Source: a virus
Lineage: Duplodnaviria > Caudoviricetes
Reading direction: 5' to 3' (one strand)
IMG/VR virus record: IMGVR_UViG_3300029983_000418
Coordinates: 1-28,993 of that record
Length of the DNA: 28,993 nucleotides
Of the stretch, positions 1 through 28,993 are shown piece after piece (within the stretch, counting starts at the first letter, position 1; each line of letters starts with the position of its first letter). The notes below the pieces were generated by a model. The model was not told the DNA's origin and made no database searches. It saw nothing but the letters and a program-made list of their open reading frames with translations. The position numbers and the translations under genes were made by a program.

Positions 1-74
1 CTACTATAATAGCATAATTATGAAAAGAGTCACAAGTTCAACTCGTTAACAAGTAAGAAAGAGGGAAAATATGG

Positions 75-287
75 ATGCGATGGATAAGATACGAAGAAAT
101 GAAAAAAAGGATGGAGGCGTTAAGAAAACAGATAGATCAATTGGAAAAATCTATCGAATCATCCGAAGCCTCTTCTAAAGATCGAGATACTAGGATCAAG
201 CAGATGGAAGACATCATGAAGTTTAATAAGAAATCTATCGAGGAATTTAAAGAGAACCTGGGACTACAAGAAGACACCGACCTCTAG
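75..287 (+). CDS. Small coiled-coil hypothetical protein
   Basis: 70-aa charged helical ORF, purine-rich leader, followed by a terminator hairpin. Confidence 0.55.
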   Translation: MRWIRYEEMKKRMEALRKQIDQLEKSIESSEASSKDRDTRIKQMEDIMKFNKKSIEEFKENLGLQEDTDL

Positions 288-292
288 TAACT

Positions 293-329
293 ATACAGGT
301 ACGCCCCTATGCGTACCTGTATCATTTTT
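293..329 (+). terminator. Rho-independent terminator
   Basis: 12-bp perfect stem ATACAGGTACGC/GCGTACCTGTAT, 6-nt loop, then CATTTTT. Confidence 0.7.
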
Positions 330-344
330 GTATGAAGGTGGCAG

Positions 345-1637
345 ATGGTAAACATACATTGGATCGTCAAAGATGACAGCGATAAAACGCGTAACGCCCA
401 CATCCTCTACGCGTGTGGTGGGGATCAAAAAAGTGCCTCTATACTACAATCTCTCGTGTGGATGGCCTCAACACAAGAAAACAAAATTGATTTCTCTCTG
501 GACGAAAGGGAGTCATTCACAGTCAAAAACCTTCCACTTGATAATCTACTTAAAAGTGTCCATAAGGTAAGATCGATGAGTAAAGGGACACTACGCGCAC
601 GGTTACTTGATCTGCAAACGAGGGGCTACATATCCATAGATGGCTACCATCAGAGCTACACCGTTTACCACCACATCATTCAAAAAGCATTCTCGTCAGA
701 GGTTGATAAAATAGTTTCTCGCAAGCGCGGCCCAGGCCGTCCGAGACGTGAAAGCCAAGAAAACAAATTAGTTTCTGAAGAAAACAACGAGAAAACAAAA
801 TTGATTTCTGAAGAAAACAAAATTGATTTTCATGATGAGCGCATAGAGGCGCTTGAGAGCAAGCTTGAGAGCGCTTTCATTGTTATCAAAATGTATGAGA
901 AAAGATTTGAAAAGCTAGAGAAAATGATACACGATGCGGGGCTTGACGATGGCGAGAAAACAAAATTGATTTCTGAGAAAACAAAATTGATTTCTGAGAA
1001 AACAAAATTGATTTCTTCAGAATTGCCTGAACCGGCTTGTGGTGAGGCGGGAGACGGTGAAAAAGAGCCTATAATACTATATAATACTATTACTAATACT
1101 ATTACCCCCCTACCCCCCACCCAAACAAGGAAGGTGGGAAGGAAGAATACCTCTCAGAAAGAAACGAAACCAGTTCAACCCCAACTGCCAGAGAGCAAGT
1201 TATGCTTCTACGGTTATCCACAGGTGGAAAAGTTGTGGATAATGTATCGTACACAATTAGCGGAGATCGGTTTCCAGATATCAGACATCCTCAAAAAAGA
1301 GGAACGTGAGTCATTCGTCAAGGTTGCCGGATGGTTTGAAGACAAACCTGATGATGCATTCTCATCGTACATTGCAGCAGTCAGCAAGAAAGCCGCCGCA
1401 ACTCCCGGCAATTCCAGAAAATATGCGTCTGTTGGCTGGTTAGCCAACCATAACAATTTCAACGATTGGTTTGTTTCCTATTGCCCATCCGTTACTACAC
1501 CCACTCAACCGGCCCCTGAGCCGGAGTTTGAGTCACTTGAAGAACAGCGTGCAAAAATACAGGCAAAACGCGCTATGTCTGGTTTTAACCCAACTGAGTA
1601 TCTACAAAAGAAACGAGAACAGGGGGCACTTGCATGA
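345..1637 (+). CDS. Phage replication initiator (lambda O-like architecture)
   Basis: Probable N-terminal winged HTH (SKGTLRARLLDLQTRGYI), internal iterons and AT-rich tract, translationally coupled to dnaB (ATGA overlap). Confidence 0.75.
   Translation: MVNIHWIVKDDSDKTRNAHILYACGGDQKSASILQSLVWMASTQENKIDFSLDERESFTVKNLPLDNLLKSVHKVRSMSKGTLRARLLDLQTRGYISIDGYHQSYTVYHHIIQKAFSSEVDKIVSRKRGPGRPRRESQENKLVSEENNEKTKLISEENKIDFHDERIEALESKLESAFIVIKMYEKRFEKLEKMIHDAGLDDGEKTKLISEKTKLISEKTKLISSELPEPACGEAGDGEKEPIILYNTITNTITPLPPTQTRKVGRKNTSQKETKPVQPQLPESKLCFYGYPQVEKLWIMYRTQLAEIGFQISDILKKEERESFVKVAGWFEDKPDDAFSSYIAAVSKKAAATPGNSRKYASVGWLANHNNFNDWFVSYCPSVTTPTQPAPEPEFESLEEQRAKIQAKRAMSGFNPTEYLQKKREQGALA
759..1104. repeat. 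Putative iteron origin inside the initiator gene
   Basis: GAGAAAACAAAATTGATTTCT x3 in tandem (954-1016), a perfect copy at 789-809, variants near 759, 811 and 476; AT-rich ATAATACTAT repeats at 1071-1104. Confidence 0.75.
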
Positions 1638-2980
1638 AAGAAAAGATCATGCTCCACGATATCGAAACGGAGCAGACGTTACTTGGATGTATATTCTCCA
1701 ATCCTATTGTGATCGAGGAAATACCATACCTACAGCCTGAGCATTTTTACCGTGCATCACATCAGATCATTTTCGAGGCAATGCTCAACGTGTATAAACG
1801 TTCAAAGCGATTGGACGAGACAATAATTACCGATGAGTTGCGCAAAACTGATAAACTGAGCGATATTGATAATGAGGGGAATAAGTCCTACTTGCAGATA
1901 CTTGCAGATGCATCCTTTGTTTTCGGTAATGTTGACGAATACGGTAGAATTATTCTAAATATGTGGCGGCATCGTTTTCTTGCAAACATAGCCCAACTTG
2001 CTGCATATGGCGCGTATACCGAGGATGATACAGTTTTCGAGGAATTGCAGAAAATGTTTCGTACCATCGAAACCGATGCATCAAGCGTCTCTACTGTCCG
2101 TGATCACCGTTCGATTGTCGATGATTTCCTCTCCACCATGAATAATAAGGTCGTTGGTGATGGGGGACTTGGCATATCCTCGGGTTTCTCACGACTTGAC
2201 GCGGTTATAGGCCGCTTTCAACCAGGGACGCTCACCGTTGTTGCGGCGCGTACTGGTGGGGGGAAAACTGCTATTGGCCTCAACTTTATCGATGCCGCAC
2301 TCAGGCAGCGTAAGAAGGATGGGAGCGGTTTTAACGTGGCCTATCTCTCTCTTGAGATGAGTGATGAGTCTATCGCTAGTAGGTGGCTGTCACAAAATAG
2401 TGAGATCAATACAAACAAATTTCGTAACGGCCTGCTCGATGATACAGAGTGGGAGCGATTTGTAGACGCTGCAACAGAACTACAATCGGTGCCCGGTACG
2501 ATGTTTACGCTACGCCCACGCAATAACTTGCTCCCCCCGATGCGTGCGCAACTGCTACAGTTACGCCGTGATCATGGCATCGATATGATCGTCCTCGACT
2601 ATCTCCAAAAGTGCAAAATGGCAGAGGGCCGTGATCGTGATGAGAAACGTATCGAGATCGAGGAAGCTGTGATATGGTGTCGAACGATTGCGCAAGAGTT
2701 AGGTGTCCCGTTTATCTGCCTTGCACAGCTTAATCGTGAAAGCGAGAGTGCAACCCGTCCGACAATGGCGCACATCAAGGAGGCATCGGCAATCGAACAA
2801 GAAGCCGATATCGTTTTGCTCATCCAGAAACATGTTGATCCAAATAATCCGAATCCCCCCAACTGGAATGCAACGCTCATTGTTGATAAGAATCGGGACG
2901 GCATGAAGACAGACATCAAAATGAACTATGTAGGTGCCTGGACAAAGTTCCGTGAAGGGAGCATATCGGCAGATGAGTAG
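1634..2980 (+). CDS. dnaB: Replicative DNA helicase, DnaB family
   Basis: N-terminal EQTLLG/HFYRASHQIIF, Walker A ARTGGGKT, SLEMS, IVLDYLQ, LAQLNR, IEQEAD, KNRDG. Confidence 0.95.
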   Translation: MKEKIMLHDIETEQTLLGCIFSNPIVIEEIPYLQPEHFYRASHQIIFEAMLNVYKRSKRLDETIITDELRKTDKLSDIDNEGNKSYLQILADASFVFGNVDEYGRIILNMWRHRFLANIAQLAAYGAYTEDDTVFEELQKMFRTIETDASSVSTVRDHRSIVDDFLSTMNNKVVGDGGLGISSGFSRLDAVIGRFQPGTLTVVAARTGGGKTAIGLNFIDAALRQRKKDGSGFNVAYLSLEMSDESIASRWLSQNSEINTNKFRNGLLDDTEWERFVDAATELQSVPGTMFTLRPRNNLLPPMRAQLLQLRRDHGIDMIVLDYLQKCKMAEGRDRDEKRIEIEEAVIWCRTIAQELGVPFICLAQLNRESESATRPTMAHIKEASAIEQEADIVLLIQKHVDPNNPNPPNWNATLIVDKNRDGMKTDIKMNYVGAWTKFREGSISADE

Positions 2981-3440
2981 ATGCGACTACTGCCAACGTA
3001 CTGCGCAAATAGGCAAAAATACATGCCTACGATGCGACAAGGCATTTGCCGATATGATAACCGTCAATGACGAGGCTATACAATCAATGACCTCTGACGG
3101 CTCTCGTGACACGATTTTAATGGACGAGGCTATAGAGCTGTTTCAATCGAGAATAGCCCCCTTTCAAGATGCCCGGTATAATGATCGGGCTATCGTGCTA
3201 ACCGCCTACATTGCCGATAATGACTTGCTTATGAATGTTGAGAGCATCTATCCGCACTTCTTCACCCAGTTAGATGCCCTCTTCTTCACGCGTAGCCTGG
3301 ACACGCAAGATGCGCTTGCCTCTGCCTACCATTTTGCGCGTACCTACGTTGGTCCCGATGCCTATGATATCCGGTTCAAATCTGAGATCTATCGAAAAGA
3401 GGTGCAAAACTATATTGACTTCCTCTCAGAATTAGTGTAA
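2973..3440 (+). CDS. Hypothetical protein with N-terminal CxxC..CxxC
   Basis: Likely start MSRCDYC overlapping the end of dnaB. Confidence 0.6.
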   Translation: MSRCDYCQRTAQIGKNTCLRCDKAFADMITVNDEAIQSMTSDGSRDTILMDEAIELFQSRIAPFQDARYNDRAIVLTAYIADNDLLMNVESIYPHFFTQLDALFFTRSLDTQDALASAYHFARTYVGPDAYDIRFKSEIYRKEVQNYIDFLSELV

Positions 3441-3474
3441 AATGACAAATATACTAGTGAAGAAAGGAACAGTA

Positions 3475-5673
3475 ATGATTGACTATGCAGATTTCTTAAA
3501 AGAGAAAAAGCGGGTAGCGTCAACCGTGGGGATTGACGTATCGCTAGATGACATCAACCCGATCCTCTTTGACTTCCAGAGGGTGCTTGTCCAGTGGGCA
3601 CTGCGCAAAGGACGTGCTGCGCTCTTCGTCGATACTGGACTCGGCAAAACATTCTGTCAGGTGGAGTGGGCGCGTTTAGTTGGGGGTACATCACTAATCG
3701 TGGCCCCGCTCTCAGTGGCCCGGCAAACTGTCAATGAGGCGGCAAAGATCGGTGTTGATGTCCACTATACTCGTAGTGGCGACGACGTTATCAAAGATGG
3801 CATCAACATCACGAACTACGAGATGTTAGATCATTTTGATCCTACTATGTTTCGATCAATCGTCCTCGATGAGAGTAGCATCCTCAAATCACTGGACGGC
3901 AAAACAAAGACAAAGCTCATAGATTTGTTTCGTGATGTCCCATATAAGCTCTGTTGCACTGCTACACCTGCACCAAACGACGTGACAGAGCTGACCAACC
4001 ATGCCGAATTCTTGAATGTCATGACGCGCACTGAGATGCTCTCCATGTTCTTTGTCCATGACAATAGCAACGGTTCAGGCAGTGGATGGCGGCTTAAGAG
4101 ACACGCTGAAACCGCATTCTATCGGTGGCTGGCATCATGGTCAATGAGCGTTAAAAAGCCGTCTGATATTGGTTTCTCTGATGAGGGGTATATTCTCCCT
4201 GCACTTCATGTGATCCCTGCATTTGTCGAAACCGATTATAGCCCCCCTGATCAGCTCTTCTTTACCGGGCTTCATGGTATCCAGGACCGGGCGAAAGCAC
4301 GCAAAGGCACGATCAATGAGCGCATCAATCATATCGTGTCAATGGTAAGCGAAAGCTCCCAACAATGGATACTCTGGTGTGGTATGAATGAGGAGAGTGC
4401 AACTCTCGCAAAGCTCATCCCAGATAGTGTTGAAGTGACGGGGAGTGACTCACCCGACAAAAAGATTGATGCCATTGAGCGGTTTCAGCGTGGGGATATC
4501 CGTGTCCTCATAACAAAACCCAAAATAGCTGGATTTGGCATCAACCTACAAAACTGTTTCAACATGGCATTCATCGGCCTCTCTGATAGCTTTGAAGCGT
4601 ACTACCAGTGCGTTCGCAGGTGCTATCGATTCGGGCAAAAGATGCCCGTGTTTGCATACATTGTCCTCGCCGATATTGAGCGCGAGATTTACGCAAATGT
4701 TATGGAGAAAGAGCAAGAAGCAAAGGAAATGAGCGATAAGCTTATCGACTGTGTAAAGGAGTCAGAGATGGAAGAACTAGCGTTAGCAGAACGCAAGGAA
4801 GAATATAGGACGGATACGATCCGTGAGAACCAATACACAATCATGCTCGGTGACAGTTGTGAGCGGCTAGCAGAGGTGGCCGACAACTCTATCGATATGG
4901 CGCTTTTCTCTCCCCCCTTTGAGTCACTTTATACCTATTCCCCAACGGAGCGCGATCTGGGCAATAGCAAAACATCGGATGAATTTTACACTCATTTCAA
5001 CTACATCATCGACCATTTGTTACGGGCCATTAAACCAGGGCGTAACTGTTGCGTGCATGTGCAACAGTTAGCCGCCAGCCTTATCAATGATGGATACATC
5101 GGCCTGAAAGATTTTCGCGGGGATGTGATCCGGGCATTCATTGCCCGTGGTTTCATCTATCATGGTGAAATCTGCATTCAAAAAAATCCACAGTCTCAAG
5201 CCGTACGCACAAAGGCTAAAGGGCTTATGTTCGTGCAGCTCCATAAAGATAGTTCATGGCTCAGGCCCGGTCTCGCTGATTATATCGTGGTGTTTCGCAA
5301 GCCCGGTGAGAATGCGGTGCCCATCCATCCAAACATCTCTCATGACGACTGGATTAAGTGGGCGCATCCGGTCTGGTACGACATCAAGGAGAGCGATACG
5401 CTCAACGTTGCGGAAGGGCGCGATAAAGACGATGAGAAGCACGTTTGTCCCTTACAATTGCAAACCATTGAGCGATGCGTCAGGCTATGGAGTAACCCCG
5501 GTGAAACGATCCTCTCGCCATTTATGGGCATCGGCAGTGAAGGATATGAGTCGGTTCGGCATGATCGCAAGTTTGTTGGTATTGAGCTAAAACCGTCCTA
5601 TTTTCAGGCGGCTCAGAAGAATTTAGCGCGTGCGGTTGCCACAAAGCAGCAAGCAACTCTCTTTGACCTGTGA
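3475..5673 (+). CDS. SF2 (SNF2-like) helicase fused to a beta-class N4/N6 DNA methyltransferase
   Basis: Helicase motifs DTGLGKT, DESS, TATPAPN, QCVRRCYRFGQ; MTase motif IV FSPPF precedes motif I SPFMGIGS; AAGGA RBS before ATG 3475. Confidence 0.9.
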   Translation: MIDYADFLKEKKRVASTVGIDVSLDDINPILFDFQRVLVQWALRKGRAALFVDTGLGKTFCQVEWARLVGGTSLIVAPLSVARQTVNEAAKIGVDVHYTRSGDDVIKDGINITNYEMLDHFDPTMFRSIVLDESSILKSLDGKTKTKLIDLFRDVPYKLCCTATPAPNDVTELTNHAEFLNVMTRTEMLSMFFVHDNSNGSGSGWRLKRHAETAFYRWLASWSMSVKKPSDIGFSDEGYILPALHVIPAFVETDYSPPDQLFFTGLHGIQDRAKARKGTINERINHIVSMVSESSQQWILWCGMNEESATLAKLIPDSVEVTGSDSPDKKIDAIERFQRGDIRVLITKPKIAGFGINLQNCFNMAFIGLSDSFEAYYQCVRRCYRFGQKMPVFAYIVLADIEREIYANVMEKEQEAKEMSDKLIDCVKESEMEELALAERKEEYRTDTIRENQYTIMLGDSCERLAEVADNSIDMALFSPPFESLYTYSPTERDLGNSKTSDEFYTHFNYIIDHLLRAIKPGRNCCVHVQQLAASLINDGYIGLKDFRGDVIRAFIARGFIYHGEICIQKNPQSQAVRTKAKGLMFVQLHKDSSWLRPGLADYIVVFRKPGENAVPIHPNISHDDWIKWAHPVWYDIKESDTLNVAEGRDKDDEKHVCPLQLQTIERCVRLWSNPGETILSPFMGIGSEGYESVRHDRKFVGIELKPSYFQAAQKNLARAVATKQQATLFDL

Positions 5674-5698
5674 TTTCTTATGAAGAAAGGGATAAGTA

Positions 5699-6025
5699 AT
5701 GACACAATTTCATCAAGAGGGGCAACGCGTGAGCGGTACACAGTATAACGTCGGTGGGGATATTGGCACGAAGGGGCATGACCGGTACTACCGGGTAGAC
5801 TATACTCGCGCAGGGGAGGAAGTCACCTTTGGTGAGCGCACAAAATACGGATATCTGGAAGGAAAGATTCTCTTTCTTGCTGCTGATATCGTTCTCGACG
5901 TACCGCTACGAGCATGGCCTATGCTGCTCCGCAACCGGTTTATCCTGAGTGGACACTCAGAAGAGACACGACTATCCGACATGGTGAAGAAACTGGAAGA
6001 ACAAGGATTCAAGAGGGAAGAGTAA
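5699..6025 (+). CDS. Hypothetical protein
   Basis: ORF with AAGGG RBS. Confidence 0.6.
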   Translation: MTQFHQEGQRVSGTQYNVGGDIGTKGHDRYYRVDYTRAGEEVTFGERTKYGYLEGKILFLAADIVLDVPLRAWPMLLRNRFILSGHSEETRLSDMVKKLEEQGFKREE

Positions 6026-6136
6026 CATGCGTGATGTTATGGTTTTCCTTTACGGAATATCCGCCGCTCTTACGTTTCTTGTCGTGTGTTCGTGTATAAG
6101 TAGAATTGCAACATGGTTGAAAGAAAGGGAATAGTC

Positions 6137-6475
6137 ATGGGTAACAAAAAGTACTATCTCTGCAATATCAAAAACGAGCAGGTTCTAGCTGAGTTCTACG
6201 ACAAAGACGATTGTGAAGGTTTCATGTTTGCTATGAATGATTGGCATGATCATCATGACATAGAAAACCAGGGGTCATACACAATCGTTGAAGCAACATC
6301 CACTATCCAGGCATCTGACATTCTAGAGGTTGCAGCACATGCAAAGAACTGCAAATATGCCGCAGTTCTGATTGAGGCAAAGCGTCTTGATGGAGATGAG
6401 CGGATACAATTTGCGGATAAATGGTTCGCACTCATGCGTTTTATGAATGCCTCGAAGTTCTGGCAAGCTGATTAA
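6137..6475 (+). CDS. Hypothetical protein
   Basis: AAAGGGA RBS before MGNKKYY. Confidence 0.6.
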   Translation: MGNKKYYLCNIKNEQVLAEFYDKDDCEGFMFAMNDWHDHHDIENQGSYTIVEATSTIQASDILEVAAHAKNCKYAAVLIEAKRLDGDERIQFADKWFALMRFMNASKFWQAD

Positions 6476-6528
6476 GGCTTGACCAATATATCGATCATGC
6501 GTTATGCTCTTAAAAAAGGAGGAAACGC

Positions 6529-6924
6529 ATGATCGATACTATTTTTCATACCGAGCGAGAAGACGAACTTCATTATATGCCCTATTCTGTCTACCTCAAA
6601 ACGCCGGAGTGGTTAGCAACGCGTGAGCGGATCTTGCTCCGTGACGGCTACCGGTGTCGTTTATGCGGGCGAGATAGGGCATGTAAAGACAGCCAGGGTC
6701 GGGCTATCGTGTTAGTCGTACATCACAACTCCTACGATCATCGAGGCTATGAATTAGATCATGAACTGATCACTCTCTGCAAACAAGAACACGATCTTTT
6801 TCATGCCATGAATCCAGATTTCCCCCGATCCTACGGTAGACCAAAGAAGCAACGAACGATAAAACGAGCAGAAAAGCGCAACACCGATCCCAAAACATTG
6901 CCGAAAATGCGTATGCTGTTTTGA
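6529..6924 (+). CDS. HNH endonuclease
   Basis: YLKTPEW..R..ILLRDGYRCRLCG, VHH, LITLCKQEH..FH; AGGAGG RBS. Confidence 0.85.
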   Translation: MIDTIFHTEREDELHYMPYSVYLKTPEWLATRERILLRDGYRCRLCGRDRACKDSQGRAIVLVVHHNSYDHRGYELDHELITLCKQEHDLFHAMNPDFPRSYGRPKKQRTIKRAEKRNTDPKTLPKMRMLF

Positions 6925-6933
6925 GGAAAGATT

Positions 6934-6962
6934 TTGACAAAATTATCACTTCATGCTATGAT
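6934..6962 (+). promoter_or_regulatory. sigma70-type promoter
   Basis: TTGACA-17 bp-TATGAT. Confidence 0.65.
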
Positions 6963-7004
6963 GGTTGGGTCAGTATTGACCCAATGAAGAAAGGAAACAA
7001 ACGT

Positions 7005-8138
7005 ATGCCTGATGAGAAGATCATCGAGAGTAACAGGGTGACGATCCGGTCACTGATTGCCAATTGGGAGTATTATTATAATATCCCCGATTGGCAACGC
7101 GGCCCCGTATGGGCTAAGCCAAAACAGCGCGGTTTCATCCGTACACTACTTGAGGGCAACTACGCAAATGCAATCGTGTTCTACCCGGAGAACGGGAAAC
7201 GGTATGTCCTTGACGGCCAACAACGCCTGAACGCTATTCGTGCCTTCGTCGATGGTCGATTAGGTCTCTATAGCAATAACATGGGGCGTTATTACCGAGA
7301 CCTCAAAGAAAACGATCTAAACAAATTTCTCAATTATTCCATCACTTTTGACACGCTGCATGGATGGTCACTTGATGGTATCATTGAGAGCTACATTGCA
7401 ATCCAGAATCTCCAGGCACAGAAGGCATCGGAGAAGCAATTTGCGTACTCCACCACGACAGAGATCGGAAAGTTTGCCCGCACACTGGCAACGGAGAACC
7501 CGTTCTTTTCTCAAGTTTACATTGCCAATGAATACAAAGGCGATTACAGCATGGCACTCTACCCTATTGCAATGGAGCGATTGGGGGGACTTGCAGGCAT
7601 GGATACACCGTCCATTAATGCGCTTGTGAAGGGTGTAAGCCACGGTGTCATCCTTACCGATGCCATGAAGTACCGCGTCGATGAGAACCTTACCTATGCC
7701 GCTTTGCTGTTTAGCGGTATCAAAACAAAAGCACGAACGGCTGTCATCCCGATCTACCAGTCAATCGCATTCTTACGCCTCTGTGGCTATGATCTGGACC
7801 ATTCCGAAAGCGGCGCACTTGCCGCATGGTTTAGGGAAAGTGTTGACGATGATCACAAACAAGTTTCATTTGTTGATGGCGTGCTGCATCATATCTACCG
7901 ACGTGGTGCCCAAGAAACATTCTGGTTGAATCAACTCAGAGCAATGGCCTCATCGCCCGGCCTTCTCCCCGGAGAGAACAGCACACGGCAAATTAATCGC
8001 CTCTATTCCTGGATGTACCGCAATGGGAAATGCATCCACTGTGGGGAGTCAGTTCGCCCTTCCCATTTTGATGAGCACGCCTTTAGTGCCGGTGACACCT
8101 GCAAAACACAACAAGCACAACCAGTCAACGCAGACTAA
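7005..8138 (+). CDS. DUF262 (GmrS-like, ParB/Srx fold) domain protein
   Basis: IPDWQRGPVW and VLDGQQRL motifs; C-terminal CxxC..H..C; start refined to ATG 7005 from the promoter and RBS. Confidence 0.85.
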   Translation: MPDEKIIESNRVTIRSLIANWEYYYNIPDWQRGPVWAKPKQRGFIRTLLEGNYANAIVFYPENGKRYVLDGQQRLNAIRAFVDGRLGLYSNNMGRYYRDLKENDLNKFLNYSITFDTLHGWSLDGIIESYIAIQNLQAQKASEKQFAYSTTTEIGKFARTLATENPFFSQVYIANEYKGDYSMALYPIAMERLGGLAGMDTPSINALVKGVSHGVILTDAMKYRVDENLTYAALLFSGIKTKARTAVIPIYQSIAFLRLCGYDLDHSESGALAAWFRESVDDDHKQVSFVDGVLHHIYRRGAQETFWLNQLRAMASSPGLLPGENSTRQINRLYSWMYRNGKCIHCGESVRPSHFDEHAFSAGDTCKTQQAQPVNAD

Positions 8139-8142
8139 CGAT

Positions 8143-8180
8143 AAAAGAAAAGTGAGTGAAAACACACTCACTTTTCTTTT
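8143..8180. terminator. Bidirectional terminator
   Basis: 16-bp perfect inverted repeat AAAAGAAAAGTGAGTG/CACTCACTTTTCTTTT. Confidence 0.8.
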
Positions 8181-8188
8181 CCTCCCTA

Positions 8189-8217
8189 TTGACAAATGTA
8201 TTAGAGTATGATAATAT
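8189..8217 (+). promoter_or_regulatory. sigma70-type promoter
   Basis: TTGACA-17 bp-TAATAT with TGn extension. Confidence 0.65.
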
Positions 8218-8256
8218 GAGAATACACTAAGAAACAAAATATGAAAGGAAAGCACA

Positions 8257-8556
8257 TTGCAGATTATCCATGTATTAGACGATGGTGGTGTTATAACGTA
8301 CATCACAGAGGATATGTATCAAGCTTTGAAGCATGCTGGTGGGGCGCCATTTGACGCGTTTCTGGAAGAGCCATACAATATGGCCTATCTTCGAGATGAG
8401 GTGAGGGTCCGAGACTACATTCAGGCTCTTCAAACTCAGGCTAATATCATGCGGGCCGGGGCGGTGAGCCGATGGGTTCACCGTACACAATTAGAAGAGG
8501 CCCGGCAATTTATATCCGACGCTATTGAGCCGTATCAAGAAGGAGATGATAGATAA
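8257..8556 (+). CDS. Hypothetical protein
   Basis: TTG start with AAAGGA RBS, first gene after the promoter. Confidence 0.6.
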   Translation: MQIIHVLDDGGVITYITEDMYQALKHAGGAPFDAFLEEPYNMAYLRDEVRVRDYIQALQTQANIMRAGAVSRWVHRTQLEEARQFISDAIEPYQEGDDR

Positions 8557-8936
8557 TGGGAAACAAAGTACGCGCCGGGCGCTACATGATGAATGTCGTT
8601 GACCGGAGCAACCCGGTCTATGTCGAATACTTTACCTATGACGAATGGCACAGAGATGCCAAATACTCGATACGGGCAAATGTCCACTTTGGAGAAGTGC
8701 GCCTCGTCGATGACTCTGCTGAGACCGCCGCCACGTATATCGTTGCATGGCAGTACATCCTGAACAATCAGAAGAAGTCGTTTGGCTTATCATGGGCCAA
8801 TCCTATGACGCACTACGATAACAAAGAGTACGATATTCAGCGCGATCTAAAAGCCTCGCTAGAGCTGCCAGACGACGTTGAATTAGATAACGATGACTAT
8901 TATGATACGGATGATATCCAGTCTGGAAAGTGGTGA
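8556..8936 (+). CDS. Hypothetical protein with acidic tail
   Basis: TAATG coupling, AAGGAG RBS. Confidence 0.65.
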   Translation: MGNKVRAGRYMMNVVDRSNPVYVEYFTYDEWHRDAKYSIRANVHFGEVRLVDDSAETAATYIVAWQYILNNQKKSFGLSWANPMTHYDNKEYDIQRDLKASLELPDDVELDNDDYYDTDDIQSGKW

Positions 8937-9853
8937 GAGACATGGATGATGAACTGGTACGCGTCTATATTCAGAGAGAGGAAGGGGGGGGATACCTCCC
9001 CTATGATGTCCCCACATTCGACATCACCAATGACGAAAACGGATCGTCTGTGTTGATCGACAAGTGGCGATACAGCTTGATATCGTCAATCAATAAAGAA
9101 GAGGAACCATTTGGGGCCGGGTACTTCTATCACTATGATGAGGCCGATGATAGGGTTGTTGTGCTCGTTCACCATCATAGTGATGATCTTTTCTTTGATG
9201 ATCTCTATCTCTATGAGACGACTCTCACCTATGACCACTGTGTTATCACCTTTGACTACGTTGACCCCTACCTACGCAATCTCATTATGCGAGATTATGT
9301 AGCCGATCAGCTCTTATCAATGAGCGAGGTAGAGCAAAACGGTGTCCTGGGTGTGTTTGTGGAGGCCGTAGAGGAAGAGGTGATTAATCCCCGCATTGCC
9401 CGCTACGGGGGGCGACAGCGTACGTCTCTTGCCGATTGGAAGCTCTTTGAGCAGTTCTCCATTGACCATCCTGAGCTTTACGTGTTTTCTCATGTGCTTG
9501 CTGAGCACGCGATCCTTTATGGGCGTATGCGGTCTCAGCATGAGCAGAACTTGAGCGCGATGCAATCCTACTGGTTCTGTGGCATGGAGATGCAATTAGA
9601 AACCATTGCCGACCTCCCTCTACGCAAGTGGAATGGTGGATGTACGATTGTGGCAGACGTTGAGAGTCGCTATTATAGCCGTATCTTCATCGATATTGAC
9701 TCTATATCGCACATGTGCGATATCCAGATCGTCTCTATGAATAATAACGAGAAAATAGAACTCACCAGAATTGACATTCTTGAGACACTCCGGTATCTCA
9801 CACTGCTCAATTTTGATCATGAGAATGAAAAAATAGGATGGTCATTGGAATGA
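8930..9853 (+). CDS. Acidic hypothetical protein
   Basis: 307-aa ORF in a tightly packed operon. Confidence 0.65.
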   Translation: MVRDMDDELVRVYIQREEGGGYLPYDVPTFDITNDENGSSVLIDKWRYSLISSINKEEEPFGAGYFYHYDEADDRVVVLVHHHSDDLFFDDLYLYETTLTYDHCVITFDYVDPYLRNLIMRDYVADQLLSMSEVEQNGVLGVFVEAVEEEVINPRIARYGGRQRTSLADWKLFEQFSIDHPELYVFSHVLAEHAILYGRMRSQHEQNLSAMQSYWFCGMEMQLETIADLPLRKWNGGCTIVADVESRYYSRIFIDIDSISHMCDIQIVSMNNNEKIELTRIDILETLRYLTLLNFDHENEKIGWSLE

Positions 9854-10218
9854 GCGAGACAAAAACAAATTTTGTGGACGTTGATGGTAGACTCCTTGCA
9901 AAAGGAGATATGCTCTCACCTACTGTTGGGGATGCAATAGGTACAGGACTCTACAGAGTGGTTTTCTTTAACGGTGATCGAGCGGCATTAGAGACGTACG
10001 GCATCCCCGCCGCTCCTTTGATATCTGCAACGTCTCAGGATATCGCTACGGGCTTTGTAGTCATTACATGCAGCAGTTGCAAGGCGTCGTTGCAGATACG
10101 CTACCTAGAAGTCAACAGCGTGCTTATCGAGGCACCTGAGCGGCACAGGTGTAACAGGTGTAAGTTCGGCCTTCTAGCGGAGTGGGAGGTTGAAGCGGGA
10201 GGCGGTGAACCGACGTGA
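9850..10218 (+). CDS. Hypothetical Zn-ribbon protein
   Basis: CSSC..CNRC; ATGA overlap. Confidence 0.6.
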   Translation: MSETKTNFVDVDGRLLAKGDMLSPTVGDAIGTGLYRVVFFNGDRAALETYGIPAAPLISATSQDIATGFVVITCSSCKASLQIRYLEVNSVLIEAPERHRCNRCKFGLLAEWEVEAGGGEPT

Positions 10219-10505
10219 AAGGATTCCGTGTCTGCGTGGTCTGCGGATATAAAACGTTTTCGCAAACTGCCGATTTTTTCCATCTTCCTCGTTTTCACTG
10301 CGATCAGCTTATGGCGTATCATGTCATTCATGAAGAGATCGAAGCAATAGAGAACGCAACCGATGCGCTTACGATGTTAGAGACAATCGTTCTCTGTGCC
10401 GGGTTAGAGCCTGATATGCGTGCAGGTATGATTGCCGTTATCGAATGGATCAAGAAGATAGGAGAAACAGAGGATGCAAGTAAACGATCAGAAACCGACC
10501 TATAG
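10215..10505 (+). CDS. Hypothetical protein
   Basis: GTGA overlap; CVVC motif. Confidence 0.55.
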   Translation: MKGFRVCVVCGYKTFSQTADFFHLPRFHCDQLMAYHVIHEEIEAIENATDALTMLETIVLCAGLEPDMRAGMIAVIEWIKKIGETEDASKRSETDL

Positions 10506-10803
10506 CGAACGGCAAACCCTTTTTCAAGTGCTCTTGTCCGGGGCCGCACAGACAAGAGACGGCGAGGAAAGATCCTACAACCGTTTCACAACGTCTCTCT
10601 ACGGATCGTACCGTTTGGACGCGGTGAGGTCTATCATGATCAATTTGAATCTATCATATATCGATCAGGTCTATATCACTGGTGGCCGTCAAGGTTTCTG
10701 GTTTACCGGCGTAAGTTTAGATTGGCATCGTAACTTGAATTATATCAAGTGTGTGGAAGGGGTATTAAGTGAACACAGGAGAAGTGAAAGAGCCAACACG
10801 TGA
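10474..10803 (+). CDS. Hypothetical protein
   Basis: ORF in operon with upstream GGAG. Confidence 0.55.
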   Translation: MQVNDQKPTYSERQTLFQVLLSGAAQTRDGEERSYNRFTTSLYGSYRLDAVRSIMINLNLSYIDQVYITGGRQGFWFTGVSLDWHRNLNYIKCVEGVLSEHRRSERANT

Positions 10804-11053
10804 ATACGTGGTGATCCTCAAACAGTTTACCTTTATTGACTACGATATTGTAGTACGCCGGTTGCAGAGGTTTCTTGAGGGGCAATTCAAGATCCTCTCG
10901 TATTCAGGGAGAAAAGAGCCTTACTACGTTACCCTCACCACAACGGAAGGTGAATGGTTCAAGACACATCCTTTACCCGGTGTCGTGATTATTGAACAAC
11001 AATGCTCACATTGCATGGCAGAAAGAAAGGAACAAGCATCCCATGAAATTTGA
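10769..11053 (+). CDS. Hypothetical protein
   Basis: ORF in operon; start uncertain. Confidence 0.5.
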   Translation: MNTGEVKEPTREYVVILKQFTFIDYDIVVRRLQRFLEGQFKILSYSGRKEPYYVTLTTTEGEWFKTHPLPGVVIIEQQCSHCMAERKEQASHEI

Positions 11054-11516
11054 TAGAGAACTCTACCTCAAGACACTTGCCGCCGATGAAGCGTGCAAAG
11101 AGGCCTGCGAGCGGTACACCAGCGCGGCCATGCGCGCCAAAGACGTACCCACGATCCATGCGTTGTATGCCGTATATAAATCTGCACATGCCGCGTACAT
11201 GGAGTGCCTCTATGCCTACGGTAAGAGACAGTATGTTCATAATGATACGATGCAAGAGGCCATTTACTATACCATTTCCCCAGACGGGCATATGAACGGC
11301 CCTTTCTCTAGCACTGTTTCTTCCGGTCTAGACGCGCAAGAGATTGCCCGTCATCTCCGCATCAGATATACCTCCCCTACATGTGATGGGATCTATCTGA
11401 GCGCGATAGACGATATGGTAATAAACATTCTTGCGGTGACGCTTACGCCCCCTGAGAACAGGCCGCATGCCCTGTTAGAAGTTATACCCACGGAGGTGTA
11501 TAGTGGGCACGATTGA
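11043..11516 (+). CDS. Hypothetical protein
   Basis: AAAGGA RBS before MKFDRE. Confidence 0.6.
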   Translation: MKFDRELYLKTLAADEACKEACERYTSAAMRAKDVPTIHALYAVYKSAHAAYMECLYAYGKRQYVHNDTMQEAIYYTISPDGHMNGPFSSTVSSGLDAQEIARHLRIRYTSPTCDGIYLSAIDDMVINILAVTLTPPENRPHALLEVIPTEVYSGHD

Positions 11517-11718
11517 AGATGCTGAAGCGTACAAGGCCGGGGGAGTGTTCGCTGAACAGGTAGACGGTGTTGTGTTTCCTGATGGGCACAAGATCCCCGC
11601 AAATGAAGCCGTCAACTGTGCATCACAATCTGCTGATATCCTCTATAGTGACAAATACGATAAGGGGCGCTTCGTGGCAGGGGTACGCGGATATTATAAA
11701 CGGCGGGCGCGGCGATGA
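11503..11718 (+). CDS. Hypothetical protein
   Basis: GGAGGT RBS, GTG start, ends just before a terminator. Confidence 0.6.
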   Translation: MGTIEDAEAYKAGGVFAEQVDGVVFPDGHKIPANEAVNCASQSADILYSDKYDKGRFVAGVRGYYKRRARR

Positions 11719-11733
11719 ATAACCCATATAGAC

Positions 11734-11770
11734 CGAGAGGCCGCTAGCGAAGATTGCTAGCGGCCTCTCG
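11734..11770. terminator. Hairpin terminator between convergent operons
   Basis: 15-bp perfect stem CGAGAGGCCGCTAGC/GCTAGCGGCCTCTCG. Confidence 0.75.
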
Positions 11771-11941
11771 TTACCATATTTCTTTCCGCTCAGGTTTATG
11801 CTTCGCATGGTGGAGGATGTGTGCATCTACGTCCTTCTCAAGTTTTGAGTGGAAATCGCAAAGTGGGCATCTATACTCATATTGTCGTGACAGTAGCCAT
11901 ACCAGAAACAAAATGATGAAAGCCCATGTGTATACCGACAT
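11771..11941 (-). CDS. 56-aa membrane-anchored C2H2 zinc-finger microprotein (absent from ORF track)
   Basis: MSVYTWAFIILFLVWLLSRQYEYRCPLCDFHSKLEKDVDAHILHHAKHKPERKEIW; GAGG RBS; stop codon abuts the terminator. Confidence 0.7.
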   Translation of the reverse strand: MSVYTWAFIILFLVWLLSRQYEYRCPLCDFHSKLEKDVDAHILHHAKHKPERKEIW

Positions 11942-11949
11942 CTTTATCC

Positions 11950-11992
11950 TCTTGTCCGTGTTTTTGCGAATATTTCTTGTCCGTGTTTTTGC
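11950..11992. repeat. 18-bp direct repeat x2
   Basis: TCTTGTCCGTGTTTTTGC at 11950 and 11975. Confidence 0.8.
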
Positions 11993-12017
11993 TTCTTTTT
12001 TGGAGGCAAATCTCCAA

Positions 12018-12413
12018 TTATTGGGAGATCCATTCCTCTCGTTCCTGACGTGCCCTATAGGGACTCCTCACACGCTTAAACCCTATGCCGTAAATTGTCT
12101 GTACCGGTTGCCCGATTAGCTCAGGATTGCCGTTCCCCATATATGAGTGGAAAAGCTTGGGCGCGGCGGTGAGGCGTTGCGAAACAATCACACCATCATT
12201 GACGCACACAATTTGTCGCCCTTTACCGCTATCAATGGATCGTTGATAGACTACCCATCCGGCTACAGGTGCCCGGCGTGGTGGAAGTCCTAACTCACGC
12301 CTGAGCAGATCTTCCATGTACATGCTCCGCAAGTTTTGTTGTGTCTTTTCCTGTAGCGCATTGATCACATCACCTGAGAGCATGAACATCGTTGGCACTT
12401 TCTTTTCTGACAT
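12018..12413 (-). CDS. Putative ribbon-helix-helix regulator with an extra C-terminal domain
   Basis: KVPTMFMLSGDVINAL..RSMYMEDLLRREL strand-helix-helix pattern; AAGGGG RBS. Confidence 0.6.
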   Translation of the reverse strand: MSEKKVPTMFMLSGDVINALQEKTQQNLRSMYMEDLLRRELGLPPRRAPVAGWVVYQRSIDSGKGRQIVCVNDGVIVSQRLTAAPKLFHSYMGNGNPELIGQPVQTIYGIGFKRVRSPYRARQEREEWISQ

Positions 12414-12457
12414 CGTTGTATCCCCTTCTTCTTGAAGACAATTCCTTTTCTTTGTGT

Positions 12458-12486
12458 AGAGTATCATGCATATGTATGTCCTGCAA
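12458..12486 (-). promoter_or_regulatory. sigma70-type promoter of the leftward operon
   Basis: TTGCAG-17 bp-TACTCT with TGn extension on the minus strand. Confidence 0.5.
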
Positions 12487-12757
12487 GCTTTTTCATTTTG
12501 TTGAAAAAGAGAAAGGTCCCGTCATGAGGCGTATGCATATTCGTATTACATGTAAGGCGTGCGCACACGCTAAGTAGACCCCCCCCCCGGTCAAAGTAGA
12601 CTCATCTATTCACTCCACATCCAGGGGCTTAACCACATCCGTATGAGACATCAGGGTGCTGCAGCTCTCATGTGCAATGTGTTCCTATAGAGAAGAGAAG
12701 ACAGAAAAGATATGATCTTGCAGATTGAAAACATCACAAAAATACTTTGAAAACCAC

Positions 12758-12786
12758 TTGACAAATGTATTAGATAAGAGCATAAT
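12758..12786 (+). promoter_or_regulatory. sigma70-type promoter
   Basis: TTGACA-17 bp-CATAAT with A-rich upstream sequence. Confidence 0.75.
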
Positions 12787-12857
12787 TGACAGTAGAAACC
12801 CCGATGTATGCGAAACAATAAAACAACAGTTTACTAGAAGAAAGAAGGGAACTATCA

Positions 12858-13757
12858 ATGTCTAAAGCTTATCCATTCGCTGTTGCCGACTCAAGAGGCT
12901 TAGATCTTGCCACTATCCAGCATCATGTACCGTCAATTTTTGCTTCTGAGAAGCATGATAGCCGCTCACAGCGTTACACCTATATCCCAACATCCATTAT
13001 CCTCGAACAGCTCTCTAAAGAGGGCTTTGTCGTCACTGCCGCTATGCAGTCACGGTCACGCATCGAGGGCAAGACTGAGTACACAAAGCACCTTGTGCGT
13101 TTGTGCCACCGTAACGAACTGGCAAAGCAGAACCGCATTGAGGCTGTACTTATCAATTCCCACGATGGCACTTCTGCTTACAAGCTTCTGCAAGGTATGT
13201 TCCGTATGGTCTGTTCTAACGGGCAGATATCCGGGGACTACCAGACACCTATCAGCATTCATCATAAAGGCGATATTGCTAGCAACGTCGTCGAGGGCAC
13301 TTTGCGTATTATTGAAGAGAGCGGCGAACTTGCCAACTCCATCGAAGAGATGAGCCACATCTCCCTCTCACGACCCGAACAAGCACTCTTGTCTGAACTT
13401 TCCATGCGTGCCCGCTACGGTCAAGTCGAAGAAGTCGATCCCGATACCGGCATTGTCGTTGTAGGGAATGCGCCCGTTGCGTTTCGCCCAGAACAATTCT
13501 TACGCGCCCGGCGCCGTGAGGACTCCACAGACAGCAACATGAATCGCTCACTTTGGGTTACAGAGAATGTCATTCAAGAGAACATGATGCGTGGCGGCAT
13601 TGCTACCCGTGACGAACGTGGCAAAAAGCACTCCACACGCGCCGTCAACAGCGTTGACACCAACGTCAAACTAAACCAGTTGCTATGGGGACTAGCCGAA
13701 GGGATGAAAAAGATCAAGCAAGGTGCTGACATTGAGAGCCTCTTGTCTACCATGTAG
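12858..13757 (+). CDS. DUF932 (YubP/YfjQ-like) protein
   Basis: VPSIFA..KHDSRSQRYTYIPT, TKHLVRL, LINSHDGTSAY, GMFRMVCSNG, NVKLNQLLW. Confidence 0.9.
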   Translation: MSKAYPFAVADSRGLDLATIQHHVPSIFASEKHDSRSQRYTYIPTSIILEQLSKEGFVVTAAMQSRSRIEGKTEYTKHLVRLCHRNELAKQNRIEAVLINSHDGTSAYKLLQGMFRMVCSNGQISGDYQTPISIHHKGDIASNVVEGTLRIIEESGELANSIEEMSHISLSRPEQALLSELSMRARYGQVEEVDPDTGIVVVGNAPVAFRPEQFLRARRREDSTDSNMNRSLWVTENVIQENMMRGGIATRDERGKKHSTRAVNSVDTNVKLNQLLWGLAEGMKKIKQGADIESLLSTM

Positions 13758-13765
13758 TGAAACCT

Positions 13766-13794
13766 GTAAGGAGTGGTACCTCATCACTCCTTAC
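13766..13794 (+). terminator. Terminator hairpin
   Basis: 10-bp stem GTAAGGAGTG/CACTCCTTAC followed by a pyrimidine run. Confidence 0.6.
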
Positions 13795-13841
13795 TCTCTT
13801 CTCTTATTCGACAAATATTCTATCTATAAGGAGAAACGACA

Positions 13842-14300
13842 ATGACGAATCATACACCTATTGGCTATGTTTGGAGTGACTCTACTGTCCTTTGTCATGA
13901 TGCAGCAACTTCTCTCTATGACCCTGATAAAGACGAAGGAAACGAGATGGGTAGTGCTGGTGCAATCTTCGAGTGGGACGAAGATGCTACGACTCTCTAC
14001 TGTGAAGAACATAACCAGACGTTACTAGAATGCGCTGGTTATCAGCTTGACGACGACGACGAACCAGGAGAAGAAGAAGAAGACTCTGCCGACATATGCA
14101 ATCTTTCGTATAGCTATCTATCTTCCTTGCCTACACTCAGTGTAGGGCAATCTGATAATCTGAAGATAGAGACGGATAAAGCGCGTGTCTGGTTGGCGCG
14201 TACGTCCATTGGAGACGGTGAGAAGTTTAAGCACCGTGTTTCCATTGAGAATTACCGCAATGGAAAATGGGAAACTGTTTACGACTATGAAGCGCTCTAA
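13842..14300 (+). CDS. Acidic hypothetical protein
   Basis: AAGGAG RBS; D/E tract. Confidence 0.65.
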   Translation: MTNHTPIGYVWSDSTVLCHDAATSLYDPDKDEGNEMGSAGAIFEWDEDATTLYCEEHNQTLLECAGYQLDDDDEPGEEEEDSADICNLSYSYLSSLPTLSVGQSDNLKIETDKARVWLARTSIGDGEKFKHRVSIENYRNGKWETVYDYEAL

Positions 14301-14328
14301 AGACTAGCAAGAAGAAGAGGATTCCATC

Positions 14329-14874
14329 ATGACAACGACAACGACAATGAGTGCAATGCAACAGCTAGAACACGCTGAACGCATCCGAAGAGGGTACCCT
14401 ACGGCTATGTTACGTGCATCCTCTGTCCCAGTTCTTCAAGGCATAGGACACGTACTAGAAATACCAGAGACCGACTCTTATATCTCACAGTACGGACTCT
14501 ATCGTCTCATCAACACCTTCATTGATAGGCAAGTAGGACTTGCTCACTACCGTATCCAGCAAGAGAAGAAGTACGTCACACAACCTATTGCAACACCTCA
14601 CGACATACCCGTTTTCTCTACACATTTGATGCCAGAGAGTGAACTTGACACGCTTTGTAAAAGGCTTCAGAGCGTCTCTGGCAAGCATGAGGATGCCTAT
14701 AAACACATAGCCTCTCTTATTGAGCGTGAGACCATGGTAGCGCGTGCTAGCATGCATAGCGGTGGTGTTGTGACACATGTTATTCTCTCACTACGGTTAT
14801 ATGCATGCGTGTGCCTCTCGCAACAGTTACGCTCCTGCATAGCCCGTGTGTGTGATCTACTAGAAGGGAAATAG
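14329..14874 (+). CDS. Hypothetical protein
   Basis: GAGG RBS and shared CCATCATG leader. Confidence 0.65.
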   Translation: MTTTTTMSAMQQLEHAERIRRGYPTAMLRASSVPVLQGIGHVLEIPETDSYISQYGLYRLINTFIDRQVGLAHYRIQQEKKYVTQPIATPHDIPVFSTHLMPESELDTLCKRLQSVSGKHEDAYKHIASLIERETMVARASMHSGGVVTHVILSLRLYACVCLSQQLRSCIARVCDLLEGK

Positions 14875-14878
14875 ACAA

Positions 14879-15058
14879 ATGACAAAGAAAACTATACGCT
14901 GCAATAATTGCTATCGACTGCTCACAATAAAAGAGATGTCAGTCTATGACCTCATCTGGCAACGGAGCGGAGATATGTATTGTAAGCATTGCCGAGCCTG
15001 TGTAGATGATTGTAGACGTACGCCTTGCCTAGCAAAAAGGAATGCACATGTACAATAG
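14879..15058 (+). CDS. 59-aa Cys-rich Zn-ribbon microprotein (absent from ORF track)
   Basis: MTKKTIRCNNC..YCKHCRAC..; AAGGGA RBS; fills the gap between neighbouring genes. Confidence 0.6.
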   Translation: MTKKTIRCNNCYRLLTIKEMSVYDLIWQRSGDMYCKHCRACVDDCRRTPCLAKRNAHVQ

Positions 15059-15419
15059 TTTTGATTGGTATTGGAATGACACTACGGGCATGTATGCCCA
15101 CTTACAGTCTCTACAATCGAATCCTAGTGCTTTCTTACTTGCTCTTCTCTCTATCGATAAGGAGCGGCACAAACACGACATAGCCGCTTTGCAGAAAGCT
15201 ATGGCGGCTATGGAGAAGAAGAAGCCCGCATACAATATCGATGAGGATCTCGCTACGATTGCTACACTCAAGAGTGAGCTGTCCGACATTGATTCGTCTA
15301 TTAAGGCGATACAAAATGATCAGAAGAAGAGACCAGTGGCACGCGCACAAGTAGCACCAGCCCCAAAAAGGAAACGGCACACCAGACGCCTCTTTTTCTT
15401 TGGCGCAAAGCATCTATAA
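15042..15419 (+). CDS. Coiled-coil hypothetical protein
   Basis: AAGGA RBS. Confidence 0.6.
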   Translation: MHMYNSFDWYWNDTTGMYAHLQSLQSNPSAFLLALLSIDKERHKHDIAALQKAMAAMEKKKPAYNIDEDLATIATLKSELSDIDSSIKAIQNDQKKRPVARAQVAPAPKRKRHTRRLFFFGAKHL

Positions 15420-15444
15420 AGGAACGGATAGAAAGGATACAACA

Positions 15445-15747
15445 ATGAATCTACAAGATATACGCCTTGACGATGGATCACTTCCTGCTTACGCGTGGCC
15501 GGGAGGATACAACCTCTTTTACTTCGATGAAGAGAACCTTGTCTTATGCCCCTCATGTGCCAACAAAGAAGATATGTCAACAGAAGTCGTAGCCTATGAT
15601 GTGAACTGGGAAGATGAATCCCTCTACTGTGACGATTGTTCAAAACAGATACACTCATCCTACGGTGATGACGAAGAAGAAGAAGAAGAAGAGAATACCA
15701 TACTAGACAATGATGCAATAAAGCGTGCTACCATAGCTGACAACTAA
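15445..15747 (+). CDS. Acidic Zn-binding hypothetical protein
   Basis: YAWPGGY..LCPSCA..LYCDDC and poly-E; AAGGA RBS. Confidence 0.7.
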   Translation: MNLQDIRLDDGSLPAYAWPGGYNLFYFDEENLVLCPSCANKEDMSTEVVAYDVNWEDESLYCDDCSKQIHSSYGDDEEEEEEENTILDNDAIKRATIADN

Positions 15748-15756
15748 CCAGATAAA

Positions 15757-15792
15757 CCAACGAATATTCTCATGTTCTAGAATATTCGTTGG
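15757..15792. terminator. Hairpin (terminator or operator)
   Basis: 14-bp perfect inverted repeat CCAACGAATATTCT/AGAATATTCGTTGG. Confidence 0.6.
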
Positions 15793-15798
15793 AAATGA

Positions 15799-15829
15799 TT
15801 GACAAATATACCATGAAAAGGTGTATAAT
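15799..15829 (+). promoter_or_regulatory. sigma70-type promoter with long spacer
   Basis: TTGACA-19 bp-TATAAT. Confidence 0.55.
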
Positions 15830-15867
15830 AAAAATAAAACAACACACACAAGAAAGAGGTTTCCATC

Positions 15868-17088
15868 ATGAATGCACACACAAAAGGTATCGGTTACGCA
15901 ACGTCACTGGTTACATATCGCGCTGACATCACACGTGAGGATTTTGATTCAACTGTTAAGGAATATTCCTTAACAGTTTACAAGCGTGCAAGCACACAAG
16001 CACAGTTTATCGAGGGTGCTAACTATCAGGTTGAGGGGCGTTTTTTCTGCAATGATGTGAAGATTGCACGTCACGTTAACCACCTTCTTAATGCTATCAA
16101 TGCCCACAAACGTGAGGATAACTTTGCTAAGGTCACAGGCCGTACACTTGAGTCACATCGTAACAATATCCTTTACGCACAATATGAAAAAGCCTACGAT
16201 AGCTTACTGACCTATAACTTTCCCTCTCACATCTTCCATAGTGACAAGGACGGCTATCTGATTCTCTCACCTGTTAACTTTGTTGAGGAAGAAAAGGAAG
16301 AAGACATCGTTGTCGAGACCCTTACAGAACTTGTGCTCACACATACTGAAGAGGTCGAGCAATATTATGTGCTCCTCCCACTAGAAGCACCTTACACCCC
16401 ACAAAATTTTCCTTGTCTAGCGAACGGTTGCTACGATTATGAAAACTTCACTCTTGAGGATGAACTCAATATCCACCGTCTTGATAGTGGCGTTGTACGC
16501 GCTTCTAAAACGCCTATGCGTGGCATCCGTTTCGATTATGTACATGGTCATGGTCGTTGTGTATGCGACGCGTACGTCAGCCTAAACCACGAATACAGCT
16601 ATTGTAAATGTGGTCGTGAGTACCTACAAAGCGGCGTGCTCTTTAGCAATCGTAACGCGCCTGGACTCACCGATAAAGAGGCTGAGTCCATTGCAATGGC
16701 ACAGTACGAACGTGCAAGCGTCTACCTACAAGCGGCAGAAGCAGAAGTTGAGAAGGTCAAACAAGCCATTGAGGTATACTTTACTCTCTATCCTGAGGAG
16801 CGCGAATTGTTTTCAGGGCAGACACCACGCATTTTTGACAAGTACGAACGTATCGCCGCCTATGATCTACGCTGTGCGCAAGAATATTTAGAGTCTATTG
16901 TTGTTGATCTCCATGAGGATCGACAAGGTATCCAAGAAAGTGAGAAAGAAGCTATGCCAACAACCAACGAACAAGCACCTCTTAATGAAGGTGTAGATAA
17001 TATCGGTGATATTGAATATGGATATGTTGACCCGGATGGAAACGACTATGCTATTGGAGTGGCACAAGCACAAGAAGTCGAAGAATAG
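15868..17088 (+). CDS. Hypothetical protein, probably multi-domain
   Basis: 406-aa ORF, GAGG RBS, CVC..CKCG motif. Confidence 0.7.
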   Translation: MNAHTKGIGYATSLVTYRADITREDFDSTVKEYSLTVYKRASTQAQFIEGANYQVEGRFFCNDVKIARHVNHLLNAINAHKREDNFAKVTGRTLESHRNNILYAQYEKAYDSLLTYNFPSHIFHSDKDGYLILSPVNFVEEEKEEDIVVETLTELVLTHTEEVEQYYVLLPLEAPYTPQNFPCLANGCYDYENFTLEDELNIHRLDSGVVRASKTPMRGIRFDYVHGHGRCVCDAYVSLNHEYSYCKCGREYLQSGVLFSNRNAPGLTDKEAESIAMAQYERASVYLQAAEAEVEKVKQAIEVYFTLYPEERELFSGQTPRIFDKYERIAAYDLRCAQEYLESIVVDLHEDRQGIQESEKEAMPTTNEQAPLNEGVDNIGDIEYGYVDPDGNDYAIGVAQAQEVEE

Positions 17089-17093
17089 TTATC

Positions 17094-17133
17094 ATCCTTT
17101 AGTGATGAGGTGTAAGACGCACCACTAAAGGAT
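17094..17133. terminator. Intergenic hairpin
   Basis: 11-bp stem ATCCTTTAGTG/CACTAAAGGAT. Confidence 0.5.
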
Positions 17134-17153
17134 ATGAAAGAAGGGATACCATC

Positions 17154-17375
17154 ATGAATCTTAAGAATGCGATCACACACTACCACCAACTACGTGCAAC
17201 GGCACAAGAGGCGAATGCACAATTCGCATATGGTAAGGTTCTCATCTGCATTGAGAACGCCCGTACGACTACAGAAGCTTTGTCATACTTGCATGACGAA
17301 GTATCTAATGCTACAAGCACACAACGTCGTGAGATATACATTGATGCAATCTTTGCAATGCATAAGGAGAATTAG
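17154..17375 (+). CDS. Hypothetical protein
   Basis: AAGGGA RBS and CCATCATG leader. Confidence 0.6.
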   Translation: MNLKNAITHYHQLRATAQEANAQFAYGKVLICIENARTTTEALSYLHDEVSNATSTQRREIYIDAIFAMHKEN

Positions 17376-17445
17376 ATAATGACAATTCGACTTACGCACG
17401 CTAGGGTACCCGTATAGCACGAAAGAAGAAAGAAGAGATACCATC

Positions 17446-17703
17446 ATGATAGACCAGAAAGAAAATCTTGAGGCTATGATAAAAAACGTCCGTACACTCC
17501 TTACACTCTACAGCGTTGAGAACCTCATGAAACACTATACCCGTCAGGAGCTTTACACTAGATGTATGTATAAGGATATCCCGGTCACAACTCATATGCG
17601 CAAAGCTCTAATTGCCCACATGTTCAATGCGTACTGGCAAAACAAACATGATGCTCTTGTCATAGAACACATGCAAAAGTACCCTCTCATAGAAGAAGAT
17701 TGA
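17446..17703 (+). CDS. Hypothetical protein
   Basis: Shared CCATCATG leader. Confidence 0.6.
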   Translation: MIDQKENLEAMIKNVRTLLTLYSVENLMKHYTRQELYTRCMYKDIPVTTHMRKALIAHMFNAYWQNKHDALVIEHMQKYPLIEED

Positions 17704-17758
17704 CGGATAGGCGTGCATGCCGTATGATGTCGTATAGCATATTTGCTACTAGGATATC

Positions 17759-18058
17759 ATGGGCACACATTTACAAATTGCTCAACAACAATATAGAGTA
17801 CTCTACTACACCCCGAGCGAGACAATGGACTTGCTCGGGGTATGTCGTCGTACGCTAGAACGCTACGTCCACAAGAAGAGGCTCACACGCTACAAACAAG
17901 GAAGATATACCCTGTACAACAAGATTGAAGTACAGGGTATATTTGCCGAGATGAAGATGATTAGAGAAGAGGGAAAAGAAGATGAGTTTGCCCAACAGCT
18001 CAAGGCACTATCGCTACGACATACCAGAGAGAAGAAAAGCACTAGACCAACGCTATAG
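17759..18058 (+). CDS. Excisionase/MerR-like HTH DNA-binding protein
   Basis: YYTPSETMDLLGVCRRTLERYVHKKRL..YKQGRYTLY. Confidence 0.75.
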   Translation: MGTHLQIAQQQYRVLYYTPSETMDLLGVCRRTLERYVHKKRLTRYKQGRYTLYNKIEVQGIFAEMKMIREEGKEDEFAQQLKALSLRHTREKKSTRPTL

Positions 18059-18653
18059 ATCCATCGTACCCGTTACGAAGAGACGGCATGCCGATGTCAT
18101 AACCAACAATGATGAGACCATGGTGAGAACAGCGCCCTCTCTTGCTACCGTTACCGCTCCATACAGGGCACATGCCTATCAGGAGAAGAAAAAGAGAAGT
18201 ACCACACAAGAAGAGATCAGATGCCAAGGTGTACCCGAGAATCAAACACGCTTCGTTACCCTCTGTCTCTTTGGCGCTATCGCTATGTGTGCACTCCTGT
18301 ATGCTGCACTTAGCATCTCAGTGAGCGTACAAAACACGTACGCTCACTACACGCTAGGACAGTACCCGACATCACAAGCAACAACACCAGATGGTGAGAC
18401 ACATGTGATCACAACCATCATTGATAGCAGTAGGCTAACCGTGATTGCCATAGACGCCCACCAGCATACAGAGTCAACGACTATTGCACTCATTGATAAA
18501 AGTATCATTGTCTCTGGTCTCACTGTGAGGCTCGATGATCAGCACAATTGTATCGTAACGCTTACAACGGGCTTCAATGCGTGGCCCACACAACGGCAGA
18601 TAGAGCATACATACACGCTCACATGGAAGAATGATCACTATACATTGCAGTAG
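17982..18653 (+). CDS. Single-pass membrane protein (start uncertain)
   Basis: Hydrophobic FVTLCLFGAIAMCALLYAALSISV followed by a Thr-rich domain. Confidence 0.6.
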   Translation: MSLPNSSRHYRYDIPERRKALDQRYRSIVPVTKRRHADVITNNDETMVRTAPSLATVTAPYRAHAYQEKKKRSTTQEEIRCQGVPENQTRFVTLCLFGAIAMCALLYAALSISVSVQNTYAHYTLGQYPTSQATTPDGETHVITTIIDSSRLTVIAIDAHQHTESTTIALIDKSIIVSGLTVRLDDQHNCIVTLTTGFNAWPTQRQIEHTYTLTWKNDHYTLQ

Positions 18654-18688
18654 AGTGAAGAAGAAAAGAGAAGAAAGGGATTATCCTT

Positions 18689-19726
18689 ATGTACAATGCG
18701 CAACTCACAGCACTAAAGAATAGTAGCACAGTTACACAAGCTAGAAGAGTAGGACGGTGGATAACAAGCGGTACTTTTGCTGTAGATGCCAGTAACTACG
18801 TGCTGATACTGGCTGGTACGATGAGTCACCCCGTGATGCTACTAGCTACATTATGGGTAACAGTGTGTGCTACTGCACCCGAATGGATTCTAGCGGCACA
18901 ACCTGTAAGCGGGGTGCTTACGTCATTTGCATTCGTGAGCTTTGCACTACTACCGGAGGTCATAACGTACAAGGCAATCGTCAAATGCTTGAAGCTATGG
19001 CGTCTCACGTTTCGCAAGCATGACACCAGCTCACAAGGCGAAACGATCCCGGTCACACGGGGACAATGCGTTACACGCTGGACATGGGCTGTACTCTATA
19101 GCATACCGACTCTCGTATTCCTCACTATGACGCTGTTGACACTGCTTCCCTTTACTATGAGTCACGGGCAAGTCTCGGCTATAGCGGGCAATACACTGGG
19201 CATACGCGCGGTAGCAGGATGGTTCTATGTGCTGATAGGGCTGATAGAGAAGGAAATGGGCAAGAGTGAGGCAAACGATAGTGGAGAGATGTGGTATACT
19301 CGGGTTGTTCCGGTTACGAGACAACCCGAGTATACCACATCCCACCAAATAGATGCAACGTTGCCACATTTGCCGCTACCATCGGCACATGACCAGCCCG
19401 CTTCAGAAGAGACACCAGCCATAGTTACACCGTCTCAGTCAATCGAGACCCATAACGAGAGCATCATATCGACTCTTGAAACAGAGCATGATGTGATAAC
19501 AGATACATTCGTTGCGGCGACTGTGATCGAAGAGACACATGGTACTGTGAAGACACGAGAGAAACGTGAGAAGATTGATAGCAAGAAAGCCTCTGTCAAT
19601 AAGTCGGAGTGGATACGTCAAGCGTACTATAACCATCCCACTGCCAGCATCACTGACATACAAGCGTTAGCAGTGGCGGAGGGTTTCACCGTCTCGCGTG
19701 GCTTAGTGTCATCTGCCAGGGTATAG
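18689..19726 (+). CDS. Multi-pass membrane protein with C-terminal HTH-like domain
   Basis: About 4 hydrophobic segments, low-complexity linker, NKSEWIRQ..TASITDIQ..VSRGLVS. Confidence 0.7.
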   Translation: MYNAQLTALKNSSTVTQARRVGRWITSGTFAVDASNYVLILAGTMSHPVMLLATLWVTVCATAPEWILAAQPVSGVLTSFAFVSFALLPEVITYKAIVKCLKLWRLTFRKHDTSSQGETIPVTRGQCVTRWTWAVLYSIPTLVFLTMTLLTLLPFTMSHGQVSAIAGNTLGIRAVAGWFYVLIGLIEKEMGKSEANDSGEMWYTRVVPVTRQPEYTTSHQIDATLPHLPLPSAHDQPASEETPAIVTPSQSIETHNESIISTLETEHDVITDTFVAATVIEETHGTVKTREKREKIDSKKASVNKSEWIRQAYYNHPTASITDIQALAVAEGFTVSRGLVSSARV

Positions 19727-20223
19727 ATACTTGCCCGTATTTTTGTGGGTATGTACTTGCCCGTAGTTTGTCGGTGTATATGCCCACCGTGTTTTACCCC
19801 TCCTCTCTCATACTATGCCTCACATATCCTCACGCTGTCATGCTTCCAGGTACATCACCGTACAGTATACTAGCTGGTATATATTGTTAGTGCATATACA
19901 CCAGCTTCATTTCCCGGTATATATACTTCTGCAATCATAGCGGCATGCATGCATAAGCATGGTATAGTATACACACACTGCATGCGCTACACACGGTCAA
20001 CATGTGGCTCGATGCTTGCCACGTCACTGCACGTCAATCGGTAACGGTACAGTATGCTATCGTCGTGTAGCATGCAGCATGAGGCACTATGGATGGTGGC
20101 GTGACACCCACAAACAGCGATGGGGGGCATACCCCTTAGAACATCGGTTCGTAATGCTTGTTCCATTTCCTGTCATAACCCATTTTTCGAGACACATGTA
20201 TTTCGTGCATAAGGAGACATATC

Positions 20224-20433
20224 GTGCATCGTACCCCTATTCGCAATGCCTATGCAGTATTCTTTATTCTCTCGTTGTATTGCGCGCTTCTTGAGGCATT
20301 CTCAGCTCTTTTCTCAAGCTATCTTCCCATCTGGTTTCATTGGTGTCTTTGTGTCCTGCTCATTCTGCCCGCGCTTCTCATTGGCATCATCACATGGATC
20401 AATCGTATCCGATCCTACAATGACGGCAACTAA
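20224..20433 (+). CDS. Small two-TM protein
   Basis: AAGGAG RBS, GTG start, two hydrophobic helices. Confidence 0.55.
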   Translation: MHRTPIRNAYAVFFILSLYCALLEAFSALFSSYLPIWFHWCLCVLLILPALLIGIITWINRIRSYNDGN

Positions 20434-20456
20434 AAAATATTCATCACCCCTATAGG

Positions 20457-20485
20457 TTGACAAATATACTAGTATGGTGTATACT
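20457..20485 (+). promoter_or_regulatory. sigma70-type promoter
   Basis: TTGACA-17 bp-TATACT. Confidence 0.75.
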
Positions 20486-20530
20486 AAGAGAGTAAGGAAT
20501 GTTGTTTTGCAAAGAAGAAAGGGATCTATC

Positions 20531-20728
20531 ATGAAACGTTTGTTGGTATGGCCCAAGCCGTACAAGTCCATTGCTATATGGTCCTGTGTTGCTGTTGTAG
20601 CATTGATTGCTGTATCTACAACTCTACTGCCTGGACGAATAACAAATATAGCTATTGCCATCAATGTAGTCCTCATTGCCATAGAGACGCTCATTGTCGT
20701 GTTCGTGAAAGAAAGGGAGACAGAATAA
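20531..20728 (+). CDS. Small two-TM protein
   Basis: AAAGGGA RBS before MKRLLVW. Confidence 0.6.
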   Translation: MKRLLVWPKPYKSIAIWSCVAVVALIAVSTTLLPGRITNIAIAINVVLIAIETLIVVFVKERETE

Positions 20729-20985
20729 TGACAGATCAAGATCGTATCAATTGGTCAGACGATCAGTGGCCCTCGTTTGAAAAGGGCCGCGCCGATGGGT
20801 ACAAGGCATGGAACGGGAAAGGTGACCGTTTGCATGGGACAGAGCCGACACGCGCCGCATACGACATATTGGATCAGGCCGTAAATGAGGGCTTATGTGA
20901 GAAGGATGAGATCTCACAGCATGGGTACTACACCGGGTCGATCCGGGGGCTACGTGGTGATCCGATTGACGGCGTGAAATACTAG
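20728..20985 (+). CDS. Hypothetical protein
   Basis: TAATG coupling, start MTDQDR. Confidence 0.6.
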   Translation: MTDQDRINWSDDQWPSFEKGRADGYKAWNGKGDRLHGTEPTRAAYDILDQAVNEGLCEKDEISQHGYYTGSIRGLRGDPIDGVKY

Positions 20986-21004
20986 AAGAAGAAAGGGAAG
21001 ATCC

Positions 21005-21376
21005 ATGAAACTATCAGAAGCAATCAGAAAAGGCGCAACGTTACACCCTCAAGTCTTTGGATGCTTTGTGGGATGGGCACAAGAGGAAGAGGATGGTACG
21101 CCCATTATGGGCACATGTGCGATCGGCGCGGCGTACGAGGCGATAACCGGGAATCTCCCTACAAACCCATTTGACGATACTACTATTGAGGCTCTGCTCC
21201 TCGATGAAATAGATGAGATGAACGATGAGTTCGGCGATGAGAGGGTGATAGGATATCCGTCTCAGTTAGGACTCACACGCCATGAGGAAGTGACAAGCGT
21301 TATAGCGTGCCTCAATGATTTCTATGCATGGAAGCGTGAAGATATTGCCGATTACCTGCAAGAAGAGGGGCTATAG
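21005..21376 (+). CDS. Hypothetical phage protein
   Basis: CAIGA..LND..W.REDIADYL pattern; strong RBS. Confidence 0.65.
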   Translation: MKLSEAIRKGATLHPQVFGCFVGWAQEEEDGTPIMGTCAIGAAYEAITGNLPTNPFDDTTIEALLLDEIDEMNDEFGDERVIGYPSQLGLTRHEEVTSVIACLNDFYAWKREDIADYLQEEGL

Positions 21377-21377
21377 C

Positions 21378-21698
21378 ATGACTCAAAAAGCTGAAGATAT
21401 CATCAATACGTGGCTGAGGGGAACAGGCCATAATGGCATTGAATTAACGCTTTCCACCACGATGCCAAACGGCCATACCCTGCACCTGGATTTCTACCCA
21501 CTCCTTTTGATGAAACAGTATCACATGTACCTCTGGTACGACGCAACAAAAGAGGATATCCGTACCGAGGGTGACATTCATCAGGCGTTCATGCGCGATC
21601 CTCAGAACGATTGGGGCGATATGCGCGACAATATTCTTTTCGTCTTCGATGTTGATATTGAAGAGTCCGTCTGGGAGATCGTTGGGAGTAGGCCGTGA
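21378..21698 (+). CDS. Hypothetical protein
   Basis: GAGGGG RBS before MTQKAE. Confidence 0.6.
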   Translation: MTQKAEDIINTWLRGTGHNGIELTLSTTMPNGHTLHLDFYPLLLMKQYHMYLWYDATKEDIRTEGDIHQAFMRDPQNDWGDMRDNILFVFDVDIEESVWEIVGSRP

Positions 21699-22039
21699 GT
21701 GCTCCTAAATATGATCCTCCCTTTGAAACTGAAAGCGCCAATGGTGACCATGAGGGAGAAGTACCTACATGGTCACACCACTGTATTGAAGATCCTCTTG
21801 TGATCGCTGCACTCATAAATAGTGGCTACACGGTACGACATGATTTTGCAAAGTGGCACAACGTATCACCGGGTATTGTCTCAGATGATGTGCTCTGTGT
21901 TGGGGGCAAGCGTGTATATGTCAGAGGTACACTCCTAACTTTCGAGGGCAGGGATGATTTCATAGCCCGGCTTAGTCGTATACACGGGCACCTCGATAGT
22001 ATAGAGGAACGGATAAGCAGAAAGGAACGAGGGGGATAA
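21695..22039 (+). CDS. Hypothetical protein
   Basis: GTGA overlap. Confidence 0.6.
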   Translation: MSAPKYDPPFETESANGDHEGEVPTWSHHCIEDPLVIAALINSGYTVRHDFAKWHNVSPGIVSDDVLCVGGKRVYVRGTLLTFEGRDDFIARLSRIHGHLDSIEERISRKERGG

Positions 22040-22042
22040 GAG

Positions 22043-22468
22043 ATGAGAGTTAATTTCTCGATTGACATGAATGATGTCGATACACTAAATGCAAGTATGC
22101 TAAAAGGGGTTTGGGAAGAGCCGTGGTCACTTTGGGAAGGGATGTACTACTACAGTTGTGAGGTCACAGACCAAACTTACACGTTGCTGTCTCATATGAA
22201 TATCATTCATGATCTCGCCGTTGTCGATGAGGAAGCTGAACGGGCAAAGTTCAAACTGAACATGCCGACAAAAGATGTTCAGTGTTCAATCGGGGCTACC
22301 TGGAAAGTTGAGTGTTCACTGAACAACTACATTGAACAGATCGTAACTGAACAGGTCATGAAAGTACTGAATAGCGTTGAATACCAATCGCGTGCATTGA
22401 ACGCTCTCTATCCTGAGCTATTCAGTGAACACCAACAACCATTGAACACTGAACAGAAGAAAGACTGA
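22043..22468 (+). CDS. Hypothetical protein; 3' half overlaps the motif array
   Basis: GAGGGG RBS. Confidence 0.6.
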   Translation: MRVNFSIDMNDVDTLNASMLKGVWEEPWSLWEGMYYYSCEVTDQTYTLLSHMNIIHDLAVVDEEAERAKFKLNMPTKDVQCSIGATWKVECSLNNYIEQIVTEQVMKVLNSVEYQSRALNALYPELFSEHQQPLNTEQKKD

Positions 22469-22688
22469 ACATGTCACACTTTGACTGAACAGGTGAACAG
22501 AAAGCTATTCAGTGAATAGTAAAAGGATCAGGTAAACACTCCGGCTGACTGAATAGCACTGAATAGCCCCTATTCACTGAACACTATACCACCAACAAAA
22601 GAAACTGAACAGTGAACTTAAAAGAAGCTCAAACAAAAGTTCACTGTTCACTGAATAGTCTACCATTTCAAGAAAGGAAAATGAACAC

Positions 22689-22898
22689 ATGAGTATCCAC
22701 GTCCGAGGTGAATACCTCAAACAAATCCGACTATCCAATAACTTTAGTCGTACCACGGCGGCAAAGTATCTTGAGTTGTCCCCCAGAATAATCCGGCGTA
22801 TTGAGGAAAGTAAACGCAAGTGTTCAGTGGGAGAGATAAACTTGTTGGCTACACTTTATCACATTGAGCCAACTAGTATTGTGCGAGATTATGAGTGA
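22689..22898 (+). CDS. XRE/Cro-family HTH regulator
   Basis: LKQIRLSNNFSRTTAAKYLELSPRIIRRIEESKRKCSVGEINLLATLY. Confidence 0.8.
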   Translation: MSIHVRGEYLKQIRLSNNFSRTTAAKYLELSPRIIRRIEESKRKCSVGEINLLATLYHIEPTSIVRDYE

Positions 22899-22915
22899 AA
22901 AAGAAAGGTAGAACA

Positions 22916-23374
22916 ATGGATATTGCAGAGGTAATGAAGAACGAGATTGATTGTGCTGTTCAGTGGTGGTCACAACAGTTACGTCAAAAAACACAGCATA
23001 AGACGGGGGATTTGTTTAATGATGCTATCATGCATTTAGTACTAGACATGATAGCATCGAAGGCTATTCCAGATGAACAAGTCTCTCTTTTTGAGGAATC
23101 ACTCCGGATAGGGATCATCAAGCTCATAGAAGACGCTGGAATTGATGTCAACGATCCACCGGCAGGATCATACCACCGTGTCGTCAGCACTGACTACAGC
23201 CCCGATGAGGTGCTGTCTACTGCCCTATCCACAGCAAATATTAACGATGGTGGTTATAGGTTGCCGATGAAGACAATCATGTGGATTAATCCAGGTGCCG
23301 TTTCCGTTGCGCAAGGCTATGGCGTACAATCAATAACGATCTATTCAGTTCAGGACGTAACGAATGAACACTGA
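22916..23374 (+). CDS. Hypothetical protein
   Basis: AAAGGT RBS before MDIAEV. Confidence 0.65.
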   Translation: MDIAEVMKNEIDCAVQWWSQQLRQKTQHKTGDLFNDAIMHLVLDMIASKAIPDEQVSLFEESLRIGIIKLIEDAGIDVNDPPAGSYHRVVSTDYSPDEVLSTALSTANINDGGYRLPMKTIMWINPGAVSVAQGYGVQSITIYSVQDVTNEH

Positions 23375-23699
23375 ACAGCCAACAAGCAGTACGACAGTGA
23401 ACAATGATTGGTATTCACTGAATAGCCGAGGCTATGTACTAAACAGTGAACAGGTGAACACTGAACAGCCAGAACCGGATCGGTGGCTACGATTGATTGA
23501 ACAGCCGCAAGCACTGAATAGCGAGGTGAATACTGAACAGGGGGCTATTCACTCTACTGTTCAGTGGTATCAATTGGCTGAACAGATTGCATCCGATATC
23601 GATGCTATTCATTCCCTCTGCTATTCAGCTATTCAGTCTGATGATTTACGACCTTACGTCAAGAAGATAATGAACATCCTCGAAGGAGTAAGAGAGTGA
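23364..23699 (+). CDS. Hypothetical protein shaped by the DNA motif array
   Basis: Repeated NTEQ/LNS peptides encoded by TGAAYA motifs. Confidence 0.45.
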   Translation: MNTEQPTSSTTVNNDWYSLNSRGYVLNSEQVNTEQPEPDRWLRLIEQPQALNSEVNTEQGAIHSTVQWYQLAEQIASDIDAIHSLCYSAIQSDDLRPYVKKIMNILEGVRE

Positions 23700-23884
23700 A
23701 CACCCTTTATAACATCTATGTCGATTCCTACAATTTCTTCATTGGCATCTACAACCGATGTGTTGACTACTGGAATAAGTACGCACCGATAGAAGATGAG
23801 GGGGCCATCATTCCTACAGATCTGTATAATCAACAAATTGAAGAATTCAACGAGAGGGTTGAGGAGATAAATAATGAACAGTAA
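23696..23884 (+). CDS. Hypothetical protein
   Basis: AAGGAG RBS, GTGA overlap. Confidence 0.5.
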   Translation: MNTLYNIYVDSYNFFIGIYNRCVDYWNKYAPIEDEGAIIPTDLYNQQIEEFNERVEEINNEQ

Positions 23885-24107
23885 ACACAGCTATTCACTG
23901 AACACCCCCCTATTCACTGAACAGGACGAGACTGAACACCTGACCATCAACCATTATATTGAACAGTGGACGGAGCTGATCGATCCCTATTCACTGAACC
24001 ATCTTAGTGCGATCATCGATAAACAGAGAAATTGTAGGAGGCTTCGTAAAGCAACCGTACATCGAACTGCAAGAAAGCAAGGAAGGTATCAATCATGGAA
24101 CCGGTAA
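23874..24107 (+). CDS. Hypothetical protein shaped by the DNA motif array
   Basis: GAGGAG RBS; YSLN/TEQ repeats. Confidence 0.5.
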   Translation: MNSKHSYSLNTPLFTEQDETEHLTINHYIEQWTELIDPYSLNHLSAIIDKQRNCRRLRKATVHRTARKQGRYQSWNR

Positions 24108-24325
24108 AAATGTTGCCAGTGGAGATTTATGAGGCCATTAAAGTATCATGGGAGAGAATGGACAGGTACTTTACCTCTTGCCCCTTCTCAGTTGAAGACA
24201 TGATGACTGAGAATGAACGCATTGCATACCACAGATCCCATTGCCATTTTCAGGACATTGAGTATGATCCGACAGACTGGAATGATGAAGAGGACGATGA
24301 TCCTGATGAGGATGAGGATGAATGA
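24095..24325 (+). CDS. Small acidic protein
   Basis: D/E-rich tail; GAAGG RBS. Confidence 0.6.
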   Translation: MEPVKMLPVEIYEAIKVSWERMDRYFTSCPFSVEDMMTENERIAYHRSHCHFQDIEYDPTDWNDEEDDDPDEDEDE

Positions 24326-24660
24326 GTACAACGTCAAGCGCATGCCTTTTCTATGGATATGTTCGCCCTTATGATGAAGAACAGGGTGAGTATGAAGAGA
24401 CTTCATGGGATAAGAACTTCTTGAACGAGTCCCACGGATGTACCATTCATGTATACGGGTTCGATGAAAGGCTCGGCAGTTTCCTCTCCGTCAACGATTC
24501 ATATAAAGAGGCAAAATGGGATGATGCCGTTCTCCTTTTGCCTGACAGCCTCTTTGTCAAGGAAGGATGGGACGAACAACTTCAAAACGCCGCGCACTTT
24601 TTTGATCTTGACATAACCGGATTAAACGCGCAATGGCACCTTGTTTGCCTTTACTTCTAG
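24322..24660 (+). CDS. Acidic hypothetical protein
   Basis: ATGA overlap. Confidence 0.65.
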   Translation: MSTTSSACLFYGYVRPYDEEQGEYEETSWDKNFLNESHGCTIHVYGFDERLGSFLSVNDSYKEAKWDDAVLLLPDSLFVKEGWDEQLQNAAHFFDLDITGLNAQWHLVCLYF

Positions 24661-24673
24661 TTTTTTCAATCTC

Positions 24674-24716
24674 AGCATGATACACTTGTTACAAGCACGT
24701 GTATCATGCTTTTTTA
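24674..24716 (+). terminator. Rho-independent terminator
   Basis: 12-bp stem AGCATGATACAC/GTGTATCATGCT followed by a T run. Confidence 0.75.
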
Positions 24717-24727
24717 TGGGGAAAACG

Positions 24728-24922
24728 ATGAATAGTGACCGAGCGCAAGTTGAACGGATGGTTTCACACCTGCAAAAAAGCAAGTGGGAGCATTATAACG
24801 CCTGTTATCAATGCAAATTTCACTCTTTATGCGGGGTATGGAGAACCTATAGCCGCCTGCATGATAAATGGTCAACGCTCCTCACTGGCATGAGCACGTT
24901 ACAAGAGAGAGGGATGGATTAA
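24728..24922 (+). CDS. Small Cys/His-containing protein
   Basis: H..CYQC..LC; GGGG RBS. Confidence 0.5.
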   Translation: MNSDRAQVERMVSHLQKSKWEHYNACYQCKFHSLCGVWRTYSRLHDKWSTLLTGMSTLQERGMD

Positions 24923-25127
24923 ATGATTTTTTTGTTTTTGTTGCGCATTCTCTTCCAAAGGCGGTGTACAATCGTGCACCCTAACGGTATTCACTGTCAA
25001 AATAGAGCAGAGCGCCGCTACACGACGCTGGTGTATGTACCGTCAATCTATCGGAGTGTTGCGCTCCCCATGTGCCTAGAGTGCTTCCTATGCGCTCAGG
25101 GTACGATTATCCAGAGGGCAAGCAAGT

Positions 25128-25628
25128 ATGGCACCACCACGCACAAAAAGAAAACAGAAGATGCGCGACGAAGATGTAAACTACGCGCTTCGTGCTCATA
25201 TGGCGCTCGAACTACGCATAAAAGAGCGTCTCTCGTACGGTGAAATCGCACAGCGTTGCGGCTATGCACATGAGAACGTTGTCAAGCAAATAATCAAAAA
25301 AGAGATAGAGCGCACGATTGTTCATGACGTTGAAGAGTTGCGGGCACAAGAGGGCTTGACGTACGATATCCTGCAAGCTGAGTGCATGAAAATGTTTTTT
25401 GACTCTTCAAACAAGGGGCAATTATGGGCACTTGATCGCATTCTGATCATCATGCAGCAACGTGCCAAGCTCTACGGCCTGGACGCGAAAGAAGATCAAC
25501 AACAGATACAGACGGTCCTTGTTCGCCAGATACCAGCCGGGTACTTCGGGGCCATTGATTCCATGCCACAAGGACAGTTGGCAGAGGCAAAACAAATGCC
25601 CCCGATCATGGAGGAACGTGAAGATTGA
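25128..25628 (+). CDS. terS: Probable terminase small subunit
   Basis: N-terminal HTH (ALELRIKERLSYGEIAQRCGY), helical oligomerisation-like region, position upstream of terL. Confidence 0.6.
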   Translation: MAPPRTKRKQKMRDEDVNYALRAHMALELRIKERLSYGEIAQRCGYAHENVVKQIIKKEIERTIVHDVEELRAQEGLTYDILQAECMKMFFDSSNKGQLWALDRILIIMQQRAKLYGLDAKEDQQQIQTVLVRQIPAGYFGAIDSMPQGQLAEAKQMPPIMEERED

Positions 25629-25658
25629 CAGACGAGAAAGAAAGGAATAGGGAGGGAT

Positions 25659-26219
25659 ATGAGTACATTCTATGGCGACAACTGGAAGTTTAGTATCATC
25701 GGGGACATCTCACCATCAGGCAACATAATGCCTCGGCCATTTGATATGCAAGCATACATCAAGAGCATAGACGGGGTGAGTGAGTGGCTTGCCTCTCTGC
25801 CATTTGACGATGAGAATTATGAGTTAAGCGTGGATGTACGGGCTTCAGCACACGATATCACACCAATTGGCAATCAATACAAGCTTAATTCACTGATTAT
25901 GGCAATCTACAAGGTAAAGCTCAGACGAATAGTAGGGGGATTAGAAGAGGTATTTTTAGCAACGTTTCACAACGGTCAGAAGTGTGATGAGTCGTATACC
26001 GCAACGATTATCCCTAAACCTCCCTATCTACCAGTCACTTTTAAAGGGGAGTATGCCGACTTTACCGATGCCTCAAAATGGTCTCTCTCTTTGCCAACTC
26101 CAAAGAACGAATTAGAGAAGTTTCATGAAGAGCTTATCGAGGCCATGCATGAACCGGTTATAGACACACCGGATGATGACGATGAGGAAGAAGACTACTA
26201 TGATCAGGTATGGAGGTGA
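25659..26219 (+). CDS. Hypothetical protein
   Basis: GGGAGG RBS; acidic tail. Confidence 0.65.
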   Translation: MSTFYGDNWKFSIIGDISPSGNIMPRPFDMQAYIKSIDGVSEWLASLPFDDENYELSVDVRASAHDITPIGNQYKLNSLIMAIYKVKLRRIVGGLEEVFLATFHNGQKCDESYTATIIPKPPYLPVTFKGEYADFTDASKWSLSLPTPKNELEKFHEELIEAMHEPVIDTPDDDDEEEDYYDQVWR

Positions 26220-26224
26220 TAGAA

Positions 26225-26596
26225 ATGACTGGTGAAAAGTTTATTCATGCCGCCCGGCGCATCATGGATACAACCCCGATGGGGGACTATGATAGTTTCT
26301 CGAAAACGCTCTATGAGTTTGCAGAACACGTACTCAGCGAGGTGGGGTATGCTGATCGGATCGATGAAGTAAGGGACTACAAGCCAGAGACGCCGCCGCA
26401 ACTCCCACCGTATAGCGGATTCGCTATCGTGGGTGAAACAGGGCCGGAATCAGTACATATAGCAGGGAAAGGTGTGAAGGTCTATGTGAATGCATCAGAG
26501 TTATCTTCAGCATTCACCGATGCCTCAAAGTGGAAGCTTAGTATGGAGCATGTACGCAATTGGAGTGCTGTTATGCATGGAACATGGGTAAAGTAA
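26225..26596 (+). CDS. Hypothetical protein
   Basis: GGAGGTG RBS; contains VGETGPE. Confidence 0.6.
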   Translation: MTGEKFIHAARRIMDTTPMGDYDSFSKTLYEFAEHVLSEVGYADRIDEVRDYKPETPPQLPPYSGFAIVGETGPESVHIAGKGVKVYVNASELSSAFTDASKWKLSMEHVRNWSAVMHGTWVK

Positions 26597-26599
26597 TAC

Positions 26600-28954
26600 G
26601 TGATAGAAGAGGTGATCACACCCCCTGAGCTACGCGGGGCGGCATTAGAACTAGGCAAGTGTACAGACCTAGAGGTCTGTATGGATGGCCCTGCGGGTTG
26701 TATAGCAGGTGAAACCAGAATATACAACCCGATCACCGGTACACATACGCCGATTAGGGATCTCTATAGAGATAGTATAGCACCAATAGTGCAAACGCTC
26801 AGAGGTGCTATACAAGCTGAGAAACCTTTTATAAAGGGAGTTGCAGATCTCTTTAGAGTGAGAACACGCTCAGGCCGGGAGTGTACTATTACTGGCAACC
26901 ATCTATTTCTGACACCGGGCGGGTGGCGCTACGCCTCTTCGTTGCAGATCGGTTTACCCCTTCTTGTATCCGCTTCACCCCTTCATCAGACCATTGAGGC
27001 GTCTTACCCCTCAATGTCTCTGCAAGATGCATGGCATTTGAGCCAAAAAGCTCAAGGTTATCAACATGATTGTTTTGCCTGTCATTATCACGGTGATGCA
27101 CAACTTCTTGCGGGTCAAGATATCGCCCTATCTTTGCCTCTACTACAAGGCGATGCTCACGCACATACCCGTGACGATCCTTATAGGGATGATCGGGGCT
27201 TTTTACGAGAATATACCCATCCTCATCTACCATACGCCCCCCTTTCCATGCCGGATTATTTTGCATCTTCTGTTCAAAGGGAATATAATCAATGTCATGG
27301 TCAACGAGAAACTTCTTTACTAACTGATGCTTTGTTCCAATACGACGGGCAATCTCAGATAGAGAAATGCCTTGTTGCGCCCATGCTATCACATTGTCCT
27401 GATGTTGATAGCATGCCCCTCCATGAGCCTTTGTCAGTTCAATACCCCTTCTCTTCAGTAAACCGGTTACGCGACGAGGGGGTAAGCCTAGCTCTTGAGC
27501 AGTCAAAACAGTGCTCTTCGTTCTCTGATACGACTCAAGAATACTCTGTATTTCCTGGTCAGATGCGTGATGATATCCTTTCATTTCATACCTCCAATAG
27601 TGATTATACAGCACAATGGGATACGGTATCAAGTATTGAGTACGTTCGTACTGATGAGTACTATGATCTCCATGTACCGCATGCACACCACTATTTAGCT
27701 GAAGGTATGTGGCATCACAACACTGGAAAAACGTTCGCGTGCTTATATAAAGTGCATATGATGCTTACGTATTTCCCCGGTACGAAGGCGCTTGTTGCAC
27801 GCAAAACAAGCGTAGCACTTGCCTCGACTGCTATCGCAACGTATAAATCGATGATCGATCCCCGTGAGGGCATTACCTTCTTTTCTGGCAACCGCATACG
27901 CCCCGCCGCATTTGAATACCCCAACGGTTCACAGATGATCCTCACTGGTCTCGATAAGCCTGAGAAGGTGAAGTCACTTGAGATCGACCTTGCCTACATC
28001 AATGAAGCAACTGAATGCGACTTGCAAGATCTAGAGTTTGTTCGTTCCCGTCTTAGACATGGGAAACTTCCCTATTATCAAGTCATCATGGACGTAAACC
28101 CGGAGGGGCCGTCACACTGGCTTAACTTGCGCATGAATAGCGGAGTGACAAAGCGGCTTGTCTCACGCTTTGAGGATAACCCCCGTTTCTATGACGCTGA
28201 TGGGCGGCTCACCCCCGATGGTGATATGTACATCAATAAGATCCTGGCAGGTTTAACAGGCGTACGCCTCATGCGTCTCTTCTATGGCAAGTGGGTAGGA
28301 GCAGAGGGTTCTATTTATGCCGATACGTGGGATAGACGCCGCAACGTTATCAAGCCATTCCGTATCCCCGCAGATTGGCCCCGCTATCTGGCGGTTGACT
28401 TTGGATTTAAACACCCCTTTGTCTGTCTCTGGATTGCCGTTGATCCTGATGGGCGGCTCATCTTGTACAGAGAGTGGTATAAAACAAACATGATCGTAGA
28501 AGATCATGCAAAAGTCATCAAGCGGCTATCGAGATGGGGACAACCGGGGGGAGAACCACCACCACGGCAGATTATTTGTGACCATGACGCTGAAGATAGA
28601 GCCACGCTAGAGCGGCATCTCGGCATGATGACCACCAAAGCCTATAAGGAAGTGCGCTCAGGTATCCAGGCTGTTCAAGCGCGTTTTCGTGATGCAGGAG
28701 ACGGACGCGCACGCTTTGAAGTCTTTGAGAATGCACTGGTTGAACGTGACGCTATTCTCGATGCTGAAAAGAAACCTATCGGCTTCATAGAAGAGGTCGA
28801 CTCATATGTATGGGCGATGAATCACGATGGGAGTTATAGAAATGATGAACCCGTAAAAGAGTATGATCATAGCTGTGATCCGGTTCGCTATATTTGCGCA
28901 CGTTTTGACCGTACGCCCGGTAAACCGACATATAAGAAGACGATATGGAAATAG
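26600..28954 (+). CDS. terL: Terminase large subunit (PBSX-like), intein-containing; 443 aa after splicing
   Basis: Spliced Walker A GPAGTGKT, Walker B AYINEATE, DVNP coupling motif, RNase H-like AVDFGF and DHSCDPVRY. Confidence 0.93.
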   Translation: MIEEVITPPELRGAALELGKCTDLEVCMDGPAGCIAGETRIYNPITGTHTPIRDLYRDSIAPIVQTLRGAIQAEKPFIKGVADLFRVRTRSGRECTITGNHLFLTPGGWRYASSLQIGLPLLVSASPLHQTIEASYPSMSLQDAWHLSQKAQGYQHDCFACHYHGDAQLLAGQDIALSLPLLQGDAHAHTRDDPYRDDRGFLREYTHPHLPYAPLSMPDYFASSVQREYNQCHGQRETSLLTDALFQYDGQSQIEKCLVAPMLSHCPDVDSMPLHEPLSVQYPFSSVNRLRDEGVSLALEQSKQCSSFSDTTQEYSVFPGQMRDDILSFHTSNSDYTAQWDTVSSIEYVRTDEYYDLHVPHAHHYLAEGMWHHNTGKTFACLYKVHMMLTYFPGTKALVARKTSVALASTAIATYKSMIDPREGITFFSGNRIRPAAFEYPNGSQMILTGLDKPEKVKSLEIDLAYINEATECDLQDLEFVRSRLRHGKLPYYQVIMDVNPEGPSHWLNLRMNSGVTKRLVSRFEDNPRFYDADGRLTPDGDMYINKILAGLTGVRLMRLFYGKWVGAEGSIYADTWDRRRNVIKPFRIPADWPRYLAVDFGFKHPFVCLWIAVDPDGRLILYREWYKTNMIVEDHAKVIKRLSRWGQPGGEPPPRQIICDHDAEDRATLERHLGMMTTKAYKEVRSGIQAVQARFRDAGDGRARFEVFENALVERDAILDAEKKPIGFIEEVDSYVWAMNHDGSYRNDEPVKEYDHSCDPVRYICARFDRTPGKPTYKKTIWK
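26889..27584 (-). CDS. HTH-HNH putative homing endonuclease (231 aa), antisense within the intein
   Basis: Two HTH-like repeats, NPAWKGG, DGYILV, EHRLVVE..GRYL...EVVHHRDNDRQNNHVDNL; GGAGG RBS 6 nt before ATG. Confidence 0.9.
   Translation of the reverse strand: MKGYHHASDQEIQSILESYQRTKSTVLTAQELGLPPRRVTGLLKRRGIELTKAHGGACYQHQDNVIAWAQQGISLSEIARRIGTKHQLVKKFLVDHDIDYIPFEQKMQNNPAWKGGRMVDEDGYILVKSPDHPYKDRHGYVREHRLVVEAKIGRYLDPQEVVHHRDNDRQNNHVDNLELFGSNAMHLAETLRGKTPQWSDEGVKRIQEGVNRSATKRRSATRPVSEIDGCQ
27591..27632 (-). promoter_or_regulatory. sigma70 promoter and RBS for the antisense HNH gene
   Basis: Minus strand reads TTGATA-18 bp-TATAAT-cactatt-GGAGG-tatgaa-ATG. Confidence 0.75.
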
Positions 28955-28993
28955 AAGAGAAGTCACAACCGTTTAAGTGGCAACCGGTTATCC

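Follow-up and report, generated by a model that had tools for sequence, protein, structure and literature searches.

An antisense HNH nuclease gene within a predicted intein of a phage terminase gene

Background

Canonical bifunctional inteins carry a LAGLIDADG or HNH nuclease in frame inside the polypeptide that is cut out. Other layouts were described by Gosselin, Arsenault and Gogarten, whose actinobacteriophage inteins include some with an antisense nuclease of the LAGLIDADG or VSR-like type (bioRxiv 10.1101/2025.01.02.630785). In the sections covered, these architectures are called rare (63/784 non-canonical), many non-canonical inteins are placed in terminase genes, and the cyanobacterial DnaX intein is listed as anti-sense. 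Genes for HNH proteins adjoining terminases are also described in the part covered of another study (PMC3592412).

The window analysed here is the whole 28,993-nt stretch of an uncultured tailed-phage record (IMGVR_UViG_3300029983_000418; Duplodnaviria, Caudoviricetes). Its terminase gene contains an intein with an HNH gene on the opposite strand. The layout is real and widespread, and is an HNH version of the arrangement already described for other nucleases.

The terL gene and its intein

The terminase region consists of the following features.

26600..28954, plus strand: terL precursor ORF, 784 aa, stop-free; PBSX-like terminase large subunit with an intein
26600..26698, plus strand: N-extein, 33 aa; its C-terminal end is the first half of the Walker A motif (DGPAG)
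26699..27721, plus strand: class 1 intein, 341 aa, with C1, T65-x-x-H68, D323 and H340-N341
26699..26974, plus strand: N-terminal splicing region of the intein, aa 1-92; pLDDT 96-99 for aa 1-90
26975..27607, plus strand: in-frame insert, aa 93-303; without stops, predicted unstructured, the antisense shadow of the HNH gene
27608..27721, plus strand: C-terminal splicing region of the intein, aa 304-341
27722..28954, plus strand: C-extein, 410 aa; its first residue is the +1 Thr of TGKT
25128..25628, plus strand: candidate terminase small subunit, assigned from position and weak HTH-like matches; context only

A sequence-only reading had proposed a complete intein in TerL, and this is borne out from C1 at 26699 through TGNH (intein aa 65-68) to the HHN end at 27721 and the +1 Thr. 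Profile searches recover it with Pfam Intein_splicing (E 3.9e-11) and over the cut-off of TIGR01445. The whole class 1 residue set is present (C1, block B TxxH, block F Asp, terminal His-Asn and +1 Thr), and C1, H68, D323 and N341 show no variation across 62 inteins. The intein model has a Hint fold, with RecA and DnaB mini-inteins matched at E 1e-7 to 1e-6. Intein-free TerL homologs read DGPAG/TGKT at the insertion point, which is the Walker A motif, and the intein-less junction given in the earlier reading was checked as GGCCCTGCGGGT/ACTGGAAAAACG. A mini-intein at the same TerL site (P0012) retains the N-terminal splicing region. The TerL precursor is predicted to be spliced to a 443-aa TerL (33+410) and a 341-aa intein in which 211 aa form a floppy loop; these lengths, computed from the sequence, agree with those first proposed.

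Because the window is an uncultured contig, an assembly artefact might be suspected, or an RNA-level intron instead of an intein. The terL gene is identical (0 differences) in five other IMG/VR contigs, which excludes an assembly error, and the layout is also carried by eight cultured Pectobacterium/Dickeya phages and by Pseudoalteromonas phage PHS3. With the complete intein motif set and the modelled Hint fold also standing against it, this explanation is left with a negligible probability. One metatranscriptome had 12% of the words, which came down to a single 200-nt contig (26745-26942) carrying neither strand nor level information and given no weight as evidence.

The antisense HNH gene

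The nuclease gene lies within the intein on the minus strand.

26889..27584, minus strand: antisense gene for an HNH nuclease of 231 aa, made up of two HTH modules at the N-terminus, the nuclease core and a C-terminal helix
27003..27275, minus strand: nuclease core (aa 104-194), which aligns to I-HmuI 10-105

The HTH-HTH-HNH protein that had been recognised from the sequence alone at 27584-26889 matches Pfam HNH_3 (E 1.6e-9) and PHROG HNH (E 8.6e-32); the Pfam matches to the HTH modules are weak and were found on a longer GTG-start form. About 28 codons at the 3' end of the gene lie over the N-terminal splicing region, where the stop overlaps intein aa 64 next to TGNH. Residues H164, N172, N176 and N183 are invariant in 68 sequences; H186 is also invariant. 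The catalytic motif is present in 127/129 HNH loci, where 13 rows showing a stop represent natural C-terminal stops at the end of the alignment. The protein matches residues 68-89 of PDB 1u3e at E 0.005, and its model gives a modest match to I-HmuI (VIA Z 6.7, rmsd 4.7, 84 aligned; Foldseek E 0.18, prob 0.96). A Foldseek search with the model returned nothing at E 0.001, and phmmer gave no relevant solved structure for the nuclease core by itself. The HTH of I-HmuI is located at its C-terminus, whereas both HTH modules here are N-terminal to the core. The second HNH gene of the window (6529-6924) is unrelated to the antisense gene (E 0.11).

Coding on the two strands

On the plus strand the insert is motif-free, as first described, with no family match in Pfam/TIGRFAM/PHROG-type profile searches. 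In the predicted structure its mean pLDDT is 39-53 per 10-residue block, compared with 96-99 in most splicing blocks. A known endonuclease fold in this frame, which the sequence-only reading had named as one of the results that would count against it, was not seen; there is no family match and the loop is of low pLDDT. When the HNH gene was recoded synonymously, the TerL frame was open in 0/5000 recodings, with a mean of 8.3 stops, so the layout is not due to chance. The open frame in 129/129 loci is true by construction of the set and has no weight as evidence.

Selection acts on the HNH frame, at the protein level. In pairs more than 90% identical, the first, second and third HNH codon positions differ at 0.021, 0.019 and 0.10. 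Relatives are 41% identical to the window in the HNH frame and 18% in the intein frame, and the HNH frame is the higher in 128/128 of them. In the closest relative with DNA (L217) the HNH is 69% identical and the sense insert 34%, compared with 69% for the N-terminal splicing part and 61% for the extein. In sense, the insert appears to be constrained mainly against stops and frameshifts. The in-frame nuclease of a canonical bifunctional intein is therefore absent here, as judged from the profile searches, the low-pLDDT loop and the selection on the other strand.

Alternatively, the antisense ORF could be a relic that is silent, or could arise from sense-strand codon structure, in an intein that is decaying and vertically inherited. 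Decay does occur in the family, where the HNH is truncated in L240 and degenerate in L298 and ten mini-inteins are found. The third-position excess and selection on the HNH frame largely refute this explanation, and the intact catalytic motif, promoter-like site and Shine-Dalgarno sequence also oppose it; it is highly improbable.

Promoter and start signals

Two signals precede the HNH gene.

27590..27595, minus strand: Shine-Dalgarno-like GGAGGT, 5 nt before the ATG at 27584, from the sequence
27603..27632, minus strand: sigma-70-like promoter TTGATA-18-TATAAT (11/12), with the -10 over intein codons D302-T304 and the -35 over V310-S312

Promoter-like and ribosome-binding signals are conserved at the DNA level. 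No other sigma-70-like site on this strand of the 29-kb window reaches 11/12. Scores of at least 10 occur upstream of the HNH in 29/129 segments, compared with 3 segments on the sense strand and 2 within the HNH. Among the 16 loci nearest by HNH identity, on which the codon counts rest, an exact TATAAT is in register in 9, the Tyr codon at the -10 is TAT in 11/11 (88/235 elsewhere) and the Ser codon at the -35 is TCA in 8/9 (16/192 elsewhere). None of the eight mini-inteins scored reaches 9/12, and in phage Koroua a match at 8/12 was not found. In PHS3 the promoter-like sequence is TTGACA-17-GATAAT. An in-frame ATG is preceded by a Shine-Dalgarno sequence in 55/129 loci (~2 out of frame), and a -10 box of the leaderless type, 5-8 nt upstream of the in-frame ATG, is present in 29/129 (~4 out of frame). 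Neither signal is found at 50/129 loci. Between 26400 and 28400 the minus strand showed no terminator-like site.

Family and distribution

Relatives were found with alignments, as single-sequence searches gave only the same phage and one distant type (L011-L013). Of the 162 non-duplicate related HNH loci, eight are free-standing, and 139 lie opposite an open frame that has intein motifs; these 139 share a single relative frame. The reciprocal search, by splicing motifs, was built on closer splicing-region alignments, the deep intein alignment having no stretch conserved enough for scanning. It recovered 71 distinct inteins, of which 61 have an antisense HNH, 61/61 in one relative frame, ten are mini-inteins and none has another insert. 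The sequence-only reading held that an HNH gene had invaded a mini-intein in reverse orientation. That so divergent a family shares one relative frame argues for an old capture rather than a recent invasion in this phage.

Host genes of antisense-HNH inteins encode terminases, helicases, AAA, SMC, TraG-like and clamp-loader proteins, and the insertion sites are near-exclusively Walker A motifs, across many P-loop enzymes. The 27 extein clusters overstate the number of families because some singletons are incomplete contigs. The annotation of Pectobacterium phage Koroua gives only the terL frame, as hypothetical, and the paper on its genus mentions neither an intein nor an HNH; in PHS3 the HNH is called and terL is cut short. 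Related HNH genes also occur free-standing, as 0305phi8-36 ORF213 and BRkr, and antisense inside two intein-less DNA methylase ORFs (L108, L113).

Probable mobility and empty alleles

The intein is absent from 104 of 120 TerL homologs. On the extein tree its presence in the other 16 requires 11 changes, fewer than the shuffled range of 13-16, which indicates some clustering. All trees were made with FastTree and are unrooted, and the patchy presence is compatible with gain as well as loss. Splicing parts are more similar than exteins (e.g. 76% vs 46%); between Koroua and PHS3 the N-terminal splicing part is 68% identical and the HNH 49%, while the exteins are barely alignable. Among the 120 TerL, no intein-free protein more than 68% identical to that of the window was found.

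The cultured Pseudoalteromonas phage AL (MT002875) has a precise empty site, and its extein is 98.7% identical to that of PHS3 (KX912252), whose intein measures 900 nt. Downstream of the junction the two share 200 nt with 0 mismatches, compared with 61 in the next 915 nt; upstream there are two mismatches, at -1 and -4. The identical 200 nt suggest local recombination, in either direction. The HNH might alternatively have been domesticated as a phage packaging or recombination cofactor, like the terminase-adjacent HNH proteins on record (PMC3592412), rather than being a selfish homing enzyme. Its location within a terminase gene and its purifying selection would be in keeping with such a role. 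Most TerL homologs, and the cultured phage AL, do without the intein, and the same element is found in helicases, AAA, SMC, TraG-like and clamp-loader genes, so that domestication is very unlikely.

A further possibility is that the HNH is expressed and active but a separate parasite for which the intein loop is a safe harbour, cutting away from the junction or at other targets, with intein and nuclease often re-paired. The splicing and HNH trees indeed show weak global congruence (patristic Spearman 0.11 against a permutation maximum of 0.13; identity-based 0.195 vs 0.087), and the free-standing relatives and the copies in methylase ORFs would also fit. However, the nearest neighbours of splicing parts and HNH agree in 47/115 cases, compared with 5 expected, the relative frame is the same in 139/139 and 61/61, the promoter is encoded within intein codons, and the sites are near-exclusively Walker A. 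We consider this alternative unlikely.

Proposed mechanism

In the sequence-only reading, splicing takes place in sense, while the antisense nuclease is expressed separately and drives homing. The reading as a whole is partly supported; this mechanism fits all of the comparative evidence, given the selection on the HNH frame, the conserved promoter and start signals, the patchy distribution and the precise empty alleles. The probable sequence of events is as follows. The class 1 intein in the terminase Walker A motif would be translated in one stop-free terL frame, and the class 1 residues and modelled Hint fold predict splicing that restores the terminase. Host sigma-70 RNA polymerase would produce a short-leader antisense mRNA for the HNH, likely from its own promoter. 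The nuclease, uncoupled from late terL expression, could then be present during replication. Since it resembles I-HmuI, it presumably nicks empty Walker A sites instead of cutting both strands. Recombination would then copy the whole element into such a site, and homing of this kind is suggested by the precise empty alleles and patchy distribution.

A broader history is possible, although we offer it tentatively. One ancient intein clade may have taken up an HNH gene backwards, written a sigma-70 promoter into its own C-terminal splicing codons and so freed the timing of the nuclease from the host gene. P-loop-hopping could then have spread it over terminases, helicases, AAA, SMC, TraG-like and clamp-loader genes, its variable HTH modules being retargeted to Walker A DNA. 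Premature terL expression might in addition be dampened by the antisense transcript, and the HNH cassette, which preserves the frame, might enter intein-less methylase genes.

Antisense-nuclease inteins appear in the literature covered as rare curiosities known from computational study only; here they form a large clade overlooked by annotation. As annotation misses the layout, for instance in Koroua and PHS3, activity may be retained in many inteins that carry the label 'degenerate nuclease'. This family shows a route by which a selfish nuclease could gain its own timing within a late gene, and supports a splicing-first model of intein evolution. It is also a natural example of dual-strand coding in which one frame need only remain without stops. 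With the PHS3/AL pair, on one harmless host species from the sea (P. marina), antisense-driven homing can be tested directly if one strain is infected by both, and the family offers many compact candidate nickases for Walker A DNA as well as inteins that tolerate a 200-aa loop.

Comparison with known systems

The ShiLan phage methylase gene harbours an HNH that is out of frame and has its own start, like the gene described here, but without an intein; the part covered of that paper does not mention antisense or reverse coding (PMC11855218). Fractured genes likewise have a nuclease gene with its own start inside the intein, although their inteins are split and all three ORFs lie on one strand (PMC2677866, as far as covered). 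That reading was rejected for the present locus, where the intein is one continuous ORF and the nuclease is on the opposite strand. I-HmuI and I-BasI, nicking HNH homing endonucleases, have the HNH_3 core in common with the antisense protein (aligned over I-HmuI 10-105), but their genes are described as intron-encoded (PMC3017599, in the part covered).

Canonical bifunctional inteins are like this one in their class 1 splicing residues, Hint fold and location in a nucleotide-binding motif. They differ in having the nuclease in frame, where none is found here; the present nuclease would be independent of host-gene translation or splicing. TerL inteins of Bacillus phages have a related N-terminal splicing region, with no match to the antisense HNH profile. 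The DnaX intein shares overlapping frames, a selected nuclease frame, a disordered in-frame insert, and the co-occurrence of full, mini and empty alleles. Its nuclease is LAGLIDADG, described as a +2 ORF and in one host gene, and the words HNH and promoter are absent from the text covered (bioRxiv 10.64898/2026.09.14.751524).

The closest systems are those of Gosselin et al. The sequence-only reading did not know the present layout as a described intein class. For the architecture this does not hold, as antisense LAGLIDADG and VSR-like forms are described (bioRxiv 10.1101/2025.01.02.630785); for the HNH type it stands, an antisense HNH form not having been found in the literature searched, including the sections covered of that paper. 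In those sections, as here, the intein is contiguous and in frame with its host, the in-frame insert has no recognisable structure, terminases are among the hosts, and a free-standing nuclease is modelled as having invaded the intein. The intact opposite-strand nuclease ORF within a contiguous intein that defines their types B and C is present here, but the LAGLIDADG or VSR-like identity is not, the nuclease being HNH_3; their HNH class is in frame. A promoter is not reported in those sections, whereas here there is a promoter-like site and the HNH ORF overlaps the splicing domain. Finally, the antisense layout is rare in their set, while here a large clade spanning many P-loop families has it as the norm.

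An antisense HNH gene within the terL intein

The window is a single contig of 28,993 bases whose phage genes include a DnaB-like helicase and the terminase large subunit (TerL). The coordinates, motifs and junction that the sequence-only reading had assigned to an intein in terL, with an HNH gene on the opposite strand, were all borne out by ORF, intein motif and homolog comparisons. The features are as follows.

26600-28954, plus strand: terL ORF, no internal stop.
26699 (C1) to 27721 (HHN, then Thr), plus strand: intein of 341 aa, above the cut-offs of Pfam and TIGR intein models.
27584-26889, minus strand: HNH ORF of 231 aa (HNH_3, E 1.6e-9; weak HTH matches; PHROG HNH, E 8.6e-32).
27632-27603, minus strand: sigma-70-like site TTGATA-18-TATAAT (11/12), followed by GGAGGT and then the HNH ATG.

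The intein divides the Walker A motif precisely, since DGPAG and TGKT are contiguous in intein-free homologs. The terL stretch shows no differences from five further IMG/VR contigs. In the AlphaFold model of the intein, pLDDT is 96-99 at residues 1-90 and 88-99 at the C-terminal end, and the insert has block means of 39-53; by structure match the model resembles RecA and DnaB mini-inteins. In addition to what was first described, the HNH gene ends inside the N-terminal splicing region: its last ~28 codons lie there, and its stop falls at intein residue 64. Between a candidate terS and terL, two ORFs (25659-26596, plus strand) without PHROG matches have in common the short motif FTDASKW, which suggests that they are paralogous. 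An intein-free TerL homolog (P0067, 57% identity) comes from a Ktedonobacteraceae genome, a weak hint of the host group.

The model of the HNH protein (mean pLDDT 88) shows two helical modules, then the nuclease core and, last, a long helix. Residues 104-194 align with residues 10-105 of I-HmuI (Z 6.7, rmsd 4.7); Foldseek gives this pair a probability of 0.96 but an E-value of 0.18, and a profile search matches I-HmuI 68-89 (E 0.005), so that the predicted likeness is modest. H164, N172, N176, N183 and H186 show no variation across 68 homologs. Because I-HmuI nicks one strand near its own intron site (PMC3017599), the window protein may likewise nick DNA. A second HNH gene (6529-6924, plus strand) is free-standing and unrelated to the antisense one.

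Family and host range

The family was collected with an alignment of HNH homologs, taking the 80 top-scoring of 580 viral loci, the full set of 26 genome loci and the 80 top-scoring of 567 metagenome loci; the 186 rows examined reduce to 162 non-duplicates, a sample biased to close relatives. An antisense HNH gene in an open frame with intein motifs is seen in 139 of the 162: 108 show both intein ends, 25 the N-end only and 6 the C-end only. All 139 use one relative frame, first codon position opposite first codon position. The other HNH genes lie in another open antisense frame (14), are free-standing (8) or are broken (1). Among the genome loci, where lower scores were reached, 11 of 26 have the antisense-in-intein arrangement.

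Profile refinement gave 129 inteins with both ends defined. All begin with Cys and end in HN (120), KN (8) or AN (1), followed by S, T or C. GK occurs at most 7 residues after the junction in 117 and just before it in 6, with xK variants in 6. Pfam searches on 35 chosen host ORFs identified terminases, SF2 and SNF2 helicases, strawberry-notch-like, AAA, AAA_24, AAA_25, primase-DnaB, SMC/SbcC, TraG-like and clamp-loader families, and 7 of the 35 were without a match.

Of the 105 loci in a reciprocal search with splicing motifs only, one end was missing in 3, and 31 duplicated others. The remaining 71 distinct inteins comprise 61 with the antisense HNH gene in the common frame and 10 mini-inteins (splicing parts without the HNH insert), with no different insert among them. 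Since HNH-bearing inteins supplied the motifs and the two sets share members, this is a property of the clade and not an independent sample. One TerL known as protein only (P0014) has at the same site an intein whose splicing parts are 76% identical but whose 333-aa intein insert is unrelated, possibly another nuclease that this intein captured.

Several loci depart from the common pattern. Clade mini-inteins occur at sites unlike Walker A motifs (L267, L272, L282, L283). Two N6/N4 DNA methylase ORFs, L108:1440-3164(-) and L113:948-3914(-), harbour an antisense HNH gene of this family in the usual relative frame, directly after GFPKSL and with intein motifs absent. Among L240, L298, L110, L058 and L146, decay takes the form of a truncated HNH gene in a 177-aa intein, a catalytic region that has degenerated, and intein frames broken by frameshifts or stops; part of this may be sequencing error. 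A TerL starting within the intein C-terminal part (P0013) and an HNH homolog (P0131), both known as protein only, belong by listed length to one 12,281-base Logan contig, possibly a split or broken intein. In four TerL homologs (P0011, P0114, P0097, P0105) a further intein lies in the nuclease domain close to the C-terminus, following a DHxC motif; P0011 and P0114 have both inteins. In P0011, P0105 and P0114 the long inserts appear motif-free in frame and may conceal out-of-frame nucleases.

Selection on the two strands

Codon and identity tests used the 129 complete inteins, aligned via the HNH protein. Among 22 pairs more than 90% identical, the differences at the first, second and third HNH codon positions are 0.021, 0.019 and 0.10. 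Over the same DNA, mean identity to the window is 41% in the HNH frame versus 18% in the intein frame, and the HNH frame is higher in 128 of 128 comparisons. In the closest relative with DNA (L217), identity is 69% for HNH, 34% for the sense insert, 69% for the splicing N-part and 61% for the extein (the spliced remainder of TerL). Random synonymous recoding of the window HNH gene introduces a mean of 8.3 stops into the TerL frame and left none of 5000 frames open. From the recoding and frame-identity results, therefore, both strands are constrained, one as a nuclease and the other at least to remain open.

Expression signals

No site other than that at 27632-27603 scores at least 11/12 on the window's minus strand. 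The plus strand has three 11/12 sites (6934, 12758 and 20457), none near terL; two lie ~100 nt ahead of ORFs at 12858 and 20548 and are likely early promoters. Upstream of HNH, 29 of 129 inteins score at least 10; the corresponding numbers are 3 for the sense strand of that DNA and 2 within HNH. In the 16 loci nearest by HNH identity, including the window, exact TATAAT is present in a common register in 9, although different residues (D, N, H, Y) are encoded there in the sense frame. Tyr at the -10 box is written TAT in 11 of 11 cases, against 88 of 235 at other places in these genes, and Ser in the -35 box is written TCA in 8 of 9, against 16 of 192; the relatedness of the loci makes these counts non-independent. 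Across the 129, the in-frame ATG is preceded by a Shine-Dalgarno sequence in 55 and by a -10 box 5-8 nt upstream in 29 (both in 5, neither in 50); out-of-frame ATG controls gave ~2 and ~4, respectively. None of the 8 mini-inteins that gave scores, of 10, reaches a 9/12 promoter match.

Distribution and cultured phages

Of 120 TerL homologs, 104 have no intein; the intein is full in 13, mini in 2 and partial in 1. A FastTree tree of the exteins requires 11 changes of the intein label (13-16 in shuffles), and alleles with an intein sit within groups of empty ones. In the splicing parts, identity to the window is 54-76%, above extein identity in 14 of 14 comparisons (e.g. 76% versus 46%). This distribution fits horizontal spread, with gain and loss indistinguishable. 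Splicing and HNH distances correlate weakly overall; the splicing-nearest neighbour is among the top five by HNH in 47 of 115 cases, versus 5 expected.

An HNH match together with a full-length match to the Koroua TerL was found in seven Pectobacterium phages and Dickeya phage Setonix (all eight Ymer-like records). In Koroua (PQ008972) the TerL ORF, of 754 aa and annotated as hypothetical, contains a 288-aa intein with the HNH gene on the opposite strand. The terms 'intein' and 'HNH' are absent from the paper on the genus of Koroua (PMC11445585). Relatives such as KW1E_UTAR, at ~70% identity, have an empty site. Pseudoalteromonas phage PHS3 (KX912252) has a 300-aa intein, an HNH gene in the same frame and a promoter-like site scoring 11/12. 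In its record the HNH gene is called and terL is annotated short; terL actually starts upstream and runs through the intein. Phage AL (MT002875), from the host species of PHS3, has a precise empty site at 98.7% extein identity. The 200 nt downstream of the site are identical in the two, with two synonymous differences at -1 and -4. Between Koroua and PHS3 the splicing N-part is 68% and HNH 49% identical, and the exteins are barely alignable.

Proposed mechanism

Sense translation would yield a precursor predicted to splice, restoring Walker A. Loss of splicing should be lethal, as the intein interrupts the P-loop of an essential gene. The antisense HNH gene is likely transcribed by host RNA polymerase from a promoter embedded in the intein C-terminal codons, and the nuclease would then be present during replication, independent of late terL expression. 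The empty allele of a co-infecting phage would be nicked and repaired from the filled allele. The variable HTH modules probably determine target preference, and the conserved Walker A codons would account for jumps among P-loop genes. Judged from sequence, this scheme of splicing, an antisense promoter of its own and nick-driven homing is, taken whole, quite likely correct.

Comparison with known inteins

Anti-sense cases were reportedly noted by Gorbalenya in 1998 and Gogarten in 2002, as cited by Gosselin, Arsenault and Gogarten. In their preprint, the latter authors distinguish four non-canonical types among 784 inteins (HNH in frame, LAGLIDADG antisense, VSR-like antisense and endonuclease VII in frame 3) and already propose the same invasion model (bioRxiv 10.1101/2025.01.02.630785). 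Phillips et al. report an out-of-frame LAGLIDADG in DnaX under frame-specific selection (bioRxiv 10.64898/2026.09.14.751524). The suggestion that the window intein belongs to no described class is thus wrong as to the architecture, which is already described for antisense LAGLIDADG and VSR-like nucleases, whereas an antisense HNH intein was not found in literature searches, which covered a minority of subscription journals. Fractured genes (PMC2677866) and ShiLan (PMC11855218) are related to the window element, yet different; the elements in the methylase ORFs of L108 and L113 are like that of ShiLan, but on the opposite strand. The window element is real, selected on both strands and widespread. 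The idea is in print, but with so large a clade, a promoter-like site embedded in the intein, a host range centred on Walker A sites and a donor and recipient pair in culture, the proposed mechanism is directly testable. What is new is the type of nuclease, HNH, within a described architecture, and not a new class of intein.
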